Shown: piece after piece, positions 1-64,000 of the stretch
Layout of the letters: every line of letters begins with the position of its first letter
How positions within the stretch are numbered: the first letter of the stretch is position 1
NCBI GenBank assembly: GCA_002793915.1
Contig: PFEF01000006.1
Location: 24,697-88,696 of the forward strand
DNA length: 64,000 nt
Source of the DNA: Candidatus Ryanbacteria bacterium CG10_big_fil_rev_8_21_14_0_10_43_42
GTDB lineage: Bacteria > Patescibacteriota > Minisyncoccia > Ryanbacterales > 2-02-FULL-48-12
Direction of reading: 5' to 3'
The notes under the pieces: model-generated
The model's input: the letters and a program-made list of their open reading frames with translations, nothing else
Database searches by the model: none
Told to the model about the DNA's origin: nothing
Translations under genes and position numbers: made by a program

Positions 1-41
1 AAGTAAGACATTTTATGGCGGAGTACCCTTAATTATTAAAT

Positions 42-473
42 GTGCATATGGCAAAAGCAGAGCTCAAAACCAAAAAAACAAAACAAAGTGTTATAGCGTT
101 TTTAAATACTATTAAGGATCTGGAAAAAAAGAAAGATGCGAAAAAAATACTCGCGCTTATGAAAGAAATCACCGGAGAGAGGCCTCAGATGTGGGGAGAT
201 AGTATGGTGGGGTTTGGGGACTATCATTACACATACGCGTCCGGCCGCGAGGGCGATTGGTTTCTTGTCGGGTTTTCCCCCCGAAAACAGAATCTTACTA
301 TTTATATTATGCCGGGATATAAAGATTACGGACCCCTCATGAAAAAATTGGGTCCGCATGCGCTTGGAAAATCATGTTTGTATATTAAGCGATTAGATGA
401 TATGCATATCCCTACGCTTAAAAAACTCATCAAGACGGGATATCAGGACATGAAGAAAAAATATAAAAAATAA
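42..473 (+). CDS. DUF1801 (YdhG-like) domain protein
   Basis: 143-aa ORF. MWGDSMVGFGDYHY...FLVGFSPRKQNLTIYIMPG pattern typical of the DUF1801 family. Real start may be the ATG at 48. Confidence 0.55.
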   Translation: MHMAKAELKTKKTKQSVIAFLNTIKDLEKKKDAKKILALMKEITGERPQMWGDSMVGFGDYHYTYASGREGDWFLVGFSPRKQNLTIYIMPGYKDYGPLMKKLGPHALGKSCLYIKRLDDMHIPTLKKLIKTGYQDMKKKYKK

Positions 474-474
474 T

Positions 475-846
475 ATGGAAGATAAAAAACAAAATAATAA
501 TGAAACGGAGCCGGTTTTACATATCAAAATATCCTATGATGATTTTGCGAAGGTGGAATTGCGTACGGCAAGAATTTTATCAGCGGAAGCGGTGGAAGGA
601 TCGGATAAATTAGTGCGTCTCCGAGTTTCGCTTGGTACGAAGGAACGGCAGTTATTGGCCGGCATCGGAAAGTCGTATACACCCGATGATCTTGTCGGAA
701 AAATAATTGCGGTGGTTGCCAACTTAAAACCGCGGAAAATGATGGGCATGGAAAGCGATGGTATGTTGCTCGCGGCAAGCGGAGAAGATGGACCGGTACT
801 TCTTACATCTGACAAGGAGATTTCGCCTGGTGCAGAAATACGATAA
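475..846 (+). CDS. tRNA-binding domain protein (CsaA/Trbp111/MetRS C-terminal-like OB fold)
   Basis: 123 aa. DDFAKVELRTARILSAE...KLVRLRVSLG...GMLLAA matches the tRNA-binding EMAP/Trbp111 domain. Starts 2 nt after the upstream stop. Confidence 0.7.
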   Translation: MEDKKQNNNETEPVLHIKISYDDFAKVELRTARILSAEAVEGSDKLVRLRVSLGTKERQLLAGIGKSYTPDDLVGKIIAVVANLKPRKMMGMESDGMLLAASGEDGPVLLTSDKEISPGAEIR

Positions 847-889
847 CGAAGTTAACTTTGTTGAATGTACCGGCAAGGTTTTTGTTGTT

Positions 890-1717
890 ATGCAAAAAAA
901 TAAAAAATATATTGTTATTGAAAAGCAAGTGGGCGAAACGCCGCGCATGGTCCTTGATAGGTACCGGAAAGAAAATACGTGGGTGGGGGATATACCGCTT
1001 GCATACGCCGGTCGTCTGGATCCTATGGCGGAAGGATTATTATTGGTGCTTGTGGGAGATGAGTGTAAAAATCAAAAAAAATACCATGCCCTGGATAAAG
1101 AGTATGAGTTTGAGGTTCTTCTCGGATTTTCAAGTGATACGGGGGATATACTGGGAATGGCGGAATCCGATGCGGGCATGTCTCGTGTGTCAGATGCGCG
1201 CATGAAAAGTATAATGAGACAATTGGAGGGTAAGCAGAAATTTGCTTATCCGGTATTTTCATCTAAAACAGTCAAAGGAAAGCCCCTTTTTTTATGGGCA
1301 TTGGAAGGGCGTCTCGGAGAAATAAATATACCGTTTGCAGACATTACGATATATAACCTTGATTATAAAGGTATGCGTACTGTTGCAAAAAAAGAATTAT
1401 GGGAATGTATGGAGAAAAAAATAAAAAGCATTCCCGTTGTTGCCGAAAAATCAAAAGCGTTGGGCACCGATTTTCGCCGATCTGATATACAAAGACGGTG
1501 GAAAAGCGTATGGGATTCCTTCGATGACGAGTATATGTTTCAGATAGCACGGTTTACATGCATATGTTCCTCCGGCACATACATACGCACGCTTGCCGAA
1601 AAAATTGCGGAAAAAGCAGATACTATGGGGCTTGCTTACCATATAAAACGCACCGGTATCGGAAGGTATAAACAGGTATGGGGAAGAAAGGGGTTTTGGT
1701 ATAAAACCTTTAAATAG
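890..1717 (+). CDS. TruB-family pseudouridine synthase, second paralog
   Basis: AGRLDPMAEGLLLVLVGDECK (TruB catalytic Asp motif) and CSSGTYIRTLAEKIA near the C-terminus. The ORF-track start at 758 overlaps the upstream gene, so the first in-frame ATG at 890 is used. Confidence 0.7.
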   Translation: MQKNKKYIVIEKQVGETPRMVLDRYRKENTWVGDIPLAYAGRLDPMAEGLLLVLVGDECKNQKKYHALDKEYEFEVLLGFSSDTGDILGMAESDAGMSRVSDARMKSIMRQLEGKQKFAYPVFSSKTVKGKPLFLWALEGRLGEINIPFADITIYNLDYKGMRTVAKKELWECMEKKIKSIPVVAEKSKALGTDFRRSDIQRRWKSVWDSFDDEYMFQIARFTCICSSGTYIRTLAEKIAEKADTMGLAYHIKRTGIGRYKQVWGRKGFWYKTFK

Positions 1718-1787
1718 CACTATTTTATAAGGAAATATTGATAAATGATTGACATTTAACTTTATTTATGTCAGAGTAGAATCTCAT

Positions 1788-3029
1788 ATGTATAATCGAA
1801 GTAATTCCTGGACACAGTCTCCGGGCAGATCAAATAACAGGCGTGGTTTTGGACAGCGCCGCTCGGTACCATCCCGAGGGCGTTTTCAGAGTGGACGCGG
1901 ACGTGGAGGCAAGGGCGCTTTTAGTATGTCTACCGATGATATATCTATTTTTATAAATAAGGCAGTTGCCGAGATAAAAACCGAAGAACATATTATCGAA
2001 CATAGTTTTGCTGATTTTGCCCTACATCCCGATCTTGCGCGCGCCGTTCGTTTCCGTGGATATACGACACCGACCCCTATACAGGACAAAATTATTTCTC
2101 ATGTTTTAAAAGGGACTGACGTGGTTGGACTTGCCAATACTGGTACCGGCAAAACGGGCGCCTTTCTTATTCCATTGATTCATAATGTACTGCAAAATCC
2201 TGAAAAACAGGTTCTTATTATAGCGCCCACGCGCGAACTTGCGGTTCAGATTGAACGGGAATTTGACAGCTTGATAAAACGAATACGTTTGTATGCGGTA
2301 GTGTGTGTTGGAGGTGCTAATATGGGAGCACAAATTCGCAAGCTTCGTCAGCACAGTCATTTCATTATCGGTACACCGGGACGTCTTATGGATCTTATGA
2401 AGCAGGGTGCTTTAAATTTGGAACAGGTGGGGACAATTGTTCTTGATGAGGCGGATCGCATGCTTGATATGGGTTTTATAGATGATGTCCGTTTTATTAT
2501 GAGTAAGATGCCGCGAGTGCGACACACGCTTTGTTTTTCTGCTACAATGTCACGGAATATATCCAATCTCATTAACGATTTTCTTATCAATCCCGTTACC
2601 ATTTCAGTAAAAACGGGAGAGACGGCCGCCAACGTTGAACAAGAAGTGGTGCGTGTTCGCGGACGTAATAAAATGGATGTACTATATGATCTTCTAAAAA
2701 CGGAAGAATGTAGTAAGGTGCTTGTTTTCGGAAAGACAAAATATGGCGTGCAGAATATTTGCGATGCATTATATAGGCGTGGTATTAAGGCGGATGCTAT
2801 TCATGGAGACAAATCGCATGGTCAGCGTCAGCGTGCACTCCGTAATTTTAAGGAAAATAAAGTACAAACATTGGTAGCTACGGATGTTGCATCCCGAGGG
2901 CTAGATATTAGTAACATCACCCACGTCATTAATTTTGATATACCGGCGACGTATGATGATTACGTGCATCGTATCGGACGCACGGGGCGCGGTACTAAAA
3001 AAGGAAAAGCTCTTACATTTATTGAATAG
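1788..3029 (+). CDS. DEAD-box ATP-dependent RNA helicase with an N-terminal Arg/Gly-rich (RGG-like) tail
   Basis: GLANTGTGKTGAF (motif I), DEADRMLDMGF (motif II), SAT, HRIGRTGR. The ORF-track start at 1749 is the TTG of a TTGACA hexamer. The ATG at 1788 keeps the RGG-like tract (NRRGFGQRRSVPSRGRFQSGRGRGGKG). The ATG at 1926 (MSTDD) is an alternative start. Confidence 0.85.
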   Translation: MYNRSNSWTQSPGRSNNRRGFGQRRSVPSRGRFQSGRGRGGKGAFSMSTDDISIFINKAVAEIKTEEHIIEHSFADFALHPDLARAVRFRGYTTPTPIQDKIISHVLKGTDVVGLANTGTGKTGAFLIPLIHNVLQNPEKQVLIIAPTRELAVQIEREFDSLIKRIRLYAVVCVGGANMGAQIRKLRQHSHFIIGTPGRLMDLMKQGALNLEQVGTIVLDEADRMLDMGFIDDVRFIMSKMPRVRHTLCFSATMSRNISNLINDFLINPVTISVKTGETAANVEQEVVRVRGRNKMDVLYDLLKTEECSKVLVFGKTKYGVQNICDALYRRGIKADAIHGDKSHGQRQRALRNFKENKVQTLVATDVASRGLDISNITHVINFDIPATYDDYVHRIGRTGRGTKKGKALTFIE

Positions 3030-3055
3030 AAAGCATATTTTTTCTTTTTGGAATT

Positions 3056-4852
3056 ATGGAAATCAGGAATATAGCGATAATAGCCCACGTAGACCATGGG
3101 AAAACAACACTAACTGATGCCATTATGCGGCAGACGGGTATGTTTGAGGAGGGTATGAGTATGGATACGAATGCGCTTGAGCAGGAGCGTGGTATTACTA
3201 TTTATGCCAAAAATACGGCAACGATATATAAAGATACAAAAATAAATATTGTAGATACGCCGGGACACAGTGATTTTGGATCAGAGGTGGAACGAGTGCT
3301 TCGCTCTATTGATTCAGTGCTTCTGGTAGTGGATGCACAGGAAGGTCCTATGCCGCAGACACGATTTGTTCTCAAAAAATCTCTTGAACTTGGTTTTAAG
3401 CCTATTGTTATTCTTAATAAAATTGATAAGCCGGCGGCGGATCCCATGCGTGCCGAAGAACAGGTTCTCGAATTGTTTTTTGAACTGGGTGCTTCTGATG
3501 AGCAGGCGGATTTTACGGTAGTTTATGCAATTGGAAAAGATGGCGTTGCCATGAAAAACAGAGATGATGAGAAAAAAGATCTCTCGCCTTTGCTGGATAC
3601 TATTTTAGAACAGGTGCCAACAGCGCCTCATACGGTGGACGCGCCTCTTAGGGCACAACCATTCAACTTGGCATATGATAATTTTTTGGGACGCCTCGCT
3701 ATTGCGCGCGTATATGACGGTATTCTTCGCGTGGGCGCACAGGTATATATTACAACGCCCGATGGGGATATACGAACCGGAAAAGTAACGAAGCTGTTTA
3801 CGTTTAAAGGAGTGGCGCGAAAAGAAGTTGATTTCGTGGAGGCGGGAGACATTTGCATGATAGCCGGACTTCCCGATATTTTTATCGGAGAGACTATCAG
3901 TGCAGACAAGGAAGTTGAGTTATTACCCGCAATCAAAGTGGACGAACCAACGATTACGCTTACGTTTTTGGTAAACAACTCTCCGTTTGGAGGGCGTGAT
4001 GGTACGTTACTTACGTCGCGGCAGATACGGGAGCGTCTCGAGAAAGAACTTGAGGTGAATGTGGGGCTTAAGATTGATTTTACACAGCCGGATCAGTTTA
4101 AGGTTTATGGCCGCGGAGAATTACATGTTGCCGTTCTATTGGAAACGATGCGAAGGGAGGGGTATGAGATTCAGGTTTCACAGCCACACGTTATTATCAA
4201 GGAAGAGGATGGTAAGAAATTAGAACCCTTTGAGGAAGTGACAATTGATGTGCCAAGTGAATTTCAGGGGGCGGTTATAGAAAAATTAGGCAAAAGAAAG
4301 GCAATTATGACGGATATGAAGACGGAATCGGACGCGACGGTACGACTTACGTTTGAAGGGCCTACCCGTGGTTTTCTAGGTTATCGAGGGCAATTTATGG
4401 TGGATACGAAAGGGGAAGGTATTCTCTCAAGTAGAGTTATAGGATTTAAGCCTTATGTAGGGCATATAGAAAAGCGTGTTACGGGATCCATGATATCAAT
4501 GGCTACCGGAAAGGCGTTGGGATTTTCACTTGCAAATTTGCAGGAACGCGGTGTTTTGTATATTGGTCCGGCGACGGAAGTGTATGAGGGTATGGTTATT
4601 GGAAATACGGCAAAAGGAGATGAAATGTCGGTAAATCCCATAAAGGGAAAACAGCTTACCAATATGCGCGCTTCCGGATCGGATGATACTATCCAGCTGG
4701 CACCGCCGCATATTATTACGATTGAATCCGGACTTGAGCTGATTGCCGAGGATGAGTATCTGGAGATAACGCCGCATAACGTACGTATACGGAAGCAGTA
4801 CTTAACAGAAAATGAACGCTCAAAATCAAAAAGAGGAAAGGGTGGCGCATAG
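3056..4852 (+). CDS. typA: translational GTPase TypA/BipA
   Basis: [33 protein letters not shown]-domain motifs. 598 aa, typical TypA length and domain order. Confidence 0.95.
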
Positions 4853-4971
4853 GAATGTTTGCAATTTTTTAATGCCTATGGTATGCTATGCGCTATACAT
4901 GTCGACGAAGTAAAAATAAGGTTGAATTTTATACTTGAAGACAGGTGATTATAGGAATTTATGTTCTAACA

Positions 4972-5172
4972 ATGCAACAGGGAACAGTTGCCCGTATCAT
5001 GGACAAAGGCTACGGCTTTATCCAGCGAGAGGGCGAAGAAAAAGACCTTTTCTTTCATGCAACTGAAGTTAAGGACGGCGCATTCAATGATCTTCGTGAA
5101 GGAGATGCTGTGCAGTTCGAAGTTGAGGAAGATTCAAAGGGAGCACGCGCCGTACAGGTGAGTCGTGCATAG
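4972..5172 (+). CDS. cold-shock protein (CspA family)
   Basis: GTVARIMDKGYGFIQ...DLFFH core (RNP1/RNP2 motifs). ORF-track start 4945; the internal ATG at 4972 gives a canonical ~66-aa Csp. Long 5' UTR and a strong terminator follow. Confidence 0.9.
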   Translation: MQQGTVARIMDKGYGFIQREGEEKDLFFHATEVKDGAFNDLREGDAVQFEVEEDSKGARAVQVSRA

Positions 5173-5189
5173 GTATAAAAATACCCATA

Positions 5190-5224
5190 AAACATACCCG
5201 ACGTACGTCGGGTATGTTTTTGTT
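5190..5224 (+). terminator. rho-independent terminator (csp)
   Basis: aaacatacccgacgtacgtcgggtatgttttt: 11-bp stem + U-run. Confidence 0.8.
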
Positions 5225-5250
5225 TGAATGGCAACATACATGCGAGTATG

Positions 5251-5279
5251 TTGACGATTAAATTATAATAATGTATAAT
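5251..5279 (+). promoter_or_regulatory. sigma70-like promoter TTGACG-17-TATAAT
   Basis: Exact hexamers with 17-nt spacer, 28 nt upstream of the 5307 ORF. Confidence 0.6.
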
Positions 5280-5306
5280 CGTGGAAATGGCATTTAAGGG
5301 GGTTGT

Positions 5307-5600
5307 ATGTTTAAGGAACCGACGGTGCGTTGTGGGAACATAAAGGTAGAGTTAATTTTCGAGAAATACGACATAAAACTTCCCGATGGGTCGGTTCGCG
5401 GGGGATGGAAGATGTGGGTCGGAGAGTATTATTTTGGAGCCGCTGACTCAAAAGAGATGCTTCTGAAAGCGTGGAATGAGCTTAGTAGGCCATCAGAATC
5501 ATTTCATTGGCGAAGTATTTCTGAAAGATCAAGGTATGTTCTTACAAACAGTCGGGGTTACAGAGAATATTTGGAAGAATCTCGATTACGACTACGATAA
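5307..5600 (+). CDS. hypothetical protein (97 aa), monocistronic
   Basis: Perfect TTGACG-17-TATAAT promoter at 5251-5279, SD aagggggttgtATG, and a terminator hairpin at 5608-5632. No family recognised. Confidence 0.5.
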   Translation: MFKEPTVRCGNIKVELIFEKYDIKLPDGSVRGGWKMWVGEYYFGAADSKEMLLKAWNELSRPSESFHWRSISERSRYVLTNSRGYREYLEESRLRLR

Positions 5601-5607
5601 CTACAAT

Positions 5608-5632
5608 CCTTGGCACAGCAAGGGTTTTTTTC
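5608..5632 (+). terminator. rho-independent terminator
   Basis: ccttggcacagcaagg + ttttttt. Confidence 0.65.
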
Positions 5633-5664
5633 TTGGATTAGTATGCACATGATATAATAAAAAA

Positions 5665-7413
5665 ATGGAAAAGGAAAAATCGCATTTACTTAAAATAATT
5701 CCGTACTTACTCGCGTATAAATGGCGGGTTGTTTTTTCTCTCATGCTTATTGTTGCGGGACGCGTGTTTTCTGTGGCAAATCCTTACGTTATAAAAAAAC
5801 TTATCGATATGCTTGTGGACGGGGCGTTACCGAACCTCTCTTTTATTATTGGTCTTATCATCCTCTTTTTTATTTTTCGGTGGGGTACGGATATTACCGG
5901 TGGTATTAAGGATTATATTTTTGCCAAAGTGGAAGTTGGTGTTAAGCGTCGCATTCCCCTGGACGTGTTCGAGCATCTCCTTTCTTTGCCGTTGGATTTT
6001 CACGCGGATCAGGCAACGGGAGGCGTTGCGCGAAAAATTGCGCGTGGCACTAACTCGCTTTCGTCGCTTAGCTTCTTTTTTACCGGAAACATTCTCCCCA
6101 CAATTATAGAGATACTGTTTATATTAGGGATATTTCTTTTCACATTTCCGATTTCGTTTAGTATTGTATTTGCGGTTTTTGTGGCGGTATATATTGTATA
6201 TACAGTAAGGATAACCGATCGTCGGCAGGTTCTTCTTATTGAGGCGAATAAACGTGATGATGCAGGATCGGAAAAATCTGTTGATGCCCTCCTTAATTTT
6301 GAGACAGTGAAGTACTTTACCAATGAAGAATTTGAAATCCGGCGCTATGATACGGCCTTGGGAAAATGGGCCGAAGTTGCCGTTGAATCTACAAAGAAGG
6401 GGGCAAATTTAAATATGGGGCAGGGATTTATTATAACCGCAGGACTTACGGTGTTATTAGCTCTTGCAACACGCGAATTTATGCAAGGAGCGGCCACTAT
6501 AGGAGATTTTGTCCTTATAACATCATATTTGAATCGTATCGCCATTCCTATGTCCTTCCTCGGAGCATTATATAGGCGCATTAAGGAAGGACTTGCGGAT
6601 ATTGATGCTATGTTTCGGTTATTTGATACGGAGAATACCATTACTGATAAGATCGATGCTCACCCCCTTATCATAAATGAGGGACGGGTGGAGTTTCGTG
6701 ATGTTGTTTTTGGATATAATACCAACAGAAAGATACTGAGGGGTATTTCCATCGATATGCCGGCAAAAAAAAGTATAGCGCTCGTAGGGTATTCCGGATC
6801 TGGAAAATCAACAATATCAAAACTTCTCCTTCGATTATATGATGTCTTGGAAGGCGGGATATATATTGATGGTGTGGACATACGGGATGTTACGCAAAAG
6901 TCACTTCGGGAAGCCGTTGGCGTTGTGGCGCAGGATACCATTTTATTTAATGATACGATTGGTAACAATATTGCATATGGAAGACCGGATGCTACGGAAG
7001 AGGAGATACAGAGCGCGGCAAAGATTGCTCATATCCATGAATTTATAGAAACATTACCAGAACAATATAATACGCGCGTTGGAGAGCGCGGTGTAAAATT
7101 ATCGGGAGGGGAAAAACAGCGCGTTGCCATCGCGCGTATGTTGCTTAAAGATCCTCCTATCTTATTATTCGACGAGGCAACAGCATCCTTGGATAGTAAA
7201 TCAGAGCGCTTGATACAAGATTCTATTGCCGCATTATCGCATGAAGGGCGTACGACTATCGTTATTGCTCATCGTCTTTCCACGATTGTTGATTTTGATA
7301 AGATTGTTGTTATGGCAGATGGTGCCGTTATCGAACAGGGTACGCATAAGGAATTATTGCAAGAATGCGGAGCATATCAGCGTCTATGGAGTACGCAAAA
7401 CAAGCATCTGTGA
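5665..7413 (+). CDS. ABC exporter, fused permease-ATPase (MsbA/type I exporter-like)
   Basis: N-terminal 6-TM domain; C-terminal GYSGSGKST Walker A, LSGGEKQRVAIARMLL signature, LLFDEATASLD Walker B. Confidence 0.9.
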   Translation: MEKEKSHLLKIIPYLLAYKWRVVFSLMLIVAGRVFSVANPYVIKKLIDMLVDGALPNLSFIIGLIILFFIFRWGTDITGGIKDYIFAKVEVGVKRRIPLDVFEHLLSLPLDFHADQATGGVARKIARGTNSLSSLSFFFTGNILPTIIEILFILGIFLFTFPISFSIVFAVFVAVYIVYTVRITDRRQVLLIEANKRDDAGSEKSVDALLNFETVKYFTNEEFEIRRYDTALGKWAEVAVESTKKGANLNMGQGFIITAGLTVLLALATREFMQGAATIGDFVLITSYLNRIAIPMSFLGALYRRIKEGLADIDAMFRLFDTENTITDKIDAHPLIINEGRVEFRDVVFGYNTNRKILRGISIDMPAKKSIALVGYSGSGKSTISKLLLRLYDVLEGGIYIDGVDIRDVTQKSLREAVGVVAQDTILFNDTIGNNIAYGRPDATEEEIQSAAKIAHIHEFIETLPEQYNTRVGERGVKLSGGEKQRVAIARMLLKDPPILLFDEATASLDSKSERLIQDSIAALSHEGRTTIVIAHRLSTIVDFDKIVVMADGAVIEQGTHKELLQECGAYQRLWSTQNKHL

Positions 7414-7441
7414 CTATAACAAAATAATACGCAACAAAAAT

Positions 7442-8518
7442 ATGAATGCACTGCGAGACGTATACAAAAAATATGAGCATGTAATGGCATGGGGTGCATT
7501 TTTGGGCGGGTTTTTATGGGATACGCTTACGCTTACCCGGATTGATTTATGGATAGATAATCTGATGTTGTTTTTATATATCGTAATTGCCGGTACGAGT
7601 ATAACGCTTTTTAATTTATATGATATTGGACGATTGCAACGGCCCATTTTCCGGATTTATGCACCATGGCTTCCATTGGTTATGCAGTTTGCATTTGGCG
7701 GCTTATTCAGCGGATATGTTGTGTACTATTCTCGCAGTGCCGCATTTGCAACAAGTTGGCCGTTTCTTTTTTTTCTTGCGGTACTGCTCGTGGGAAATGA
7801 ATTTTCTGAAAAACGATATCACCGATTTACATTTAACGTAAGTATTTTATTTGTTGCCATATTTTCATTTCTTACGTTTTATATGCCCATTGTTTTAGGC
7901 TCGCTTGGAGCGAGTACGTTCCTTATAAGCGGATGGATGAGTTTAGTTGTTATCGGTGCGTTATTGTTTTTATTTATGCGTATTATGCCGGAGCGCATGA
8001 AGAGTATTAAGTATTTGTTATTTATAAGCATCGGAGGCATATATATATTATTTAACGTATTTTATTTTACCAATATCATCCCTCCCATTCCGCTTTCTAT
8101 TATTGAAAGTGGAATATACTATAATGTGGAGAGGTATGGGGATGAGTATAGGGTGACGAAAGAAGATAGGCCATGGTATGTGTTTTGGAAGAGGGAACAC
8201 GTGTTCTATCGAAGCGGAAACAATCCTATATATAGTTACAGTGCCGTATTTGCACCAACAAAACTACAGACAAAAATTATACACAGATGGTTATATTATA
8301 ATGAGAAAACCGGTGCGTGGATACAAACGGATGAGTTTCCCTATGCTATTTATGGGGGGCGGGACGGCGGATACCGAGGGTATTCGGTAAAACATAATGT
8401 ATTTCCGGGACGATGGCGCGTGGATGTCATTACCGAACGAAAACAGCTTCTGGGACGTACGACATTTATGGTACGTGATGCAGAGAAAGAACTTCTTCTT
8501 ACAACAGAGATACGGTGA
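7442..8518 (+). CDS. polytopic membrane protein with C-terminal soluble domain (DUF2914-like impression)
   Basis: ORF-track start 7226 overlaps the ABC gene; first ATG after its stop is 7442 (MNALRDVY...). About 7 hydrophobic helices, then a Tyr/Gly/Arg-rich C-terminal domain (YGGRDGGYRGYSVKHNVFPGRW). Confidence 0.55.
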   Translation: MNALRDVYKKYEHVMAWGAFLGGFLWDTLTLTRIDLWIDNLMLFLYIVIAGTSITLFNLYDIGRLQRPIFRIYAPWLPLVMQFAFGGLFSGYVVYYSRSAAFATSWPFLFFLAVLLVGNEFSEKRYHRFTFNVSILFVAIFSFLTFYMPIVLGSLGASTFLISGWMSLVVIGALLFLFMRIMPERMKSIKYLLFISIGGIYILFNVFYFTNIIPPIPLSIIESGIYYNVERYGDEYRVTKEDRPWYVFWKREHVFYRSGNNPIYSYSAVFAPTKLQTKIIHRWLYYNEKTGAWIQTDEFPYAIYGGRDGGYRGYSVKHNVFPGRWRVDVITERKQLLGRTTFMVRDAEKELLLTTEIR

Positions 8519-8521
8519 TGC

Positions 8522-8550
8522 AAGGAATATTATTGACCTAATATATTATT
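8522..8550 (+). promoter_or_regulatory. sigma70-like promoter TTGACC-17-TATAAT
   Basis: Upstream of the 47-aa hydrophobic peptide ORF. Confidence 0.55.
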
Positions 8551-8605
8551 AATGTTATAATATGAGCATACAAAAAAGGTCTTTTATAGGGTAATAGGAC
8601 AATTT

Positions 8606-8749
8606 ATGAAAACATTATTAGGTATTGTTATACTTGTTATAGCCGTGTGGATATTTGCGACAGTAAGTGAACCGGTGAGTCGTTACGGAGGAGGTGCAGT
8701 ACTCGCTTTGGTAGCGGTCTGGCTTCTTTTAAGAGGACGTAAGGGATAG
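8606..8749 (+). CDS. small hydrophobic 2-TM peptide (47 aa)
   Basis: MKTLLGIVILVIAVWIFATVSEPVSRYGGGAVLALVAVWLLLRGRKG. Driven by a perfect TTGACC-17-TATAAT promoter at 8522-8550. Not in the ORF track because it is under 60 aa. Confidence 0.35.
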   Translation: MKTLLGIVILVIAVWIFATVSEPVSRYGGGAVLALVAVWLLLRGRKG

Positions 8750-8830
8750 GGTGAGTTTGCAGGTATGAGGTATATATGTTAGAGTAAGAATGTCTACAGA
8801 GGCGCATCTTATCAGCTTATAATCAAAATC

Positions 8831-8962
8831 ATGGATGAAATGAATCCAATGGATCCTCAAACAGAAGGTGAGGCTCCTGCAACACCAACAGAAGGTGGTG
8901 ATATGCCTGCAGCAGCCGGTGATGAAGAAGCTCCTGCAACACCAACAGAAGGTCAGGAATAA
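8831..8962 (+). CDS. small acidic Pro/Thr-repeat peptide (43 aa), possibly leaderless
   Basis: MDEMNPMDPQTEGEAPATPTEGGDMPAAAGDEEAPATPTEGQE. TATAAT at 8818-8823 lies 7 nt before the ATG (leaderless geometry). Strong terminator immediately downstream. Contains a 24-nt direct repeat. Confidence 0.3.
   Translation: MDEMNPMDPQTEGEAPATPTEGGDMPAAAGDEEAPATPTEGQE
8873..8954 (+). repeat. 24-nt direct repeat (gctcctgcaacaccaacagaaggt x2) inside the small acidic peptide ORF
   Basis: Copies at 8873-8896 and 8931-8954, encoding APATPTEG twice. Confidence 0.7.
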
Positions 8963-8975
8963 GACTTTCTTCGTA

Positions 8976-9009
8976 TAAAAAAGAGCTGATATATATCAGC
9001 TCTTTTTTA
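8976..9009. terminator. bidirectional rho-independent terminator between the small peptide ORF (+) and the SET gene (-)
   Basis: aaaaaagagctgatatatatcagctcttttttat: 11-bp stem flanked by an A-run and a T-run. Confidence 0.8.
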
Positions 9010-9032
9010 TTTGTGTTATCCATTCTAAAAAC

Positions 9033-9461
9033 TCAATCTCTGTTTTTGTGTCCGCCATGTTTTTTTGCCGGACATTTGCATCCATGCGGCTTTATAAAAT
9101 CATCAAAGTATTCTTCGCCATAATCATAGGTGATTTCCTCACCGGGTTTAATGGTGCGTGTGGCGAAAATAAGGATACGCCCGCCACGTTCATCTGTTTC
9201 GCAATTAGGCTTGCAGGCATGGTTAATATACCGAGCCAAGTGTTTATGGTCTTTTGCGTCTAGTGTCCATTTGGTGTTTATGGTAAAAAGATATTTTCCG
9301 CCTCGTCTATCTGCTTCCGCGTCGGAAATTTTTTCTCCCGTATATTCAATAACAAAATCCCCTTTCTTAAATTCCCGTTTTGTAAACAAAGCGAGTCCTG
9401 CACCGGGTTTTGCACGCTTTACACAAAACCAATCCTTATGGGTTGTATATTTTTGTGACAT
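9033..9461 (-). CDS. SET-domain protein lysine methyltransferase
   Basis: ARYINHACKPNC (NHxCxPN SET motif), GEEITYDYG (post-catalytic ELxxDY-like), C-terminal CKCPAKKH post-SET Cys cluster. 142 aa. Confidence 0.85.
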   Translation of the reverse strand: MSQKYTTHKDWFCVKRAKPGAGLALFTKREFKKGDFVIEYTGEKISDAEADRRGGKYLFTINTKWTLDAKDHKHLARYINHACKPNCETDERGGRILIFATRTIKPGEEITYDYGEEYFDDFIKPHGCKCPAKKHGGHKNRD

Positions 9462-9551
9462 ATCATAAAAATATACTGTATTATCACATCAGAGTCAATT
9501 GTCTGATTTGTTGTCATAATGTAGTATGGTGTGTAGAAAAGGAGGTTTACC

Positions 9552-9740
9552 ATGGAGCATAAAAAAGAAGTAGCGGATGTTTCTTCTTTTGTGGATGAAC
9601 AGAAATATCCGCCATGTGATTTTTGTGATGATGGATGTTTACCGTGCGCGTTTTATGATTTCGAAAAAGATGATTTTGTAGAAGGCGAAAAATGTACTTG
9701 CGGCAGTGGAAAAGATTTCGTAGGAAACGGATATAAGTAA
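9552..9740 (+). CDS. small Cys-rich protein (62 aa)
   Basis: Strong SD aaaggaggtttaccATG. CDFCDDGCLPC (C-x2-C-x3-C-x2-C) plus a CTC. Possible metal-binding mini-protein. Confidence 0.5.
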   Translation: MEHKKEVADVSSFVDEQKYPPCDFCDDGCLPCAFYDFEKDDFVEGEKCTCGSGKDFVGNGYK

Positions 9741-9821
9741 AACCCTGTCTTTATCGGCAGGATTTTTTTGTTCACTTTGTCGTCCATTCTGTCTTTCGGG
9801 GTATTTTGATATGATGTACAT

Positions 9822-10484
9822 ATGCGTATCAGTAAATATATTCATTCCTGCTTGCTGGTGGAGGAAGGGGGTGTAAAAATTCTTTTTGATCCGGGAACAT
9901 TTTCATTCAAAGAAGACCGTGTTTCTCCGTATGATTTTACGGAACTGTCTGCTGTATGTATTACCCATCAGCATGTGGACCATGTGGATATTGGGGCGCT
10001 TAAAATTATTATGGCGAATAACATACATGCCAAACTTTTTACGAATACGGGCGTGGCGCATATCCTTGCGTCCGAAGGCATAGAAGCGGAAATATATGAG
10101 GAGGGAGAAAAAAATATAGGGGGAGTGCGTATAGAAGCGTATTCCGCCGACCATGAGCCATTACTTACTCCCGTCCCGCATAATACGGCTTATATTATTA
10201 ATGGTACTTTTTTGCATCCCGGAGATTCATTGAACGTATCCTTGCATAAATATGCGGGGGTCTCCGTACTAGCTCTTCCTGTTACGGCGCCGTGGGCGGA
10301 TAAGGTGCGTATTGCAGAGTTTGGCGCGGCCATGCATCCTAAACATATTATTCCCATTCATGACGGATATGTGAAAGAATTTTTCTTAAGCATGCAATAT
10401 AAAGAGTTCGCGGCATATGTTAAAGATTATGGCAGTATGTTCCATTCCATAAATAATCCGGGAGAAGAGGTTATTATAGAATAA
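9822..10484 (+). CDS. metallo-beta-lactamase-fold hydrolase
   Basis: ITHQHVDHVD (HxHxDH zinc motif) with downstream His/Asp residues. 220 aa. Confidence 0.8.
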   Translation: MRISKYIHSCLLVEEGGVKILFDPGTFSFKEDRVSPYDFTELSAVCITHQHVDHVDIGALKIIMANNIHAKLFTNTGVAHILASEGIEAEIYEEGEKNIGGVRIEAYSADHEPLLTPVPHNTAYIINGTFLHPGDSLNVSLHKYAGVSVLALPVTAPWADKVRIAEFGAAMHPKHIIPIHDGYVKEFFLSMQYKEFAAYVKDYGSMFHSINNPGEEVIIE

Positions 10485-10522
10485 AAGAAAATAATAGTTA
10501 CCAGTATTAATATACCTATATT

Positions 10523-10804
10523 ATGTTACTTGAATTTTATGGTGAAGAATGTCCTCATTGTCAGGAGATGGATGCGCTCGTAAAAAAGCTGGAGGAAGAA
10601 ACCGGTGTGCGGGTGGAAACCTTTGAAACATGGCACAATACGGAGAATGCCCGTAAGATGGAAGAATATGACCGTGGACTCTGCGGAGGAGTACCGTTCT
10701 TTTTTAATACCGAGTCCGGAAATTTTATCTGCGGAGAAACATCGTATGAAAATTTAAAGCATTGGGCTGAAGAAAAATCTGCATTATCTTCAAAAAAGGA
10801 ATAA
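10523..10804 (+). CDS. thioredoxin/glutaredoxin-like small redox protein
   Basis: FYGEECPHCQ (CPHC active site) within the first 15 residues. 93 aa. Confidence 0.7.
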   Translation: MLLEFYGEECPHCQEMDALVKKLEEETGVRVETFETWHNTENARKMEEYDRGLCGGVPFFFNTESGNFICGETSYENLKHWAEEKSALSSKKE

Positions 10805-10813
10805 GCATGTTTT

Positions 10814-11527
10814 ATGGATATATTTACATTTGCAACAAAAGAAGAGGCGGAGAAAAAAGCACGATTGGCGCTACGTAATGAGATTGTGACGCGATGGGGT
10901 ATGCAAATGCTGTTTTTAATTTCGGGAGGATCGGCCTTTGGTATATTGGCGGATTTGGACCGTAATTGTTTGGGAGAATTTCTTACTATAGGCATCCTTG
11001 ATGAACGGGCAGATAAACAAAAGGAGGTAAATAATTTCGCCCGGTTTATGAAAACGGATCTTTATGCCGAGTCATTGGTGAAGGGGGTTGAGTTTATCGA
11101 TACGCGACTTAGAGACGGAGAATCGGAGAAAGATCTTGCCGGAAGAATTGAGTTTAGTCTACAGAATTGGCGACATCGCAATAAAGAAGGATTTGTTCTT
11201 ATAACGCAGGGAATGGGAGCGGATGGTCATACGGCGGGTATTATGCCGTATCCGGAGGATCCGGAAACGTTTGCTAAACAGTTCGAAGATACGCATCATT
11301 GGACATGCGGATATAATACGGGGGAAAAAAGTAGTCATCCTCTGCGTGCTACGGTCACGATGCCTTTTTTGGAATGTGAGGTGGATGTGTCTATCGCTTA
11401 CATTGTCGGGAAAGAAAAACAAGAAGCATTTACGCGTCTTGTTGCGGAGAATGGTTCTTATGCTGAAACACCTGCACGTATTATGCGAAAGATGAAGCAT
11501 GTAAAAATATATACCGACCTAACATAG
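10814..11527 (+). CDS. pgl: 6-phosphogluconolactonase (DevB/SOL, NagB-fold)
   Basis: ISGGSAF, GILDER, ITQGMGADGHTAGIMPYP, RATVTMPFL align with conserved Pgl/SOL motifs (ISGGS, CDER, LGxGxDGHTAS, RVTLTLP). Confidence 0.65.
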   Translation: MDIFTFATKEEAEKKARLALRNEIVTRWGMQMLFLISGGSAFGILADLDRNCLGEFLTIGILDERADKQKEVNNFARFMKTDLYAESLVKGVEFIDTRLRDGESEKDLAGRIEFSLQNWRHRNKEGFVLITQGMGADGHTAGIMPYPEDPETFAKQFEDTHHWTCGYNTGEKSSHPLRATVTMPFLECEVDVSIAYIVGKEKQEAFTRLVAENGSYAETPARIMRKMKHVKIYTDLT

Positions 11528-11553
11528 TTCGTAAAAGAATGGGCGATTTATAT

Positions 11554-12081
11554 TTATTGCTCTACGATAAAAATATGAATTATATTATCGGTATCGTAAA
11601 TATTTTGTCCTTGTCCGTTGGGTCCGAATGATCCGACAACAACAGCATTTAGTACGGAAGGAGACGGGTCGATGTCATAATCCGTATCAAAGAAATACGG
11701 GTTTCCCCATGGATCGTTCTTTATGCTAGCCATATATGGTCCGCTCCATCCGCTATATGCTCCGTCTGTTGTAACAAGACCGGCGGCCGGAGTGGAAAGA
11801 TCCCAAATTTCATTATTGGGCGTTAGTTCTATGGCGTCGATTTTTTTGTGATTCGGCCATTCTCCGGTATCTTCCGACATTACGGTGATAGCGCGACGCA
11901 GTTGATTTACGGTTGTTTGAGCTTCCGCAAGACGCGCCTTTCCGCGAGCGTCTCGCAGGGAGGCAAACACAAACGAAAACAAAAGCGATATAATGGCGAT
12001 AATGGTGAGAAGTTCTATTAAGGTAAAACCCGCGCGACAGTTCTTTGGTGTACTGACACATCTTTTCATATTTGTTTTCAT
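11554..12081 (-). CDS. type IV pilin / T2SS GspG-like pseudopilin
   Basis: Prepilin signal ...RAG|FTLIELLTIIAIISLL (N-methylation domain) and the DPWGNPY motif characteristic of GspG-type pseudopilins. Confidence 0.8.
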   Translation of the reverse strand: MKTNMKRCVSTPKNCRAGFTLIELLTIIAIISLLFSFVFASLRDARGKARLAEAQTTVNQLRRAITVMSEDTGEWPNHKKIDAIELTPNNEIWDLSTPAAGLVTTDGAYSGWSGPYMASIKNDPWGNPYFFDTDYDIDPSPSVLNAVVVGSFGPNGQGQNIYDTDNIIHIFIVEQ

Positions 12082-12196
12082 GTCCCTTAAGTATATGATA
12101 TATACGGTTTATATGCCTGTGGAAAAGTATGTACATAAATGATATCATGGCCGTATAAAAGAGTTGTGGTGCTATTATTTAATAACTCTCATATAT

Positions 12197-12967
12197 ATGC
12201 CAGAATTTCTCATTAGCTTAGTAATAGGTATCGCTGTATTTGTTGCTATATTGCGGCAAATAAATCAATATCAACGTGGTGTTATGTTCACTATGGGGCG
12301 ATTTACCGGCATTAAAGAGCCGGGGTGGCGTTTGGTGATTCCCGTATTTCAGTTTATGCGCAAGGTGGATATGCGTGTGAATGTTATTGATGTGCCGGAT
12401 CAGGAAGCCATTACCAAGGATAATATTTCTATTCGGGTAAATGCCGTCGTATACTTTAAGGTGCATGATGCACGTGCGGCAATTATTGAAATTACAAATT
12501 ACATGTTTGCCATATCACAACTTGCGCAGACAACCATGAGAGATATCGTAGGAGAGGTTGAGCTGGATGAACTCTTGGCGAATCGCGATGAAATCTCCAA
12601 AAAAATAAAAGGCATTGTGGACACGGCAACGGATCCGTGGGGTATTACGGTGGTATCGGTTGATCTAAAACATATTGAGCTTCCGGAGGATATGAAGCGA
12701 ACCATTAGCAAGCAAGCAGAAGCGGAACGAGAGCGGCGGGCAGTCATTATAAAGGCGCAGGGTGAAGTTGCCGCGGCCACCGATATGGCACGTGCCGCTG
12801 AAATATTAGCAAGCACACCGGGAGCGTTGCATTTGCGCTCACTTCAGTCGTTGAACGATATTAGTTCGGATCAATCAAATACCATCGTTTTTGCCGTGCC
12901 GCTTGAAGTACTGCGTGCTTTCGAAGCGCTCTCCCAGGTAAATAAAAACAATAAAAAAGACGAATAA
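12197..12967 (+). CDS. SPFH/band-7 (stomatin/HflC-like) membrane protein
   Basis: N-terminal TM then QYQRGVMFTMGRFTGIKEPGWRLVIP...AVVYFKV (SPFH core). Coiled-coil C-terminus. ORF-track TTG at 12164; first ATG at 12197. Confidence 0.85.
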   Translation: MPEFLISLVIGIAVFVAILRQINQYQRGVMFTMGRFTGIKEPGWRLVIPVFQFMRKVDMRVNVIDVPDQEAITKDNISIRVNAVVYFKVHDARAAIIEITNYMFAISQLAQTTMRDIVGEVELDELLANRDEISKKIKGIVDTATDPWGITVVSVDLKHIELPEDMKRTISKQAEAERERRAVIIKAQGEVAAATDMARAAEILASTPGALHLRSLQSLNDISSDQSNTIVFAVPLEVLRAFEALSQVNKNNKKDE

Positions 12968-12975
12968 TAATGAGA

Positions 12976-13008
12976 AAAAGCAGAGGGACGTCTACCTCTG
13001 CTTTTTGT
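12976..13008 (+). terminator. rho-independent terminator after the SPFH gene
   Basis: aaaaagcagagggacgtctacctctgcttttt. Confidence 0.75.
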
Positions 13009-13037
13009 AATGTTTTTTACAAGGGGTCGGTATTGTT

Positions 13038-14831
13038 ATGTATCCAATACGTGATTATTTTTTAATAGGTGATTTACATACCGCCGCACTGGTATCCAGG
13101 AAAGGGTCCATTGACTGGTTTTGTTTGCCACACTTTGATTCTTCCAGTATGTTTGGAAGAATGCTTGATGAGGACGGAGGTACATTTGCCTTAATGGAAG
13201 AGGGTGCGGATATGGAATCGCGATATATTTCGGATACGGCTACCGTAGAGCATTATGTTAGATACAATTCTGCGGAATATACATTACACGATTTTATGGT
13301 GCCGCAACCGGTAAATATATGCAAAAGTCATTTTCTTATTCGGAAGATAACGGGCATTACGGGAAAAACCGATGTATCGTTTTTATTTGATCCTCATCCG
13401 GATTACGGAAGGAAAGAAGCGATTATAGAAGAAAAAGAAGGGATGCTTATTTGTGCACTGGAAGGAAGTTTTTTAATATTACATTTGCCCATCCACGCGG
13501 AGGTTATAAAAAAAGCGAGGGGATATGAAATAATATGTCATGTTTCAAAAGGAGATGAACGGGCGCTTGTTCTTGAATACGGATCTCATCCGGACGCGGC
13601 ATATGCGGGACAGGATTTTGAGAAGGTAACAAATCAATTTTGGAAAACGTGGGTGGAGCAGGGGGTATTTTTCACATTCTGTCGTGACCAATTGGTACGT
13701 TCGGCAATTACACTTAAATTGATGCAATTTTATCCTACGGGAGCTATTGTAGCCGCTCCCACAACATCACTACCGGAACACATGGGAGGTGAACGCAATT
13801 GGGATTACCGATATGTGTGGATTAGGGATGCCACTTTTGCATTGTATGCCTTGTATGTACTTGGGTATACGGAGGAAGCTGTTAAGTTTTTTGAGTTCAT
13901 AGAGGGCGTTGCAAGAGAATGCGAAGATTGCGATATTACCATTCATCTTATGTACACAATTCATGGCCGTCCCGTTCCGGAGGAAGAAATACTTTCTCAC
14001 TGGAGCGGATATCAAGATGCATACCCCGTTCGTATCGGTAACGGCGCTAAAGATCAGTTTCAGTTGGATATTTATGGATCTTTAATTGATGCGCATTATT
14101 TCATGGCGGGACGCGGTGTGAAGCTTACAGAAATGAGCAGAGATATTATTTTACATATGGTAGAGCAAATACAGAAACATTGGCAATTGCCGGATAACGG
14201 TATTTGGGAAGTGCGTAGCGGACCTAAGCATTTTTCATATTCAAAAGCCATGGCTTGGGTTGGTATTGATCGCGCTTTATTACTTGCCGATGTGCTCGGT
14301 GTTTCCGATGAAAAGAAAAAAGAATGGGATCATCTGCAAAAAGATATTCGTCAGTGGGTATGGGATAATTGCTATGATACCGAACGGAATATTCTTTTTC
14401 AGCATAGTAAAACGGACAAGCAGGATGCCACTAATTTTTTATTGATTCCTCTTAAATTTTTAAATAAGCATGATATATCTACGAAGAATATTATGCAAAA
14501 TACCGCCCGTGAATTGGTAATGAACGATATATTTGTTGATAGATATCATACATACGATGCCTTAAAGGGAGACGAAGGAGCCTTTGTCCTTTCTTCATTT
14601 TGGTATTTTTCAGCACTTGCTATTTTAGGAGAAACTGAAAAGGCGCATCGTTTGTTTGAAAAATTCTCCACCTATATAAATTGGAACGGCCTTCTCTCTG
14701 AAGAAATTGACGAACGCACGGGAGAATATTTAGGAAACTATCCCCAGGCATTTTCACATATGGGTTACATTATGACGGCATATTATTTACAAAAATATGC
14801 GCATAATGCTAGAGTAAAACCAGAAAAATAA
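13038..14831 (+). CDS. glycoside hydrolase family 15 (glucoamylase/trehalase-related)
   Basis: N-terminal YFLIGDLHTAALVSRKGSIDWFCLPHFDS, typical of bacterial/archaeal GH15 enzymes. 597 aa. Confidence 0.8.
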   Translation: MYPIRDYFLIGDLHTAALVSRKGSIDWFCLPHFDSSSMFGRMLDEDGGTFALMEEGADMESRYISDTATVEHYVRYNSAEYTLHDFMVPQPVNICKSHFLIRKITGITGKTDVSFLFDPHPDYGRKEAIIEEKEGMLICALEGSFLILHLPIHAEVIKKARGYEIICHVSKGDERALVLEYGSHPDAAYAGQDFEKVTNQFWKTWVEQGVFFTFCRDQLVRSAITLKLMQFYPTGAIVAAPTTSLPEHMGGERNWDYRYVWIRDATFALYALYVLGYTEEAVKFFEFIEGVARECEDCDITIHLMYTIHGRPVPEEEILSHWSGYQDAYPVRIGNGAKDQFQLDIYGSLIDAHYFMAGRGVKLTEMSRDIILHMVEQIQKHWQLPDNGIWEVRSGPKHFSYSKAMAWVGIDRALLLADVLGVSDEKKKEWDHLQKDIRQWVWDNCYDTERNILFQHSKTDKQDATNFLLIPLKFLNKHDISTKNIMQNTARELVMNDIFVDRYHTYDALKGDEGAFVLSSFWYFSALAILGETEKAHRLFEKFSTYINWNGLLSEEIDERTGEYLGNYPQAFSHMGYIMTAYYLQKYAHNARVKPEK

Positions 14832-14848
14832 GGCGTAAGGAGGATATT

Positions 14849-15313
14849 ATGTCATTTGGAAGAATACGCCGTACTTGCGGTATGATTATTGTTTCGCCGG
14901 AATTTTTCCCGAAAGGGGGCGATTGTTGGGAAGAAAATGAGGGGATGTTTCTTTCCCTGGATACCGTTGCGAGAGTGTGTCGCTGTTTATGGGTGGAAGA
15001 GGAACGTACGAAAATTCCCGATGCTTTTAATGGGGATCTTACTGTTCTTAAAAAAGAATTTTATACGCAATTCACGGAACGTCATTACAGAATTATCCTT
15101 CTTGGCGGTGATGAGTATGATTTTGTTTCCATGGTTCAAAAAATGAATATTATATCCGTACCGGATAATTTTAGAACACTACTTGCAAGGAATGATATAG
15201 AATATAATATAGTCCAGCGTGTTTGTATGCATCCCGGGGATATGGTAATTCGTCTGACGGAATCACCTGAGATATCGGGATGGTACATTGCAAAAAAAGA
15301 CAGGTATGGTTAG
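14849..15313 (+). CDS. hypothetical protein (154 aa)
   Basis: SD aaggaggatattATG; terminator downstream at 15350-15374. No family recognised. Confidence 0.5.
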   Translation: MSFGRIRRTCGMIIVSPEFFPKGGDCWEENEGMFLSLDTVARVCRCLWVEEERTKIPDAFNGDLTVLKKEFYTQFTERHYRIILLGGDEYDFVSMVQKMNIISVPDNFRTLLARNDIEYNIVQRVCMHPGDMVIRLTESPEISGWYIAKKDRYG

Positions 15314-15349
15314 TGGCACGCGGATGTATAAAGGATCAAGAGGGTTTTT

Positions 15350-15374
15350 AAAGGGTCTTTACGACCCTTTTTTA
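15350..15374 (+). terminator. rho-independent terminator
   Basis: aaagggtctttacgaccctttttt. Confidence 0.65.
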
Positions 15375-15381
15375 TAAGATT

Positions 15382-16698
15382 ATGAACCGTGAAAAGATAA
15401 AAATTACTATAGAAAACATGTCCTGGGGCGGTGACGGTATTGGATATGAGCAGGGAAAAGAGGTACATGTTGCGGGTGTGCTACCGGGCGAAGTGGTAGA
15501 GGTTCTGCCCTACAAGAAACGGGGCGGTGTTTTGCATGCACATCTCTTACAGGTAGAGGATGCGTCTCCCGATAGGCGAGATCCGAAAGAGGAATATTAT
15601 TATCGTACGGGCAGTCCGTGGCAATGCATACCGTATGAGAAGCAACTCGCATACAAAAAAGAGCTATTGATACGCAATTGGTATCGTGATACCGGCGGAT
15701 TACCGAGTAATGAAGTTTCCATAGAAAGAAGTTTTTATGAGTGGGGATATAGAAATAAATTAGAGTTTAGCTTTGATGAAGGGCATTTGGCGTTTCATGT
15801 ACGCGGGCGCCGGTATGATATGCAAAGAGTTGCCGGCAGTGTATTGGGAAACGAAAAAATGAACGAATGCGCGCAGGTTATCGTGCGGGAGATTAGGAAG
15901 AAAAAAATACCGTCGCATATTCTTAAATCACTCGTCATACGTTATAGTTTTCTGGAAGATACTTGCATTGCGGTTTTGTATGTAAAAAACAAAAACGGAG
16001 CAGATAACATTCGCATCGAGCACATGCTCTTTAACGAAAAAAAATCCGGAGGATTTTATGTTGTATATTCCGATCCGCGTTCTCCTGCGTCCGTGGCAAC
16101 GGAGGTAGTATATCGTAACGGAAGCGAATATATAGAGGAGCAGGTGGGAAATAATATATTTTCCTATCACTATAATTCCTTTTTCCAGGTAAATCCCTCT
16201 GCGTTTGGATCCGTGTTGGAGGATATGCGCTTACATGCATGTTCGGGAGGATATGCGGCTGATATGTATGCCGGTGTGGGGACTATCGGTATTTCTCTTG
16301 CCGGCATGTTTGAGGGGATGTATTTTATTGAATCGGATGTATATGCACGGGAAATGATACAAAAAAACGGCACGCGTGCCATGCCCGAGGCTCAATGTTT
16401 GAAAAATGGGGATACGATTGTGGGAGATGCGGAAAGGCAAGATTTGCGGACACTCTTGCAAAAAACGGATACGGTTATTATCGATCCGCCACGAAGCGGA
16501 TTGCATCCTCGTGTGATGAAGTACTTTATGGAATCACCACCACGTCAGATTATCTATGTATCGTGCAACCCTAAAACGCAGGCACGTGATTGGCGTATAT
16601 TTCGGGATCTTTATACGACATCCCATTGGCGGTTGTATGATTTATATCCACAGACACCTCATGTAGAGAGTATGTTAATACTTTCACGAATAGAGTAA
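15382..16698 (+). CDS. RNA (uracil-C5)-methyltransferase, RlmD/TrmA family with TRAM domain
   Basis: N-terminal TRAM (KITIENMSWGGDGIGY...VAGVLPGEVVEV). C-terminal class I SAM MTase with YVSCNP near the end. Confidence 0.85.
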   Translation: MNREKIKITIENMSWGGDGIGYEQGKEVHVAGVLPGEVVEVLPYKKRGGVLHAHLLQVEDASPDRRDPKEEYYYRTGSPWQCIPYEKQLAYKKELLIRNWYRDTGGLPSNEVSIERSFYEWGYRNKLEFSFDEGHLAFHVRGRRYDMQRVAGSVLGNEKMNECAQVIVREIRKKKIPSHILKSLVIRYSFLEDTCIAVLYVKNKNGADNIRIEHMLFNEKKSGGFYVVYSDPRSPASVATEVVYRNGSEYIEEQVGNNIFSYHYNSFFQVNPSAFGSVLEDMRLHACSGGYAADMYAGVGTIGISLAGMFEGMYFIESDVYAREMIQKNGTRAMPEAQCLKNGDTIVGDAERQDLRTLLQKTDTVIIDPPRSGLHPRVMKYFMESPPRQIIYVSCNPKTQARDWRIFRDLYTTSHWRLYDLYPQTPHVESMLILSRIE

Positions 16699-16739
16699 AC
16701 TACTTATAGTAGTTATCTATATTAGAATAGTAATGTAAT

Positions 16740-17171
16740 ATGTCAAAAAGTATTCTTGTATTGTTACGTATTTCTCTCGGATGGCTTATGTTGTATGCGG
16801 GCATTACAAAAGTTCTCAATCCTGATTGGTCTGCGGCGGGATATTTGGCGGGCGCAAAGACATTTTCCGGCTTTTATGGTTGGCTTGCGGGCGGGGATAT
16901 TTTGCCATTCATTAATATTATGAATGAATGGGGACTTACGCTTTTGGGAATATCACTTATTGCAGGTGTATTTGTGCGGTGGAGTGCTCCACTGGGGGCG
17001 CTTTTAATGTTACTGTATTATATTCCTACTCTTGCGTTTCCCATGGTGGGAGATCATTCCTATATTGTTGATGATCATATTATTTATGCATTGGTTCTTC
17101 TCTATTTTTCAGCTGTCGGTGCCGGGAACGTATGGGGAATTGACGGATGGCTTAGAAACAGGAATCAGTAA
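16740..17171 (+). CDS. DoxX family membrane protein
   Basis: LLRISLGWLMLYAGITKVLNP... four predicted TM helices typical of DoxX. Strong terminator follows. Confidence 0.7.
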   Translation: MSKSILVLLRISLGWLMLYAGITKVLNPDWSAAGYLAGAKTFSGFYGWLAGGDILPFINIMNEWGLTLLGISLIAGVFVRWSAPLGALLMLLYYIPTLAFPMVGDHSYIVDDHIIYALVLLYFSAVGAGNVWGIDGWLRNRNQ

Positions 17172-17185
17172 AGTGCTATAAACGG

Positions 17186-17217
17186 AAAAACTGCATGAAT
17201 ATCCATGCAGTTTTTTT
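17186..17217 (+). terminator. rho-independent terminator after the DoxX gene
   Basis: aaaaactgcatgaatatccatgcagttttttt. Confidence 0.8.
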
Positions 17218-17229
17218 GTAGAGAAGTGT

Positions 17230-17258
17230 TGACTTTCAACGGCTTTATGGGTATATAT
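17230..17258 (+). promoter_or_regulatory. suf operon promoter TTGACT-17-TATATA
   Basis: 15 nt upstream of the sufB ATG region. Confidence 0.55.
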
Positions 17259-17272
17259 AGACATACATCTAT

Positions 17273-18673
17273 ATGAAAAAAGATGCTTTTTATACACCAA
17301 ATAGAGAGCGGTATGATACTGCCGATGAGGCGCGAAACAAATATCGCGCTGATTTGGGTGTGACGGAACATTTAGTGCGGGAGATCTCCCGGCAAAAGAA
17401 CGAACCGGAGTGGATGCTTGAAAAGCGTCTTCGGGCATTTGCTCTTTATAAAGAATGCCCCTTGCCTTCATGGGGTCCGGATTTATCGGGATTGGAACTT
17501 GATAAAATAACATATTTTGTGCGTCCTGACGCAAAGGAATCACGATCGTGGGAAGATGTACCGGAAGATATCCGTACAACATTTAATAAATTAGGTATTC
17601 CGGAAGCTGAACAAAATGCGTTGGGTGGCGTTGGTGCGCAATATGATTCTGATATTGTTTATCATAATCTTAAGGAAGAGTGGGAACGGGAAGGGGTTAT
17701 TTTTGAGAATATGGATACGGCTGTTCATAAGTATCCGGAGTATGTAAAGGAATACTTTATGACAAGATGTGTACCCATCAATGATCATAAGTTTGTTATG
17801 TTGCATGCGGCTGTATGGTCGGGAGGTACATTTATCTACGTTCCTCCGGGCGTAAAGGTTACCGTTCCCTTGCAGGCGTATTTTCGTATGAATGCGGAGC
17901 GCGGGGGGCAATTTGAACATACACTTATTATTGCGGATAAGGGGTCAGAGGTTTCGTATATTGAAGGATGTTCCGCGCCGCGCTATCAGACAAGCGCTTT
18001 GCATGCCGGTTGTGTTGAGCTTTTTGTAAACGAAGATGCAACCATTCGATATTCGAGCATAGAAAATTGGAGCCGTAATACGTATAACCTTAATACGAAA
18101 CGAGCATTGGTGGAAAGAAACGGAAGAATTGAATGGGTGAATGGTAATATGGGTTCGGGAATAACTATGTTATATCCATCCAGTATATTAGCGGGAGAAG
18201 GTGCTCACAGTGAAAGTTTGGGTATCGCGTTTGCCGGTGCAGGGCAGAATCAGGATACGGGATCAAAGGTGGTTCACGTGGTACCGAATACATCATCCGT
18301 TATTCGGGCGAAGAGCATATCTCGAAAGGGGGGTACGGCAACGTATCGCGGACTCGTGCGTGTTGGAAAGCGAGCTACGGGAACGAAAAGCAGTGTTGTA
18401 TGTGACGCTCTTATGATAGAAGATGAATCCGTATCGCATACCTATCCGTTTATGAAAGTAGAAAATAAAAATGTTTCGGTGACGCATGAAGCGCGGGCGG
18501 GAAAAATAGGTGAGGAGGAGTTATTTTATGCGCAAAGCCGCGGTCTTACCGAAGAGCAGGCAATCAAAATGATTGTGGGCGGTTTTGTGAGTGATATATC
18601 AAAAAAATTACCCCTGGAATATGCGGTCGAATTTAATCGACTTATAGATTTGGAAATGGAGGGCGTTAATTAA
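17273..18673 (+). CDS. sufB: Fe-S cluster assembly protein SufB
   Basis: 466 aa with conserved SufB core. Preceded by TTGACT-17-TATATA promoter at 17230-17258. Confidence 0.95.
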   Translation: MKKDAFYTPNRERYDTADEARNKYRADLGVTEHLVREISRQKNEPEWMLEKRLRAFALYKECPLPSWGPDLSGLELDKITYFVRPDAKESRSWEDVPEDIRTTFNKLGIPEAEQNALGGVGAQYDSDIVYHNLKEEWEREGVIFENMDTAVHKYPEYVKEYFMTRCVPINDHKFVMLHAAVWSGGTFIYVPPGVKVTVPLQAYFRMNAERGGQFEHTLIIADKGSEVSYIEGCSAPRYQTSALHAGCVELFVNEDATIRYSSIENWSRNTYNLNTKRALVERNGRIEWVNGNMGSGITMLYPSSILAGEGAHSESLGIAFAGAGQNQDTGSKVVHVVPNTSSVIRAKSISRKGGTATYRGLVRVGKRATGTKSSVVCDALMIEDESVSHTYPFMKVENKNVSVTHEARAGKIGEEELFYAQSRGLTEEQAIKMIVGGFVSDISKKLPLEYAVEFNRLIDLEMEGVN

Positions 18674-18685
18674 GCAAGCGATATA

Positions 18686-19510
18686 ATGCATAAGGAAAAA
18701 AATACAGACAAAAAGGAAATAGTATCCCATTACGGTATTGGAATCTTTTCGGTAATGCCGCAGGATATAGTACATGCCGATATGGAAATACCAAGCATAA
18801 AAGTCTCAAAAGGGGTTGTCGTGGTGCGAAATAAAAAAGGTATTCACATAACGGTAAAAAAAGAGAATGTAGCGGAAATAGAAATAGTAAACGATACAGA
18901 TGTTTCCGCAAACAGTACTATGGATGTGTTCGTGGAAGAAGGAGCGAATGTCCGGATTCGGCGGCGATATGCGCCAGGGGCACCTTCCTTGCATACGGAG
19001 CGCTATACACTTGAACGCAATGCTTCTTTGCGTATGGAGCGTATTGTAGAAACGGTTGTATTTTTACGTGTTTTGCACGAAGTAATTCTTGCGGGAGATA
19101 ATGCGTCATATAGCCTCATAGGGCGCAATACCGTTTCGGGCGCGAGTACATTTGATAGTGAGGAAAGTATTTTGCACAGGGGCAGGAACACAACCTCTTC
19201 CATAGAAGAGAGGCATGTCGTAAAAGATAAGGCAAAACTCATTTGGCGCGGAAGAACACGTGTGTTACAGGAGGCGAAAGAATCTATGGTAAGTCAAATA
19301 TCGCGCACGCTTCTTATGAATGATGAGACGGAAGCGGATACTGTTCCTATGGTGGAGCTTTTCACGCACAATGTACGTGCTTGTCATGCCGCCACAACAA
19401 CAACGCTGGATCCAGAGCAGGTGTTTTATCTTACAAGTCGTGGTATGTCTGATAAAGATGCGGAAAAACAGATTATAGAAGGATTTTTAAAAGTAATGCC
19501 AACACTATGA
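18686..19510 (+). CDS. sufD: Fe-S cluster assembly protein SufD (short form)
   Basis: SufB/SufD beta-helix family; positioned between sufB and sufS. 4-nt overlap with sufS. Confidence 0.8.
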   Translation: MHKEKNTDKKEIVSHYGIGIFSVMPQDIVHADMEIPSIKVSKGVVVVRNKKGIHITVKKENVAEIEIVNDTDVSANSTMDVFVEEGANVRIRRRYAPGAPSLHTERYTLERNASLRMERIVETVVFLRVLHEVILAGDNASYSLIGRNTVSGASTFDSEESILHRGRNTTSSIEERHVVKDKAKLIWRGRTRVLQEAKESMVSQISRTLLMNDETEADTVPMVELFTHNVRACHAATTTTLDPEQVFYLTSRGMSDKDAEKQIIEGFLKVMPTL

Positions 19511-20721
19511 ATATATCAGATATAAAAAAAGATTTTCCGATATTTACAACCAATCCCGATCTTATATTTCTTGATAGTGCGGCCACCGCTCAAGTTCCCC
19601 GGCAGGTAACGGACGTCATGAATGAGTATTATCATTCATTTAAGGCAAATGTGCATAGCGGTATATATCCCATAGGCGTGCGTGCAGTCGAGGAATATGA
19701 AAAAGCGCGGCATACCGTAGCTTCGTTTATTGACGCCGATCAGGAGGAAATTGTTTTTACGGGAGGAGCCACTACTGCTTTAAATATGATATCCCGTATG
19801 CTTGCGGGCGGTATAAAAGAAGGAGATGAAATAGTGGTGACGGATCTGGAGCATCACAGCAACTTTATTCCGTGGCAACAACTTGCTCGGGTGGCAGGCG
19901 CGCACCTACGCAGTATACCTATAAAGCAGGATGGGACTATTTCTTTGGATGACGTGCAAGACATAATTACCGAAAAAACAAAAATAGTTGCCGTAACACA
20001 TGTGTCTCAAACATTAGGAACTTATGTGCCAGTGAAGGATATTTGTCGTATGGCGCGGAAAGTGGGGGCATATTCGGTTGTTGATGCGGCGCAAAGCGTG
20101 CCTCATATGCCGGTATCGGTACGGGATATAGATTGCGATTTTCTTGTTATAAGCGGACATAAGGTTGCGGGACCTACGGGCGTCGGTGTTTTATACGGTA
20201 AAAAAGAGGTTTTGCATTCTTTGGAGCCGGTTGTATTTGGCGGTGGCATGATTCGATCCGTTTCCGTTGAAGAATCTTTGTGGGCAGACATACCGGCAAA
20301 ATTTGAAGCGGGAACACTGCCGGTTGCCGAAGCTCTTGGTCTTGCTTCAGCTATGGATTACCTAAGCGGTATTGGTATGGACGTTATAAAAAAACATGAG
20401 AATGACATAACGCATTACGCGCTCTCGGAATTAAAAGCTCTTTCCGGTGTAACGCTGTTTGGTCCGGGAGATGCTGACAAACAAGGCGGTATTATTTCAT
20501 TTCTTGTGTCCGGCGTGCATCCGCATGATACGGCCGAAATTTTAGCCAAAAATGGTATAGCGGTGCGTGCGGGGCATCATTGCGCTATGCCACTCATGAA
20601 GAAATTGGATGTATCAGGTACCGTACGCGTAAGTTTTTACATCTACAATACGCGGGAAGATGTTGATGCGCTTATAAAAGGAATAAAAGATGTAAAACAT
20701 ATATTTTCTAAGAATGTATAA
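19507..20721 (+). CDS. sufS: cysteine desulfurase SufS
   Basis: Class II aminotransferase fold, SGHK PLP-Lys motif, RAGHHCA active-site Cys region. Confidence 0.95.
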   Translation: MNISDIKKDFPIFTTNPDLIFLDSAATAQVPRQVTDVMNEYYHSFKANVHSGIYPIGVRAVEEYEKARHTVASFIDADQEEIVFTGGATTALNMISRMLAGGIKEGDEIVVTDLEHHSNFIPWQQLARVAGAHLRSIPIKQDGTISLDDVQDIITEKTKIVAVTHVSQTLGTYVPVKDICRMARKVGAYSVVDAAQSVPHMPVSVRDIDCDFLVISGHKVAGPTGVGVLYGKKEVLHSLEPVVFGGGMIRSVSVEESLWADIPAKFEAGTLPVAEALGLASAMDYLSGIGMDVIKKHENDITHYALSELKALSGVTLFGPGDADKQGGIISFLVSGVHPHDTAEILAKNGIAVRAGHHCAMPLMKKLDVSGTVRVSFYIYNTREDVDALIKGIKDVKHIFSKNV

Positions 20722-21088
20722 TATGGATCAGGATTTATACCGGGAGCAGATACTTGATTTACATAACAACCCTCATAATAAAGGGGTGCTTTCGGGCGCC
20801 TTGCAAGCAACGGAACATAATGCATTATGCGGAGACAGTATAACATTGTATGTTGTGGTAAACGAAAATGATACTATTGTGGAAAGTAGCTTCGATGGTA
20901 CCGGATGTGCTGTAAGTCAGGCATCGGCATCTCTTCTTACGGATTATATAAAAGGAAAGACCGTAGAAGATGTATGTGCTTTGACGCAGAATGATATGGA
21001 ACGCATGTTGGGGGTTTCGCTTAATGTGGTGCGTATGCGATGTGCCGTACTTTCACTGAATGCGGCACAAAAAGCCGTAAAAAAATAA
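20714..21088 (+). CDS. sufU: SufU/IscU-like sulfur acceptor (NifU N-terminal domain)
   Basis: HNPHNKG, ALCGD, GTGCAVSQAS and C-terminal CAV Cys ligands. Confidence 0.85.
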   Translation: MYNMDQDLYREQILDLHNNPHNKGVLSGALQATEHNALCGDSITLYVVVNENDTIVESSFDGTGCAVSQASASLLTDYIKGKTVEDVCALTQNDMERMLGVSLNVVRMRCAVLSLNAAQKAVKK

Positions 21089-21100
21089 AGAATCAGAATA

Positions 21101-21832
21101 ATGAAAAAGAATGTATTACAAATAAATAATATTCATATTGCGGCAGATGCAATGGAGATTGTGCATGGTGTTACATTGGAAATTCCCCGGGGAGAAATCG
21201 TTGCCCTTATGGGACCGAACGGATCCGGAAAGAGTACGCTTGTCAGTGCCCTTATGGGACATCCCCGATTCTGTATTACCGGTGGATCACTTGTTCTTGA
21301 CGGAAAGGATATAACACAACTTCCGGCATACGAAAAAGCACGCAGGGGACTGTTTTTATCTCCCCAGCATCCGCCGGAAATTCCGGGTGTTTCAGTATTT
21401 TCTTTTTTGCGTTCAGTGTACAATATCGTTCAAAAGCATCCCATGTCCGTCCCGGATTTTAAAAATTATATTGAAGAAAAAGCGGCAATGTTGGGTATGG
21501 ATAACGCTTTTCTGAAACGGTCGTTGAATGAGGGTTTTTCCGGCGGAGAGAAGAAACGCATGGAGATGCTTCAACTTTCACTTTTTGTTCCGACATATGC
21601 TTTTCTTGACGAAACTGATTCAGGTCTTGATGTTGATGCTCTTAAGATAATTGCGAATTCTATTGTCCGTATAAAACATGACATGGGCATATTGGTAATT
21701 ACACATCATACCCATATTCTTTCATACCTTGTGCCGGACAAGGTTTATGTCATGAAGGAGGGAAAAATTATACAAGAGGGAGGAAGCGAACTTGCGGAGA
21801 AAATAGAGAAGGAGGGATATCAGTCAATATAA
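21101..21832 (+). CDS. sufC: Fe-S cluster assembly ATPase SufC
   Basis: GPNGSGKSTL Walker A, FSGGEKKR signature, LDETDSGLD Walker B. Confidence 0.95.
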   Translation: MKKNVLQINNIHIAADAMEIVHGVTLEIPRGEIVALMGPNGSGKSTLVSALMGHPRFCITGGSLVLDGKDITQLPAYEKARRGLFLSPQHPPEIPGVSVFSFLRSVYNIVQKHPMSVPDFKNYIEEKAAMLGMDNAFLKRSLNEGFSGGEKKRMEMLQLSLFVPTYAFLDETDSGLDVDALKIIANSIVRIKHDMGILVITHHTHILSYLVPDKVYVMKEGKIIQEGGSELAEKIEKEGYQSI

Positions 21833-21838
21833 GGTGTT

Positions 21839-22129
21839 ATGATTACGAAAGAACAGGTTATAGAAATATTAAAGACTATAAAAGATCCGGAGTTGGATCT
21901 TGATGTTTGGACGCTTGGGCTTATTTATGATATTTCGGTAACAGACGGAAAGGATATTTATATGATAATGACATTTACAACACCTCTTTGTCCGTATGGG
22001 ACGGAAATGGCGGGTACTATTAAAGAAAAAATCGTAAAGAATCTTAAGCCGAAATCTCTTAAAATTGAAGTTACGTTTGATCCGCCCTGGGAGCCGTCGG
22101 AAGGGCTTCGTGAAATGTTAGGTGTATGA
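21839..22129 (+). CDS. sufT: SufT/DUF59 (MIP18-family) Fe-S assembly protein
   Basis: IKDPELDLDVWTLGLIYDI...TPLCPYG, the DUF59 pattern. Last gene of the suf operon. Confidence 0.8.
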   Translation: MITKEQVIEILKTIKDPELDLDVWTLGLIYDISVTDGKDIYMIMTFTTPLCPYGTEMAGTIKEKIVKNLKPKSLKIEVTFDPPWEPSEGLREMLGV

Positions 22130-22172
22130 TATTATTTTTTAGGATACTTCTGAAACAGGAGGAAAGTTCTTT

Positions 22173-22271
22173 ATGAATAAAGATGATCCCGATGGATGGA
22201 TTGTAACATGTGTGCTTGCGTGTCTTACCGTCGTATCAATTATTTCCGGAATGTTATTTATGGTGTATTAA
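22173..22271 (+). CDS. small hydrophobic peptide (32 aa)
   Basis: aggaggaaagttctttATG SD. MNKDDPDGWIVTCVLACLTVVSIISGMLFMVY. T-rich terminator follows. Under 60 aa, so absent from the ORF track. Confidence 0.3.
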   Translation: MNKDDPDGWIVTCVLACLTVVSIISGMLFMVY

Positions 22272-22278
22272 CGATAAG

Positions 22279-22302
22279 GAGCGACTTTGGTCGTTTTTTT
22301 TT
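22279..22302 (+). terminator. weak-stem, long U-run terminator after the suf operon/small peptide
   Basis: gagcgactttggtcgttttttttt. Confidence 0.45.
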
Positions 22303-22372
22303 AAACAATTAAAAAATAATTTCCCATAATGTGATATACTTAAGAAATAAGTTATAAAATTAGGTTGCGGGT

Positions 22373-22978
22373 ATGAATAAAAAAGAAGTTGAAATTATTA
22401 AAGAGGAACGAACCAGATCACATCCCCCATACGGAGCATTTTTAATTTTTTCCCTCTTTGTTTTTGTGTGGGCGGTTTTTTTATACAAATACACGCCGGG
22501 TGAAATTGTTGAAATGATAGGCATTGAAAACGGTTTTATTATTGCTTTTGTCGCCGCATTTCTGGGCGGTCTCTCCACGTTTTCTTCGGTGCCGTATACT
22601 CTTATTATTGTTACACTTGGTGCGGGAGGGCTTCATCCATTGGGTCTTGGTCTCGTGGCGTCACTGGGACTTTTTTTGGGAGATTCCACATCATATTTTT
22701 TAGGGTATTATGGTAATGGCGTGGTGCCGTCCCGTTTGCAAGAGTATCTGCAAAGATTCCATAATTGGCTTGTGCAAGAGCGGTTTACATCCGTTATGCC
22801 GTTCTTTATTTTTTTGTATGGTGCTTTATTTCCGTTTTCGAATGATGTTGTGGTAATATCGTTCGGCCTTGCGCGTTATCCGTATTGGAAGGTTATGATT
22901 CCGCTTACGCTCGGAGCTGTTGTTTTTAATACGATGATGGCGTACGTGGGCCTCTATGGCATTCGATTATTCGGGTAA
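22373..22978 (+). CDS. DedA/TVP38/SNARE-associated family membrane protein
   Basis: LGLVASLGLFLGDSTSYFLGYYG matches the DedA core motif. Multiple TM helices. Confidence 0.75.
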   Translation: MNKKEVEIIKEERTRSHPPYGAFLIFSLFVFVWAVFLYKYTPGEIVEMIGIENGFIIAFVAAFLGGLSTFSSVPYTLIIVTLGAGGLHPLGLGLVASLGLFLGDSTSYFLGYYGNGVVPSRLQEYLQRFHNWLVQERFTSVMPFFIFLYGALFPFSNDVVVISFGLARYPYWKVMIPLTLGAVVFNTMMAYVGLYGIRLFG

Positions 22979-22990
22979 TAAGAGGAAGTT

Positions 22991-23617
22991 TTATCGAAGA
23001 GAAAGGAAGGTGTCTATTTTTTTCTTAATCGCTTCCCATACATCTTCCCGTGTCTGTAGAGCATTAATAATATGCCATGTTGCGGAATCCTCCTTTGCTT
23101 GCGCAAGAAATCCATTACGTACTTTTTCATGAAAGTCTATTTTTTCGGCATCGAAACGTGATGTCGCTTCTTCTCGCGTAAGAATCATTTTTGGATCAGC
23201 ATCGAGAAGGAATATTATATCGGGCCATATGCCTTTTCGTGCGCGCGCGCTTTTTTTCTTTATATGATCAATGGATATACCGCGTGCATATCCTTGATAG
23301 GCAATAGTAGAAGGCTCGAATCTATCCAGGAGAATAATCTTTTTTTCCTGTAGGGCCGGAATAATGGTGTTTTGTATGTGAAGTGCGCGATCTCTGCAAA
23401 ACAAATTAAGTTCCTCTTCCGGTGTGAGTACGCCTTTCATGTCTAAGAGTTTCGTGCGAATAGAGGGGTCGCCTCCACCCGGTTCATGGCTTGAGAGTAC
23501 CGTATATCCATGCGCTTTAAGATATTCTTTCGTGTACGCAATTTGAGTTGTCTTGCCGGCTTTTTCACCTCCCTCAAAGAGAATCAGCATACCTTGTGAT
23601 GGGGTGATTTCAGTCAT
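22991..23617 (-). CDS. tmk: thymidylate kinase
   Basis: [18 protein letters not shown]-loop at the N-terminus. Start chosen at the internal Met (MTEITPSQG...) of the 214-aa ORF. Confidence 0.85.
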
Positions 23618-23651
23618 ACAATGGAAGTATATCATAAAAAAGAATACCTGT

Positions 23652-24473
23652 ATGAAGCAGTATATTGATGCGCTTACCCATATTATGGATCATGGAGTTG
23701 ATAGACCTACGCGTACGGGGGTAGATACGCGTGGTGTATTTGGTATGCAGATGCGCTATGCTATGGCGGATGGATTTCCAGCGGTCACCACGAAAAAACT
23801 TGCATTTAAATCCATTACAGCGGAACTTCTTTGGCTTCTGTCGGGGAGTTCCGATGTAAAAGATTTACAGAAATTGGGATCCCATATATGGGACGCTAAT
23901 GCCAATGCGGATTATTGGAAACCGAAAGCGCGTTTTGAAGGTGATCTGGGACGCGTATATGGCGTGCAGTGGCGTTCGTGGAAAGCACCGGATGGTAGAG
24001 AGATTGATCAGATAGCGGAAGCCATACGTCGTATTAAAGAAACGCCTCATGATAGGCGTATTATTGTAACAGCGTGGAATCCTGGAGAATTGGATCAGAT
24101 GGCACTTCCGCCATGTCATGCTTTTTTTCAGTTTTCTGTGGCTGATAGCAAACTTTCATTGCAAATGTACCAGCGGTCATGCGATATGTTTTTAGGCGTT
24201 CCGTTCAATATTGCTTCGTATGCGCTTTTACTGCATATGGTGGCGCAGGTTACGGACCTGGTGCCGGGTGATTTTATTCATACGTTAGGAGACGCGCATA
24301 TCTACCATAATCATTTTGATCAGGTGCGTGAGCAGATATCACGAACGCCGTATCCATCACCTAAACTTGTTCTGCGTTCGGCTGTGCGTAACATTAATGA
24401 TTTTACTATGAAGGATATTACGTTGGAGCATTATCAGCATCACCCTTCCATTAAGGCGGATATGGCCGTTTAA
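23652..24473 (+). CDS. thyA: thymidylate synthase
   Basis: MKQYIDAL..., [23 protein letters not shown] (catalytic Cys). ORF-track start 23553 overlaps tmk; the ATG at 23652 was chosen. Confidence 0.95.
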
Positions 24474-24477
24474 CTCT

Positions 24478-24972
24478 ATGAATATATCGATTATAGCGGC
24501 CATGGGGGAGAATGGTGTGATTGGTAATAAGGGAAAGTTGCCGTGGGATATGCCTGCAGACATGCGGCATTTTCGCTCTTGCACGGTAGGGAGACCGGTA
24601 GTGATGGGGAGTAAGACATTCGCATCCATTGGTCATCCGCTTTCAGAAAGAAAAAATATCATACTTACCCGCAACAAGGCGTATATCGCGGCACATGGGT
24701 GTTTAGTTATGTATTCACCTCACGAAATTATGGAAAAATATAAAGAAGAACAGGAACTTATGGTTATTGGAGGTGCCGGAATATATGAAACATTTCTTCC
24801 GTACGCACATTATATGTATCTAACATACATTAAACATGTTTTTGAAGGGGATGTATATTTTCCATCGTTTAATGAAGACGAATGGAGTGAAATATCGCGA
24901 GAAGACCACGAAGCCGATAAAGAAAATCCATACCCATATGCATTCATTACCCGTAAGCGAAAATGTATATGA
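24478..24972 (+). CDS. folA: dihydrofolate reductase
   Basis: ISIIAAMGENGVIGNKGKLPW...VVMGSKTF, classic DHFR N-terminus. 4 nt after thyA. Confidence 0.9.
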   Translation: MNISIIAAMGENGVIGNKGKLPWDMPADMRHFRSCTVGRPVVMGSKTFASIGHPLSERKNIILTRNKAYIAAHGCLVMYSPHEIMEKYKEEQELMVIGGAGIYETFLPYAHYMYLTYIKHVFEGDVYFPSFNEDEWSEISREDHEADKENPYPYAFITRKRKCI

Positions 24973-25403
24973 AAATTTCAATAAAACGAATAGATAAAAC
25001 ATTGCCGTTGCCGGAATATAAAACAGAAGGAGCGGCGGCTTTTGATATGTATGCACGCGTAGATGTGGTTATAGAGCCGGGAACAATTGGTATTATTCCC
25101 TCAAATCTTATCATTAAATCCCCGCCGGATTATGTTCTTATTATGGCATCTCGCTCCAGTACGCCAAAGCGCGGACTTATTATTCCGCATGGCATTGGTA
25201 TCGTGGACGGGGATTATTGTGGAAACAAAGATGAGCTTGGGTGTCAGGTATACAACATCACAAAAGACCCTGTACATATTAAACGAGGGGAACGCATTGG
25301 ACAGGCTCTGTTTGTGCGTCTGGGAAAAGTATCTAAGTGGGAAGAAACAGATTCGATGGAGAACAATAGCAGGGGAGGGTTTGGTAGTACGGGAATTACG
25401 TAA
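24969..25403 (+). CDS. dut: dUTP diphosphatase
   Basis: AAAFDMYA, GLIIPHGIGIVDGDYCG, RGGFGSTG dUTPase motifs. ATGA overlap with the folA stop (the ATG at 24963 is an alternative start). Confidence 0.9.
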   Translation: MKISIKRIDKTLPLPEYKTEGAAAFDMYARVDVVIEPGTIGIIPSNLIIKSPPDYVLIMASRSSTPKRGLIIPHGIGIVDGDYCGNKDELGCQVYNITKDPVHIKRGERIGQALFVRLGKVSKWEETDSMENNSRGGFGSTGIT

Positions 25404-26529
25404 GATTAATGGTTATTTTTCCGGGTAAACGAAAGTGTTTGGAAAGCACTGCTGTGCGGGACTGATTAGTATAATGGGATGTTTCAACCTCATCATAATG
25501 CTTTTCGGGAAGATGGGTTAAATGTTCAAAGCGAAATTTGGCAATAGGTTGTCCATCGCGCAGAGCCACGTCTTGAAAAAGGGGACGCACTTCCATAACA
25601 GCGGTTCGTCCTTTTCCTTCGCCATCTTTCCCCCATCCCCATCCGGGATCAAAAAATCCCGCATAGTGCGAACGGAATTCACCGGCGCGTTCGTCCATGG
25701 GAACAATTTCGGAAGCAAGATAGGGAGGTACACGAATAGCTTCTTTTGTGCGAAGAATATAAAAATGCCCTTGCTTTAAAAGAATGCGTCCGTTTCTACA
25801 AAACACGGGGCGGAAAAAGGTGAATGGGTCATGTTCACGTTTTTTAGAGAGGTCTAATACGGCATTTCCCGGAATACTTTCCCATCCGACATGTTCTCCG
25901 GAAAGATCCACGGTAAGAATAAGAGATCCGTCTCGGTCGCTCATATGAAGATTTTGATAACGTATGGGTGTGCCAGAAGCATCCCATAAGAGTTTATCGC
26001 GTTCAATTGCGAGTTGCAATTCGAGTTCCGAAAGGCGGGTGTCATGTGTGAAAAACCGTATTTGGGAAAGTTTTTCTCCGGGCGGTATGTTGGTTGAAAA
26101 TGAATTGGGTGTAATAGTTACCCATAATTCTCCTTTATATCCGGCGGGAGCAAAGTCAAAGCGCGGTATGCCGTCTGCGAGGACGCGTACATGTATATCA
26201 TTTCGGCCGGTACTTGATTTGGGATTACAGTAAGCATATACCTCATGAGGGAGCGCAAGAGATTCCCGAAGACGAGCCAGATAAGTATTACCCCTTATTA
26301 GTGGTTCGTGTGGCGCGTGCGGCGTTGTATGTACTTCTTTCATGAGGTTGCGTATGGATTCGTTTGGGTATGGAAGAAATACTTCATTAATGCGGTACAA
26401 TTCGTCTGATAATGCGAGATCGAGAGATGCGGGGCTTATGTTTTCCATTTCTGCGCCATGAATATGGCCCGCATTGATAAGATCGCGAATCAGCTGAACG
26501 GGAAGGGCGCCTATGTTTTTGGTAGTCAT
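25396..26529 (-). CDS. two-domain dCTP deaminase-like protein (double dUTPase fold, DCD/PF06559-like impression)
   Basis: 377 aa. ASLDL and AGFFDPGWG resemble Dcd motifs. Sits between dut and the zwf block. Assignment from motif memory only. Confidence 0.45.
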   Translation of the reverse strand: MTTKNIGALPVQLIRDLINAGHIHGAEMENISPASLDLALSDELYRINEVFLPYPNESIRNLMKEVHTTPHAPHEPLIRGNTYLARLRESLALPHEVYAYCNPKSSTGRNDIHVRVLADGIPRFDFAPAGYKGELWVTITPNSFSTNIPPGEKLSQIRFFTHDTRLSELELQLAIERDKLLWDASGTPIRYQNLHMSDRDGSLILTVDLSGEHVGWESIPGNAVLDLSKKREHDPFTFFRPVFCRNGRILLKQGHFYILRTKEAIRVPPYLASEIVPMDERAGEFRSHYAGFFDPGWGWGKDGEGKGRTAVMEVRPLFQDVALRDGQPIAKFRFEHLTHLPEKHYDEVETSHYTNQSRTAVLSKHFRLPGKITINLT

Positions 26530-26600
26530 GGTCTTAGATTATCACCCGTTCGAAAGAAGGGCAATTTTTGCGAATTTGCAAAGCAATGTATAATGACTAT

Positions 26601-28007
26601 ATGGAATCCCCCACAACATTTGTCATATTTGGTGCCACTGGAGATCTCGCGCGGAAAAAACTAATTCCGGCACTGTTTGATTTATATGTAAAAAAAATGT
26701 TGCCGGATGTTTTTTATATTATGGGGTTTTCCCGGCGAGTTTGTGAGATAGAAACATTTCATGATATGGTGCGGGATGCTATTGGGGAGAAAATGCATAA
26801 TCACGCGAAGGAAAAGGAGGATGCTTTTTTAAAACATGTTTCGTATGTGCAAGGATCGTTCGAAGATGCTGAAGCATATAAAAATCTTGCCGAAGCCCTT
26901 ATAACTCTTGATAACATTCTTGCAAAAAAATGTTCTAATAAGATTTTTTATCTTGCGGTTCCTCCCATATCGTTTGCGTCTATTTTTACAAATTTGGCGG
27001 ATGCAGGTCTTTCCATTCCGTGTGTGGGTGGGTGGACGCGTATTTTGGTGGAAAAGCCGTTTGGAAAAGATTTGCATACGGCGCAGGAACTTGATGCAAC
27101 GTTGGGACTACTCTTTAAAGAAGAGCAGATTTTTCGTATTGACCATTATCTTGCTAAAGAAACAATACAGAATATTATTGCATTTCGTTTTGCAAACACC
27201 ATTTTTGGTCCGCTTTGGGATAAAGACCATATAGAAAAGGTGGAAGTGCAATTGTTGGAAGATATCGATGTGGGCACGCGCGGATCATTTTATGATGGCG
27301 TAGGAGCGCTTAGAGATTTGGGGCAAAGTCATATTCTTCAAATGGTGGCGCTTATTGCTATGGAAGATCCGAAAGAGTTGGATGCGTCTTTAATTCGTGC
27401 GGCGCGCGCAAAGGTATTTACGTGCCTGCGTCCTTTTACAAAAAATGATATCAAAACACAGGTGGTACGCGGACAGTACGTTGGTTATCGGGATACGAAA
27501 GGTGTCGATCCCAATTCCGCAACGGAGACATATTTTCGTATGAAGACATATATTGATAATGAACGATGGCGCGATGTGCCGTTTTATTTGGAAGCGGGAA
27601 AAGCACTGCATGAGAAACGAACAGAGATAACCTTATATTTTCGGGAAAAGGTATCGTGTGTATGTCCGAAGGATACCGATCAGCATCATCAAAATATGTT
27701 AACCATTCGTCTTCAGCCGAATGAAGGAATGTCCCTTTTATTCTGGGTAAAAAAACCCGGGTTTGGCATGGATTTAGAGCCACAGCGCTTATCGTTTTCG
27801 TACGCTGATTCTCCCAACGCTGTTATGTTCCCGGATGCTTATGAGCGCGTACTTCATGATTGCGTTCGGGGAGATCAGACATTATTTGCAAGTACGGAAG
27901 AAGTTAATGCGGAGTGGAAGTTTATAACACCCATACTCCAGAATTGGCAGGATAATCCCTTGATGGAGTATGAAAAAGGGAGCAAGCCCAAGCATACTAT
28001 AAGCTAA
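26601..28007 (+). CDS. zwf: glucose-6-phosphate dehydrogenase
   Basis: FVIFGATGDLARKKLIPALF (NADP site), RIDHYLAKETIQNI (substrate motif). ORF-track start 26568 is a TTG; ATGs at 26586 or 26601 are possible, and 26601 gives a canonical N-terminus. Confidence 0.9.
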   Translation: MESPTTFVIFGATGDLARKKLIPALFDLYVKKMLPDVFYIMGFSRRVCEIETFHDMVRDAIGEKMHNHAKEKEDAFLKHVSYVQGSFEDAEAYKNLAEALITLDNILAKKCSNKIFYLAVPPISFASIFTNLADAGLSIPCVGGWTRILVEKPFGKDLHTAQELDATLGLLFKEEQIFRIDHYLAKETIQNIIAFRFANTIFGPLWDKDHIEKVEVQLLEDIDVGTRGSFYDGVGALRDLGQSHILQMVALIAMEDPKELDASLIRAARAKVFTCLRPFTKNDIKTQVVRGQYVGYRDTKGVDPNSATETYFRMKTYIDNERWRDVPFYLEAGKALHEKRTEITLYFREKVSCVCPKDTDQHHQNMLTIRLQPNEGMSLLFWVKKPGFGMDLEPQRLSFSYADSPNAVMFPDAYERVLHDCVRGDQTLFASTEEVNAEWKFITPILQNWQDNPLMEYEKGSKPKHTIS

Positions 28008-28018
28008 TATAAAAACAT

Positions 28019-28912
28019 ATGAAGCTAGGTTATATCGGTCTTGGAAAAATGGGACTTAATATGGTGGAGCACTTGCTTGAACAAAAGCATGAACTTGTTG
28101 TCTTTGATGAAAATAGAGAGGTTATGCAACGCATTGCGTGGGGTGGCGTGAAAACCGCTACATCTGTGTGGGACGTTGTTAATTCGCTCGAAGGACCGCG
28201 CCTTATCTGGCTTATGGTGCCGCATACCGTGGTGGATGCAGTAATTGATGATTTAATTCCCATCTTGAAGGAAGACGATACCATTATCGATGGCGGAAAT
28301 TCGTTCTATAAAAATTCAATGGCGAATGCAAAAAAGTTGGAAGAGGTGGGAATTAATTTTTTGGACGTAGGGACATCGGGAGGGCCTAAGGGCGCGCGTG
28401 ATGGAGCATGTCTTATGATTGGGGGCAAAAAAGAAATATACAAAAAGTTTGAACCGTTATTCAAGGACATTGCCGCTCCCGATGCGTATGGTTATATGGG
28501 ACCATCCGGTGCGGGACATTTTGTTAAGATGGTGCATAACGGTATTGAGTACGGTATGATGCAAGCAATGGGAGAGGGTTTTCAAATTATGCAGACATCT
28601 CCTTTTGGTTTGGATTTGCCTAAAATAGCCGATGTATATAATCATCGTTCTGTGGTGGAGTCACGTCTCACGGAGTGGCTGGTGGAAGCGTATAAGACGC
28701 ATGGCGCTGACCTTGCCGATATTTCCGGTTCAGTCAAGCAAAGCGGAGAAGGGCTTTGGACTGTAGAGGCGGCGAAAGAGCTGGGCGTGTCAGCACCCAT
28801 TATTGAAGGCGCGGTAAAATTTCGTACGGAGTCGGAACATAATCCCAGTTATGCGGGGAAGATATTGTCGGCTTTGCGCACCACTTTTGGGGGGCATGAG
28901 GTAAAAAAATGA
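28019..28912 (+). CDS. gnd: 6-phosphogluconate dehydrogenase (decarboxylating), short YqeC-type
   Basis: MKLGYIGLGKMGLNMVEHL Rossmann N-terminus, HNGIEYGMMQA catalytic region. 297 aa short form. Confidence 0.85.
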   Translation: MKLGYIGLGKMGLNMVEHLLEQKHELVVFDENREVMQRIAWGGVKTATSVWDVVNSLEGPRLIWLMVPHTVVDAVIDDLIPILKEDDTIIDGGNSFYKNSMANAKKLEEVGINFLDVGTSGGPKGARDGACLMIGGKKEIYKKFEPLFKDIAAPDAYGYMGPSGAGHFVKMVHNGIEYGMMQAMGEGFQIMQTSPFGLDLPKIADVYNHRSVVESRLTEWLVEAYKTHGADLADISGSVKQSGEGLWTVEAAKELGVSAPIIEGAVKFRTESEHNPSYAGKILSALRTTFGGHEVKK

Positions 28913-28913
28913 T

Positions 28914-30239
28914 ATGAAGCTTTTTTATGAAAAAACGGCGTTAATAGAAGATAGGGAGCTTTTGGAAACGGAAGGTTTGCTTACGGACTACGTAAATCAC
29001 ATGCGGTCCGTTATTTCCGCGGGAGAGTATGAAGCGCCGGAAGCATCAGTTAATTTGCCATCCGATGATAATCTTTTAGCAAATATTTTACGCATAAAAG
29101 AAAAAAAAGTATCTTCAGCACTTAAGTATATTGTAGTTATTGGTATTGGCGGCTCTAACTTGGGTACGCAAGCGGTATATAATGCAATGCGCGGATACGC
29201 GGATGCGCTTGAGCCGGATATCTATCCGAAAATATTTTTTGCGGATACAAACGATAACGAGTTCACAAAAAAACTGTGTGCTTTTTTGTGTTCACATATA
29301 ACCGATCCGGAGGAAGTTCTTGTTATTGCCGTCAGCAAATCGGGAGGCACAACTGAAACTATCGTCAATACCGAATTTTTTATGCAGAAATTAAAAACAG
29401 TGATTGTAAATGTGCGGGATCGTCTGGTGGTTATAACGGATTATAATTCAAAATGGTGGCAGGTTTTGGAAAAGGATACGGATATTACACGCTTGTCCAT
29501 TCCGCATATAGTGGGCGGGCGTTATTCGGTGTTTTCTGCCGTGGGATTATTTCCACTTGCGGCCGCCGGATTTGATATAAAAGCATTGCGAAAAGGTGCA
29601 TGTGATATGCGCACCCTATGCGCGGGAAATTCCATAGAAGAAAATTATGCCATGCAGTCGGCGGCGGTTTTATATGCAAGTGCCAAAAAGGGAAAAATAA
29701 TAAACGATAACTTCTTTTTTCATCCGGAATGCGAATCATTGGGAAAATGGTACCGGCAATTAATGGGAGAAAGTATTGGTAAAGAAAAAGACATTGACGG
29801 TGTTGTTGTGCATGCCGGTATAACTCCGACAGTTTCGCTGGGATCGGTTGATCTGCACTCTATGGCGCAATTATATTTAGGGGGACCGCGTGACAAAATA
29901 ACAACGTTTGTATGGAGCGACGTATCGGGGGTAAAAGCGCGTATACCCGAAAGAAAGGATATGTTGTTTCCTGAACTTGTGAAAGATATTTCAGGACGTA
30001 CGTTTGAGGAAATAATACATGCGATTCGGGAAGGAGTAAAAATTGCGTATCAAAAAAATAATTTACCGTTTATGGAAATTATTCTTTCGGAACTGTCGGA
30101 ATATGAACTGGGTATGTTTTTGCAGTTTAAGATGATGGAAATGATGTACCTTGGCAAGCTTATGCGGCTTAATGTTTTTGATCAACCGAACGTGGAAGCG
30201 TATAAAAAGGAGACAAAAAATATTCTTGAGACAAGTTAA
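28914..30239 (+). CDS. pgi: glucose-6-phosphate isomerase
   Basis: VVIGIGGSNLGTQAV and GGRYSVFSAVGL phosphoglucose isomerase motifs. Starts 1 nt after the gnd stop. Confidence 0.85.
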   Translation: MKLFYEKTALIEDRELLETEGLLTDYVNHMRSVISAGEYEAPEASVNLPSDDNLLANILRIKEKKVSSALKYIVVIGIGGSNLGTQAVYNAMRGYADALEPDIYPKIFFADTNDNEFTKKLCAFLCSHITDPEEVLVIAVSKSGGTTETIVNTEFFMQKLKTVIVNVRDRLVVITDYNSKWWQVLEKDTDITRLSIPHIVGGRYSVFSAVGLFPLAAAGFDIKALRKGACDMRTLCAGNSIEENYAMQSAAVLYASAKKGKIINDNFFFHPECESLGKWYRQLMGESIGKEKDIDGVVVHAGITPTVSLGSVDLHSMAQLYLGGPRDKITTFVWSDVSGVKARIPERKDMLFPELVKDISGRTFEEIIHAIREGVKIAYQKNNLPFMEIILSELSEYELGMFLQFKMMEMMYLGKLMRLNVFDQPNVEAYKKETKNILETS

Positions 30240-30250
30240 TAATCAATCAT

Positions 30251-31123
30251 ATGTATGTACTTTTTGATATCGGGGGGACGAAAATGCGCGTTGCTGTTTC
30301 TAAGGATGGCGAGACATTTTGCGAACCAAAAAAAATTCCCACGCCACATAATTTTGAGGAAGGCGTACGGGCGTTTGGAGAACTTGCTCATGAACTGGCG
30401 GGAGGTGCGAAAATTGAAGCGGCGGCGGGTGGCATTGCTGGTCCGTTGGATAAAAATCGCACCATGCTGGTAAATTCGCCTAATATTTCCGATTGGATAC
30501 AAAAACCACTTACGGAATCGTTGGCGCACAGCATTAACGCTCCGGTTTTTGTGGAAAATGATAATGCTATTGTGGGATTGGGAGAAGTTACGGCGGGCGC
30601 CGCAAAAGGGTGTGATATAGTGGCTTATGTGGGTGTGGGAACCGGTGTGGGAGGAACGCGTTATGTGGACGGTAGAATAGACAGAAGCGCGTTTGGGTTT
30701 GAAATAGGGCATCAAATCATAGATGCGGACGGTTCACTTACACATACCCCCGATGGAGATACACGATGTTTGGGATGCGGGCAGGTGGGACATTTGGAGG
30801 GTTATGTATCGGGGAGATCATTTGAAAACCGGTATGGAAAAAAGGCATATGATATTGATGACCCCGCTGTATGGGAGCAAGCGGCAAAATTACTTTCATA
30901 CGGATTATATAATACCATGGTGCATTGGTCTCCGGATGTTATATGTTTGGGGGGATCGATGATTATGGGAAATCCGGTTATCCCTATGGATCGCATAGAG
31001 TATTATTTACGTACTATTACAAAAATTTTCCCGACATTACCAAAATTAAAAAAAGCGGAATTAGGAGATGTGGGAGGGCTTTATGGTGCACTTGCTTTTT
31101 TGAAGCAAAAAATGGGGGAGTAA
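30251..31123 (+). CDS. ROK-family glucokinase
   Basis: MYVLFDIGGTKMRVAV ATP-binding N-terminus, ROK Cys/His motif (CLGCGQVGHLE). Confidence 0.8.
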   Translation: MYVLFDIGGTKMRVAVSKDGETFCEPKKIPTPHNFEEGVRAFGELAHELAGGAKIEAAAGGIAGPLDKNRTMLVNSPNISDWIQKPLTESLAHSINAPVFVENDNAIVGLGEVTAGAAKGCDIVAYVGVGTGVGGTRYVDGRIDRSAFGFEIGHQIIDADGSLTHTPDGDTRCLGCGQVGHLEGYVSGRSFENRYGKKAYDIDDPAVWEQAAKLLSYGLYNTMVHWSPDVICLGGSMIMGNPVIPMDRIEYYLRTITKIFPTLPKLKKAELGDVGGLYGALAFLKQKMGE

Positions 31124-31199
31124 TATTATATGAATTTTCTATGATTAAATACACAACGCCGTTTTATATATGACTTATAGTTTGCTATAATGAAAGCAT

Positions 31200-32735
31200 A
31201 TGTCAACGTATGCTATTCGTATTGGCGTTCTTGTAGTTATCCTTATAGGAGGAGGATATTGGTGGTTTTCACAAACCGCCGATCCGCAAATAACATCCGT
31301 AACGGCGGCGCGGCAGGATGTAGTGGAAGAAATAATCGTGACGGGGATTATCGTACCAAGTGACCGCATTCATTTAGCGTTCGAACAGGCCGGAAAAGTG
31401 GAGGATTTGTTTGCGGATGTGGGAGATGACGTTGTTGTCGGAGAGGCACTTGCAAGGCTGGGATCGGAAGAACTTACTGCGGGACTACAAGAAGCAGAGG
31501 CGGCCCTTGCGGTTGAGTCAGCAAAATTAGAACAATTAGAACGCGGAGCGCGTCCCGAAGAGATAGCAATACAAAAGGTAAAGGTGGCGAATGCCAAAAC
31601 AGCTCTTGATGACGCCACGGAGGATGTTCGACAAAAAATACGGGATGCATATACAAAACTTGATGATGTGGTGCGTAATAAAACCGACCAGTTTTTTGAA
31701 AATCCGGGAACAAATCCCGATTTTACTCTTTTGATAAGTAATTCTCAGCTTACGTCGGATCTTGAACAGATGCGATTTTCCATTGAAGATCTTTTAAGAA
31801 AATGGAATACATCCCTAAAAGACCTTAACCTATCTGCAGATGTAGAACTTTATATTACTGAAGCAAAAGCAAATATTATAACTATTCGTGTGTTTTTTGA
31901 TATGCTTGCTCCCGTAATTAGTGAATTAAAACCAGGAGGAAATCTTACTCAAGCGACAATAGACGGTTATCGAGCGGATATTTCAACAGCACGGGCGAAT
32001 ATAAATACGGCGGCCATTAACGTGGCCGCTGCCGAAAAAGATGAACGTGCAAAATCTTCCGCACTCACACTTGCAGAAAATGAATTACTTCTTCTTGAAG
32101 CTGGCAGTACAAAGGAGGATATCGCAGCACAGCGCGCCGCTGTGCAAAAAGCTTTTGCCACACGCGATGTAGCTGTGGCAAAGCGCGCTAAAGCAACGCT
32201 TCGGTCTCCCATTTCCGGCACAGTCAGTGCTGTAGATATTTCCCTCGGAGAAATTGTGAGTCCGAATACGCCGGTCATCTCGGTTATTACGGGGGAGATG
32301 CTTCATATTGAAGTTTCTATTCCGGAGGTTGATATTACAAATGTGTATGTGGGAGATATGGCTGATATTACCCTTGATGCATATGGAAATATTCCATTTA
32401 AGGCGCAGGTAAGCGCTATTGATCCGGCGGAGACAATTATAGAAGGCGTACCTACATATACGACAACACTTTATTTTCTCGAAAAAGATGACCGTATTCG
32501 TTCAGGCATGACGGCAAATATTACCATTGTAACCAATCGTCGAACGGGAGTTATTGCCGTTCCGGGGCGAGCCGTTGTAACAAAAGATGGACGACATACG
32601 GTACGTTTTTTGGAAGAGAACGGAACGATACGGGAAGGTGATGTTGTAACGGGTATTCGCGGGTCGGATGGAAGCGTGGAAATTATTTCAGGTGTAGAGG
32701 AAGGGGATAGGGTTGTAATTTTTATTGAAGAATAG
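31200..32735 (+). CDS. efflux periplasmic adaptor (HlyD/MacA-like membrane fusion protein)
   Basis: N-terminal TM, long coiled coil, biotinyl/lipoyl-like and beta-barrel C-terminus. Followed by the MacB-like ATPase and permease. Confidence 0.75.
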   Translation: MSTYAIRIGVLVVILIGGGYWWFSQTADPQITSVTAARQDVVEEIIVTGIIVPSDRIHLAFEQAGKVEDLFADVGDDVVVGEALARLGSEELTAGLQEAEAALAVESAKLEQLERGARPEEIAIQKVKVANAKTALDDATEDVRQKIRDAYTKLDDVVRNKTDQFFENPGTNPDFTLLISNSQLTSDLEQMRFSIEDLLRKWNTSLKDLNLSADVELYITEAKANIITIRVFFDMLAPVISELKPGGNLTQATIDGYRADISTARANINTAAINVAAAEKDERAKSSALTLAENELLLLEAGSTKEDIAAQRAAVQKAFATRDVAVAKRAKATLRSPISGTVSAVDISLGEIVSPNTPVISVITGEMLHIEVSIPEVDITNVYVGDMADITLDAYGNIPFKAQVSAIDPAETIIEGVPTYTTTLYFLEKDDRIRSGMTANITIVTNRRTGVIAVPGRAVVTKDGRHTVRFLEENGTIREGDVVTGIRGSDGSVEIISGVEEGDRVVIFIEE

Positions 32736-32737
32736 CC

Positions 32738-33421
32738 ATGGCCCTTATCTCGGTAAAAAATTTAAAAAAAACATATTCTAGTGAAGATATTGTAACACAT
32801 GTTTTGAATGGCATGTCGTTTTCCATTGAAAACGGAGAATTTATCGCCATCATGGGTCCGTCCGGATCCGGAAAATCAACACTTCTTCATATCTTGGGAT
32901 TTTTAGACGTACCTACGAGCGGGGAATACACATTTGAAGGGCGGGAGATTTCGAGCTACACGGAGGAAGAACGCGCGCGCCTGCGCAATAGTCAGATGGG
33001 GTTTATATTTCAATCCTTTAATTTATTAGCGCGGACCAGCGTTTTTGATAATGTAGCGTTGCCGCTTATGTATTCGGATAAGCCGGAGGCAGAGTGGCAC
33101 AAAAAGGCGTTCGAGGCAATTTCCGCCGTTGATCTGAATCATCGCATGGAGCACGATCCGGGACAGCTTTCGGGGGGAGAAAAGCAACGCGTCGCCATAG
33201 CGCGCGCATTGGTAAATGATCCGCAGGTGTTGTTTGCCGATGAACCGACCGGTAATCTCGACTCTGTTTCGGGGAAGAATGTTATGGATATTTTGGCCGA
33301 TTTACATAAGAAGAAGGGACACACCATTATTCTTATTACGCACGATAATGATGCGGCGGCATATGCAAAACGCATTATTCGGATTAGCGATGGAGTTATT
33401 GAAAGTGATTCAAAAAAATGA
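32738..33421 (+). CDS. ABC transporter ATP-binding protein (MacB/LolD-like)
   Basis: GPSGSGKSTLL, LSGGEKQRVAIARAL, LFADEPTGNLD. Confidence 0.9.
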   Translation: MALISVKNLKKTYSSEDIVTHVLNGMSFSIENGEFIAIMGPSGSGKSTLLHILGFLDVPTSGEYTFEGREISSYTEEERARLRNSQMGFIFQSFNLLARTSVFDNVALPLMYSDKPEAEWHKKAFEAISAVDLNHRMEHDPGQLSGGEKQRVAIARALVNDPQVLFADEPTGNLDSVSGKNVMDILADLHKKKGHTIILITHDNDAAAYAKRIIRISDGVIESDSKK

Positions 33422-34662
33422 AATCAAAATATATTCTTCAAACGGCCGTCATAGGCCTTAAAACAAATAAGTCACGTTCAGCGCTTACCATTCTTGGTAT
33501 TGTTATTGGCATAACATCCATTATTCTAATGGTTTCCATAGGCGATGGTGCCGAACAGCTTATTTTAGGTGAAATTGCCGGTTTGGGAGCGGAAACTATT
33601 GTTGTGCGTCCGGGTCGTGAACCATCGGGCCCCACCGACTTAACAGAAACGCTTTTTTCCGATTCGCTCAAGGAGCGGGACGTCACGGCGCTTCTCCGAA
33701 AAGAAAATGTCCCTGATTTGGTTGATATTATGCCGGTGTTGGCCGTTCCGGGAACGATATCGTTCGAAGGGGAGACGTACCGCGGACAGATTCTTGGCGG
33801 TTCAGCTGAATTTTTTGCAAAAACATTTGATATCTATCCATTCGAAGGCGTGGTATTTGATGAACAGGATATTCGTACTCGCGCCAGTGTTGCCGTTATT
33901 GGCAGTAAAGTACGGAATGAATTTTTTGGCGATGGAGATGCGCTCGGTAAGCAAATTTCCATTCGCGGAAGGAAGTTTCGGGTGGTAGGTATATTTCCGG
34001 CAAAAGGACAGGTTGCGTTTTTAAATATCAATGACATGGTTGTTGTTCCGTATACAACGGCGCAGACATATCTTTTGGGAATTAATCATTTTCATGAATT
34101 TATCATAAAAACGACAAATCCGGATGCTGTGGCACATTCCGTAGAAGATATTGAACGTACACTGCGTATCTCTCATAACATTACCGATCCGGATAAAGAT
34201 GATTTTTATGTGGAAACTCAACAGGGACTGGTAGAACAAATAGGAACTATTCTTGGTGCGCTCACTATTTTCTTGTCTTCCGTGGTGGCGATTGCCCTGG
34301 TAGTGGGCGGTGTGGGAGTCATGAATATTATGCTCGTATCCGTTACGGAACGTACGCGCGAAATCGGACTTCGAAAAGCTTTGGGCGCCACGAATGAAGA
34401 CATTCTACGCCAATTTCTTTTGGAAGCCATTATTCTAACCGGTATAGGAGGATTAGTAGGTATTTTTCTGGGAGCATTTTTTGCGTTTCTTGCTTCCGTT
34501 GTTCTCACTACATATGCGGAACTTGCTTGGGCGTTTACGTTTTCTGTCCCGGCGGCCTTGCTCGGACTAAGCGTATCTGCTCTTGTTGGTTTAGTGTTTG
34601 GTATTTATCCTGCTCGTAAAGCGGCGCGCAAAAGCCCGATTGAGGCGTTGCGGTATGAGTAG
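33418..34662 (+). CDS. ABC transporter permease (FtsX/MacB-type with periplasmic domain)
   Basis: N-terminal TM, large periplasmic domain, 3 C-terminal TM with the FtsX-like GIYPARKAA motif. 4-nt overlap with the ATPase gene. Confidence 0.85.
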   Translation: MKSKYILQTAVIGLKTNKSRSALTILGIVIGITSIILMVSIGDGAEQLILGEIAGLGAETIVVRPGREPSGPTDLTETLFSDSLKERDVTALLRKENVPDLVDIMPVLAVPGTISFEGETYRGQILGGSAEFFAKTFDIYPFEGVVFDEQDIRTRASVAVIGSKVRNEFFGDGDALGKQISIRGRKFRVVGIFPAKGQVAFLNINDMVVVPYTTAQTYLLGINHFHEFIIKTTNPDAVAHSVEDIERTLRISHNITDPDKDDFYVETQQGLVEQIGTILGALTIFLSSVVAIALVVGGVGVMNIMLVSVTERTREIGLRKALGATNEDILRQFLLEAIILTGIGGLVGIFLGAFFAFLASVVLTTYAELAWAFTFSVPAALLGLSVSALVGLVFGIYPARKAARKSPIEALRYE

Positions 34663-34740
34663 ATGTTCTAAAAGAGGAGTAGTGCATTTACAATAAGATA
34701 AAGATTTCTTAGGGTAAAGAAAACAGAAAGGAGGCGCTTT

Positions 34741-35634
34741 ATGAGAATAGCGTCCATTGAGCATCTTGAAAAACAACTGGGCCGTAAATTGTATTACAAA
34801 AACATTGTTGCTATCGGCGCTATTCATTTTATGTCATTGATTGGCATAGTGTGGGGAGTGTATTTTGGATTTACGGCGTTTCATTGGATTCTTGCCTTTG
34901 TTATGTATGGCGTTCAGGGATTTGGTACTACGCTTGCGTACCATCGTTTCTTTACGCATAATTCGTTTAAGTGTTCGAGTAAATATGTTGCTCGTATACT
35001 TGCCTTTATGGGAGGAATGACGGGGCAAGATGCTTGGGGGTGGGTGCGGACACATCGGACGCATCATTTATATACTGATACGCCGCGCGATCCTCATTCA
35101 CCGGTACAAAGCGGATTTTTTTGGGCCCATGTCGGGTGGCTTCTTGTTCATTTGGATATACCGGATGATGTAAAAACGGACGATCTCGACAAAAATGAAA
35201 CGATACAATGGGAGCGTAAATGGCACAATAATATTCTTATAGGTAGTTTTGTGTTCGTTCTTATTGTTTCGGGTCTGGAAGGGTTATTCCGAGACGGGTC
35301 GTTTATGTCAGTTTTAGAGGGAGGAATCGGCGGTCTTCTTCTTGCCGGATTTATCCGATTTACCGTAGTACTGCAAGTTACCTGGTGTGTGAATTCCGTG
35401 TGTCACTTGTGGGGATCGCAGATGCCGGAAACAGCACCGGGAGATACCAGTAGAAATAATGGCATTGTTGGGCTTTTGGCTCTTGGTGAAGGATGGCATA
35501 ACTGGCACCATATAGCCCAGCATCTCGCGCGGCAAGGGCGATTCTGGTGGCAGATAGACCTCACCTGGTATCTCATTTGTCTCGGGGAATGGATGGGTAT
35601 TTTTACGGATGTAAAACGTCCGAAACCTTTATAG
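34741..35634 (+). CDS. acyl-CoA/acyl-lipid desaturase (delta-9-type, membrane-bound)
   Basis: Three His boxes: HRFFTH, HRTHH, HNWHH. SD aaaggaggcgctttATG. Confidence 0.85.
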   Translation: MRIASIEHLEKQLGRKLYYKNIVAIGAIHFMSLIGIVWGVYFGFTAFHWILAFVMYGVQGFGTTLAYHRFFTHNSFKCSSKYVARILAFMGGMTGQDAWGWVRTHRTHHLYTDTPRDPHSPVQSGFFWAHVGWLLVHLDIPDDVKTDDLDKNETIQWERKWHNNILIGSFVFVLIVSGLEGLFRDGSFMSVLEGGIGGLLLAGFIRFTVVLQVTWCVNSVCHLWGSQMPETAPGDTSRNNGIVGLLALGEGWHNWHHIAQHLARQGRFWWQIDLTWYLICLGEWMGIFTDVKRPKPL

Positions 35635-35741
35635 CGGTTCCGTTAATGGAGTCGTTTTTTTATTAAAGGGATGATATGATACATATGTTCGTGGATACTA
35701 ATGTATCAGCGAAGGTTCTGTTATAAAATAATAGATTTATT

Positions 35742-36536
35742 ATGGATATACGAATTAAAAATGCTTTAGGTATTGTGGGTATTGCAGCTCTTTCCATTAT
35801 CACCATTGCGGTTGCTGTCGGCGCGTATGTTATTTCCCAGGTGAATGATCCGACGGAACGACGTACATTTTCTGTATCAGCAGAGGGAAAGGCAATAGCT
35901 GTACCGGATGTGGCACAGTTTACATTTCAGGTTATTACGGAAGGCGGGCTTGATATAGCGGAGCTTCAGCAGACAAATGTACAGAAAGTAAACGGGGCAA
36001 TTGCGTTTATAAAAGAAAAAGGAGTTGAAGAAAAAGATATAAAAACACAGAGCTTTAATGTGGAGCCGCGATATCAGTATGTTAATTGTTCATCGCTTCG
36101 CACTATTGGGGAACCATGTCCGCCGGCTGAAATTGTGGGACACACCATACGCCAGGTTATTTCGGTTAAGGTGCGTAATTTTGAAGCGGTAGGAACACTC
36201 CTTTCCGGCGTTGTTCAGAATGGCGCTAATTCGGTGTCACAACTTTCTTTTACCGTAGATGATCCGGAAGCGGTAGAAAATGAAGCACGTGCGGATGCTG
36301 TTGCGAAGGCGAAACGAAAAGCGGAAGAGGTGGCAAACGCCGGAGATTTTCGTATCGGTAAACTTATTTCTATTAATGAAGGGGGAGGTGTTCAGCCGTT
36401 TCGCTCTTATTATGCGGAAGATTCCGCTGTGCTCGGTGTCGGGGGTGGTACGAGTGCGCCCGTGCCGGCACCCAGTATTGAACCGGGCTCGCAGGATATT
36501 ATTATTTACGTGACATTGGTATACGAGATTAAATAG
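35742..36536 (+). CDS. SIMPL (DUF541)-domain secreted/periplasmic protein
   Basis: N-terminal signal anchor, then a SIMPL-like pattern (SVSAEGKA...FQV). C-terminal Gly-rich tail. Confidence 0.55.
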   Translation: MDIRIKNALGIVGIAALSIITIAVAVGAYVISQVNDPTERRTFSVSAEGKAIAVPDVAQFTFQVITEGGLDIAELQQTNVQKVNGAIAFIKEKGVEEKDIKTQSFNVEPRYQYVNCSSLRTIGEPCPPAEIVGHTIRQVISVKVRNFEAVGTLLSGVVQNGANSVSQLSFTVDDPEAVENEARADAVAKAKRKAEEVANAGDFRIGKLISINEGGGVQPFRSYYAEDSAVLGVGGGTSAPVPAPSIEPGSQDIIIYVTLVYEIK

Positions 36537-36562
36537 GGTAAAGTTTATGACGCGTGTAATAC

Positions 36563-36595
36563 AAAGGACTCCTGTTTCGACAAGAGTCCTTTATT
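36563..36595 (+). terminator. rho-independent terminator after the SIMPL gene
   Basis: aaaggactcctgtttcgacaagagtcctttatt. Confidence 0.65.
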
Positions 36596-36654
36596 GACAG
36601 AAATAGGATCATATCTGTACAATGGGAAATTAGTACATAGAAGAGGAGGTTTGT

Positions 36655-37014
36655 ATGGCATCCACTTTGGTTGTGAGCAATGCTCATAGGAATTTTGTAC
36701 CGAAGGGACAGTGCTTGGATAACGGTACCTTGCTTTGGATGAATATCGGTGCCTTGCAGGAAGATGTGAAGAGAGAGCTTCCGAAATATATTGCGCTTAA
36801 GCTTATTTCCTTAAATGGTATCAGGCCGGGTGCTAATCAGATCAAATTGGAGTTTGATCCGTCGGTTACGCCGAAAGAAGAGCGAATAGTTCGGCGTACG
36901 CTCTGTTGTTTACCCAAAGAACATACAAATGGAGGTGAGTTGTCCCATAAAAGCAGTGCTAATAGAAAATTTTCCAAAGAGCCTTGTGTAAAGCGGTCGC
37001 CACGACCTCGATAG
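36655..37014 (+). CDS. hypothetical protein (119 aa)
   Basis: SD agaagaggaggtttgtATG; terminator at 37020-37046. No family recognised. Confidence 0.45.
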   Translation: MASTLVVSNAHRNFVPKGQCLDNGTLLWMNIGALQEDVKRELPKYIALKLISLNGIRPGANQIKLEFDPSVTPKEERIVRRTLCCLPKEHTNGGELSHKSSANRKFSKEPCVKRSPRPR

Positions 37015-37019
37015 TATGC

Positions 37020-37046
37020 ATTACCCGGTAACGGGTATTTTTTTTT
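37020..37046 (+). terminator. rho-independent terminator
   Basis: tacccggtaacgggta + ttttttttt. Confidence 0.75.
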
Positions 37047-37086
37047 ATAGCTTTATTGTTTTTTGAGAAAAAGATATTATTGTCGT

Positions 37087-38013
37087 ATGGATAAAAAGAA
37101 AACATACGATGCTGGTATTGGCTGGGTGAGTTCGGTGGAGAATGTGTTCCTTTCATTTTTAAAAAAAGAATTACGAAAGAAAAAATATTCATTTGATGAA
37201 GTCACTTATGAAAACCTACGTCATCGATATGATGACATTAAAAACGACCGATACGCATATCGTGTTTTTATAGATCGCGCCTCATTTGATCACCCGGCAT
37301 ATTTTCTATTTGCCGATCTTGTACAAAAGAAAGGTGCGTATGTAGTTAATAATCCGGATGCGGTAATTGCGTGGGGAAGTAAGACGGCATTATACGGCGC
37401 TTTATGTAATGCCGGGCTTCCACTGCCAAGGGTATTCCTTCTTCCTGCGCGTCCACCGGCAAAAAAAGAACTTATTCACATACCGAAAGCATTGGGCGTG
37501 CCGTTTATTTTGAAGCCGGCGTATGGCGGTTTGGTGGATGATGTTCTTCTTCGTGCCCGTACGGTTGATGATATTATTACATTTATGGAGGATAACGGTA
37601 CGGATGAAACCCTTGCACAGGAGTATGTTGTACCAACGGTAGTAAGAAAGAAGACAGCATGGTTTAGACCGCTTTATGTATGTGGGGAAGTTATTCCTCT
37701 GTGGTGGGATCCGCTTTCCCATTTTTATCAACCATTTGGACGTTCGGCGGAAGAGCGTGATATTGCAAAAGATTTGAAGAATATGCTTTGTCGCATTCAT
37801 GATATTACTGGTCTTGATTTGTTTACAACGGAAGTTGCTATAGATGAGGGGGGTGAGTATAAAATTATTGATTATGCAAATCACCCAATCGATTTAAATT
37901 CACAAGAGAACGCATCCGATGCACTGCCGGAAGATATTTTGGAAGATGTGGCGCGTTGTATTGCGGTATATATCGGAAAAATTAAGGCACACGGGAATGT
38001 CATACGAGAATAA
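37087..38013 (+). CDS. ATP-grasp fold protein (RimK/glutathione-synthetase-like ligase)
   Basis: ATP-grasp signatures (KPAYGGLVDDV, EYVVPTV..., DLFTTEVAIDEGGEYKIIDYAN). ORF-track start 37063 is a TTG; first ATG is 37087. Confidence 0.65.
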   Translation: MDKKKTYDAGIGWVSSVENVFLSFLKKELRKKKYSFDEVTYENLRHRYDDIKNDRYAYRVFIDRASFDHPAYFLFADLVQKKGAYVVNNPDAVIAWGSKTALYGALCNAGLPLPRVFLLPARPPAKKELIHIPKALGVPFILKPAYGGLVDDVLLRARTVDDIITFMEDNGTDETLAQEYVVPTVVRKKTAWFRPLYVCGEVIPLWWDPLSHFYQPFGRSAEERDIAKDLKNMLCRIHDITGLDLFTTEVAIDEGGEYKIIDYANHPIDLNSQENASDALPEDILEDVARCIAVYIGKIKAHGNVIRE

Positions 38014-38114
38014 TTTTCGTGATGTAAGAAAAAGGTAATGGGGAAGATGTTATTAACAGTTTAGTATTTTTTTAATACTGGCGTTTGTATGTTCTTATCC
38101 GTATACTTAACCGT

Positions 38115-38432
38115 ATGGAAAGTATTGTAAAAGCTGATATATTCTTTTTTGTAACCACCATCGCGCTTGTTCTCTTTTCTGTTGCGTTTTTAATACTACT
38201 TTACTATATCATTCGTATAATAAGGAATGCGGCATATATTTCCCGTCTTATTGTATCTGAAACGGAGCAAATTAAGAGTGATGTTAGCGAGGCGCGTGCG
38301 TATGTACGGGAGGAGGCCGTTAAGATGGGCTATTTCATAGGGTTTATAAAAGCGCTTATGAAAGAACCGAAGACAGCTTTGGCGGCAAAGAAGAAACGAG
38401 CAACCAAACCAAAAAAAGACTCGGTAGAGTAG
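38115..38432 (+). CDS. small membrane-anchored coiled-coil protein
   Basis: One N-terminal TM (FFFVTTIALVLFSVAFLILLYYII), then charged helical region and Lys-rich tail. Start uncertain (38085 or 38115). Confidence 0.45.
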   Translation: MESIVKADIFFFVTTIALVLFSVAFLILLYYIIRIIRNAAYISRLIVSETEQIKSDVSEARAYVREEAVKMGYFIGFIKALMKEPKTALAAKKKRATKPKKDSVE

Positions 38433-38484
38433 GTGTTGTAATGGAATATATAAATTTTATACGATAATCTAATTTCATAGATAT

Positions 38485-38853
38485 ATGGCTAAAAAATCAA
38501 CAACTGAAGGAGTGGGAATCGGGCTTGCGGCATTAGCGGCCGCCGCGGCTGGTGCATATTTTTTGTACGGAAAGAATGGTGTGAAAAATAGAAAAAAAGT
38601 AAAAAGTTGGATGTTTAAGATGCGTGCCGAGGTGCAGGACAATATAGAAAAAATGCAGGACGTAAGTAAAGAATCGTACAACAGAGTGGTGGATGAAACG
38701 GCTCGTCATTATAGCGCATTAAAGCAGGTGGATCGAAAAGAACTGGATCAGATGGTACGGGAATTAAAAGGACACTGGAAGAGTATTTCATCTCAAGTGA
38801 TGAAAAACATAAAAACGGTAAAACCTGCAAAAAAGAAAACTGCGAAGAAATAA
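38485..38853 (+). CDS. YtxH-like stress protein (Gly-zipper TM plus coiled coil)
   Basis: GVGIGLAALAAAAAGAYFLYG N-terminal Gly-zipper helix then helical region. Strong terminator follows. Confidence 0.6.
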   Translation: MAKKSTTEGVGIGLAALAAAAAGAYFLYGKNGVKNRKKVKSWMFKMRAEVQDNIEKMQDVSKESYNRVVDETARHYSALKQVDRKELDQMVRELKGHWKSISSQVMKNIKTVKPAKKKTAKK

Positions 38854-38860
38854 GCATACC

Positions 38861-38892
38861 AAAAAACTACTGCGGAAAGCAGTAGTTTTTTT
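38861..38892 (+). terminator. rho-independent terminator after the YtxH-like gene
   Basis: aaaaaactactgcggaaagcagtagttttttt. Confidence 0.8.
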
Positions 38893-38909
38893 GGTATTAT
38901 GGTAAGCTT

Positions 38910-39242
38910 ATGCGTAATCTGGATTCGTTGTCGCAGATGGTTTATACTGTTCTTATGGAAAATAATCAGCAAAAGCTCAATATAAAAGCGGCAGACAGGG
39001 ATCTAAAGGGGCGAAGCGCCAATAATGCCATGATATCGCATACAAAAGAAGAGTTCGTACTGGATTTTATTAATATGCTCCCGCCTCATCCATTGCTCGT
39101 ATCACGTATAATCATAAGTCCGGGACATGCAAAGCGCTTTCACCGTGCTCTTACAGAACAGATAGAGCGTTATGAGGGATCATTTGGAAAACTGGAAGAC
39201 GGAGAACATAATAAACCCAATATCGGTTTTCAGAATAATTAA
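38910..39242 (+). CDS. hypothetical protein (DUF3467-like impression)
   Basis: 110 aa with an ISPGHAKRFHRALTEQIERYEGSFG segment. Bidirectional terminator downstream. Confidence 0.4.
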   Translation: MRNLDSLSQMVYTVLMENNQQKLNIKAADRDLKGRSANNAMISHTKEEFVLDFINMLPPHPLLVSRIIISPGHAKRFHRALTEQIERYEGSFGKLEDGEHNKPNIGFQNN

Positions 39243-39244
39243 AT

Positions 39245-39276
39245 AAAAAACCGGAAATGTTGTTTCCGGTTTTTTA
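39245..39276. terminator. bidirectional terminator between convergent genes
   Basis: aaaaaaccggaaatgttgtttccggtttttt. Confidence 0.75.
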
Positions 39277-39278
39277 TT

Positions 39279-40559
39279 TTAGTATCCACGTTCATCTACA
39301 AACTTACCGTTCGTATCCCGGAGAGTAATGGTTTCATGTGTATTGCGAAACATTTCAGCGTCTTTTTGAAGCCAGATAAGCCATCTATTCTGGTAGAAGT
39401 TTTCCTGATTTTTATAATTTCGCACACAACCGGCGTAACTGAAATTTTCTATAAGATAATCGGAGCATTCGCTTTCAATGCCGAAAAAGTCGCCTGAATC
39501 GGGAGTTCTGCATCCTCGAATATCATCAATAACCTCAAGGCAACGGTCACTGAAATAGGTAAGATCGGCGGTGTCGATGGTGTTAGGGCACCGACTTCCT
39601 ATGGAAGGCGTAAATTTGGAGGTTTCTTTAAAATAACCCGTACAAAGGTTTTCTCGAAAATTTATGTTGCGATCTTGCTTGCCCACCGTGATAATTACCG
39701 TGCCTCGAGGAGTAAGAATGAGATCACTTAATTGAATGGATGTACCTCCGGGCAAATTTTGAACTTGTGGTATAGTGATACGTCCGCCTCGTGCATTGGT
39801 AATGGTCCAGCCGGTTATATTAACGGATTGTTCTTTACTCTTATTGGAAATAGTGACTTGTTCCGATACGGGATCGGTACGGTTTCCGCGGAATTGAGAG
39901 ATAATTATTATTTCATGAAACGTTGACGTTGCAGTTTCCGAAGGAGGTAGTGTGCGCGTTGTTGTATTGTCAACGATTATAACGCCATCGGTAATATCCT
40001 TATTTACTTCTCGCAAGGTGTTAGCATCAAATCGGCCATGTACGCGAAGATCATTCGCTTCTTGATATTTGCGTACAGCCTCTTCGGTGAGAGAGAAATA
40101 ATTTCCGTTGGAAACGGGATATGTGAAGTATCCCATGGTCCGAAGAAATTCTTGCAAACGTACAACGTCAGGATCATTGGTAAGACCGGGAGAAAAGGTG
40201 CGTTTAAATTCGGTAAAGGGAGGAGTGGGTGTGTTTTCGGGCGGAAGAGTGATTGGTATTTCGCCGGATAATTGACCGTTTACGGCATTACGGGTAAGGG
40301 GACCGAAATAGCCGGCAGGGGGTGTTATGTTGTGCGCAAGTTGAAATGCGGCAACGGCTTGTTGTGTGAGACTAAAATAATTACCGGTAGATTCCGGATA
40401 GGTAAAAAATCCTTTTGCGCGTAAGAATTCTTGCAGGCGCACTACTTCAGGATCATTACGAATGCCAACAAACAAGTCCCGTGTAAAATCTTCCGCGGAA
40501 GCAAAAGAGACAAAAGCGAAAGACAAAAGAAAAAAGATAGCATACTTTTTCATATTCAT
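39279..40559 (-). CDS. secreted protein: signal peptide + two peptidoglycan-binding (PGBD) repeats + lamin-tail-domain (LTD) + Cys-rich C-terminal domain
   Basis: Signal peptide MNMKKYAIFFLLSFAFVSFASA. Two ~75-aa repeats (DPEVVRLQEFLRAKGFFTYP...GPLTRNAV and DPDVVRLQEFLRTMGYFTYP...). LTD-like IIIISQFRGNRTDPVSEQVTISNKSKEQSVNITGWTITNARGG. About 10 Cys in the last 100 aa. Confidence 0.8.
   Translation of the reverse strand: MNMKKYAIFFLLSFAFVSFASAEDFTRDLFVGIRNDPEVVRLQEFLRAKGFFTYPESTGNYFSLTQQAVAAFQLAHNITPPAGYFGPLTRNAVNGQLSGEIPITLPPENTPTPPFTEFKRTFSPGLTNDPDVVRLQEFLRTMGYFTYPVSNGNYFSLTEEAVRKYQEANDLRVHGRFDANTLREVNKDITDGVIIVDNTTTRTLPPSETATSTFHEIIIISQFRGNRTDPVSEQVTISNKSKEQSVNITGWTITNARGGRITIPQVQNLPGGTSIQLSDLILTPRGTVIITVGKQDRNINFRENLCTGYFKETSKFTPSIGSRCPNTIDTADLTYFSDRCLEVIDDIRGCRTPDSGDFFGIESECSDYLIENFSYAGCVRNYKNQENFYQNRWLIWLQKDAEMFRNTHETITLRDTNGKFVDERGY
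39985..40500 (-). repeat. tandem duplication of the ~75-codon peptidoglycan-binding repeat inside the LTD protein gene
   Basis: Two stretches with clear nucleotide and protein similarity (DPEVVRLQEFLRAKGFFTYP / DPDVVRLQEFLRTMGYFTYP). Confidence 0.6.
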
Positions 40560-40635
40560 ATTGTATATCTTTATTGTGAAAGTAAAAAGGGGATATTAAT
40601 ACTTTAGAAATATAATATTTTTGAAAACTACTATT

Positions 40636-40775
40636 TAAAAAAAGAGCATGTAATGGTAATGCTCTCTTAAATGGGATTCTTTAATTGTGTACTTGAACGA
40701 AGAAAGTGTGTGGGGGAGAGGTATTACCCAAGGAGGAGATGAAACTCTTCCTTATAACCACTCTCTTCGTTCAAG
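40636..40775 (-). ncRNA. candidate small RNA (promoter + 18-bp-stem hairpin + intrinsic terminator) on the minus strand
   Basis: Minus strand has TTGACA (40811-40806) - 18 nt - TAAAAT (40787-40782). Predicted TSS ~40775 is the first base of a 17/18-bp inverted repeat (40758-40775 pairs with 40690-40707; ~50-nt loop). Hairpin agagcat-N9-atgctct at 40643-40665 plus U-run (40636-40642) follows. No coding gene on that strand. Confidence 0.4.
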
Positions 40776-40781
40776 TCTTCG

Positions 40782-40811
40782 CATTTTACATTATGATAGT
40801 ATGATTGTCAA
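40782..40811 (-). promoter_or_regulatory. sigma70-like promoter of the candidate sRNA
   Basis: Minus-strand TTGACA - 18 nt - TAAAAT. Confidence 0.4.
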
Positions 40812-40873
40812 ACTTTTACAGCGAATGTTTTTAGGGCTTTCTTATTTTCCGTTACTTCTGTATTCTTATCCCT

Positions 40874-42013
40874 ATGCTTGATTTTTCTATACAAAAACAA
40901 TCAAAGAAATCCCATGCACGGGTTGGCACGATAAAAACAACCCATGGAATCGTTGAAACACCAGCTTTTATACCGGTAGCTACTCAAGGTGTGGTAAAGA
41001 CACTTACAAGTGAGGAGGTTGTTGCGGTCGGATCTCAGATGCTTATTTGTAATACATATCACTTACATATTCGTCCCGGAGAAAAGATAGTAAAAGCGAA
41101 TGGAGGATTGCATGGCATGATGCAATGGAATAACCCCCTTATGACGGATTCGGGAGGATTTCAGGTTTTTAGTTTGGGGTTTGGTAAAGAGCAAAGTATG
41201 GGAAAAATTCTTAAAAAGAGGCAAAAACCATCTGTTAGTGCGGATATGAAATCGAAGTTTTTGCGCATAACGGATAAAGGTGTGCATTTTCATTCGTATG
41301 TGGATGGAAAAGAGATTTTTCTCGATCCAAAAACTTCCATAAAAATTCAACAGGCACTGGGTGCCGATATTATGTTTGCATTTGATGAATGTCCGCCACC
41401 TCTTGCGGATGAACGATATATGATTCGGTCACTCGAAAAAACACATAGGTGGGCCGAGGAAAGTTTGAGTGCGAAAACTACAAAGAAGCAATCTTTGTAC
41501 GGTATTGTGCAGGGAGGAAAATATAAGAACTTACGTATGCAGTCTGCACGATATATAGGAAATCTCCCCTTTGATGGATTCGGTATTGGCGGGGAATTCG
41601 GTTTCAGTAAACGGGCAATGACATCCATGCTTCGATGTGTTTTTGAAGAATTACCGGAAGAAAAACCCCGTCATCTCTTGGGCGTGGGACATCCGGAAGA
41701 CATTTTGCCGATTATTAAAGCAGGTGTTGATACGTTTGATTGTATTGTGCCAACACACTATGCGCGCCGCGGCATTGCGTTTACATCTGAAGGAAGGCTT
41801 GATCTTCGAAAAGCTTTATTTTTTACAGACAAAAAACCGCTCGATGAAACGTGCGGGTGTATGGTATGTGGTGTATATTCTCGGGCATATATTACGCATA
41901 TGTTGCGTGCTCACGAAATAACACCGCTTAGACTGCTTACAATACACAATTTGTTTTTTTTCCATGCAAAAGTTGCGCGTATTCGTGAAGACATAAAAGA
42001 GGGAAGAATATGA
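40874..42013 (+). CDS. tgt: queuine tRNA-ribosyltransferase
   Basis: Conserved Tgt core including DSGGFQ and the Zn site CGCMVC...H. Confidence 0.95.
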   Translation: MLDFSIQKQSKKSHARVGTIKTTHGIVETPAFIPVATQGVVKTLTSEEVVAVGSQMLICNTYHLHIRPGEKIVKANGGLHGMMQWNNPLMTDSGGFQVFSLGFGKEQSMGKILKKRQKPSVSADMKSKFLRITDKGVHFHSYVDGKEIFLDPKTSIKIQQALGADIMFAFDECPPPLADERYMIRSLEKTHRWAEESLSAKTTKKQSLYGIVQGGKYKNLRMQSARYIGNLPFDGFGIGGEFGFSKRAMTSMLRCVFEELPEEKPRHLLGVGHPEDILPIIKAGVDTFDCIVPTHYARRGIAFTSEGRLDLRKALFFTDKKPLDETCGCMVCGVYSRAYITHMLRAHEITPLRLLTIHNLFFFHAKVARIREDIKEGRI

Positions 42014-42014
42014 A

Positions 42015-42674
42015 ATGGATTTTATTATGAAAGATATATTTGCCGTGTGGAAACCGAAGGGTATGACATCGCATGATGTTGTGAATGCCGTTCGGCGTGC
42101 TACGGGAATAAAAAAGGTAGGACATGCGGGTACGCTTGATCCTCTTGCGGAAGGAGTTTTAGTGGTGGGGGTTGGGCGGGATGCCACGAAACAGTTGGGA
42201 GATATTGTCGCAAAAGAAAAAGAATATGTAGCAGAAGTACTTCTTGGCACCACAAGTAGTACGGACGACGAAGAGGGTGAAAAAACAAAAAGGAATGTAA
42301 GCATTCAGCCATCAAAAAAAGATGTGGAAAAGGTGATAAAATCATTTATCGGGCGCAGTATGCAGGCGCCTCCTCGTTATAGCGCTCTTAAGGTAGGGGG
42401 TGTGCCGGCATACGCATACGCACGCGCCGGTAAAGCAGTGGAATTAAAAGAGCGGCAAATTATGGTAAAGGAAATGGAGCTTGTTTCATATGTCTATCCG
42501 TTTGTCTGCTTTCGTACCGTGACAGGACCGGGAGTATATGTTCGTGCGCTTGCAAGAGATATGGGAGAGCGGCTCCATACGGGCGGATATCTTACGGCAC
42601 TTACGCGAACGCGCGTAGGCGCATTTACCGGGAAGGATGCATGTGTGCTTTCAGAATTAAAAAAAGCCCTGTAA
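42015..42674 (+). CDS. truB: tRNA pseudouridine(55) synthase TruB (no PUA domain)
   Basis: GHAGTLDPLAEGVLVVGVG catalytic motif. 219 aa. 1 nt after tgt. Confidence 0.9.
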   Translation: MDFIMKDIFAVWKPKGMTSHDVVNAVRRATGIKKVGHAGTLDPLAEGVLVVGVGRDATKQLGDIVAKEKEYVAEVLLGTTSSTDDEEGEKTKRNVSIQPSKKDVEKVIKSFIGRSMQAPPRYSALKVGGVPAYAYARAGKAVELKERQIMVKEMELVSYVYPFVCFRTVTGPGVYVRALARDMGERLHTGGYLTALTRTRVGAFTGKDACVLSELKKAL

Positions 42675-42908
42675 TGGACTTATTATTTTTGGATGATGAT
42701 TGCCCGTTGCGAGGCATGTTTATCGGCAATTTTCTTTCGATTGGCAATCATAATATATTGCGCAGCGTGTCGATTTATCAGAGTGCCGCGTTTTATCTCA
42801 TATGTCAATGTCAAAGATTTTTTTACCAGCTTATCTTTTATGGCATTTCTCCTTTTTATTTTATATACTAAGGTGATTATAGGAAATAGTAATAAATAAC
42901 GGAAATAT

Positions 42909-43631
42909 ATGCAAGAATCTCACAATCCGTATGTCATTCCTCTCTCCATTATTGTCGCCGGTGTTCTCATTGCAGGAGCCATTATGTATGCCGGAGACGG
43001 GGGTGGTTTTGTGGCACAAACGGATACAACAAACCCAAAAGACGGTACGGAAAGTGGTAATGAACAAGCTGTTACGGGTGATGTAAAATCCGTTACGGGA
43101 GAAGATCATATTTTAGGCAATCCGGACGCACCGATAAAATTGGTGGAATATTCGGATTTGGAGTGTCCGTTTTGTTCACGATTCCACGCCACCATGAAGC
43201 AGGTAATGGATGAATATGGAAAAGATGGGCAAGTGGCATGGGTATATCGCCATTTTCCGCTATCACAAATTCACCCATCGGCAAATGAGGCGGCACAGGC
43301 AAGTGAGTGTGCGAATGAGCTGGGAGGAAATGATGGATTTTGGGCGTATATCGATGAAGTATTTTTGCGCCAGGATCAGGGACTTTCCACGTCAATGCTT
43401 CTAGCTGTTGCCGAGGATATAGGACTTGATAGACCGGCATTTGAATCATGCCTTAGCTCAGGAACATATGCAGAAAGTGTTCAGCGGTCATTTGAAGATG
43501 CGCGTACGGCTGGCGGTACGGGTACACCATATACGGTAGTGGTTGTTGATGGCGATACATTTACGCCAATCAATGGTGCTCTTCCGTTTGCGCAGGTATC
43601 ATCCGTCATAGAAAGTGCATTGGCAAGATAA
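42909..43631 (+). CDS. DsbA-like thiol:disulfide oxidoreductase, membrane-anchored
   Basis: N-terminal TM, LECPFCSRFH (CPFC active site), thioredoxin fold. Confidence 0.8.
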   Translation: MQESHNPYVIPLSIIVAGVLIAGAIMYAGDGGGFVAQTDTTNPKDGTESGNEQAVTGDVKSVTGEDHILGNPDAPIKLVEYSDLECPFCSRFHATMKQVMDEYGKDGQVAWVYRHFPLSQIHPSANEAAQASECANELGGNDGFWAYIDEVFLRQDQGLSTSMLLAVAEDIGLDRPAFESCLSSGTYAESVQRSFEDARTAGGTGTPYTVVVVDGDTFTPINGALPFAQVSSVIESALAR

Positions 43632-43655
43632 TCTTTATTTTTTCCGGTAATGCAT

Positions 43656-43688
43656 AAAAAAGCCGAAGCATGGCATGCTTCGGCTTTT
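43656..43688. terminator. bidirectional terminator between the dsbA-like gene (+) and the NusG-paralog gene (-)
   Basis: aaaaaagccgaagcatggcatgcttcggctttt. Confidence 0.8.
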
Positions 43689-43690
43689 AG

Positions 43691-44185
43691 CTATATCTCT
43701 GCGAGATTATGCTCGGGTATATTCACGCGAATTTTTTTTCCGATTAAATTTATCAAAATGGCCATGTAATCGTAAGGAGAGTTCTTTTTATTTTTTACTC
43801 TTTCAATTACCTCTCCTATAATATTCTTAAAAAGACCATCGACAACAAGAACATTTCCCGACCACTGCTTCTCAAGATCTATTATTCCGCCAGTTTCTCG
43901 CTCCTTGAGTTCGGTAATGATAAGTTTATCAATGGGCAGAATCTCACCGGTCGTTCCCACTATATATTTTACGCCTGGTACATTGTTTGTGGTGTGTATG
44001 TGTTCTTTATTAATACACACAAATAGATATTGCGGAAAGAGAGGGGTTTTTATACGTCCTTTTCTTTGTATCTTTTGATATCGCATGGGAAGGTAGATAT
44101 CATCTTTAGGAAATATGCTTTCCAAATAACTCTTTACGGAACGTTCTTTTGCCGCATTGGTCATTACCACATACCATTCCTTCAT
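43691..44185 (-). CDS. NusG-family paralog (NGN + KOW; RfaH/UpxY/LoaP-like specialised antiterminator)
   Basis: MKEWYVVMTNAAKERSVKSYLES (NGN start), PQYLFVCI, C-terminal KOW (GNVLVVDGLFKNIIGEVIERV). 164 aa. Monocistronic on the minus strand, ending at a bidirectional terminator. Confidence 0.8.
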   Translation of the reverse strand: MKEWYVVMTNAAKERSVKSYLESIFPKDDIYLPMRYQKIQRKGRIKTPLFPQYLFVCINKEHIHTTNNVPGVKYIVGTTGEILPIDKLIITELKERETGGIIDLEKQWSGNVLVVDGLFKNIIGEVIERVKNKKNSPYDYMAILINLIGKKIRVNIPEHNLAEI

Positions 44186-44307
44186 ATAGCACCTCTCAAA
44201 TATATTCTGTAAACATTAATGACATAAAAATATATAAAAGTCAATAGTTTTATTGTTGCTGAAATAGTATGCCATAATTTATTTAAAAGAACTATCCATA
44301 AGCTATG

Positions 44308-44336
44308 TTGACGTAAATAAGTTCATTTGCTAGAAT
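44308..44336 (+). promoter_or_regulatory. sigma70-like promoter TTGACG-17-TAGAAT driving the DAHPS leader
   Basis: Consensus-quality hexamers, ~270 nt upstream of the Trp-rich uORF. Confidence 0.55.
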
Positions 44337-44503
44337 GGTTGGTAATGAATAGATTCGTGAACCAGTCTAAAAACTTTTTCTCCTTTTGGGGATGGTTTTT
44401 TGCCTTTATGAGGCGGACTGGTTTTAGGAATGTGATGTAATATAAACTCACAATACATGCTAAATACCAGTCCTGTCCAAGCAGGAATTTTTTGTGCTTT
44501 AAC

Positions 44504-44551
44504 GGCTCATAATCTTTTTATAAATTTTTTAATATAAAAAGGTTATGAGCC
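44504..44551. repeat. 19-bp near-perfect AT-rich inverted repeat (hairpin/palindrome) in the DAHPS leader
   Basis: ggctcataatctttttata - aattttttaa - tataaaaaggttatgagcc (18/19 complementary). Confidence 0.6.
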
Positions 44552-44607
44552 CTATAGAGCATATTTATAGGAAAGTTCTTTAAAAAAGGAATAGGGAGGA
44601 ACGAGTT

Positions 44608-44721
44608 ATGTGGTTCGAAGATCAGGAAGAATGGTGGCGCAACGCATATACGCCATTGTATAGTCCGAAAAAAAACAACGAAGACCATGAAGATCAAGAT
44701 GGTAAAAATCTTGCATGGTAA
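44608..44721 (+). CDS. upstream ORF / candidate leader peptide (37 aa, Trp-rich)
   Basis: SD gggaggaacgagttATG. MWFEDQEEWWRNAYTPLYSPKKNNEDHEDQDGKNLAW (4 Trp including tandem WW). Ends 27 nt before the DAHP synthase start. Confidence 0.35.
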   Translation: MWFEDQEEWWRNAYTPLYSPKKNNEDHEDQDGKNLAW

Positions 44722-44748
44722 GAGAAGTACATCAAGAGGAGGAATAGT

Positions 44749-45882
44749 ATGCTTGTTAAGATGTATGGACATGCATCGTCGTCGGAAATTACGGCAATCG
44801 AGGAAAAGCTGCACGGTTTGGGGTATACAACCGGCAAAATGGTCGGTGAGGAAATCACCCTCATTGGTGTCTACGGCGATATCACCCGGCTGCCAACTGG
44901 CGAGATTCAAGAGATGGCTGGTGTAGACCGCCTGATCCCAATCTCGCGCGCCTATAAACGGGTCGCCCAAAAAGGGGTGCCCGGAGCACTTATCCATCAA
45001 ACGGTTCGCATTGGCAGAGTTGAAGTGGGCGGCGATGCATTGAGTATAATCGCCGGTCCTTGTTCGGTTGAGAGTGAGGCCCAGATTATGGAAGCGGCAT
45101 TTTTTGTTAAAGAGTCGGGAGCAAAAGCGCTTCGGGGTGGAGTGGTAAAATATCGCTCAAGTCCATACAGTGGTTGGGAAGGCATTGGTTCAAGCTCTGA
45201 AGAAGCCCTGCGGAATGGCTTACGGCTGATTGTGAAAGCCGGGCGTGCCTTTGATCTGCCAACCGTTGTTGAGGTGCTGGATGCGGCTGATGTGTCGATC
45301 TATGAAGATATGGGGGTGGACTGTCTGCAAGTTGGCGAACCGAACGCCAAAAACCAGTCTCTGCTCAATCGTCTACGTGACACCCAGCTCCCGGTCATCC
45401 ACAAACGCGGTAATTCCTTAGATATCGAAGCGTATCTCTTGTGGGTTGAACGCGTTATGGCAGCGGGCAAAGAAAATGTCATCCTCTGTGAGCGGGGGAT
45501 TGTGAGTTCAAATAAATATACCCGCAATACGCTGGATATGGGTGGTATTGCCGCATTTCATTATCAGCTGTCGTGTTTGCCTGTGGCTATTGATGCCTCG
45601 CATGGCAGTGGTATTCGTGATCTGGTCCATCCGCTAACCTTGGCTGGAATTATGGCCGGTGCCTCAGTTGTTCTCGTTGAATCCCACCCCAATCCGCTGA
45701 TTGCCAAGTCGGATGGATTTCAAGGCTTATTTCCCGAACAGCTCTCCCGCTTAGTCGCTGCCTGCCAGCAGGTGTGGGAACTTCGTAAGCGCATCGAGCC
45801 CTTGTACGTCCCGAGTGCACTACTTGAACAGCAGTATGAAGAGCGGATTGGCCATGATAAAAAACGGTTCTTCGATGTTTAA
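44749..45882 (+). CDS. 3-deoxy-7-phosphoheptulonate (DAHP) synthase, type I-beta with N-terminal ferredoxin-like regulatory domain
   Basis: SIIAGPCSVES, KYRSSPYS, ILCERGI, DASHGSG match I-beta DAHPS/KDO8PS. N-terminal ~65 aa regulatory domain as in Thermotoga DAHPS. Visibly higher G+C and CTG/GCC/GGC/ATC codon preference than neighbours. Confidence 0.9.
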   Translation: MLVKMYGHASSSEITAIEEKLHGLGYTTGKMVGEEITLIGVYGDITRLPTGEIQEMAGVDRLIPISRAYKRVAQKGVPGALIHQTVRIGRVEVGGDALSIIAGPCSVESEAQIMEAAFFVKESGAKALRGGVVKYRSSPYSGWEGIGSSSEEALRNGLRLIVKAGRAFDLPTVVEVLDAADVSIYEDMGVDCLQVGEPNAKNQSLLNRLRDTQLPVIHKRGNSLDIEAYLLWVERVMAAGKENVILCERGIVSSNKYTRNTLDMGGIAAFHYQLSCLPVAIDASHGSGIRDLVHPLTLAGIMAGASVVLVESHPNPLIAKSDGFQGLFPEQLSRLVAACQQVWELRKRIEPLYVPSALLEQQYEERIGHDKKRFFDV

Positions 45883-45893
45883 AAAGGAGGAAT

Positions 45894-46109
45894 ATGGCCG
45901 TGCACTATGATAAAAATGGATTTCCGTGTAATGGCAGATTGAAAAAGATATGCTCTGCATTAAGTTATTGTTGTACATGCAAAATGAGCATTATAAACGC
46001 GGTGCTCTTTGTACTTTCTCCGGAGCGCATATTGTTCCTTAAAATGCGCAGAGAAATTTGTAATTCTTTCCACGAAAACGGCTCTTTGGATTTAGGAGCC
46101 ATTTGTTAA
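45894..46109 (+). CDS. small Cys-rich ORF (71 aa) co-transcribed with DAHP synthase
   Basis: SD aaaaaggaggaatATG right after the DAHPS stop. 7 Cys (CNGRLKKICSALSYCCTCK...). Terminator at 46115-46147. AT-rich, unlike the DAHPS gene. Confidence 0.4.
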   Translation: MAVHYDKNGFPCNGRLKKICSALSYCCTCKMSIINAVLFVLSPERILFLKMRREICNSFHENGSLDLGAIC

Positions 46110-46114
46110 GAAGG

Positions 46115-46147
46115 TAAGGGGGTTATTAAATAATAACCCCTTTTTTC
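46115..46147 (+). terminator. rho-independent terminator ending the DAHPS transcription unit
   Basis: aagggggttattaaataataaccccttttttc: 9-bp stem + U-run. Confidence 0.75.
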
Positions 46148-46472
46148 TTAAAAACTTACACTATACCGTTATTAACAGCCTTTATTGACAAAAGATCGTT
46201 TTTTGTTAGCATGAAGGAATGTTAAAGGGAGATAATATTTCCGATACGAAAAAGACCGCGCTTCTCTTTGGAGATGTAATTATGTGCCTTACGAAAAGGT
46301 AGCAGAGTTTGTTTTAAATGATTTATAGTAACAAGCTCTGCTTCACGGCAGAGTATTTTTGTATAATGTATGGATTGTTTGTGGTTTGCGATGTGTCTGC
46401 TTGATAGTGGGCATATGAAGATCATAAGCCGGCTCGTTGACAATTTAAACTCTTATAGGGAGGAGGTTTAGT

Positions 46473-46664
46473 ATGCCCAAGAATAGAAAAGATGAAGATT
46501 CTCATCTGGTGCACGGAGGTGACCCGTTTGTCATTACTCCGGTAATGGGAGATACATATGATAGAGCGGAGATTGAAGAAAATCCTCATCTTGAGGATAA
46601 CTTACGCCGCTTAGAGAAAGAGCGTAAAAAGTTACGAAGGGAGGCGAGTAGTCATGGAAAATAA
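46473..46664 (+). CDS. hypothetical protein A (63 aa, acidic N-terminus + basic coiled-coil tail)
   Basis: Strong SD tatagggaggaggtttagtATG. ...LVHGGDPFVITPVMGDTYDRAEIEENPHLEDNLRRLEKERKKLRREA. Overlaps ORF B by 11 nt. Confidence 0.5.
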   Translation: MPKNRKDEDSHLVHGGDPFVITPVMGDTYDRAEIEENPHLEDNLRRLEKERKKLRREASSHGK

Positions 46665-47106
46665 TCTTTCTGATCTTTTACAGCGTGTGGTGGAAGAGTG
46701 TTCTCAAGATATGGCAGACGCAAACCAACGGCATAAAGAGCGTCAGGATAAGAGAGTATGTTTTGTTTATACAAATTGGAGTGTTGATAGAGCAAATGGG
46801 ATAGAGGTGGTGATAGCGAGTGTGGGCATGATTATCAACGGAGTGCGATATGAGGGGATGGCAACTTCTTTTGATGCTGTTCGGCCGGTAAGAGATGTCT
46901 TAATTGAGTCCATTTTATTGGCTGCTTTTAAATCAGATATTATAGCGGGAGAGAATATTCCTTCATTTAAAAGCTGTTTTCAGTCGGGAGTTGTGACACT
47001 TTTTGTGGAGGATGATTCATTTTCTGTTGAAGTTTCCGATGAGCGCGATGACCTTGCTTCTATGGAGGTTGCACGACGATATATTGCTTCACGATTGCCA
47101 TCGTGA
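46654..47106 (+). CDS. hypothetical protein B (150 aa)
   Basis: SD gaagggaggcgagtagtcATG; translationally coupled to A. No family recognised. Confidence 0.55.
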   Translation: MENNLSDLLQRVVEECSQDMADANQRHKERQDKRVCFVYTNWSVDRANGIEVVIASVGMIINGVRYEGMATSFDAVRPVRDVLIESILLAAFKSDIIAGENIPSFKSCFQSGVVTLFVEDDSFSVEVSDERDDLASMEVARRYIASRLPS

Positions 47107-47158
47107 AGATTTATGGGGATGCTTACACGCACCCCCATTTTCTAAGGAGGAGTGCGAT

Positions 47159-47524
47159 ATGCTCGATATGGTATTTAAACTACGTCAAGAAAATGAGCGC
47201 GTATATATGGAAATTACGCTTAAGATGAACGACATTTCGGCAACGGAAATATACGAAGGTGATGATTCTTCGTGTCGGCTTGAGGAGAGAGCGGTGACGC
47301 TTATGTTGCAGGCGGCTCAAACGATCGGGATTATGCCACAAACTCAGTTTTCTGTTTCTGTAACGGGAGGGACGGAAGTTCGGAACGGTGTTTTGGTAAC
47401 GATACATGCTGAAAGGAAAATGACGGGATTCACGGATTGTGTTTATAGCACACCGTTCACAGCGGCGCAGGCAACAAAAGATATTCTTGAGCAATTACAG
47501 AATAACGAAGTTAAAGCGGCGTAG
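47159..47524 (+). CDS. hypothetical protein C (121 aa), possible distant paralog of B
   Basis: SD taaggaggagtgcgatATG. ORF-track start 47003 lacks an SD and overlaps B. Shares a ...TGG.EV.NG.L... beta-hairpin-like motif with B. 12-bp-stem terminator follows. Confidence 0.55.
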   Translation: MLDMVFKLRQENERVYMEITLKMNDISATEIYEGDDSSCRLEERAVTLMLQAAQTIGIMPQTQFSVSVTGGTEVRNGVLVTIHAERKMTGFTDCVYSTPFTAAQATKDILEQLQNNEVKAA

Positions 47525-47529
47525 ATGTA

Positions 47530-47569
47530 AACCCCAGAATTTCTATTGGAAATTTTGGGGTTCTTTTTT
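47530..47569 (+). terminator. rho-independent terminator after small ORFs A-B-C
   Basis: aaccccagaatttctattggaaattttggggttctttttt: 12-bp stem (one G-U) + U-run. Confidence 0.8.
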
Positions 47570-47638
47570 AAGAAGATTGATTTTTAGTTTACATGGCATT
47601 ATAGTGGAACGAAGATTACCTGATAAGGAGGAGAATGT

Positions 47639-47965
47639 ATGCAAGGAGTATTTGTTATGATTACATACATTCCGAAAAGGGCACTTGATGAAGCATTGTC
47701 GCGAGAGGGTGAAGACCCTCCTACGCAAGAAGAGGCTCTTTCGTTTTTACGGAAGGTTATGTCGTTTAGGGAAATCCCTTCGATTCTGAATAACCCTCCC
47801 TTAATCGGACGTCTTCTGGACACATTTTATGGGAGACATGCCCGTGCCGGTAATGCTTTTGAAAGGATGTCAATTGTCGAACGAGTGAGAGGTGAAAAAT
47901 TGGAGATTACAGGAAAGAGGGTTAGGGAAAAAAATAAGAAAAAAGAAATACAAAGACGCGTATAA
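47639..47965 (+). CDS. hypothetical protein D (108 aa), basic C-terminus
   Basis: SD taaggaggagaatgtATG; own terminator at 47964-47988. C-terminal RVRGEKLEITGKRVREKNKKKEIQRRV. Confidence 0.5.
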   Translation: MQGVFVMITYIPKRALDEALSREGEDPPTQEEALSFLRKVMSFREIPSILNNPPLIGRLLDTFYGRHARAGNAFERMSIVERVRGEKLEITGKRVREKNKKKEIQRRV

Positions 47966-47988
47966 GAGCATTACGCTCTTTTTTTTGT
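47964..47988 (+). terminator. rho-independent terminator after ORF D
   Basis: agagcattacgctct + tttttttt. Confidence 0.65.
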
Positions 47989-48040
47989 CTTCATTATACA
48001 TCCGCTTTCCACTTTTTACGCACTGATTTATACTGGGGAA

Positions 48041-49687
48041 ATGACCAGAAGTGAACTTCTTCAAAAATTAAAAGAAAAACGAAAGGAGATTGCCGAGCGT
48101 GAAGGCAAGGAGCTTTTTATGGTATTTCAAAATAAAGCTCTGGAAGAAACAGTAAAAGCAATGCCGCAAACACGGGAAGATTTAAAATTGGTAAAAGGAT
48201 GGGGAAAGGTAAAAATATCACGGTATGGAGACGAAATTCTTTCTATTTTCAAGCAGGGAAACGGGAAACATGAGGATACTTATGCAACAGGCGGATTATT
48301 TAATAATCCAATACCTGCCGCCGAATCTCCCTCGGGCGGAGAAGGCAAGCAGTCTCATGATAACGCCGTATTATCGGTTTCGGAATTTATCGAAGTTGTT
48401 AATATTACGCTTTCACGATTAGGTTTGGTGCGTGTGCAGGGAGAAATAAGCGAGATGCAGATGCGGGGAGCGGCGGTATATTTTACGTTAAAAGATACAT
48501 CGGGTGAGGATGCGATAGTAAAATGTTTACTTTGGAAATGGCAATTTGAACAGCAGTATGATTATTTGGAGGATGGTTTGGAAATTATTATAGAGGGAGT
48601 GCCGGATGTATTTGTAAAATATGGAACATTTAGCGTAAAGGTAAGTCGCGTAGAGCCGGTAGGGGAAGGTGCTCTTAGAAAAGCATTCGAAGCGCTTAAG
48701 AAAAAATTTGAAATGGCCGGATATTTTGATGAAGCGCGCAAGCGTCCGCTTCCGCGCATTATACAACGTATAGGAGTTGTTACTTCCGCTTCCGGAGAAG
48801 CAATTAATGATTTTAGGCGCAATATCGGAGACTATGGTTTGGAAATATGTATGGTAGATGTGCGCGTGGAAGGAGTATACGCCGAGGATTCCATCGTGAA
48901 AGGAATACAATGGTTAAATACTCATCATGCCGATTTGGACGTACTTGTTCTTATACGCGGAGGCGGTGGTCTTGAAAATTTGAAGGCATTTAATTCAGAG
49001 CGAGTTGCTGAAGCCGTTCTTGGTTCGCGTTTGCCGGTAATAACGGGTATTGGGCATGAGCGCGATGATACCATTGCGGGTTTTATAGCGGACATCAATT
49101 GCTCTACGCCAACAGCGGTTGCGGTGTATATTCGGCACATACGGGAAGATCTCATAGGGGAGGTAAATGAAAAAGTGGAACGGCTGATTCGTTTATTTGA
49201 TGTTATATACGAAACAGCACTGCGTTCATTGCATGAGCGGAAGACGGGACTTATTATTTCGTATACCCACATTCTTTCGCGGTATCGGCATGACATCGCA
49301 TCACATACGCGTGCCCTACAGACGGGGCTGTTTCAGATATTTAGCGGATTTCGTCTTTTAACGGAACAGTTTCGTTCATCATTTCACCGTTATGAATCTA
49401 TTTTACGGGAATATTATCGAACGGTAGAAATAAACGCCGTAAAAGGGGTTCGTATTCTTGAACGGAGTATGCAGGAATACGAAAAACGTATTTCTGTTAC
49501 CGAAACCGCGCTTGCTTCTCTGGATCCGGCGGCGCCTTTAAAGCGCGGATATAGTATTACATACGGATCTGACGGCCGCGTGCTCAAGAATGCAAAGAAT
49601 GTTACCATAGGGGAGAGAATCAGCGTACATTTGTACGAAGGGAATATTGGTGCGCGGATAGAAGAAAATATTCAGCCGGAAAAATAA
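48041..49687 (+). CDS. xseA: exodeoxyribonuclease VII large subunit with N-terminal HRDC-like domain
   Basis: Residues ~1-75 (LLQKLKEKRKEIAEREGKELFMVFQNKALEETVKAMPQTREDLKLVKGWGKVKISRYGDEILSIF) fit the HRDC pattern. OB fold and XseA catalytic core follow (VRVQGEIS..., IGVVTSASGEA, ITGIGHERD). Confidence 0.85.
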   Translation: MTRSELLQKLKEKRKEIAEREGKELFMVFQNKALEETVKAMPQTREDLKLVKGWGKVKISRYGDEILSIFKQGNGKHEDTYATGGLFNNPIPAAESPSGGEGKQSHDNAVLSVSEFIEVVNITLSRLGLVRVQGEISEMQMRGAAVYFTLKDTSGEDAIVKCLLWKWQFEQQYDYLEDGLEIIIEGVPDVFVKYGTFSVKVSRVEPVGEGALRKAFEALKKKFEMAGYFDEARKRPLPRIIQRIGVVTSASGEAINDFRRNIGDYGLEICMVDVRVEGVYAEDSIVKGIQWLNTHHADLDVLVLIRGGGGLENLKAFNSERVAEAVLGSRLPVITGIGHERDDTIAGFIADINCSTPTAVAVYIRHIREDLIGEVNEKVERLIRLFDVIYETALRSLHERKTGLIISYTHILSRYRHDIASHTRALQTGLFQIFSGFRLLTEQFRSSFHRYESILREYYRTVEINAVKGVRILERSMQEYEKRISVTETALASLDPAAPLKRGYSITYGSDGRVLKNAKNVTIGERISVHLYEGNIGARIEENIQPEK

Positions 49688-49719
49688 ATATATAATCATT
49701 AAAACTCAATATTTGGTGT

Positions 49720-49938
49720 ATGAAAGACAAACAAAAATTGGAACATTCATTAAAACAGCTTGAAGTTATCGTAGAAGAGCTGAATGGAAAAGATGTGGAT
49801 GTAGAAACGGGACTTGCTAAATTTAAGGAGGGCGTGGATCTTATCACGTTTTGCCGGCATGAACTTAAAGCGGCGGAAAATGAATTTAAAAAACTCCGCA
49901 TGGAATTGGATCAAGAGGAAGATAAAGAAGAGCAGTAA
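49720..49938 (+). CDS. xseB: exodeoxyribonuclease VII small subunit
   Basis: LEHSLKQLEVIVEELNGKDVDVETGLAKFKEG, classic XseB helical hairpin. 72 aa. Confidence 0.85.
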   Translation: MKDKQKLEHSLKQLEVIVEELNGKDVDVETGLAKFKEGVDLITFCRHELKAAENEFKKLRMELDQEEDKEEQ

Positions 49939-49950
49939 GAATATAATACA

Positions 49951-50937
49951 ATGGCGGTCTTTTATCTTTTTATATTTATTCTATCAAGCGTAGTGCTCGC
50001 TGTTGCCGGTAATTGGCTTGTTCGTTCTCTTTCGCGTATCGCTCATTATTTTAAATGGCAGGAGTTTATTGCGGCATTTTTTATCATGTCATTTGCCGTT
50101 TCGGTGCCGGAATTGTTTATAGGGGTATCGGCGGCGCTTACGGGCATACCGGAACTTTCTTTCGGAAATATTATTGGTGCTAATATTATTCATTTTACAC
50201 TTGCGATCTCTCTTGCCGCTCTTGTGCTTGGAAAGCTTGAATTTGAAAAAGAGAATATGAGGGTGAGTGTTGATTTTACCATTATTTTTGCACTATTTCC
50301 CTTTCTTCTCATGCTGGATAATAATCTTTCTCGTGGCGACGGTGTTATTCTTATAGCATCTTTTTTCATCTATTCCATTTGGGTGTTTTCCAAAAAAGAA
50401 CGATTCAGTGAATTCTACATGAGCCGCAAGAGGAAAGATGCCGTTCATTACGGATATACGGGGTCTCCAATAAAACAGTTTCGGCAATTTATAAATGATG
50501 GAGGAATGTTTATTGTGGGGATTGTGCTCTTGCTTGCCAGTGCGCAGGGTATTGTCAGTTCGGCTTCGTTTTTTGCCGGTATGTTTCATTTGCCTCTTGT
50601 TGTTGTTGGTGTGTTTATTGTGGGCCTTGGCACAGCCCTTCCGGAAACATATTTTGCGGTTGCATCCGCGCGGAGAGGAAACGGCTGGATGGTAGTGGGA
50701 AACTTGCTTGGTTCTACGGTATTCACCGCCAGTTTTGTTTTAGGGGTCGTTGCACTTATTCATCCCATTGTCATTACAAATTTTTCGCCTTACATAATAG
50801 CGCGTATATTTTTAATTATGTCTGCTATTGCATTTCTTCACTTTTCACGAACAGGCCGCGTTATTACCTCTCGAGAAGCATTATTTCTTCTCATGCTTTA
50901 TGTTTTGTTTGTGATAACGCAATTGGTAGTTGGATGA
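49951..50937 (+). CDS. Na+/Ca2+ exchanger (CaCA family, YrbG-like)
   Basis: Two alpha-repeats (GNIIGANIIHFTLAISLAAL and GNLLGSTVFTASFVLGVVAL). 10 TM. Confidence 0.85.
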   Translation: MAVFYLFIFILSSVVLAVAGNWLVRSLSRIAHYFKWQEFIAAFFIMSFAVSVPELFIGVSAALTGIPELSFGNIIGANIIHFTLAISLAALVLGKLEFEKENMRVSVDFTIIFALFPFLLMLDNNLSRGDGVILIASFFIYSIWVFSKKERFSEFYMSRKRKDAVHYGYTGSPIKQFRQFINDGGMFIVGIVLLLASAQGIVSSASFFAGMFHLPLVVVGVFIVGLGTALPETYFAVASARRGNGWMVVGNLLGSTVFTASFVLGVVALIHPIVITNFSPYIIARIFLIMSAIAFLHFSRTGRVITSREALFLLMLYVLFVITQLVVG

Positions 50938-51049
50938 GTTTGTCCCCATGTTTTTCTGTCGTTTGGCATATGTTTAATTGTATGTATGCGGTAAAATGAA
51001 AGTGAGGTATATGATGCTGATGTTGTAATAAATCCACAACGGGGGTTTT

Positions 51050-51304
51050 ATGGATTTGGAAGAACCTAGTGGTAGTGATGAGTTCAGGCCCTTTACATGG
51101 GAATACCCATCCGCATATTGGGATGCTCCGGACTTACGGAAACGTCTTCGGTCGTGTCAACTTTTGAACGATGAGAAGAAGCCATTTAATTCTCGAGGGC
51201 TTTTCGTAAGGCGCCCATGGTGGCGTAAGAAATATTATCTTATGGTAAGATTGATTAAAGTTTTACCAAACTATATCATAGTAATAGTGGGAGTTTGTTT
51301 GTAA
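51050..51304 (+). CDS. hypothetical small protein with C-terminal TM
   Basis: 84 aa; terminator hairpin at 51321-51346. Weak SD. Confidence 0.4.
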   Translation: MDLEEPSGSDEFRPFTWEYPSAYWDAPDLRKRLRSCQLLNDEKKPFNSRGLFVRRPWWRKKYYLMVRLIKVLPNYIIVIVGVCL

Positions 51305-51320
51305 GCAATATGCGATTATA

Positions 51321-51346
51321 AAGAGGAAATAGATCCTCTTTTTTCT
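51321..51346 (+). terminator. rho-independent terminator
   Basis: aagaggaaatagatcctctt + tttttc. Confidence 0.6.
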
Positions 51347-51364
51347 TTGAGAAAGACTGGCATA

Positions 51365-51393
51365 TTGACAAATTTATATTATTAATGTACAAT
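51365..51393 (+). promoter_or_regulatory. sigma70-like promoter TTGACA-17-TACAAT
   Basis: Perfect -35, near-perfect -10. SD and ATG (51427) follow at a suitable distance. Confidence 0.6.
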
Positions 51394-51426
51394 CCCCCTA
51401 AATTTAGGCCATTTACGGGAGGTAAT

Positions 51427-51756
51427 ATGGAAGAAGAATACGAATATGCAACCGCATTAAATGAAGATGGTTTTTACCCCGTATATGCACTATACAGGGT
51501 AAAAGGTGAATACAGACTTTTATGGGCCATTCTTGCGGAAGCCATTGCATGCTTGTTCGATAAAAATCATCCTGATGCCTCTTCGGAGGCAAGGGAGTGG
51601 ATAAATAGTGAAGAAGATTTGTGGTTGGGTAGTTTTAATAATATTTGTGAAATTTTCGGTATCAATCAGTCGTATTTAAGGAAAAACCTTTTGCAGGGGC
51701 AGGAGGATGCAGTGGTGTCTTATATTAGCTCAAGAAAGAAGCTTTTTACCACTTAA
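51427..51756 (+). CDS. hypothetical protein (109 aa)
   Basis: Perfect TTGACA-17-TACAAT promoter at 51365-51393 lies inside the ORF-track start (51385), so start is at ATG 51427 with SD acgggaggtaatATG. Strong terminator at 51773-51808. Confidence 0.5.
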   Translation: MEEEYEYATALNEDGFYPVYALYRVKGEYRLLWAILAEAIACLFDKNHPDASSEAREWINSEEDLWLGSFNNICEIFGINQSYLRKNLLQGQEDAVVSYISSRKKLFTT

Positions 51757-51772
51757 GACGGGGGAGTTGACG

Positions 51773-51808
51773 TACCTGCTTTTTTCGAGAAAAAAGCAGG
51801 TTTTTCTT
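51773..51808 (+). terminator. rho-independent terminator
   Basis: cctgcttttttcgagaaaaaagcagg + tttttc. Confidence 0.7.
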
Positions 51809-51830
51809 TGAAAGTGGAATTAAGAAGTTA

Positions 51831-51903
51831 TGTGGATAACATCTTCTTGACTTTATTATAAAAATCTGGTAACCTCTATATACAAGTTCGAAGGTGTGGA
51901 TAA
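51831..51903. promoter_or_regulatory. pair of perfect DnaA boxes (TGTGGATAA = complement of TTATCCACA) flanking an AT-rich tract
   Basis: Identical 9-mers at 51831-51839 and 51895-51903 in the same orientation. A third 7/9 match (ttattcact) lies at 51945-51953. Located in the 370-nt spacer upstream of rpoB. Confidence 0.4.
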
Positions 51904-52127
51904 CTCGTTTTTAATACTATTGCCACCTCGAAAAAACCACGGTATTATTCACTTGCAAGCTTAAGCTACGTGGGAATCTCTTCAATAAAAAATTGAAACG
52001 ACCAAGAACTCTGTCCATGAAGGGAGATAGGGTTTTTTGTCGCTTTTCTCTGTTTTATATTGACCTACAACTACTTTCATGTATGCCTATGAAAGAGGTG
52101 TAGTTTGCCCCACAGCATATAATTCAT

Positions 52128-55100
52128 ATGGAGAAGAAATTTTTTTCACGGTACAAAGAGCCTCTTATGCCGCTCCCTGAACTTGTGGAAGCGCAGGTAA
52201 CTTCTTTTAATTGGTTACTTACAGCAGGGCTTACAGGAGTATTTGAGGATTTTTTCCCGGTAGAGGATTATGCCGGGAATCTTAAGCTTGATTTTGTCGA
52301 TTTTGCGATAGAAGACATGAAGCATGACGAATATTATGCCCGTGAGCATAATCTTTCGTATGAAGCACCGCTTCGATTGCGCGTAAGTCTTACAAATAAA
52401 AAAACAGGAGAAGTAAAGGAACAAGAGGTATTCTTGGGAGATTTTCCGCTTATGACAAAGCGGGGAACATTTGTTATTAACGGTGTTGAGCGTGTTATTG
52501 TTTCTCAACTTGCCCGTTCTTTCGGTGTGTATTTTACGGAGTACTTTCTTCGCGGTAAAAAATATTTTGGAGCGAAAATTGTTCCGTCTCGCGGAGCATG
52601 GCTTGAGTTTGAAACCGATGCAGACGGAGCGCTTTATGTAAAAATTGACCGTAAGCGCCGTATTGCGGCAACAGCCCTTTTGCGTATTTTGGGCGTTGAG
52701 AAGAATGATGCCATAAAGAAAGCATTTGCAAAGGTGGATACGGGTGAAATCTCGTATATAGATCGTACGCTTGAGAAGGATACTACTACAAGCGCTGATG
52801 AAGCTTATGTTGAGCTTTATAAGCGTATTCGTCCGGGAGATTTGGCAACGGTGGATAATGCTCGTGAATTGCTGGAAAACATGTTTGGTTCCGATAGATA
52901 CGACCTCTCACATGTAGGGCGGCATAAGTTTAATCAGCGATTGCAGATAGAAAAGAAAGATAAGGATGCAAAACGTACCCTTGACGGTGAGGATATTATC
53001 GGTGTTCTTTCTGAAATTATCCGACTGGATCAAAATCCGCATCTTTCGGCTGATGATATCGATCACCTGGGAAATCGTCGGGTGCGCGGTGTAGGAGAGA
53101 TGTTGCAGAATCGGTTGCGTATCGGGCTTGCGCGCATGGAGCGTATTATCAAAGACAGAATGTCCACTCTCGATGTGGCTACCATTACGCCAATGCAGCT
53201 TATCAATGCGCGTCCTTTTATGGCGGCAGTGAAAGAGTTTTTTACGACAAACCAGTTGTCACAGTTTATGGATCAGACGAATATTTTAGCGGAGTTGGAG
53301 CATAAACGTCGTGTTTCCGCATTGGGCCCGGGAGGACTTACTCGTGAGCGAGCCGGATTTGAAGTACGCGATGTGCACCCGTCGCACTATGGACGTATTT
53401 GCCCCATTCAAACGCCGGAAGGACCGAATATCGGACTTGTTGGTCATTTGGCAAGTTATGCGCGCATCAATGATTTTGGTATTATCGAAACGCCGTATCA
53501 GAAGGTAAAGAAAGGCGTTATAACGCATGAAATTCAGTATATGACGGCATTTGAAGAAGCGCGGTACAATATTGCTCATGCGGGAACGCCTTTTGAGAAG
53601 AATGGCGCCATTACTTCAGAGATAGTAGAGGCACGCGTACAGGGACAGCCGGGTGTTATTGATCGTGAGAGCGTGGATTATATTGACGTTTCTCCGCAAC
53701 AGGCTATCAGTATTGCAACCAGTCTTATTCCATTTCTGGAGCATGATGATGCAAACCGTGCTTTGATGGGTTCAAATATGCAGCGTCAAGCGGTACCGAA
53801 TGTGTTTCCACAGGCACCCATAGTGGGAACCGGTGTGGAAGAACGTGTAGCGCGCGACTCCGGACAGGTGGTAATTGCGGAAGAGGCGGGAACCGTTATG
53901 GCAGTAGACGCAAAACGTATTGTCATTAAAGAAGCAAAACGCGAAAAAGAATACAATCTTATTAATTTTCTTCGCTCAAATAATGCAACAACATTGCATC
54001 ATCGTCCCATTGTACACATGGGAGATGCTATCGCGAAAGGGCAGATTATTGCAGATAATATGTCCACCGAAAATGGGGAATTGGCTTTGGGACAGAATAT
54101 CCTGGTGTCATTTCTCTCATGGGGCGGATCAAATTATGAGGATGCTATTATTATTTCCGAACGACTTGTACAAAGAGACGTATTCAGCTCGGTACATATT
54201 GAAGATTTTACGGTAAATGTGCGCGACACTAAATTAGGACCGGAGGTAACAACGCATGATATTCCAAATGTGGGAGAGGAGAAGTTAAAAGATCTTGATG
54301 AAGACGGTATTGTGCGTATTGGTGCGGAAGTTCGGCCGGGGGACATTTTGGTGGGAAAAATTTCACCGAAGGGAGAATCGGATTTGACGCCGGAAGAACG
54401 CTTGCTTCGCGCTATTTTTGGTGAAAAAGCACGTGACGTAAAAGATACGTCGCTCCGTATGTCTAATGGAAAGCGGGGGCGTATTGTCGGCGTTAAGGTA
54501 TTTTCACGCGAACAGGGAGATCGTTTGGAGTCAGGTGTTATTAAAAGCGTTCGCATAGAAGTGGCACAGCTTCGCAAGGTATCGGTAGGAGATAAACTCG
54601 CGGGACGTCACGGAAACAAAGGAGTTATTTCTAAAATTTTAGCGGTAGAAGACATGCCTCACTTGGCTGATGGTACGCCGGTGGATATTATCTTAAATCC
54701 GCTGGGAGTGGCGTCTCGTATGAATATCGGGCAGATTTTAGAGACTCATTTGGGGTGGGCGGCTCATAAGCTGGGATACCATGCGCGTACGCCGGCATTG
54801 CTGGGAACACTTGATGAGGAAATTCACGAAGAGCTTGAACGCGCCGGTTTGCCGCGCGACGGAAAGGTGGATATATATGACGGACGTACGGGTGAAAAGA
54901 TTGATCAGAAAGTGACTGTCGGCATGGTATATATGCTCAAGCTTATTCATATGGTGGAAGATAAAATTCACATGCGTTCCATTGGTCCGTATTCTCTTAT
55001 TACGCAACAGCCGCTTGGTGGCAAGGCGCAGGGAGGCGGTCAGCGGTTTGGGGAAATGGAGGTATGGGCATTGGAAGGATATGGTGCGGCACATACATTA

Positions 55101-55274
55101 CAGGAAATGCTCACGATTAAGTCCGATGATGTTACCGGACGTGTTTCCACCTATGACGCCATTGTACGAGGCGAGTCGTATAAGACGCCAAATATTCCGG
55201 CGTCCTTCCATGTATTGGTAAATGAACTCAAAGGTCTTGCATTAGATGTCGATCTTGTTTCCGACGATAAATAA
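52128..55274 (+). CDS. rpoB: DNA-directed RNA polymerase subunit beta
   Basis: 1048 aa, with the conserved RpoB N-terminus (LPELVEAQVTSFNWLL) through C-terminal motifs (GQRFGEMEVWALE...). Confidence 0.97.
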   Translation: MEKKFFSRYKEPLMPLPELVEAQVTSFNWLLTAGLTGVFEDFFPVEDYAGNLKLDFVDFAIEDMKHDEYYAREHNLSYEAPLRLRVSLTNKKTGEVKEQEVFLGDFPLMTKRGTFVINGVERVIVSQLARSFGVYFTEYFLRGKKYFGAKIVPSRGAWLEFETDADGALYVKIDRKRRIAATALLRILGVEKNDAIKKAFAKVDTGEISYIDRTLEKDTTTSADEAYVELYKRIRPGDLATVDNARELLENMFGSDRYDLSHVGRHKFNQRLQIEKKDKDAKRTLDGEDIIGVLSEIIRLDQNPHLSADDIDHLGNRRVRGVGEMLQNRLRIGLARMERIIKDRMSTLDVATITPMQLINARPFMAAVKEFFTTNQLSQFMDQTNILAELEHKRRVSALGPGGLTRERAGFEVRDVHPSHYGRICPIQTPEGPNIGLVGHLASYARINDFGIIETPYQKVKKGVITHEIQYMTAFEEARYNIAHAGTPFEKNGAITSEIVEARVQGQPGVIDRESVDYIDVSPQQAISIATSLIPFLEHDDANRALMGSNMQRQAVPNVFPQAPIVGTGVEERVARDSGQVVIAEEAGTVMAVDAKRIVIKEAKREKEYNLINFLRSNNATTLHHRPIVHMGDAIAKGQIIADNMSTENGELALGQNILVSFLSWGGSNYEDAIIISERLVQRDVFSSVHIEDFTVNVRDTKLGPEVTTHDIPNVGEEKLKDLDEDGIVRIGAEVRPGDILVGKISPKGESDLTPEERLLRAIFGEKARDVKDTSLRMSNGKRGRIVGVKVFSREQGDRLESGVIKSVRIEVAQLRKVSVGDKLAGRHGNKGVISKILAVEDMPHLADGTPVDIILNPLGVASRMNIGQILETHLGWAAHKLGYHARTPALLGTLDEEIHEELERAGLPRDGKVDIYDGRTGEKIDQKVTVGMVYMLKLIHMVEDKIHMRSIGPYSLITQQPLGGKAQGGGQRFGEMEVWALEGYGAAHTLQEMLTIKSDDVTGRVSTYDAIVRGESYKTPNIPASFHVLVNELKGLALDVDLVSDDK

Positions 55275-55292
55275 TAAGAGAACATAATTATT

Positions 55293-58200
55293 ATGATGGA
55301 TAACGAATTACATACGGAATATCAAGATTTTGACGGTATTGTTCTTCGTCTTGCGTCTCCGGAAAAAATCATGGAGTGGTCGCACGGAGAAGTTACAAAA
55401 CCCGAAACCATTAATTATCGTACCCAGCGACCGGAACGTGATGGGCTTTTTTGTGAGCGTATTTTCGGTCCCGATAAGGATTATGAGTGTTATTGCGGAA
55501 AATATCGTCGCGTGCGGTACAAGGGTATTGTGTGTGATAAATGCGGCGTGGAGGTAACACGTTCTATTGTGCGTCGCGAGCGTATGGGGCATGTTACATT
55601 AGCGGCTCCGGTTTCTCATATTTGGTTTTTGCGTGGCGTGCCGTCAAAAATGAGCCTGCTTCTTGATGTTACCGTAACGGATCTTGAAAAAGTAATTTAC
55701 TTTGCCGGATATATCATTGATTTTGTAAATGAAAAGAGACGCACGGAAGTGCTTTTGGAAATAGATAAAGAATACAAAACAAAACTCAAGGCGGGAGATA
55801 CCGATAAAGAGGCGTTGAAAGAGGCGGCCGATCAGGCAAAATCTGAAGTAAAGAGTTTGCGTTTGTATCAGGTGCTTTCGGAAGTGGAATATTATCGCTT
55901 AAGTATGCGTTTTGCAGATTTATTTACGGCAGATATCGGCGCCGAGGCGCTTCGTAAGATTTGTACGGGTCTTGATCTTGAAGTTATAGAGGAAAATCTC
56001 TCGAAAATAGCTGATGGAACCACTCAACCCCTTGCACGAAAAAAGGTGCTTAAGCGCTTACAACTTGTTCGGTCAATAAAAAATGCGCGTATTCGTCCTG
56101 AATGGATGTTTCTTACCGTTATCCCCATAATACCACCGGCATTAAGGCCTATGGTGGCTCTTGAAGGAGGACGACATGCAACCAGTGATGTGAATGATTT
56201 GTATCGTCGTGTTATTAACCGCAACAATCGGTTAAAACGCCTCTATGATTTAAAAGCACCGGAGGTTATTTGTCGCAACGAAAAGCGTATGTTGCAGGAA
56301 GCGGTTGATGCTCTTATCGATAATTCCATTCGCCGGGGACAGGCCGCGGTTACATCGCAGGCACAGAAGCGCCCGCTTCGTTCGCTTGCGGATATGCTGA
56401 AAGGAAAACAGGGGCGATTTCGCCAAAACTTATTGGGTAAGCGTGTTGATTATTCCGGCCGTTCGGTAATTGTAGTGGGTCCCGAACTTAAACTGCATCA
56501 GTGTGGGCTTCCTAAGCATATGGCTCTTGAATTGTTTCGACCATTTGTTATCCGTAAACTTATTGAACAAGGATTTGCTTATAATATTCGGGGTGCTGGA
56601 CGTCTTATCGAAGAAGCAACGCCGGATGTATGGGCAATTTTGGAAGATGTCATTAAGGGAAAATATGTACTTCTTAATCGGGCGCCTACTTTGCACCGCT
56701 TAGGTATTCAAGCGTTTCAGCCAATGCTTATAGAAGGAAATGCTATGCGTTTGCATCCTTTAGTGTGTGAGGCGTTTAACGCAGATTTCGACGGAGATCA
56801 AATGGCGGTTCATGTGCCTCTTACCGATGAAGCGCAATATGAAGCACGTGAAATTATGGCGGCCGATAAAAACTTGCTAAAGCCCGGAAGCGGAGAATCA
56901 ATCGTGCGTCCCCAGCAGGATATGATTATCGGGTGTTATTGGCTTACACAAATGAATGAGGGTGAAAAAGGAGAGGGTATGATTTTTGCAACGCGCGATG
57001 AGGCGATAAATGCTTATGAAGCCGGCGTTGTTACACTTCAGGCAAAAATACAGGTACGCCTTTCAGATGCACCGGAGCGCACGGAAACAACAATAGGACG
57101 CATTATTTTTAGTGATGTTCTTCCCGAAGGTGTCGCGTTTATCAACGAACAACAGACAAAGAAAAGCCTAAGTGCCCTTACGGGACGCATTATTCGTACG
57201 CTTGGCAGTGCCGCCACAGCTCCTTTCGTTGACCGCATTAAAGTTCTTGGCTTTAAGTACGCCACACGTTCAGGTATTAGCTGGGGTATTGATGATATTC
57301 CCGTACTTACACGAAAGGGGGCAATTATCGAAGAAGCACTCGAGGCGGCAAAAGTGGTGCGGGATCAGTTCGATCGCGGTCTTCTTACCGATAAAGAGCG
57401 CTACAATAAGATAGTTGAAATCTGGAATTCAAAAGTAAAGCCAAAAATTGATGCCGAGGTTCGCGCATCATTGGATAAAAAAGGATCGGTATTTACCATG
57501 GTTAATTCGGCAGCGCGCGGATCATGGGTGCAGGTAAACCAGATGGCGGGCATGAAGGGAATGGTGGTAAATCCGTCCGGACGCATTATTGAGCTTCCTA
57601 TTATTTCAAGTTATAAGGATGGGCTTAATGTGTTGGAGTACTTTATTTCTACACATGGTGCCCGAAAAGGTACGGCAGACACCGCTCTTAAAACAGCCGC
57701 CGCGGGATATCTTACGCGCCGTCTTGTAGATGTTGCACAGGATTTGGTGGTTGTGGAAGATGATTGTAAGGACAGTGACGGAATTATTGTCTATCGCCGT
57801 GATTCAGAGGCGGTAAACAAGAGTTTTTCAACGCGGCTTTTTGGACGCACGATGATTGCCGATGTTATTCATCCGGAAACAAAGGAAAAGATCGCTAAAA
57901 AAGGAGAACTTGTTTCTATTGAAGTCGCGGAAGCTATTGATGCCGCCGGTCTTAAGGAGATACACATGCGCTCGCCTGTCAGTTGTAAAACGCGCCGAGG
58001 TGTTTGCAGTACCTGCTACGGATATGATTTGGGCGCTAATAAGATAGTGGTAAAAGGGGAGGCGGTTGGTATTGTAGCGGCGCAGGCAATTGGAGAGCCG
58101 GGAACACAGCTTACTATGCGTACGTTCCATATCGGGGGTGTTGCCGGAGGTGGAGACATTACTATGGGTCTTCCTCGTGTGGAGGAGGTGTTTGAAATTC

Positions 58201-58952
58201 GCACACCGAAAGCAAAAGCGATTATCTCGGAAGTTACCGGTAGCGTACTTGAAATTATAGAAGAAGGACGTGATCGCATAGTACGTATACTTCCGGATGA
58301 CGACGACGATACGAAGCGTGATACGCGAGAATACACAATACCGTTTGGAAAAGGAGTACTTGTGAAAGTAAATGATGCCGTGCAAAGGGGACAAGCAATT
58401 TCCGACGGCGTGGTGGATACGAAGGAACTTTTCAAGGTTGCGGGTATTGCCGAAGCCCAGAATTATATCATCAGAGAAATTGGAAAAATTTATGCCTTGC
58501 AGGGGTCTCCTATTAGTGAGAAGCATATTGAGGTTATGGTGCGTCAAATGTTCTCACGCGTGCGTATTAAAGAAGTGGGAGATACGACATTTAGTGAAGA
58601 CGCTATCGTGGAGCGTGATCAGTGGCTTGAAGAAAATGATCGCGTAAAAGCGGAGGGTAAGGCTCCCGCAAAGGCGGCACGTCTCCTTATGGGTATTTCA
58701 AAGACAGCGCTTACCATTTCAAGTTTTCTTTCAGCCGCTTCATTCCAGGAAACAACACGCGTTCTCATTAATGCCGCCATCGAAGGACAAAGAGATAATC
58801 TTCGTGGACTTAAGGAAAACGTTATCATTGGCCGTTTGATTCCTGCCGGAACGGGATTTCGCAAGGATGTTCCAAAAGAACATGTTTCTCGAAGGGAAGA
58901 GAAGCAAGGAGAAAAGATGGAAAAAGTAATCGAGCAGAAAATAATTGTTTAA
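55293..58952 (+). CDS. rpoC: DNA-directed RNA polymerase subunit beta'
   Basis: Zn finger [35 protein letters not shown] catalytic loop. 1219 aa. Confidence 0.97.
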
Positions 58953-58966
58953 AACAGAGATATAAT

Positions 58967-58999
58967 AAAAAGCCCGGGAGTGTATACCGGGCTTTTTAT
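58967..58999 (+). terminator. rho-independent terminator after rpoBC
   Basis: aaaaagcccgggagtgtataccgggcttttt. Confidence 0.85.
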
Positions 59000-59041
59000 T
59001 TTTATGTGTATGGTTATACAATAGTGAGAGGAGGTATGTTT

Positions 59042-59296
59042 ATGAGTGCACATGTTATTTTTTTGAAAAAAGAACGCCGAAAGCGGAATATAAGAGAGAT
59101 GGAAAGGTATGTGCCGATATGGATTTTGGCGATTGCGCTTGAATTTGCTCTTATCCTCATTCCCAGCTTTGCCATCATTTTTTCATGGACAATCCTTATT
59201 GTAGGGTTATGTTCAGGAAGTGTCTTTTTAATGCGGTATATATGGGTGTGTTGTAATAATAAAGGGTATTATGCACGCTCTCCCCACACAGGGTGA
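59042..59296 (+). CDS. small 2-TM membrane protein
   Basis: SD gagaggaggtatgtttATG (second ATG chosen for spacing). VPIWILAIALEFALILIPSFAIIFSWTILIVGL hydrophobic core. Confidence 0.45.
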   Translation: MSAHVIFLKKERRKRNIREMERYVPIWILAIALEFALILIPSFAIIFSWTILIVGLCSGSVFLMRYIWVCCNNKGYYARSPHTG

Positions 59297-59354
59297 ATGT
59301 TCGGAAGCTTCCCTTCCGATTTTTTGTTTGTGGGTGAGTATTTTTGTATAATAG

Positions 59355-61589
59355 ATGGATATGGCAAAAACAAAAAATGGTAAGAAAAAATCGCGGAAAG
59401 AGAGCGAAGAAGAATTCGAAGAAGATCGCCGCCGATGGCATGATGATTTGCGCCCTGATACAAAAAAATCGGTCTGGGCGGTTCTTTCCTTTTCCGTTAT
59501 GGGGCTTTTGACGCTTGCATGGTTTGGAAAGGCCGGTGCTATCGGATCGGTTATCTTTTCAGTGCTTACATTATTATTCGGAAAAGCATTTTTTTTGGTT
59601 CCCCTAGCATTCTTTTTTGTGGGACTTTCTCTTGTTCTTGGTATGCGCGAGCGTATTTTTGCCGGTACATTTTTTGGAGGTTTTTTATTTTTGGTAAGCA
59701 TGCTTGGTATCGTTGACATTCTTATCGAGCCGCGGACGGCAGGATATGTAGGATTTGGTATTGCTTATTTCCCCCTTCAATTATTTGATGTTGTGGCAAG
59801 TGTTCTTATTTTTGGGACATTCTTAATAATTTCATTTCTTCTCATGTTTAATTTCTCGTTCATTCCGCGAGCAAAAGAAGCTATTGAAGATATGATGGAT
59901 GGTAACGAAGAAGATACTGCCGGAACAACGATCGACGAAAAAGAAAAACAGGGTATGTTTGCTCATATAAAAACGATGGTTGGCATGAAAAATGAAGGAG
60001 AAGAAAGGGGTGCTGAAGAGGAGAATGAAAATAATTTTTCGGCGGAGGAAGATAAAAATAGTATGGAATCCGTTACGGAGCCAAGTACGAATGATGCTCC
60101 CTTGGAAGGGAAACGTATGGTTTCTTCCCGTAATGTTCCGTCCACTTATGTGCCGCCGCCGCTCTCAATTTTAGAGGGGGATAGAGGGAAGCCGTCATCG
60201 GGAGATATTCGGGCAAATGCAAATATTATTCAGCGAACACTTCAGAATTTCGGTATTGATGTAGACATGGGGGAAATTAGCGTAGGTCCGTCCATTACTC
60301 AATATACGCTAAAGCCGGCAGAGGGCGTTAAGCTGTCTCGTATCACAAATTTGGCAAGTAACCTGGGTCTTGCATTAGCGGCTCATCCGCTTCGTATTGA
60401 GGCACCCATTCCCGGGCGGGCGCTTGTGGGCATTGAGGTGCCAAATAAATCAATTGCATTTGTGGGGTTAAAAAATCTCCTCACCGAATTTAAAGAACGT
60501 AAAGCCGAAAGTGTTTTAGGGTTCGCGTTGGGTCGTGATGTTACCGGACAGCCCGTATTCGTGGATCTTGCGCGTGCTCCTCATATGTTGGTGGCAGGAT
60601 CAACCGGTTCCGGAAAATCAGTCAGTATTCATGCGCTTATTTTGGGATTGTTATTTACAAAGCCGCCTGAACAGTTGCGTTTTTTAATGATTGATCCAAA
60701 ACGTGTTGAGCTTTCTTATTATAACGGCATCCCTCATCTTATAACGCCGGTAGTGGTAGAAGCCAAAAAAGCTATTCAAGCCCTTAAATGGGCGGTAAAA
60801 GAAATGGAACGGCGGTATGAGCAATTGCAGGCGGCGGGGGCTCGCGATATTATATCATACAACAACGATGACACTAACGAGGATATGATGCCATATCTGG
60901 TGATTGTTGTGGATGAACTTGCCGATTTAATGACATCATATCCTCGTGAGGTGGAAGCATCTATCGTACGCATTGCCCAAATGGCGCGCGCCGTCGGTAT
61001 TCATTTAGTGGTGTCTACACAAAGACCATCCGTAGAGGTTATTACCGGACTCATTAAGGCAAATATTACAACGCGTATGGCTCTTCAGGTGGCGTCTCAG
61101 ATTGATTCCCGTACCATTCTTGACATGGCGGGGGCGGAAAAATTGCTCGGAAAGGGAGATATGTTGTATTTATCGGGTGATACGTCAAAACCGGGGCGTG
61201 TACAGGGAGTATTCGTATCGGAGCAGGAAGTGAAACGAGCAACGGCATATTTAAAAAATATCAAAGAAGAATCCGATAAGGATTTCGAAGAAGATATTTT
61301 TACGGTTGAACAGGGTAGTGGTCTAGGAAGGGAGAATGGCGAAGAGGATGATGAATTATATGAGGATGCGCGAATTCTTGTTATAGAATCCGGCAAAGCG
61401 TCCACATCATTTCTTCAGCGCCGGCTTCGATTAGGGTATGCGCGTGCCGCACGATTAGTTGATATGCTAGAGGAGCGTGGTGTGGTGGGTCCCGGAGATG
61501 GTGCGAAGCCGCGGGATGTTCTGGTGCGCCGGGATGAAGACGACGGATTCGGTCGTGATGAGAAAGATGCTGTTTCGGAAGACGAATAA
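59355..61589 (+). CDS. ftsK: DNA translocase FtsK/SpoIIIE
   Basis: N-terminal 4-5 TM, linker, motor domain (VAGSTGSGKSV Walker A, VVVDELADLM Walker B), C-terminal gamma winged-helix (SFLQRRLRLGYARAARLVDMLEERG). Confidence 0.95.
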   Translation: MDMAKTKNGKKKSRKESEEEFEEDRRRWHDDLRPDTKKSVWAVLSFSVMGLLTLAWFGKAGAIGSVIFSVLTLLFGKAFFLVPLAFFFVGLSLVLGMRERIFAGTFFGGFLFLVSMLGIVDILIEPRTAGYVGFGIAYFPLQLFDVVASVLIFGTFLIISFLLMFNFSFIPRAKEAIEDMMDGNEEDTAGTTIDEKEKQGMFAHIKTMVGMKNEGEERGAEEENENNFSAEEDKNSMESVTEPSTNDAPLEGKRMVSSRNVPSTYVPPPLSILEGDRGKPSSGDIRANANIIQRTLQNFGIDVDMGEISVGPSITQYTLKPAEGVKLSRITNLASNLGLALAAHPLRIEAPIPGRALVGIEVPNKSIAFVGLKNLLTEFKERKAESVLGFALGRDVTGQPVFVDLARAPHMLVAGSTGSGKSVSIHALILGLLFTKPPEQLRFLMIDPKRVELSYYNGIPHLITPVVVEAKKAIQALKWAVKEMERRYEQLQAAGARDIISYNNDDTNEDMMPYLVIVVDELADLMTSYPREVEASIVRIAQMARAVGIHLVVSTQRPSVEVITGLIKANITTRMALQVASQIDSRTILDMAGAEKLLGKGDMLYLSGDTSKPGRVQGVFVSEQEVKRATAYLKNIKEESDKDFEEDIFTVEQGSGLGRENGEEDDELYEDARILVIESGKASTSFLQRRLRLGYARAARLVDMLEERGVVGPGDGAKPRDVLVRRDEDDGFGRDEKDAVSEDE

Positions 61590-61594
61590 TAGTT

Positions 61595-61993
61595 ATGATT
61601 ACCTTACCCGATACCGCGTATGTGCGAGAAATAAAGCGTCTTCAAAACCGGCGAGGTGTTCGTATGGTACTCATTGGGTTTGTATTTGTTCTTGCTGTTA
61701 TATATATGGTTTTTCAAACACGGGATTGGGTTTTGCGTCCGGATCTTTATCTTGATAGTCCGAGAGACGGAGAGACATTCTCTGAAACGCAGATTACGGT
61801 ATCCGGAAGAGTTACCCCCGGTGTACAGTTGACCATAAACGGCCTTGAAGCGTATAGTGACGAGACAGGACTTTATGCGACGGATCTATTATTACCGGCA
61901 GGAGTACATACTATAGAGGTTGTAGCGCGAAATAGATTTGGACGAACGCGGTCTATTATGCGTCAGATCGTTATCACCGCTCCCGTATTATAA
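61595..61993 (+). CDS. membrane-anchored protein with Ig-like (Big-type) beta-sandwich domain
   Basis: One TM (MVLIGFVFVLAVIYMVF) then ~80-aa beta-rich domain (ITVSGRVTPGVQLTINGLEAY...GVHTIEVVARN). Directly after ftsK. Confidence 0.45.
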   Translation: MITLPDTAYVREIKRLQNRRGVRMVLIGFVFVLAVIYMVFQTRDWVLRPDLYLDSPRDGETFSETQITVSGRVTPGVQLTINGLEAYSDETGLYATDLLLPAGVHTIEVVARNRFGRTRSIMRQIVITAPVL

Positions 61994-62010
61994 GTATAAA
62001 GATATAAACT

Positions 62011-63066
62011 ATGCCGAAAAAAGCCGCAAAAACATCCATCAGCCAGCGAAATAAAGAGAGAGAAATGGCGGGGGGAAAGAAGGGGGGACTTATCGAAGAC
62101 GTGGTAAAAGATATTCAGGCGCGTTATGGAGAGGGAGCAATTATGCGTTTGGGAGGTGTTCAAAAAGTCGATGTGGAAGTGGTTCCCACTGGGTCATTGG
62201 CACTCGATGCCTCACTTGGTGTAGGCGGTATTCCTAAAGGACGTATTGTAGAAATTTACGGACCGGAGTCTTCCGGAAAAACAACGTTAACATTGCATAT
62301 TGTTGCTAATGCGCAAAAAAGAGGAGGTACGTGTGCATTTATAGATGCTGAACATGCATTGGATCCGGAGTACGCACGCCGTATTGGTGTTCAGATTAAT
62401 GATCTGTTAATTTCCCAGCCGGATTCCGGCGAGCAGGCTCTCGAAATTGTAGAGAGTTTGGTGCGCACGGGCGGTATGGATATTATAGTAATCGATTCCG
62501 TTGCCGCCCTAACGCCACGCGCCGAAATAGAAGGAGACATGGGACAGCAACATGTTGGCCTGCAGGCACGGCTCATGTCGCATGCGCTTCGAAAACTCAC
62601 ATCTATTGTCGCCAAAACACATACAACTATTATATTTACCAACCAGATTCGTATGCAAATAGGTATGATGTACGGAAACCCGGAAACCACTCCCGGTGGA
62701 AAAGCACTTAAGTTTTATGCATCTGTTCGTATTGAAATTCGTCGGGCGGCAAAAATTCAGAAAGGAGACGATGTGGTGGGGAGTCGCACGAAAGCAAAAA
62801 TTGTAAAAAATAAGGTAGCGGCACCCTTTAAAACGGCCGAGTTCGATATTATGTACAACGAAGGTATTTCTCGTGAAGGTGATATAATTAATTTGGGAGA
62901 AAAGTACGGATTTGTTAAAAAAGCAGGCGCTTCCTATTCGTATGGGGAAATTAAGATTGGGGTTGGTATGGATAAGGCAAAGCAATTTCTTAAGGATAAC
63001 CCTGAAATTACTAATGAAATTGAGAAAAAGATACAGCAAACAATGCAGGATAATAAGGTGGTATAG
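62011..63066 (+). CDS. recA: recombinase RecA
   Basis: [12 protein letters not shown] Walker [11 protein letters not shown]2 loop. ~25-aa Lys-rich N-terminal extension. Confidence 0.97.
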
Positions 63067-63096
63067 TAACTACGAAGAATAAAGATATGGCAACAT

Positions 63097-63122
63097 AAAA
63101 ACTCGCTAGAGCGAGTTTTTAT
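63097..63122. terminator. bidirectional terminator between recA (+) and rpsR (-)
   Basis: aaaaactcgctagagcgagttttt. Confidence 0.75.
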
Positions 63123-63147
63123 GTTTGGTTACAACAAGTTATATGTA

Positions 63148-63348
63148 TTACCGCAATGTAAACGGCAAAAGAGCCAGATGACGTGCATGCTTAATGGCTT
63201 TTGTGAGCTGTCGTTGGCACGAAGCACATGTTCCGGTGCGCTTTCCGGAAAGAATACGTGCTTGCGTGGTAATAAACTTCCGAAGTAGGTCGGAATTTTT
63301 ATAGTCAATTATCTTTATATTATTTACACAAAAGTGACACTGTTTCAT
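63148..63348 (-). CDS. rpsR: 30S ribosomal protein S18
   Basis: [63 protein letters not shown]-track ORF extends to 63441; internal Met (MKQCHF) gives canonical length. Confidence 0.85.
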
Positions 63349-63514
63349 TTTTTCGATACTTATTGCTAAATAGTTGTGGGAAGCTTGAAATGGATTTAAT
63401 TCGAAGCGTGCCGTGAAGCGTGAGTGAGCCGTATTGAACATACGGAGAACGAGTATTGGAACAAGTAACGAAGAAGTAAGTTCATTTCGGGCTTCCTCTT
63501 GCTATTGTCGATGA

Positions 63515-63967
63515 CTAAAATGGGATTTCGTTGGGGTCTATATCATCCTCTGCCGGATATTCCACTGTCGCCACGTTTTCCTCCTCTGTTGGTTGTTGGT
63601 CTGCGGGTCGAGAAGCTGTATGTGCGGCAGTACCTCCACCGCTACGCGGTCCCATCTGCATGTTTTCCGCAACAATTTCGGTGCGATATCGTTTACTACC
63701 ATCTTGTCCGTCCCATGATCGTGTCTGCAGGCGTCCTTCAATACATACAATCTGACCTTTTTTTAAGTATTGTCCGGCAACTTCCGCCTGTCGTCCGAAA
63801 AGAACAATATTATGAAATTCTGTTTGCTCTTGCTTCTGTCCCTGGCGGTCATTCCATCGCCGATTGGTGGCAATGCCGAGAGTTGCAAGTGTTTGTCCGG
63901 ATGGGAGTGCTTTTATTTCCGGATCCCTTGTAATATTTCCAACAATAATTACTTTGTTTACATTCAT
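63515..63967 (-). CDS. ssb: single-stranded DNA-binding protein
   Basis: OB fold (VIIVGNITRDPEIK...FHNIVLFGRQAE) and acidic C-terminal tail ending DPNEIPF. Confidence 0.9.
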   Translation of the reverse strand: MNVNKVIIVGNITRDPEIKALPSGQTLATLGIATNRRWNDRQGQKQEQTEFHNIVLFGRQAEVAGQYLKKGQIVCIEGRLQTRSWDGQDGSKRYRTEIVAENMQMGPRSGGGTAAHTASRPADQQPTEEENVATVEYPAEDDIDPNEIPF

Positions 63968-64000
63968 TATCTCATGGGTAGCGTAATGGGAAAGTTTATG

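What the first reader, a model, noticed from the sequence alone, without database searches (positions are those of the whole stretch)
40636..40811. Candidate ~140-nt small RNA on the minus strand between the LTD-protein gene and tgt
On the minus strand, a TTGACA-18-TAAAAT promoter places the predicted transcription start exactly at the base of a 17/18-bp inverted repeat (arms 40758-40775 and 40690-40707, ~50-nt G/A- and C/U-rich loop). A stem-loop + U-run terminator follows at 40636-40665, immediately before the start codon of the next minus-strand gene. No protein-coding gene on that strand needs this terminator. The 64-aa plus-strand ORF called here (40687-40881) has no SD and sits inside this structure. 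The element could also act antisense to the tgt 5' UTR.
Basis: seen in the sequence. Interest (0 to 1): 0.6.

Follow-up and report, generated by a model that had tools for sequence, protein, structure and literature searches.

The report
Candidate small RNA beside tgt
The gap between two diverging genes of an uncultured groundwater bacterium (Candidatus Ryanbacteria) holds what looks like a self-contained gene for a ~140-base non-coding RNA, kept in three related genomes but unproven without RNA data.

Summary
On the minus strand there is a TTGACA-17-TAAAAT promoter (11 of 12), a 17/18-bp inverted repeat starting at the predicted start site, and a hairpin plus U7 terminator. Together they predict a ~140-nt transcript, 40776 to about 40637.

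Neither flanking gene needs this terminator, because both are transcribed away from the gap.

No Rfam family matches, no ORF is conserved, and the element is single-copy.

The only three relatives found with the same LTD/tgt neighbourhood carry a unit of the same design there. Each has a same-strand promoter-like site, stable hairpins, C/U-rich tracts and a U-run terminator on that strand only. Their sequences are too diverged for BLAST, while the flanking genes are 75-83% identical.

In the two relatives that keep the long stem, a hand alignment shows compensatory and G-C/G-U changes and no broken pair. The third relative has two local hairpins instead.

More distant relatives have 20-40-nt gaps and lack the unit.

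Best reading: a narrow-lineage, fast-evolving trans-acting small RNA whose C/U-rich tracts (one resembles the 16S anti-SD tail) pair with purine-rich mRNA sites. The transcription unit is well supported in silico. The mechanism is inferred. The antisense-to-tgt idea is not supported.

The parts
40806..40811 (-). -35 hexamer TTGACA of the small-RNA promoter
   Evidence: 11/12 match, spacer 17; one of five sites at 11/12 or better in 64 kb, against 1.9 expected.
40783..40788 (-). -10 hexamer TAAAAT. The predicted start site, 7 nt downstream, is 40776.
   Evidence: L164 has the same geometry: TATACT, 6 nt, then the first stem base.
40637..40776 (-). Predicted non-coding transcript, about 140 nt
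   Evidence: Boundaries come from the promoter and terminator. Fold z = -6.6. No Rfam match. No conserved ORF in any frame.
40759..40776 (-). 5' arm of the closing stem (ACUUGAACGAAGAGAGUG)
   Evidence: 17 Watson-Crick pairs plus 1 G.U on this strand.
40691..40708 (-). 3' arm of the closing stem (CACUUUCUUCGUUCAAGU)
40730..40753 (-). Inner hairpin. Its 3' half is C/U tract 1, AUCUCCUCCUU (40730-40740), which resembles the 16S rRNA 3' tail.
   Evidence: Fold. Its complement AAGGAGGAGAT matches SD-like sites in the window, 5 hits against 0.73 expected.
40712..40721 (-). C/U tract 2, CCUCUCCCCC, mostly unpaired on the 3' side of the internal loop
   Evidence: Related tracts occur in L171 (UCCCCCUCCCCCUCUCCU), L165 (UUUCCUCCCUCCCC) and L164 (UUCCCCCCU). 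Two such tracts within 140 nt occur in 1.4% of minus-strand windows.
40637..40668 (-). Intrinsic terminator: 10-bp stem, 9-nt loop, U7
   Evidence: I10; -9.7 kcal/mol. The U-run is on this strand only. The tool scan missed it because of the loop size.
40837..40873 (+). Context: conserved 37 nt upstream of the tgt ATG, the likely tgt core promoter. TATTCT lies at 40861-40866, 7 nt before the ATG.
   Evidence: Blastn alignments of the window with L171 and L165 both begin at 40837. The TAnnnT box is read.
40560..40565 (-). Context: TACAAT box followed by ATGAAT and then ATG at 40553, the likely own (leaderless-type) promoter of the LTD/PG-binding gene
   Evidence: Sequence reading. L171 has the same TACAAT, 6 nt, ATG geometry. 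This is an inference.
40687..40881 (+). 64-aa ORF, judged spurious
   Evidence: It has no SD. One gene caller called it and another did not. Only its last 14 residues find similarity in relatives.

Best explanation
The 314-nt gap between the divergently transcribed LTD/PG-binding gene and tgt holds a third, independent transcription unit on the minus strand.

A near-consensus sigma-70 promoter starts transcription at about 40776, directly at the foot of an 18-20-bp stem. A hairpin plus U7 terminator ends it at about 40637. The product is a ~140-nt non-coding RNA.

The closing stem encloses an internal loop with a small hairpin and two C/U-rich tracts: AUCUCCUCCUU and CCUCUCCCCC. A paired 5' end and a terminator hairpin are typical of a stable small RNA.

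Most likely it acts in trans. The C/U-rich tracts would pair with purine-rich, Shine-Dalgarno-like sequences of a subset of mRNAs and lower their translation or stability, as C-rich small RNAs of the RoxS/RsaE or CcsR type do.

What is shown in silico:
- the promoter, stem and terminator;
- the lack of a conserved ORF;
- retention of the same design at the same locus in three diverged relatives.

What is inferred:
- that it is transcribed;
- that it works in trans;
- that the C/U tracts are the seed.

My estimate is about 0.75 for 'a real independent non-coding transcript' and about 0.35 for the anti-SD pairing mechanism.
For: **Anatomy.**
- Promoter, 11 of 12. Such sites are rare, and the other four sit in front of genes or a small-ORF unit.
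- Inverted repeat, 17/18.
- Fold z = -6.6.
- Terminator with the U-run on the minus strand only.

**Context.**
- Both neighbouring genes start at the gap and point away from it, so neither needs a terminator here.
- Intrinsic terminators sit at many gene ends in this window, so the signal is in use.

**Comparison with relatives.** The organism is a Candidatus Ryanbacteria MAG. Identical contigs give no variation. Three relatives are informative: L164 (tgt 80% identical), L165 (75%) and L171 (LTD protein 71%).
- Each has, at the same place and strand, a promoter-like site, stable hairpins (z = -4.0, -6.2 and -9.1), C/U-rich tracts and a hairpin plus U-run.
- Blastn finds no similarity across the RNA region, while the flanks are 75-83% identical.
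- In a hand alignment of 10 closing-stem columns (W, L165, L164), 3 columns show double compensatory changes, 3 switch between G-C and G-U, and none is broken.
- G.U pairs number 4 on the RNA strand against 1 on the other strand.

**Rarity.** The architecture was found nowhere else in 1.1 Mb.

**Non-coding.** Reading frames differ in all four loci.

**Seed idea.** The complement of tract 1 occurs at SD-like sites, including the SD of the gene at 14849.
Against: - There is no expression data of any kind.
- Only four genomes carry the unit, and they are related, so the covariation counts are few and rest on a hand alignment. MAFFT did not align the arms in register.
- L171 does not keep the long closing stem.
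- The L164 terminator is weak on the RNA strand, at -4.4 kcal/mol with a C.A mismatch.
- The tool-listed promoter-like sites in L165 and L171 put the start about 14-20 nt upstream of the first stem; the 7-8/12 sites that would put it close to the stem were read by hand.
- Overall C content (24%) equals the minus-strand average (25%). A single C/U tract occurs in 14% of minus-strand 140-nt windows.
- Duplex prediction against the 57 translation-start regions of the window was no better than with shuffled loops: 22 of 100 shuffles were as good.
- Most genes here lack an SD, so the pool of SD targets is small.
- GGAGG is common inside plus-strand mRNAs (119 copies), so pairing specificity is unclear.
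- The opposite strand folds slightly better because it can form more G.U pairs.
Confidence: 0.55

Rival explanations
1. It is a cis-acting 5' leader (riboswitch or attenuator) of the LTD/PG-binding gene. The promoter at 40811 would drive the LTD mRNA, the big hairpin would be a sensor, and the terminator the expression platform.
For: The unit is on the same strand as the LTD gene and 75-85 nt upstream of it. L171 has the same order. A terminator in front of a gene is the classic attenuator layout.
Against: - No Rfam riboswitch or leader matches in any of the four loci.
- The hairpin sequence is not conserved, which an aptamer would be.
- A possible antiterminator pairing in the window (CUUUCUU with AAGAGAG) has no counterpart in L164 or L165 (sequence reading).
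- A TACAAT box sits 6 nt before an ATG of the LTD gene in both the window and L171. This suggests that gene has its own leaderless-type promoter downstream of the terminator.
- More distant relatives keep the LTD gene with only a 20-40-nt upstream gap and no such leader.
Confidence: 0.1
2. It regulates tgt in cis. Either its promoter competes with the nearby diverging tgt promoter, or the RNA is antisense to a long tgt leader.
For: The unit sits upstream of tgt in all four genomes. The small-RNA -35 box (40806-40811) lies about 25 nt from the conserved tgt upstream block, 40837-40873.
Against: - Only 37 nt upstream of tgt are conserved, with a TAnnnT box 7 nt before the ATG. This implies a tgt mRNA with no leader to overlap.
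- The plus-strand promoter-like site at 40778-40805 scores only 9 of 12, a chance-level match.
- With only four related genomes, linkage to tgt cannot be told apart from inherited gene order.
Confidence: 0.08
3. It is a protein-binding RNA, such as a 6S-like RNA polymerase decoy, a sponge for an RNA-binding protein, or an RNase III substrate, rather than a base-pairing regulator.
For: It has a long, nearly perfect 18-20-bp helix closing an asymmetric internal loop. It has a strong promoter. No convincing mRNA target was found in the window.
Against: - No match to the 6S family or any other Rfam family, even at E up to 10.
- The hairpin is 86 nt, while 6S RNAs are 150-200 nt with long irregular stems on both sides of the bubble (my knowledge of the family).
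- The closing stem is absent in L171.
- The distribution is very narrow, which does not fit a housekeeping RNA.
Confidence: 0.08
4. It is a type I toxin-antitoxin pair. The plus strand would encode a 21-aa hydrophobic peptide (MKLFLITTLFVQVFAFYIMIV, 40739-40804), and the minus-strand RNA would be its antisense antitoxin, as in Ibs/Sib.
For: The peptide is very hydrophobic. AAGGAGG precedes its ATG. The predicted RNA would cover the start region of that ORF.
Against: - The SD ends only 2 nt before the ATG.
- No comparable ORF exists in L164 (7 aa), L165 (a 29-aa, non-hydrophobic TTG ORF) or L171 (none).
- The hydrophobicity follows from the T-rich sequence of the stem arm.
- No plus-strand promoter passed the scan between 40560 and 40730.
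Confidence: 0.04
5. It has no RNA function. The promoter-like and terminator-like signals and the inverted repeat would be chance features, a DNA-level protein-binding palindrome, or a remnant of a mobile element or a decayed gene.
For: There is no expression evidence. The family has only four members. The AT-rich gap is prone to promoter-like matches.
Against: - The combination is rare and recurs with different sequence in relatives.
- An operator would keep its sequence, and 18-bp arms 50 bp apart are not operator-like.
- The element is single-copy, with no target-site duplication, so it is not a MITE.
- The NUDIX or DUF5654 genes that occupy this position in more distant relatives leave no trace here.
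Confidence: 0.1

Closest known systems
RoxS/RsaE (C-rich small RNA of Bacillales and Staphylococcus)
   Same: It is an independent ~115-140-nt unit with its own promoter and an intrinsic terminator. It has stable hairpins and exposed C-rich motifs that pair with Shine-Dalgarno regions (the pairing role is known for RoxS/RsaE and inferred here).
   Different: - No sequence or covariance-model similarity.
- A different phylum (Patescibacteria/CPR).
- A long closing stem around the C-rich part, instead of C-rich hairpin loops.
- Very narrow distribution.
- Targets and regulators are unknown.
CcsR / alpha-r14 'cuckoo' RNAs of Alphaproteobacteria (CCUCCUCCC motif)
   Same: It carries a CUCCUCC-type anti-SD-like motif within a hairpin (AUCUCCUCCUU here).
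   Different: - Those RNAs occur in tandem copies, are tied to a DUF1127 gene, and are processed from its 3' UTR (my knowledge of the family).
- Here there is a single copy with its own promoter between tgt and a PG-binding gene.
- No Rfam match.
Sib antisense RNAs of the Ibs/Sib type I toxin-antitoxin loci (E. coli)
   Same: It is a ~140-nt RNA lying opposite a very short hydrophobic ORF.
   Different: The ORF is not conserved in any relative, and its SD spacing is unworkable. There are no repeated loci.
6S RNA
   Same: It is a helix closing a large internal loop, driven by a strong housekeeping-type promoter.
   Different: It is about half the size, has no second long stem, does not keep its structure in L171, does not match the Rfam model, and is not broadly distributed.

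Membership tests
Independent trans-acting bacterial small RNA (generic class) | Own promoter, separate from neighbouring genes | tested here: met
   TTGACA-17-TAAAAT, 11 of 12. Such sites are rare and sit in front of genes or a small-ORF unit in this genome. Same-strand promoter-like sites occur in L164 and L171 (9/12) and in L165 (9/12, or a closer 8/12 site read by hand).
Independent trans-acting bacterial small RNA (generic class) | Intrinsic terminator that ends the transcript before the next gene | tested here: met
   A 10-bp hairpin plus U7 on the minus strand only. All three relatives have one too, though the L164 terminator is weak.
Independent trans-acting bacterial small RNA (generic class) | No conserved reading frame | tested here: met
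   Translating all frames of the four loci shows no shared ORF. The 64-aa ORF is not conserved apart from its promoter-overlapping end.
Independent trans-acting bacterial small RNA (generic class) | Conserved structure with compensatory changes in relatives | tested here: inconclusive
   In 10 aligned columns, 3 show compensatory changes and 3 show G-C/G-U changes, with none broken. However, there are only three sequences, the alignment was made by hand, and L171 folds differently.
Independent trans-acting bacterial small RNA (generic class) | A discrete transcript is made | not testable with these tools
   No transcriptome data are available.
Independent trans-acting bacterial small RNA (generic class) | Pairs with target mRNAs through a seed | tested here: inconclusive
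   Duplex energies against 57 start regions were no better than with shuffled loops. The complement of tract 1 matches SD-like sites, but SD-like sequences are enriched in any case.
RoxS/RsaE and other Rfam small-RNA families | Match to the family covariance model | tested here: not met
   The window has no match at gathering score. Within 40000-41500, searched at E up to 10, only chance-level miRNA-type hairpin hits appear. Nothing matches in L164, L165 or L171 at E up to 1.
6S RNA | 150-200 nt, two long irregular stems around a central bubble, broad conservation, model match | tested here: not met
   The hairpin is 86 nt and the inner stem about 8 bp. The structure is not kept in L171. There is no RF00013 hit. 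The unit is absent from more distant Ryanbacteria-like loci.
Riboswitch or attenuator leader | Conserved aptamer sequence, alternative antiterminator, and co-transcription with the downstream gene | tested here: not met
   No Rfam match. No sequence conservation. No conserved antiterminator (reading). The downstream gene appears to have its own -10 box at its ATG. Co-transcription itself cannot be tested here.
Type I toxin-antitoxin (Ibs/Sib-like) | Conserved short hydrophobic toxin ORF opposite the RNA | tested here: not met
   The 21-aa ORF is found only in the window. It is absent from L164, L165 and L171.
MITE / repeated palindromic element | Multiple copies, terminal inverted repeats with a target-site duplication, same sequence wherever present | tested here: not met
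   It is single-copy in 64 kb and absent from 80 related loci. There is no duplication at the arm ends. Relatives carry different arm sequences at the same site.

The most novel reading that the evidence does not exclude
In an organism where most mRNAs appear to lack a Shine-Dalgarno sequence or a leader altogether, this RNA could mimic the 16S rRNA 3' tail. Its AUCUCCUCCUU compares with the canonical GAUCACCUCCUU. It would compete with ribosomes for the minority of SD-led mRNAs. That would make it a lineage-specific global switch between SD-led and leaderless translation, and one of the first regulatory small RNAs defined in the Candidate Phyla Radiation.
Probability: 0.1. Interest if true: 0.75.

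Novelty: new member of a known kind. Interest (0 to 1): 0.4.

Why it matters
Regulatory RNAs of Candidate Phyla Radiation (Patescibacteria) bacteria are essentially undescribed. Full-text searches of the held library found no paper on small RNAs in this group, and Rfam has nothing for this locus.

A well-delimited candidate, with a consensus promoter, a defined 5' stem, a terminator and three diverged counterparts, is a concrete target. It can be tested by metatranscriptome mapping and used for comparative target prediction.

It also shows how fast such RNAs turn over. The unit is confined to one small clade and has lost all BLAST-detectable sequence similarity while keeping its architecture.

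If the C/U tracts do act on SD sequences, this would bear on translation control in genomes dominated by SD-less or leaderless genes.

It is not a new kind of system. The design is that of a classical promoter-to-terminator small RNA.

Tried and rejected
- **Known RNA families.** I ran Rfam scans of the window at gathering score, of 40000-41500 at E up to 10, and of eight related loci. Only chance-level miRNA-type hairpin hits appeared. ARAGORN found no tRNA or tmRNA in the window.
- **Sequence homologues.** Blastn of the gap against 80 tgt loci and against the window itself found none. Scans of genome and metagenome collections with tgt gave relatives at 64% identity or less, with short or unrelated upstream regions. 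L015 and L084 have long hairpins upstream of tgt. I did not count them, because they lack the promoter-plus-terminator design.
- **More distant Ryanbacteria-like loci.** In loci found through the LTD protein, NUDIX, DUF5654 or truB abuts the LTD gene with a 20-40-nt gap, and the unit is absent.
- **Decayed NUDIX or DUF5654 gene.** No tblastn trace was found in the gap.
- **Type I toxin-antitoxin idea.** The peptide is not conserved.
- **MITE idea.** The element is single-copy, and relatives have different arm sequences.
- **Antiterminator idea.** The possible pairing is not conserved.
- **Target prediction.** RNAduplex against 57 start regions performed no better than shuffles. A search for the complement of tract 2 found no real site besides the element itself.
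- **Structural alignment and covariance model.** MAFFT alignments of the RNAs never put the arms in register. I therefore built no covariance model, and the pair counts rest on a hand alignment.
- **Second unit of this kind.** The region 8533-9007 turned out to encode small proteins.

Full report
**What is in the sequence**

The window comes from a Candidatus Ryanbacteria (Parcubacteria/CPR) MAG. Sources name its tgt and LTD proteins that way.

The finding lies in a 314-nt gap, 40560-40873. On one side is a minus-strand gene for a PG_binding_1/LTD protein (39279-40559). On the other is plus-strand tgt (40874-42013). Both genes start at the gap and point away from it.

On the minus strand the gap contains three elements:
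- **Promoter.** TTGACA-17-TAAAAT at 40811..40783, matching 11 of 12 positions.
- **Inverted repeat.** Arms at 40759-40776 and 40691-40708, 17/18 complementary, 50 nt apart.
- **Terminator.** A 10-bp hairpin at 40640-40668 followed by seven U.

The next start codon is 75-85 nt beyond the terminator, not immediately after it. Everything else is as described.

The seventh base after the -10 box is 40776, the first base of the stem. The predicted RNA therefore runs from 40776 to about 40637, roughly 140 nt, with a fully paired 5' end.

**Is it more than chance?**

- The minus-strand RNA folds at -47.8 kcal/mol, z = -6.6.
- Promoter matches of 11/12 or better number five in the window, against 1.9 in shuffles. 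The other four lie upstream of SD+ATG genes or a small-ORF unit, so the consensus is meaningful in this genome.
- Intrinsic terminators are common at gene ends here.
- I scanned 1.1 Mb (the window plus 170 fetched loci, both strands) for a stem of at least 13 bp, a 35-70-nt loop and a following terminator. Stems of 16 bp or more appeared only in this element, its identical copies and one relative.
- Neither neighbouring gene can use a terminator placed in a divergent promoter region. That is the strongest single argument for a separate transcription unit.

**What it is not**

- It matches no Rfam family. The window is empty at gathering score, and the local search at E up to 10 gives only chance-level miRNA-like hairpin hits.
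- The window has no tRNA or tmRNA.
- It is single-copy and has no target-site duplication, so it is not a MITE.
- More distant relatives have NUDIX or DUF5654 genes at this position. Those genes have left no trace in the gap.
- The 64-aa plus-strand ORF is not conserved, apart from its last 14 residues. Those overlap a conserved 37-nt block directly upstream of tgt.
- No minus-strand frame is shared among relatives.

**Relatives**

Contigs with identical proteins are 100% identical in DNA and give no information. Scans of the genome and metagenome collections returned tgt relatives at 64% identity or less. Their upstream regions are short or unrelated.

The protein database yielded three closer genomes:
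- L164, tgt 80% identical.
- L165, tgt 75% identical.
- L171, LTD protein 71% identical, with tgt interrupted by a run of N.

All three carry, at the same place and on the same strand, a unit of the same design.

*L164*
- Promoter: TTCATA-17-TATACT, then 6 nt, then the first stem base.
- A 14-bp closing stem with one bulge around a 52-nt interior.
- A weak hairpin followed by U7.

*L165*
- A 16-bp closing stem around a 46-nt interior.
- A hairpin followed by U6.

*L171*
- Two local hairpins instead of one long stem.
- A strong terminator at -14.8 kcal/mol.
- Fold z = -9.1.

In all four loci the U-run follows the terminator hairpin only on the proposed RNA strand.

Blastn finds no similarity across the RNA region, even though the flanking coding DNA is 75-83% identical. 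The sequence has therefore diverged beyond what BLAST can detect, while the architecture has persisted.

**Covariation and strand**

A hand alignment covers ten closing-stem columns for the window, L165 and L164, anchored on the shared CGRAUGAGAG-like 5' arm. It shows:
- three columns with changes on both sides (A-U to U-A, and A-U to G-C twice);
- three columns switching between G-C and G-U;
- no broken pair.

Across all stems, G.U pairs number four on the proposed RNA strand and one on the opposite strand. This agrees with the orientation of the promoters and terminators.

This is suggestive, not statistical. There are only three sequences, and MAFFT could not reproduce the register. I built no covariance model.

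More distant Ryanbacteria-like genomes have only 20-40 nt upstream of the LTD gene and lack the unit. The family is therefore confined to one small clade.

**How it probably works**

All four RNAs carry C/U-rich tracts:

| Locus | Tracts |
|---|---|
| Window | AUCUCCUCCUU, CCUCUCCCCC |
| L171 | UCUCCUUUCC, UCCCCCUCCCCCUCUCCU |
| L165 | UUUCCUCCCUCCCC |
| L164 | UUCCCCCCU, CUCUUUCCU |

The first window tract resembles the canonical 16S rRNA 3' tail, GAUCACCUCCUU (my knowledge of that sequence). Its complement occurs at SD-like sites in the window, including the SD of the gene at 14849.

By analogy with RoxS/RsaE and the CcsR RNAs, the best-supported mechanism is pairing of these tracts with purine-rich ribosome-binding regions of a subset of mRNAs.

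This step is inference, and the caveats are real:
- Overall C content equals the minus-strand average.
- One such tract occurs in 14% of minus-strand 140-nt windows, and two occur in 1.4%.
- Duplex prediction against the 57 start regions of the window was no better than with shuffled loops.
- Most genes here lack an SD.

**Rivals**

*Leader or attenuator of the LTD gene.* This is the main rival, because strand and order fit. Against it:
- No aptamer sequence or antiterminator is conserved.
- No Rfam leader matches.
- The LTD gene has a TACAAT box 6 nt before an ATG in both the window and L171, which points to its own leaderless-type promoter.
- More distant relatives keep the gene without any leader.

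*Antisense or promoter-interference control of tgt.* This is weakened by the 37-nt conserved tgt upstream block, which has a TAnnnT box 7 nt before the ATG in all four genomes. That implies no 5' UTR to pair with.

*Type I toxin-antitoxin.* A 21-aa hydrophobic plus-strand ORF (40739-40804) briefly suggested an Ibs/Sib-like pair. It is absent from all three relatives, and its SD is only 2 nt from the ATG.

*6S-like or protein-sponge role.* This cannot be excluded, but it fits neither the size, nor L171, nor the narrow distribution.

**Verdict**

The locus is a well-supported in silico candidate for an independent, non-coding, ~140-nt RNA gene. It is new to the databases and of a familiar design, so I file it as a new member of a known kind.

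It has moderate interest, because CPR small RNAs are essentially uncharted. Expression and targets remain to be shown.

Noticed in passing
window 40837-40873 (tgt) and 40551-40565 (LTD gene); also many starts listed: Most of the 55 long ORFs in the window lack an SD. Several have a TAnnnT box 6-7 nt before the ATG. For tgt and the LTD gene this geometry is kept in the relatives, which suggests that leaderless mRNAs are common in this organism. The LTD protein probably starts at the second ATG (40553, MKKYAIFF...).
   Followed up: partly
window 1-64000: The whole 64 kb has no tRNA gene and no Rfam family at gathering score. GC skew is positive throughout (+0.12 to +0.25), and nearly all genes are on the plus strand.
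   Followed up: no
window 8533-9007 (+): An 11/12 consensus promoter (TTGACC-17-TATAAT) is followed by a 47-aa membrane-like ORF (8606-8749) and a 43-aa acidic ORF with an internal repeat, EAPATPTEG (8831-8962). A strong terminator follows at 8978-9007. This looks like a small-protein operon with no annotation.
   Followed up: partly
window 40739-40804 (+): A 21-aa very hydrophobic ORF (MKLFLITTLFVQVFAFYIMIV) lies opposite the predicted RNA, with AAGGAGG only 2 nt before its ATG. It is not conserved in L164, L165 or L171, so it is judged a by-product of T-rich sequence.
   Followed up: yes
L172 4815-5020 (+); L172 ~5060-5085 and L173 ~4690-4715: A relative has a compact unit: TTGACA-17-TATAAT, GGAGG, a 22-aa ORF (MARDGPFSILQPSFASTTMVAG) and a terminator. 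Nearby, L172 and L173 share the palindrome CCTGCCTRCCRGCAGGCAGG inside a GC-rich structured stretch. No Rfam family matches it.
   Followed up: no
L015 2770-2860 (-) and L084 2865-2960: Two more distant Patescibacteria loci have ~90-nt long hairpins directly upstream of tgt, and the L015 hairpin has a C-rich interior. They have no separate terminator and no recognisable homology. Whether they are analogues of the element is open.
   Followed up: no
L180 3218-3389 (+): A long hairpin lies between the LTD gene and the DUF3467 gene of a relative. It gave a spurious plant-miRNA Rfam hit (E = 0.0003, far below the gathering score). It is probably a bidirectional terminator.
   Followed up: no

Follow-up and report, generated by a model that had tools for sequence, protein, structure and literature searches.

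The 4.3-kb stretch between the dsbA-like gene and xseA of a Candidatus Ryanbacteria genome (CPR, tiny genome) is an accessory, lineage-specific filling of a variable slot. It is probably a mosaic of separate transcription units, at least four in number, rather than one demonstrable system, and its parts are mostly of known kinds. The sequence-only reading of this DNA had described an acquired or accessory module and a candidate undescribed system. The accessory part of that description holds, acquisition was found for the DAHP synthase gene only, and the idea of a single module is not supported: the components differ in composition and history, belong to several transcription units and were not seen together elsewhere. 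The only part found twice is a leader followed by a small ORF and ORF C. This two-member unit of an attenuator-type leader and a small protein, adjoining aromatic-pathway genes, is the one real lead and merits follow-up. Positions below are those of the window, the whole 64-kb stretch of DNA that was analyzed.

A variable slot between dsbA and xseA

Whether the tgt–truB–dsbA and xseA–xseB blocks are contiguous elsewhere had been raised by the sequence-only reading, and two relatives provide an answer. These relatives are distant (50–58% amino acid identity to the window's TruB, DsbA-like and XseA proteins) and share with it the backbone ROK...SIMPL...PG_binding–truB–dsbA on one side of the slot and xseA–xseB...rpoBC on the other. 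Between dsbA and xseA, they carry two to three unrelated small ORFs (0.7–1.3 kb) and none of the six genes of the stretch (0/6); the stretch is therefore regarded as filling a variable slot. It lacks the hallmarks of a mobile island, as neither an integrase nor a tRNA nor flanking repeats were found. A defense-system search of the stretch gave no matches.

The spacers of the slot at 44186–44748 (563 nt) and 45883–46472 (590 nt, or 330 nt when counting starts at the terminator at 46116–46143) are the two longest of the 61 in the window between 3 and 59 kb (median 52 nt, 90th percentile 127 nt). They had been noted as long and non-coding; the length is borne out, whereas the first holds a 37-codon ORF and the second a doubtful 71-codon ORF. 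The region contains 17 terminator-like hairpin sites compared with 5.4 ± 1.8 in shuffled sequences (about threefold), among them those at 46116–46143, 47530–47562 and 47964–47980.

A recently acquired DAHP synthase gene behind a native leader

The DAHP synthase unit comprises the following features:

44186..44748, + strand: control region between the divergent genes, including the long, structured 5′ leader of the DAHP synthase gene, 563 nt (consensus scan, RNA fold)
44608..44721, + strand: upstream ORF, 37 codons, MWFEDQEEWWRNAYTPLYSPKKNNEDHEDQDGKNLAW, with a GGGAGG ribosome-binding site
44749..45882, + strand: DAHP synthase (3-deoxy-7-phosphoheptulonate synthase, type I-beta), 377 aa, Pfam PF18152 (DAHP_snth_FXD) and PF00793 (DAHP_synth_1)
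45894..46109, + strand: doubtful Cys-rich ORF, 71 codons, with an AGGAGG ribosome-binding site, directly 3′ of the DAHP synthase gene
46116..46143, + strand: hairpin resembling an intrinsic terminator (12 pairs, then a T-run), ending the unit

The enzyme carries an N-terminal ferredoxin-like regulatory domain and scores 295 bits against NCBIfam PRK08673; it is the only shikimate-pathway enzyme encoded in the 64-kb window. Its gene had been singled out as compositionally distinct, and it is indeed the sole strong outlier, with a GC content of 0.516 (z = 3.9) and a GC3 of 0.511 (z = 4.2), where the 39 background genes average 0.435 ± 0.021 and 0.382 ± 0.030, respectively. The foreign look does not extend further: the GC3 of ORFs A–D and of the NusG-family gene (0.364) is native. 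The nearest relatives of the enzyme are found in non-CPR bacteria (92–94% amino acid and 85–86% nucleotide identity), on a 2-Mb contig of 54% GC with SelB and BatA–D as neighbors, whereas the flanking housekeeping proteins reach only 50–58% identity to their nearest relatives. The nucleotide identity is confined to 44749–45846, that is, from the ATG to 36–38 nt before the stop codon. In a neighbor-joining tree, the protein nests within non-CPR sequences. Judged from composition, alignment and tree, the gene is a recent horizontal transfer from a non-CPR bacterium that involved the coding sequence alone. The DAHP synthase copy of another member of the Ryanbacteria (GC3 0.68) nests with a Methylomirabilota protein and is, by this placement, an independent acquisition.

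The intact enzyme gene, with its foreign coding sequence, sits behind a native, long and highly structured leader. A promoter-like site was found by consensus scan at 44308–44336 (TTGACG, 17 nt, TAGAAT, with TG), followed by terminator-like hairpins at 44379–44402 and 44471–44495 and by a 19-bp inverted repeat at 44504–44551 that is unique in the window. The RNA of 44340–44770 folds at −130.4 kcal/mol (z = −6.9 compared with shuffled sequences). An Rfam search of 44186–44748 returned no family match, and comparison lends the leader no support, all further copies being identical to it. The upstream ORF, which one public assembly annotates as a gene, contains four Trp, one Phe and two Tyr codons and stops 27 nt before the DAHP synthase start; no U-tract terminator lies 3′ of it. 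Since four or more Trp codons also occur in 7 of 361 random small ATG ORFs of the window, this richness is only weakly significant. The ORF is a candidate aromatic leader peptide, and DAHP synthase might be regulated through the leader and this Trp/Phe/Tyr-rich ORF. The Cys-rich ORF downstream of the enzyme has codon-position GC unlike a coding sequence (GC1 0.347 compared with 0.542 in the background), was called as a gene in only some assemblies and has no family match in Pfam, PHROGs, PADLOC or NCBIfam.

An RfaH-like protein at the edge of the slot

43658..43688, no strand assigned: perfect inverted repeat, 15 + 15 nt, between the convergent dsbA-like and NusG-family genes (inverted-repeat search)
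43691..44185, − strand: RfaH-like NusG-family protein, 164 aa (Pfam NusG, 5.8e-15)

The Pfam match confirms the stand-alone NusG-family gene reported earlier. This monocistronic gene is transcribed away from the DAHP synthase unit, and the inverted repeat beyond it (arms 100% complementary, 1 nt between them) looks like a bidirectional terminator. The protein (NCBI tag COU90_02795) forms a singleton cluster; its NGN domain is followed by a C-terminal region that can be aligned to the KOW domain of RfaH. Its closest solved structure is E. coli RfaH (residues 1–156 against 1–154, E 7e-7), with IHTT aligned to the HTT motif of RfaH, and it is 27–28% identical to the products of annotated plasmid rfaH genes. 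The NCBIfam models score 56 bits for RfaH, 50 for UpxY, 37 for LoaP and 36.5 for NusG, all below cut-off; on sequence, the protein is RfaH-like over its full length and below every subfamily cut-off. By analogy with RfaH, LoaP and UpxY, it would most likely ride RNA polymerase and suppress pausing or termination on a few targets, for which the adjacent terminator-rich leaders are candidates. An E. coli-type ops site was not found in the neighboring leaders, and inspection of the sequence showed no hairpin with a UNCG loop in either of the two.

The A-B-C operon and its attenuator-like leader

46185..46212, + strand: A-B-C operon promoter, TTGACA, 16 nt, TAGCAT (consensus scan; kept on contig L010)
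46290..46472, + strand: conserved non-coding leader, candidate attenuator RNA (contig L010 alignment, folding)
46473..46664, + strand: ORF A, 63 aa, acidic in its N-terminal half and ending in a helical, basic tail, overlapping ORF B by 11 nt
46654..47106, + strand: ORF B, 150 aa, no homolog, missing from the L010 version of the operon
47159..47524, + strand: ORF C, 121 aa, of a two-member protein family, with a predicted fold of two beta-beta-beta-alpha units
47530..47562, + strand: strong hairpin of terminator type (15 pairs, then a T-run), ending the A-B-C operon
47639..47965, + strand: ORF D, 108 aa, no homolog, with a promoter-like site at 47577–47605 and a terminator-like hairpin at 47964–47980

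All four ORFs have ATG starts, AGGAGG-type ribosome-binding sites and codon-position GC that follows the background pattern, and none has a match in Pfam, PHROGs, PADLOC or NCBIfam, in keeping with the earlier description of them as unassignable. A search of 1.84 billion proteins, which represent about 15 billion, found one homolog of ORF C and none of ORFs A, B or D; profile searches place none of the four in a housekeeping family. For ORFs A, B and D, lacking any homolog, the case for real genes is made by their ribosome-binding sites and by base composition at the codon positions. ORF D would be a separate orphan gene.

The single homolog of ORF C is full-length and lies on a 1.4-kb metagenome contig, L010, in the order prephenate dehydratase gene (Pfam PDT 6.4e-26, ACT-less), leader, small ORF and ORF C homolog, without ORF B. 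The small ORF, at the position of ORF A, encodes 62 aa without significant similarity to it. The promoter has a counterpart there (TTGACA, 16 nt, TAGTAT), and the 3′ 180 nt of the A-B-C leader (about 260 nt in all) is the best-conserved element of the unit: 46290–46472 is 67% identical to L010 519–689 (z = 20.8 compared with shuffled sequences), with z of 0.1 for ORF A and its counterpart and 5.3 for ORF C. A second copy of the leader was not found within the window, nor did an Rfam search match it, even at E up to 5.

The 5′ strand of a putative antiterminator, AGCAGAG, is at 46301–46307, and a terminator, CUCUGCU/GGCAGAG followed by AUUUUUGU, is at 46335–46354. In a second domain (46372–46430), UGUUUGUG pairs with AGAUCAUAAG to form the outer stem, and the inner hairpin occupies 46393–46414; the ribosome-binding site comes after this domain. 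By base complementarity, the leader thus shows a terminator and competing antiterminator pairings. All 28 pairs are kept in both sequences, with two compensatory and eight one-sided changes (RNAalifold, pair counts); with only two leader copies to compare, this covariation falls short of statistical significance (the observed value is attained in 128 of 500 shuffles). Inspection of the two aligned copies revealed no conserved leader peptide. The leader most likely works by transcription attenuation, in which a signal would choose between the terminator and antiterminator folds.

Structure prediction gave a confident fold for ORF C (pTM 0.72) and a low-confidence single-sequence AlphaFold model for ORF B (pLDDT 52); ORF B is related by hhalign to the ORF C family with a probability of only 0.13. 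For the ORF C model, the closest structural match is the regulatory domain with which citramalate/isopropylmalate synthase binds amino acids (TM-score about 0.5). In both instances, the ORF C operon lies just downstream of an aromatic amino acid enzyme gene: DAHP synthase in the window and prephenate dehydratase on L010. Given the fold resemblance and these two neighbors (n = 2), a small ligand-binding regulatory protein tied to aromatic amino acid metabolism is the favored prediction for ORF C.

Alternative explanations

An acquired module with a common function is unlikely in our judgment. In such a module, the NusG paralog would serve a single regulon (the DAHP synthase unit, A-B-C and D) as its own processive antiterminator and override the terminators within it, in the manner of LoaP at the dfn and mln clusters. 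This arrangement would fit precedent: LoaP, TaA and UpxY, all specialized NusG paralogs, are encoded beside their own target operons (PMC7819879), and LoaP targets have leaders with an RNA hairpin and an intrinsic terminator, plus further internal terminators (PMC12691694). The excess of terminator-like hairpins, the presence of one in each unit and the relatives' slot free of all these genes point the same way. However, the components differ in history, the DAHP synthase coding sequence alone being foreign and recent; the leader-ORF C unit recurs on L010 without ORF B; the NusG protein falls under the LoaP, UpxY and RfaH cut-offs; and the leaders lack both recognition elements sought. Co-occurrence of the components elsewhere could not be shown; contig L010 is too short to include ORF D, a NusG gene or a DAHP synthase gene.

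That ORFs A–D are non-functional, either fast-decaying or spurious frames in a slot that accumulates junk or what a degraded mobile element or prophage has left behind, seems quite improbable. The orphan status of A, B and D, the poor model of ORF B and the other, unrelated small ORFs in the relatives' slot would be expected in that case. Against it stand the full-length homolog, conserved leader and promoter and confident fold of ORF C, the ribosome-binding sites, starts and A/B overlap, a codon-position GC unlike that of the doubtful ORF at 45894–46109, the lack of mobile-island hallmarks and the fact that no phage or plasmid relatives were found. An assembly or binning chimera, with a higher-GC fragment joined to a CPR contig, could be suspected from a gene of GC 0.516 in a contig of about 0.42 whose best matches are non-CPR, and is extremely improbable: the junctions recur base for base in three further public assemblies, which come from different samples, the proteins are listed on a 524-kb NCBI contig, the similarity to the donor is 86% rather than 100% and restricted to the coding sequence, and the flanks are native and AT-rich with a proper ribosome-binding site. 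The mosaic of separate units remains the preferred reading.

Comparison with known systems

The window's DAHP synthase has the same two-domain architecture as the Thermotoga-type (I-beta) enzyme and is 80–94% identical to many annotated DAHP synthases. For attenuation by a leader peptide, the known comparison systems are aroR-aroF of C. glutamicum and the leaders of the donor lineage. In the closest non-CPR relatives, an attenuator of the classic kind lies upstream, with a GC hairpin and a U-run after MTVCPLQLLPCPQFLFYFAP; it was not transferred and is absent from the window, where the leader is instead native, about 400 nt long, and has a Trp-rich 37-codon ORF with no terminator after it.

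The NusG-family protein resembles E. coli RfaH in length (164 compared with 162 aa), its NGN domain passes the Pfam threshold, and its gene, like those of LoaP and UpxY, adjoins operons with terminator-containing leaders. In the alignment with the solved structure, it differs from RfaH at K10, H20, R23 and Q24, which we take to be ops-contacting and which are N, Y, S and I here, and from all three in its CPR host.

The A-B-C promoter followed by a long 5′ leader recalls riboswitches, T-boxes and protein-dependent attenuators. As in terminator/antiterminator leaders, a hairpin with a U-run precedes the start codon by about 110 nt, and CUCUGCU can pair instead with the upstream AGCAGAG, both being invariant in the two copies (2/2). 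Unlike in such leaders, the best-conserved part is an expression platform plus a hairpin domain downstream of the terminator, with no obvious aptamer. ORF C, in turn, is a stand-alone protein of 121 aa rather than an enzyme domain and has no sequence similarity to LeuA_dimer, the allosteric regulatory domain at the C terminus of citramalate synthase and alpha-isopropylmalate synthase (8–19% identity, no Pfam or PDB sequence match). Isoleucine or leucine is bound by that domain in PDB 3f6g, 3f6h and 3fig, binding by ORF C being predicted at most; structural elements follow one another in the ORF C model as they do in the domain, with two beta-beta-beta-alpha units.

The dsbA-xseA junction as an accessory stretch

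The 4.3 kb between the dsbA-like gene and xseA (43691-47990) make up an accessory stretch that was acquired in part. The best reading is a mosaic of four parts: an RfaH-like regulator, a transferred DAHP synthase, an orphan operon and a further orphan gene. The orphan operon is best read as sitting under an attenuator-type leader, and the DAHP synthase gene under a native structured leader.

Features of the stretch and its boundaries
42909-43631: dsbA-like gene, left boundary of the stretch
43691-44185 (minus strand): NusG-family gene
44186-44748: spacer of 563 nt between the NusG-family gene and the DAHP synthase gene
44749-45882: DAHP synthase gene
3' of the DAHP synthase gene: spacer of 590 nt, including a doubtful ORF and a terminator
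45894-46109: the doubtful ORF, 71 codons with 7 cysteines, directly 3' of the DAHP synthase gene, with a perfect ribosome-binding site
46473-46664: ORF A
46654-47106: ORF B
47159-47524: ORF C, followed by a strong terminator
47639-47965: ORF D, with its own terminator
48041-49687: xseA, right boundary of the stretch

A sequence-only reading had described long spacers, a compositionally deviant DAHP synthase gene and small ORFs of no assignable family; because the spacer, GC3 and family searches agree, this description is accurate, save that foreignness is limited to one gene. The 563-nt and 590-nt spacers are the two longest of the 61 in the window (median, 52 nt). The GC3 of the DAHP synthase gene is 0.511, compared with 0.382±0.030 for 39 background genes (z = 4.2), whereas GC3 is unremarkable in the NusG gene and in ORFs A-D. 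ORFs A-D have no match in Pfam, PHROGs, PADLOC or NCBIfam, and searches of the region against Rfam (at gathering score) and for tRNAs returned no family and no tRNA. The 71-codon ORF shows codon-position GC atypical of coding sequence (GC1 0.35) and is called as a gene in some assemblies only. A prephenate dehydratase remnant at 45883-46184 was rejected after an empty tblastn search.

The stretch encodes proteins of Candidatus Ryanbacteria bacterium CG10_big_fil_rev_8_21, a metagenome-assembled member of the CPR/Parcubacteria. Base-for-base identical DNA recurs in public assemblies made from other samples, so a chimera is ruled out; every other copy being identical, a selection test has no population variants to draw on. 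Even the nearest relatives available are far removed, with at most 53% identity in XseA and 51-58% in TruB and the DsbA-like protein, and a scan of the genome collection with XseA returned no relatives for synteny. Two relatives carry the order truB-dsbA-[2-3 family-less small ORFs, 0.7-1.3 kb]-xseA-xseB...rpoB-rpoC, and a third has a different context upstream of xseA. In the two loci of related Ryanbacteria (L004 9384-9930 and L005 9027-9887), the slot between dsbA and xseA holds two or three small ORFs of 66-96 aa, which have no family and are unrelated to ORFs A-D; tblastn of all genes of the stretch against the relatives' loci gave no matches. The two relatives with this order thus keep the backbone and differ in the slot genes, so the dsbA-xseA junction is a variable slot with a lineage-specific 4.3 kb, as the proposal of an accessory stretch had anticipated. 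The slot seems to be a collector of small lineage-specific genes.

The stretch is not a recognisable mobile island; it has no integrase, tRNA, convincing flanking repeat or viral-contig relative. Integrase and transposase families are absent from its called genes, and the flanking repeats for which a search had been suggested did not turn up in convincing form around it. Scans of viral contigs found no relatives for the NusG protein, ORF C, ORF D, the ORF C family alignment or a leader pattern, a fold search against viral structures gave poor matches only (TM at most 0.38), and the sole match to PADLOC defence models was noise (E 0.029).

Several observations concern the surrounding genes. The exonuclease VII large subunit encoded by xseA has an N-terminal HRDC domain (Pfam 6.4e-17), an architecture found in nearly all of the best 120 homologs listed, those with names being from Patescibacteria (CPR) groups; XseA of E. 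coli is not known to have an HRDC domain. In Ryanbacteria RIFCSPHIGHO2_02 (L004 7390-8532), TruB is called as fused to an N-terminal NUDIX domain (380 aa), and in L005 NUDIX and TruB are separate genes. Elsewhere in the window, a 371-nt spacer (51757-52127) lies 5' of rpoB and is preceded by two small genes (84 and 123 aa) with no recorded Pfam match, and a SET-domain protein of 142 aa is encoded at 9033-9461 on the minus strand of this CPR genome.

Recent transfer of the DAHP synthase gene

By its domains and sequence matches, the product of 44749-45882 is classified as a type I-beta DAHP synthase with an FXD domain. It matches PF00793 (DAHP_synth_1, the catalytic barrel; 157.7 bits) and PF18152 (the N-terminal ferredoxin-like domain; 44.9 bits), both above cut-off, and scores 227-295 bits with DAHP synthase models versus 60-75 bits with KDO8P synthase models. 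Proteins at 80-94% identity are named 3-deoxy-7-phosphoheptulonate synthase by their sources; the NCBIfam subfamily cut-off of NF006421 is not reached (295.2 bits vs 335).

The proposal that the stretch was acquired holds for this gene, for which identity, GC3 and tree all indicate recent transfer, but not for the stretch as a whole, which is only partly acquired. The closest relatives of the protein are 92-94% identical; for two of these the contigs were located (54% GC, one being 2 Mb in length, with SelB and BatA-D as neighbours), and the organism lies outside the CPR. At 82-85% identity, the relatives with names come from Methylomirabilota, Binatia and Deltaproteobacteria. Nucleotide identity of 85-86% begins at the start codon, stops 36-38 nt short of the stop codon and leaves out the flanks. 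A second Ryanbacteria genome (RIFCSPHIGHO2_01; L007 10001-11128, also L008) encodes an 82% identical DAHP synthase in a different context, after glycosyl hydrolase genes, and this copy has a GC3 of 0.68 in a genome of 45% GC. In a neighbour-joining tree, the L007 copy groups with a Methylomirabilota protein and the window copy with the non-CPR clade; these look like two independent acquisitions. The same type of DAHP synthase recently entered two Ryanbacteria lineages separately, in each case from neighbouring bacteria with large genomes.

The usual description of CPR bacteria is that most amino-acid biosynthesis is absent. The uptake of DAHP synthase gives a concrete and datable example of a metabolic gene gained in this group, and it raises the question of the role of a lone first shikimate-pathway enzyme in Ryanbacteria; no other aromatic-pathway gene lies within the 64 kb window.

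The leader of the DAHP synthase gene

The closest non-CPR DAHP synthase genes have a classic attenuator upstream (L006 7837-7925 and L009 2142-2225), in which the leader peptides MTVCPLQLLPCPQFLFYFAP and MTACTPHLFICPQFGFFFAP each precede a GCCCC/GGGGC hairpin and U-rich run. This arrangement resembles that of aroR-aroF in C. glutamicum (PMC11802643). The attenuator was left behind in the transfer of the gene. The leader in the window is native and AT-rich, with an unusually strong fold (z = -6.9). Two terminator-like hairpins lie within it, along with a 19-bp inverted repeat and a 37-codon ORF.

The 37-codon ORF (44608-44721) is rich in aromatic residues (Trp, Phe and Tyr), with Trp at positions 2, 9, 10 and 37, and is preceded by a GGGAGG ribosome-binding site. 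Its Trp enrichment is weak, with at least four Trp also present in 7 of 361 random small ORFs of the window. The terminator-like sites all lie 5' of the ORF, and no hairpin with a U-run occurs in 44608-44748. That it serves as a leader peptide of DAHP synthase is therefore a doubtful assignment. The inverted repeat (44504-44551) is 95% complementary with a 10-nt loop and is followed by no U-run on either strand. It is present in a single copy in the window, which argues against a dispersed repeat, and may act as an operator or RNA element.

An RfaH-like NusG-family protein

The sequence-only reading had also placed a NusG-family protein at the edge of the stretch, which the domain searches bear out. 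The NGN domain (PF02357, residues 2-90) scores 56 bits against a cut-off of 22.2, and the RfaH model aligns over nearly the full length (4-161 to residues 1-158 of 159); there is no separate Pfam KOW match. Against PDB sequences, residues 1-156 align with 1-154 of RfaH (E 7e-7), and the match to NusG is weaker (1.5e-5). The protein stays far below each of the cut-offs, whether for RfaH (equivalog TIGR01955, 56.3 bits vs 144.5), LoaP (NF033641, 37 vs 125), UpxY (NF033644, 50 vs 100) or housekeeping nusG (TIGR00922, 36.5 vs 135.7). Plasmid genes annotated as rfaH share 27-28% identity with it, and it forms a singleton cluster at 90% identity. The HTT(T) motif of the NGN domain is functionally relevant in RfaH, and an IHTT in the window protein aligns with the IHTT of E. 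coli RfaH.

No second NusG gene is present within the 64 kb window. The E. coli-type ops sequence GGCGGTAGnnTG, allowing at most two mismatches, has 43 matches in the window compared with 37±6 by chance, and none lies in the leaders 44186-44748 or 46148-46472. An ops element of this type was accordingly rejected as a chance-level occurrence. If the protein is a specialised paralog, an RfaH-like NusG in so small a genome would widen the range of such paralogs.

A conserved leader upstream of ORFs A-C

When ORFs A, B, C and D were concatenated and searched with phmmer against 1.84 billion representatives, only self-matches were returned with one exception, P0245, which matches ORF C along its entire length at 30% identity. 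It is encoded on a 1364-nt JGI metagenome contig (L010; JGI 3300076146, Ga0620837_048576).

Features of contig L010, in order
1-387: prephenate dehydratase gene, 3' end only (Pfam PDT 6.4e-26), stopping right after the PDT domain, with no ACT domain
after the prephenate dehydratase gene: spacer of 300 nt
after the spacer: ORF of 62 aa
last: ORF C homolog, then a terminator-like hairpin and T-run

ORF B has no counterpart on L010, and a word-index search with ORF B returned only itself. Homology of ORF A to the 62-aa ORF was rejected, the local alignment scoring no better than shuffles (p = 0.39). The idea that ORFs B and C are paralogs fared no better (BLASTP E 0.6, hhalign probability 0.13); the two share a like order of secondary-structure elements, as seen in a low-confidence model of ORF B.

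The spacer of L010 aligns with that of the window from the promoter through the start codon. The promoter consists of TTGACA, 16 nt and TAGCAT (window) or TAGTAT (L010). The 3' 183 nt (46290-46472) are 67% identical to L010 519-689, with z = 20.8 against shuffles; the same comparison gives z = 0.1 for ORF A and its counterpart and z = 5.3 for ORF C. Conservation within the unit is thus highest in the non-coding leader.

Elements of the A-B-C leader
46301-46307: AGCAGAG, which could pair instead with the 5' strand of the terminator as an antiterminator (read from alignments)
46335-46362: terminator hairpin CUCUGCU/GGCAGAG and U-run, invariant in both copies
46372-46430: second domain, UGUUUGUG paired with AGAUCAUAAG, enclosing an inner hairpin

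With the promoter and the terminator hairpin and U-run located and aligned in both copies, the A-B-C leader is a candidate attenuator-type leader with a predicted terminator/antiterminator switch. In the inner hairpin, six of nine pairs are changed and none is lost, a suggestive pattern that, with two sequences, falls short of significance. Overall, both copies retain all 28 pairs, 2 of the changes being compensatory and 8 one-sided, and 128 of 500 shuffles reach the same value. A conserved leader peptide was rejected, since the short frames differ between the copies and the substitutions suit base pairing rather than coding.

Rfam gave nothing at gathering score and nothing relevant at E up to 5 across 43600-48100. 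No second copy of the leader occurs in the window or the fetched loci, the leader pattern TAACAANCTCTGCTNNNCGGCAGNGT had no match in the genome collection, and the viral-contig scan with a leader pattern gave no further copy. A metagenome scan with the second-domain pattern returned 25 matches, all unrelated, and also missed both known copies. The metagenome matches included a repeated element in Ga0126xxx samples. A family of near-identical sequences (TGTTTGTGCTTCGAAATGATCAACTTAAGATAGCTAAGTTGTGATCATAAG) that the scan picked up in many samples of one JGI project (L012, L014, L015, L018, L020-L022, L027-L029 and L034) is unrelated to the A-B-C leader.

ORF C and the regulatory reading

AlphaFold, run on the two-sequence alignment of ORF C, gave a model with pLDDT 75.8 and pTM 0.72 and two beta-beta-beta-alpha units, which is predicted to be a fold of the amino-acid-sensing type. 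Sequence searches do not place ORF C with the LeuA_dimer/citramalate synthase regulatory domain: there is no Pfam match, and the two-member profile found nothing among PDB sequences at E up to 10. A VTGG-like motif had prompted the idea that ORF C is an AroH-type chorismate mutase; this was rejected, as there was no PDB sequence match and no such enzyme among the top fold matches.

The leader-ORF-C unit was found twice, both times directly downstream of an aromatic amino-acid enzyme gene (n = 2). There is a slim chance that the leader 46290-46472 represents a new class of cis-regulatory RNA and that ORF C, with A and perhaps B, makes up a new family of small regulators that act in trans, bind a ligand and control aromatic amino-acid synthesis in CPR bacteria. 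ORF C might then subject pathway enzymes to feedback control, the ACT-less prephenate dehydratase of L010 being one example. Alternatively, it might bind its own leader upon sensing an aromatic amino acid, in the manner of TRAP. The RfaH-like protein might, in addition, be what overrides the terminators of the leaders. Leader and ORF C form a small, testable candidate pair of regulatory RNA and protein beside aromatic-pathway genes, represented by two sequences.

Comparison with known systems

The suggestion of one undescribed system is not borne out, as the evidence amounts to no new multi-gene system; the one lead with room to develop is the unit of leader and ORF C. The identifiable parts of the stretch belong to known kinds. 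LoaP and UpxY genes adjoin target leaders that contain terminators (PMC7819879, PMC12691694), and because of this analogy the units adjoining the NusG-family gene are plausible targets of its product.

Follow-up and report, generated by a model that had tools for sequence, protein, structure and literature searches.

A putative Phe/Trp-rich leader-peptide attenuator upstream of the DAHP synthase gene in a Candidatus Ryanbacteria genome

We analysed the region upstream of the DAHP synthase (DAHPS) gene in a 64,000-nt stretch of DNA from a Candidatus Ryanbacteria genome; this whole stretch is referred to below as the window. The DAHPS gene lies on the + strand at 44736-45882, with the SD GAGGAGG at 44736-42 and a CDS for 377 aa at 44749-45882, and no second aromatic-pathway gene was found in the window. 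The predicted protein combines an N-terminal regulatory FXD domain (PF18152) with PF00793. This exact product is not on record, since the gene as called lacks 4 of its residues. The GC content of the gene was 0.52, compared to ~0.40 in its surroundings, and the protein was 92-94% identical to Binatia proteins, with the similarity of the locus to Binatia beginning at the ATG and stopping at the stop codon. Judging by these comparisons, the gene appears to have been taken recently from Binatia by the small-genome host. We rejected the possibility that the donor leader had been carried over with the gene, as neither flank had a blastn match in any of the fetched loci. Five further contigs with the neighbouring NusG-like gene were 100% identical at this locus, and no homologue of the NusG-like gene other than these copies was detected.

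On the + strand, the interval from the divergent NusG-like gene to DAHPS had as its strongest promoter-like site a sigma-70-type promoter at 44308-36, composed of the -35 box TTGACG (44308-13), a 17-nt spacer, and the extended -10 box TGcTAGAAT (44328-36, with TAGAAT at 44331-36). It matched the consensus at 10 of 12 positions and had the TG of an extended -10 box; the sole other + strand site in this interval (44219-48) matched at nine of 12. The leader downstream was more structured than expected by chance, both as a whole (44343-44760, z = -7.2) and in its first portion (44343-44500, z = -3.7). The original prediction, made from the sequence of this region, had described the promoter as TTGACG-17-TAGAAT and, downstream of it, a weak hairpin with a U tract, a 19-bp inverted repeat, and a 37-codon ORF with an SD that ends 27 nt before DAHPS, all of which we recovered. 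It had also taken the ~270 nt after the promoter to be non-coding, which is contradicted by a Phe/Trp-rich ORF of 31 codons and TAA at 44345-44440 (MNRFVNQSKNFFSFWGWFFAFMRRTGFRNVM; in the ORF listing it appears from an upstream TTG at 44327).

This 31-codon ORF is located on the same strand as DAHPS, in its leader, between the promoter and the DAHPS start codon at 44749. It encodes 8 Phe, 2 Trp, and no Tyr overall, and 8 Phe/Trp fall within the 11 codons TTT TTC TCC TTT TGG GGA TGG TTT TTT GCC TTT (44375-44407, + strand), which encode FFSFWGWFFAF. Its aromatic density was the highest among the 736 + strand small ORFs of the window, and the joint highest among the 1404 small ORFs on both strands. 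The ORF has no SD, and its ATG (44345) is found only 8 nt past the -10 box of the extended -10 promoter; for these two reasons, we took its translation to be leaderless or nearly so. We know of no demonstration of a leaderless translation start in this phylum. No NCBIfam or Pfam family, leader-peptide models included, matched the ORF at E ≤ 10.

A terminator scan yielded a candidate attenuator terminator on the + strand at 44471-44500, TCCTGT-CCAA-GCAGGA (44471-86) followed by ATTTTTTGTGCTTT. This is the weak hairpin with a U tract mentioned above (44471-86, then ATTTTTTGTG), and it folded at -6.5 kcal/mol, compared to -11 to -19 kcal/mol for the gene-end terminators of the window. Its stem has just 6 bp, one of which is G-U. 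A long AT-rich hairpin follows (44493-44563, + strand). Its 19-bp core (44504-51) is the inverted repeat 44504-22 / 44533-51 (19 nt, 95% complementary, 10-nt loop), which folded at -22.7 kcal/mol; it is extendable to ~28 bp, and the extended form, spanning 44493-44563, folded at -32.1 kcal/mol. This hairpin is not followed by a U-tract, and its arms had no further copies in the window. The second small ORF of the leader (44594-44721, + strand) has the SD GGGAGG (44594-99) 8 nt before its ATG at 44608, 37 codons (MWFEDQEEWWRNAYTPLYSPKKNNEDHEDQDGKNLAW), and a TAA at 44719-21, 27 nt before the DAHPS ATG. It encodes four Trp, including a WW pair after which we refer to it as the WW ORF, and its last sense codon is Trp.

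Folding and repeat searches delineated three RNA segments for which pairings 1:2, 2:3, and 3:4 are mutually exclusive. Segment 1 (AACCAGTC, 44360-67, + strand) was recovered by folding and as direct repeat D6 with 44466-72. Segment 2 (GGACTGGTTTTAGGAATGTGATGT, 44415-38, + strand) was recovered as inverted repeat I2 (24 nt, 75% complementary); it overlaps the last codons of the 31-codon ORF and can pair with either segment 1 or segment 3. The 1:2 pairing closes a three-way junction with the hairpins 44379-92 (TCTCC-TTTT-GGGGA) and 44402-14 (GCCTT-TAT-GAGGC), and this domain folded at -28.0 kcal/mol, with a probability of the 1:2 pairing of 0.73 in the free RNA. Segment 3 (ACAATACATGCTAAATACCAGTCC, 44450-73, + strand), identified by repeat search and folding, forms the antiterminator in the 2:3 pairing (-20.5 kcal/mol), and its final 3 nt double as the opening 3 nt of the terminator stem. 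Pairing 3:4 is the candidate terminator itself. The free RNA folded as the 1:2 three-way junction plus the terminator, and the minimum free energy structure of a slightly longer transcript contained the 2:3 hairpin.

We then modelled the ribosome as a 29-nt mask on the RNA and computed the probability of the terminator at different ribosome positions, using equilibrium rather than kinetic folding. This probability was 0.80 in the free RNA, 0.07-0.25 when the A site was on F11 to F19, W15 or W17, and 0.93-0.97 when the ribosome was at F21, F27 or the stop codon. A barrier model of the ribosome agreed with the mask model on this dependence on ribosome position, and in both models a ribosome stalled with F11 to F19 in its A site resulted in antitermination. 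The three-state pattern was reproduced by two of 400 dinucleotide shuffles of 44343-44470.

The DAHPS gene is probably controlled by a ribosome-mediated (leader-peptide) transcription attenuator that occupies 44308-44500, the most likely sensor being the Phe/Trp-rich 31-codon ORF and not the WW ORF. Transcription would start ~7-8 nt past TAGAAT, so that the 5' end of the mRNA would coincide with the ATG at 44345 or precede it by 1-2 nt, and a ribosome would translate the presumably leaderless 31-codon ORF centred on FFSFWGWFFAF. A shortage of Phe-tRNA or Trp-tRNA would make the ribosome stall on codons 11-19, leaving segment 1 unable to hold segment 2. Segment 2 would then pair with segment 3, the antiterminator would occupy the initial bases of the terminator stem, and RNA polymerase would continue into the second small ORF and DAHPS. 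When the tRNAs are charged, the ribosome would reach codons 21-31 or the stop codon and cover segment 2; segment 3 would be free, the hairpin 44471-86 with its T-tract would form, and transcription would stop. In the absence of translation, the 1:2 pairing would form, and the terminator would form too. We infer that the weak terminator is active in this host and that the physiological response is as proposed. The ~250 nt between the candidate terminator and DAHPS, with the long hairpin and the second ORF, are not accounted for by this model.

The attenuator retains the general idea of the original prediction, control of DAHPS by ribosome stalling at aromatic codons, but neither the ORF that it named nor its translational mechanism. 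Classical attenuation had been excluded in that prediction for want of room for a terminator. This is correct downstream of the WW ORF but not upstream, where the candidate terminator 44471-86 directly follows the 31-codon ORF and the two take part in a predicted 1:2/2:3/3:4 switch.

Leaders preceding related DAHPS genes were compared in a set of 96 distinct upstream regions besides that of the window. A Phe/Tyr-rich ORF ending in ...F.FAP before the stop codon was present in 58 of the 96, and 55 of those 58 regions had a GCCCC..GGGGC hairpin at the stop codon. The loci L058 and L064, with DAHPS 55% identical, had leader ORFs with ..RFWYFS.. and ..FAYFWYFS.., respectively, and strong terminators. 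Low-GC loci with a Binatia-like DAHPS were found in a named Ryanbacteria genome (L011) and in metagenome contigs (L082/L085). These possess a TTGACG promoter, an ATG 10 nt past the -10 box, a 38-codon leader ORF (...LHFWGMLFILFTRY...), and 1:2 and 2:3 pairings followed by a strong terminator (-18 kcal/mol, versus -6.5 kcal/mol in the window). In the L011/L082 leaders, the mask model let the long 1:2 helix close round the ribosome; as this is sterically implausible, it was replaced by the barrier model, which gave the same three-state behaviour as in the window. Between the L011 and L082 species, the core LHFWGMLFILF differed by four synonymous changes and one non-synonymous change, and the 1:2 domain by three compensatory pairs, which we read as indicating selection on the peptide as well as on the structure. 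A 256-aa gene lies between the attenuator and DAHPS in these loci, in place of the 37-codon ORF; the idea that the WW ORF or the spacer is a remnant of this gene was discarded, as tblastn gave noise only.

The leader of the window had no blastn match to the L011/L082 leaders. A covariance model built from L011 and L082 matched the window at 44371-44401 only, with an E-value of 2.1 that is not significant; this match, to the matching hairpin, was the second-best in 128 kb. In this comparison, the predicted aromatic leader ORFs preceding the DAHPS clade fell into three or more sequence forms unrelated to one another, each with a terminator: that of Binatia (ending in ...SFPFSFAFYFAP before the stop codon), that of the L011/L082-type low-GC loci, and that of the distant clade L058/L064. 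All three share with the window the gene family, the position, a promoter adjoining the ATG, aromatic runs, and a predicted terminator at or after the stop codon, but their peptides and RNAs are not alignable with those of the window. The terminator hairpin of the Binatia type carries the stop codon in its loop, and the logic of this type may therefore differ from that of the window. We found no experimental studies of any of these leader ORFs in the literature searched; the three forms represent a ready data set on the gain, replacement, and redesign of attenuators.

Among known systems, pheL-pheA of Escherichia coli and the classical trpL likewise have a short ORF dense in codons for the end product, segments pairing as 1:2, 2:3, and 3:4, a terminator directly after the ORF (a candidate one in the window), and a choice between antiterminator and terminator made by ribosome position, which for the window comes from the folding models. 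The FFSFWGWFFAF run resembles the Phe run of PheL. Region 44100-44850 had no sequence or structure match to the Rfam families Phe_leader and Trp_leader, even at E ≤ 10. The window also differs from pheL and trpL in that its leader ORF has no SD, apparently starts leaderless, mixes Phe with Trp codons, and precedes DAHPS as the gene to be controlled instead of pheA or trpE. The candidate terminator is far weaker too, and the host belongs to the candidate phyla radiation. In Corynebacterium glutamicum, the aroF (DAHPS) operon is subject to attenuation by the leader peptide AroR (Phe-Tyr-Phe), and ribosome stalling under Phe limitation leads to more read-through (Neshat et al. 2014, as far as reported in PMC11802643). 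This too is a leader peptide with aromatic codons before a DAHP synthase operon. The window comes from a different phylum and is presumably unrelated in sequence; its leader ORF has 8 Phe and 2 Trp but no Tyr, and a long hairpin and a second ORF, this one with an SD, separate the attenuator from the gene. We found no mention of leader-peptide attenuation in the candidate phyla radiation in the literature searched. If real, the element would be a leader-peptide attenuator in a member of this radiation, and would indicate that a transferred biosynthetic gene can gain local amino-acid-sensing control, apparently with a leaderless start. For annotation, the lesson would be that the regulatory ORF may be the one without an SD.

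The sensor role that the original prediction had given to the WW ORF is unlikely, whether instead of or on top of the attenuator. Here, pausing at Trp codons or termination 27 nt before DAHPS would alter access to the DAHPS SD. The WW ORF was the only one of the 1404 small ORFs of the window with an SD and at least three Trp (WW occurred in 1.3% of them and an SD in 1.9%) and, on this rarity, it is probably translated and not chance noise; its strong SD and its terminal Trp codon also fit a sensor. Local folding places the DAHPS SD and ATG inside a hairpin closed by 44725-31 / 44759-65, and masking a terminating ribosome at the WW ORF raised the mean unpaired probability of the DAHPS SD from 0.44 to 0.73. 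However, the same masking run lowered that of the DAHPS ATG from 0.75 to 0.29, folding revealed no alternative-structure switch linked to the WW codons, and a stall at W9/W10 would let fewer ribosomes reach the coupling site, the opposite of what a response to starvation requires. The ORF was also absent from all 96 other upstream regions and had no homologue but itself among 5.8 billion clustered proteins (with the query lengthened by 3 in-frame codons on its upstream side) or 1.84 billion representative proteins (word-free HMMER search), and no NCBIfam or Pfam family match at E ≤ 10. Such a lack of conservation had been named in the original prediction itself as evidence against the sensor.

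Another improbable reading is that the leader is decayed or accidental: a transferred DAHPS CDS would sit in an AT-rich spacer with chance Phe codons, its expression from the same promoter being constitutive or unregulated. The foreign origin of the CDS, visible in its GC content and in Binatia identity confined to the CDS, would suit this reading, as would the identical copies of the locus, which offer no sequence variants. Phe codons arise readily in T-rich sequence, and this, the dependence of the SD-less leader ORF on a leaderless start, the low stability of the terminator, and the lack of significant similarity to the L011/L082 leaders, or to any other leader, all count against the attenuator. 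Yet it is unlikely that the top aromatic ORF, its location 8 nt from a 10/12 promoter, and a switch found in 0.5% of shuffles coincide by chance, and two other low-GC loci share the layout with signs of selection on peptide and structure. It is highly unlikely that the leader is a ligand- or protein-binding, riboswitch-like element in which the junction (44358-44425) acts as an aptamer and a ligand stabilises 1:2, freeing the terminator without translation. A three-way junction with a competing antiterminator and a terminator is a standard riboswitch layout too, and the hairpin TCTCC-TTTT-GGGGA is the sole piece matched by the L011/L082 model. However, an ATG-initiated ORF with the densest aromatic run of the window crosses the junction in frame, the synonymous third-position changes in the L011/L082 core point to selection on the peptide, and the loops and junction are without conservation beyond the codons. 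Rfam scans agreed with the original prediction, which had recognised no T-box or obvious riboswitch: zero families reached the gathering score in the whole 64 kb window, and in 44100-44850 the sole matches at E ≤ 10 were chance miRNA-like ones to the 19-bp inverted repeat, with no leader family among them.

The attenuator may be extended to a two-tier aromatic sensor, which we regard as quite unlikely. The leaderless ORF would set read-through, and an SD-occluding pairing together with the WW ORF would set DAHPS translation on the read-through mRNA: a ribosome occupying the pyrimidine-rich Phe-codon tract 44372-90 would block its pairing with the DAHPS SD region, and the Trp/Tyr-rich WW ORF would couple DAHPS initiation to Trp-dependent ribosome dwell time. 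If this were true, the two ORFs would jointly sense Phe, Trp, and Tyr on behalf of a gene gained by horizontal transfer. The predicted pairing of the tract 44372-90 with 44731-47 had an energy of -19.3 kcal/mol, which 1.6% of shuffles also attained.

The whole finding lies in a 563-nt spacer between a NusG-family gene (43691–44185, minus strand, PF02357) and the DAHP synthase gene (DAHPS; 44749–45882, plus strand, PF18152 regulatory domain and PF00793). Every element listed in the original prediction was present: the promoter TTGACG-17-TAGAAT, carrying an extended -10 TG; the hairpin TCCTGT-CCAA-GCAGGA followed by the T-tract ATTTTTTGTG; the 19-bp inverted repeat at 44504–44551; and the 37-codon Trp-rich ORF (WW ORF, 44608–44721), with GGGAGG 8 nt 5' of its ATG and the DAHPS start 27 nt past its end. 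The stretch after the promoter, described there as non-coding, proved to open with a 31-codon ORF. Thus, the observation was largely borne out and the general idea of sensing by an aromatic-rich upstream ORF was right, but the ORF and the mechanism were not. Rfam scans assigned the leader to no family. The leader was far more stably folded than shuffled sequences (z = -7.2). No aromatic-pathway genes besides DAHPS were found among the window's other genes, which were consistent with a small-genome organism.

The leader ORF (44345–44440) starts with an ATG 8 nt past the -10 box and ends with TAA at 44438–44440, encoding the peptide MNRFVNQSKNFFSFWGWFFAFMRRTGFRNVM. Its centre is a run of 11 codons including six Phe and two Trp. 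When the window's 1404 ATG-initiated ORFs of 12–80 codons were ranked across both strands, its aromatic density was the plus-strand maximum, tied overall with one other ORF, which overlaps a coding region in a different frame. The ORF lacks a Shine–Dalgarno sequence (SD), and a leaderless start is therefore required.

Three mutually exclusive pairings can be drawn in the RNA. A 7-nt core, ACCAGTC, occurs both in segment 1 (AACCAGTC, 44360–44367) and at the end of segment 3 (ACCAGTCC, 44466–44473; whole segment 44450–44473), each of which is complementary to the start (GGACTGGTT, 44415–44423) of segment 2 (44415–44438). The 1:2 helix is the closing stem of a three-way junction (-28.0 kcal/mol), and pairing 2:3, the putative antiterminator, is a hairpin with 24-nt arms (-20.5 kcal/mol) whose base takes up three nucleotides at the start of the predicted terminator stem (44471–44486). 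In the folding runs, the transcript ended at the terminator and a 29-nt ribosome footprint was held unpaired. The terminator probability was 0.80 in free RNA, 0.07–0.25 (antiterminator about 0.8) with the A site on F11, F12, F14, W15, W17, F18 or F19, and 0.93–0.97 once the A site had reached F21, F27 or the stop codon. A stricter model, barring pairing between the RNA behind and ahead of the ribosome, placed the switch boundary identically, between codons 19 and 20. The full three-state pattern arose in 2 of 400 dinucleotide-preserving shuffles of 44343–44470 with the terminator kept. Both models are equilibrium rather than kinetic calculations, and the terminator is weak (-6.5 kcal/mol versus -11 to -19 for the window's gene-end terminators). 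Under starvation, a stalled ribosome would favour the antiterminator and hence read-through, the same logic as in the classical trp and phe attenuators (Escherichia coli trpL, pheL). On balance, we favour reading the leader as a further member of this well-known class of leader-peptide transcription attenuators.

Sensing had originally been ascribed to the WW ORF, to be judged by its conservation, and here the proposal fell short. Lengthened to 40 aa by adding the three in-frame codons before it, the WW ORF had no homologue in a collection of 5.8 billion protein clusters; a word-free HMMER search against 1.84 billion representative proteins returned only itself, Pfam and NCBIfam gave no family match, and it was absent from all other DAHPS upstream regions compared. 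The WW ORF is not noise: an SD-like 5-mer precedes 27 and WW occurs in 18 of the 1404 small ORFs, and it is the only one combining an SD with at least three Trp. Judging by these sequence features, it is probably translated. As to the proposed occlusion of the DAHPS SD, local folding placed the SD and ATG inside a hairpin closed by 44725–44731/44759–44765; masking a terminating ribosome raised SD accessibility from 0.44 to 0.73, but that of the ATG dropped in the same run. Coupling of the WW ORF to DAHPS translation is thus conceivable on modelling grounds. A different translational layer could be added by the leader ORF's Phe-codon tract (44372–44390), which can form 13 consecutive pairs with the DAHPS SD region (44731–44747; -19.3 kcal/mol). 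Among 16 gene/upstream pairs tried, this predicted pairing was the strongest, and the SD's unpaired probability was down to 0.12 in the full-length fold; the signal is marginal, being matched by 1.6% of shuffles.

The inverted repeat is extendable to a nearly perfect, AT-rich hairpin of about 28 bp (44493–44563, -32.1 kcal/mol), directly 3' of the attenuator T-tract and itself without a U-tract. It had no further copies in the window and no counterpart in loci L011 and L082 (see below). It may serve as a processing site of the RNase III type, as a stabiliser of the RNA or as an operator bound by a protein.

Other contigs carrying the window's own locus were all identical, so conservation was judged on relatives of the DAHPS gene. 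Aromatic leader ORFs and terminators recurred there. In Binatia and allied loci, a leader ORF ending ...F.FAP* (e.g., MADRLSSFPFSFAFYFAP and MTARVFPVFVFPAFAFFFAP) was present in 58 of 96 distinct upstream regions, starting 7 nt past a -10-like box in the loci read (L001–L003); in 55 of the 58, the stop codon coincides with a GCCCC..GGGGC hairpin that has a T-rich tail behind it. The stop codon sits inside the hairpin loop, GCCCCC-TAA-GGGGC (L001 3800–3930, L002 3815–3925, L034 and 55 further loci). A ribosome there would cover the terminator itself, and the logic may therefore differ from the classical 1:2/2:3/3:4 scheme; no description of this arrangement was found in the literature searched. 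L068, whose protein comes nearest to the window's (94%), has this leader type. Relatives with 55% identity (L064, 2260–2440; L058, 2270–2450) have 29-codon leaders with RFWYFS or FAYFWYFS. These ORFs (MSTNTRFAYFWYFSSPAIDRASGWTPMVL and MINRVSQTYRFWYFSRTDIGRAGGGSSMV) mix Phe, Trp and Tyr codons and precede a strong terminator, GGCCGTGAGGG..CCCTCACGGCC-TTTT.

A third type was found in two low-GC species, represented by L011 (a named Ryanbacteria genome) and L082/L085 (metagenome contigs). Here, a TTGACG promoter is followed by an ATG 10 nt past the -10 box, a 38-codon ORF (MATMSRTYARVKISTLHFWGMLFILFTRYMGRHLVALS and a variant), a -18 kcal/mol terminator, a gene for a 256-aa protein and then DAHPS. 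In the stricter model, antitermination was predicted with the A site at codons 7–23 and termination beyond, the same switching as in the window. Between the two species, the LHFWGMLFILF core differs by four synonymous changes and one non-synonymous change, and 95.6% of the pairs in the 1:2 domain are retained, versus about 45–54% in slid controls, with three compensatory changes. The window's leader shares with this type the -35 hexamer, an F-W-G centre and a small hairpin, CTCC-TTTT-GGGG. Blastn gave no match between them, and an L011+L082 covariance model had one match in the window's leader, at the matching element (44371–44401; second-best in the whole window), which at E = 2.1 was not significant. 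This likeness is suggestive, short of proof; since it is not significant, we claim the same architecture and not homology. The 256-aa protein (L011 3234–4004; L082 2234–3004) has an internal duplication and CxxC...CxxC motifs, overlaps the DAHPS start, had no Pfam match and has no counterpart in the window. A further low-GC group (L123, 1540–1760; L101, 2780–3005; L100; L116; L121) has a conserved 38-codon ORF, MFIPACH.VEIEEN.EGFDAIPKTKFLCI...RLLRRN, whose TAA overlaps the DAHPS ATG (TAATG), and further upstream an SD-bearing, Phe-rich 33-codon ORF (MADFFAFFVVLFLCFILDLIFF...) that has lost its ATG in L101.

The DAHPS coding sequence looks foreign and recently transferred from Binatia, judging by composition and similarity. 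Its GC content is 0.52, against a background of 0.40 and 0.30 in the leader; its product is 92–94% identical to proteins on Binatia contigs (about 87% at the DNA level), and nucleotide similarity to Binatia loci begins at the ATG and ends at the stop codon. A rough neighbour-joining tree placed the window's protein inside one Binatia subclade and those of other low-GC, CPR-like contigs in two others. With the window, L012, L068, L011, L082 and L101 as the loci concerned, such contigs occupy at least three separate places, and this scatter suggests repeated transfer or in-place replacement of the coding sequence. It may also hint at an association between Binatia and CPR bacteria.

The closest functional precedent is in Corynebacterium glutamicum, where the aroR leader peptide precedes the DAHPS gene aroF (Neshat et al. 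2014, summarised in PMC11802643). The window's leader belongs to none of the curated RNA and peptide leader families, and no paper linking attenuation by a leader peptide to the candidate phyla radiation (CPR) was found in the literature searched. We consider the case of moderate interest because of its CPR host, apparently leaderless start and horizontally acquired target gene.

Downstream, a 71-codon Cys-rich ORF begins 12 nt past the DAHPS stop (SD AAGGAGG; region 45894–46143) and is followed by a terminator (46116–46143). It may be co-transcribed with DAHPS and had no Pfam or NCBIfam match. Across the 64-kb window, no tRNA genes and no Rfam families at gathering score were detected. The window also holds two TruB-family genes (758–1717 and 42015–42674), short RpoB and RpoC (1048 and 1219 aa) and an exonuclease VII large subunit (48041–49687) with an N-terminal HRDC domain, an apparently uncommon fusion.
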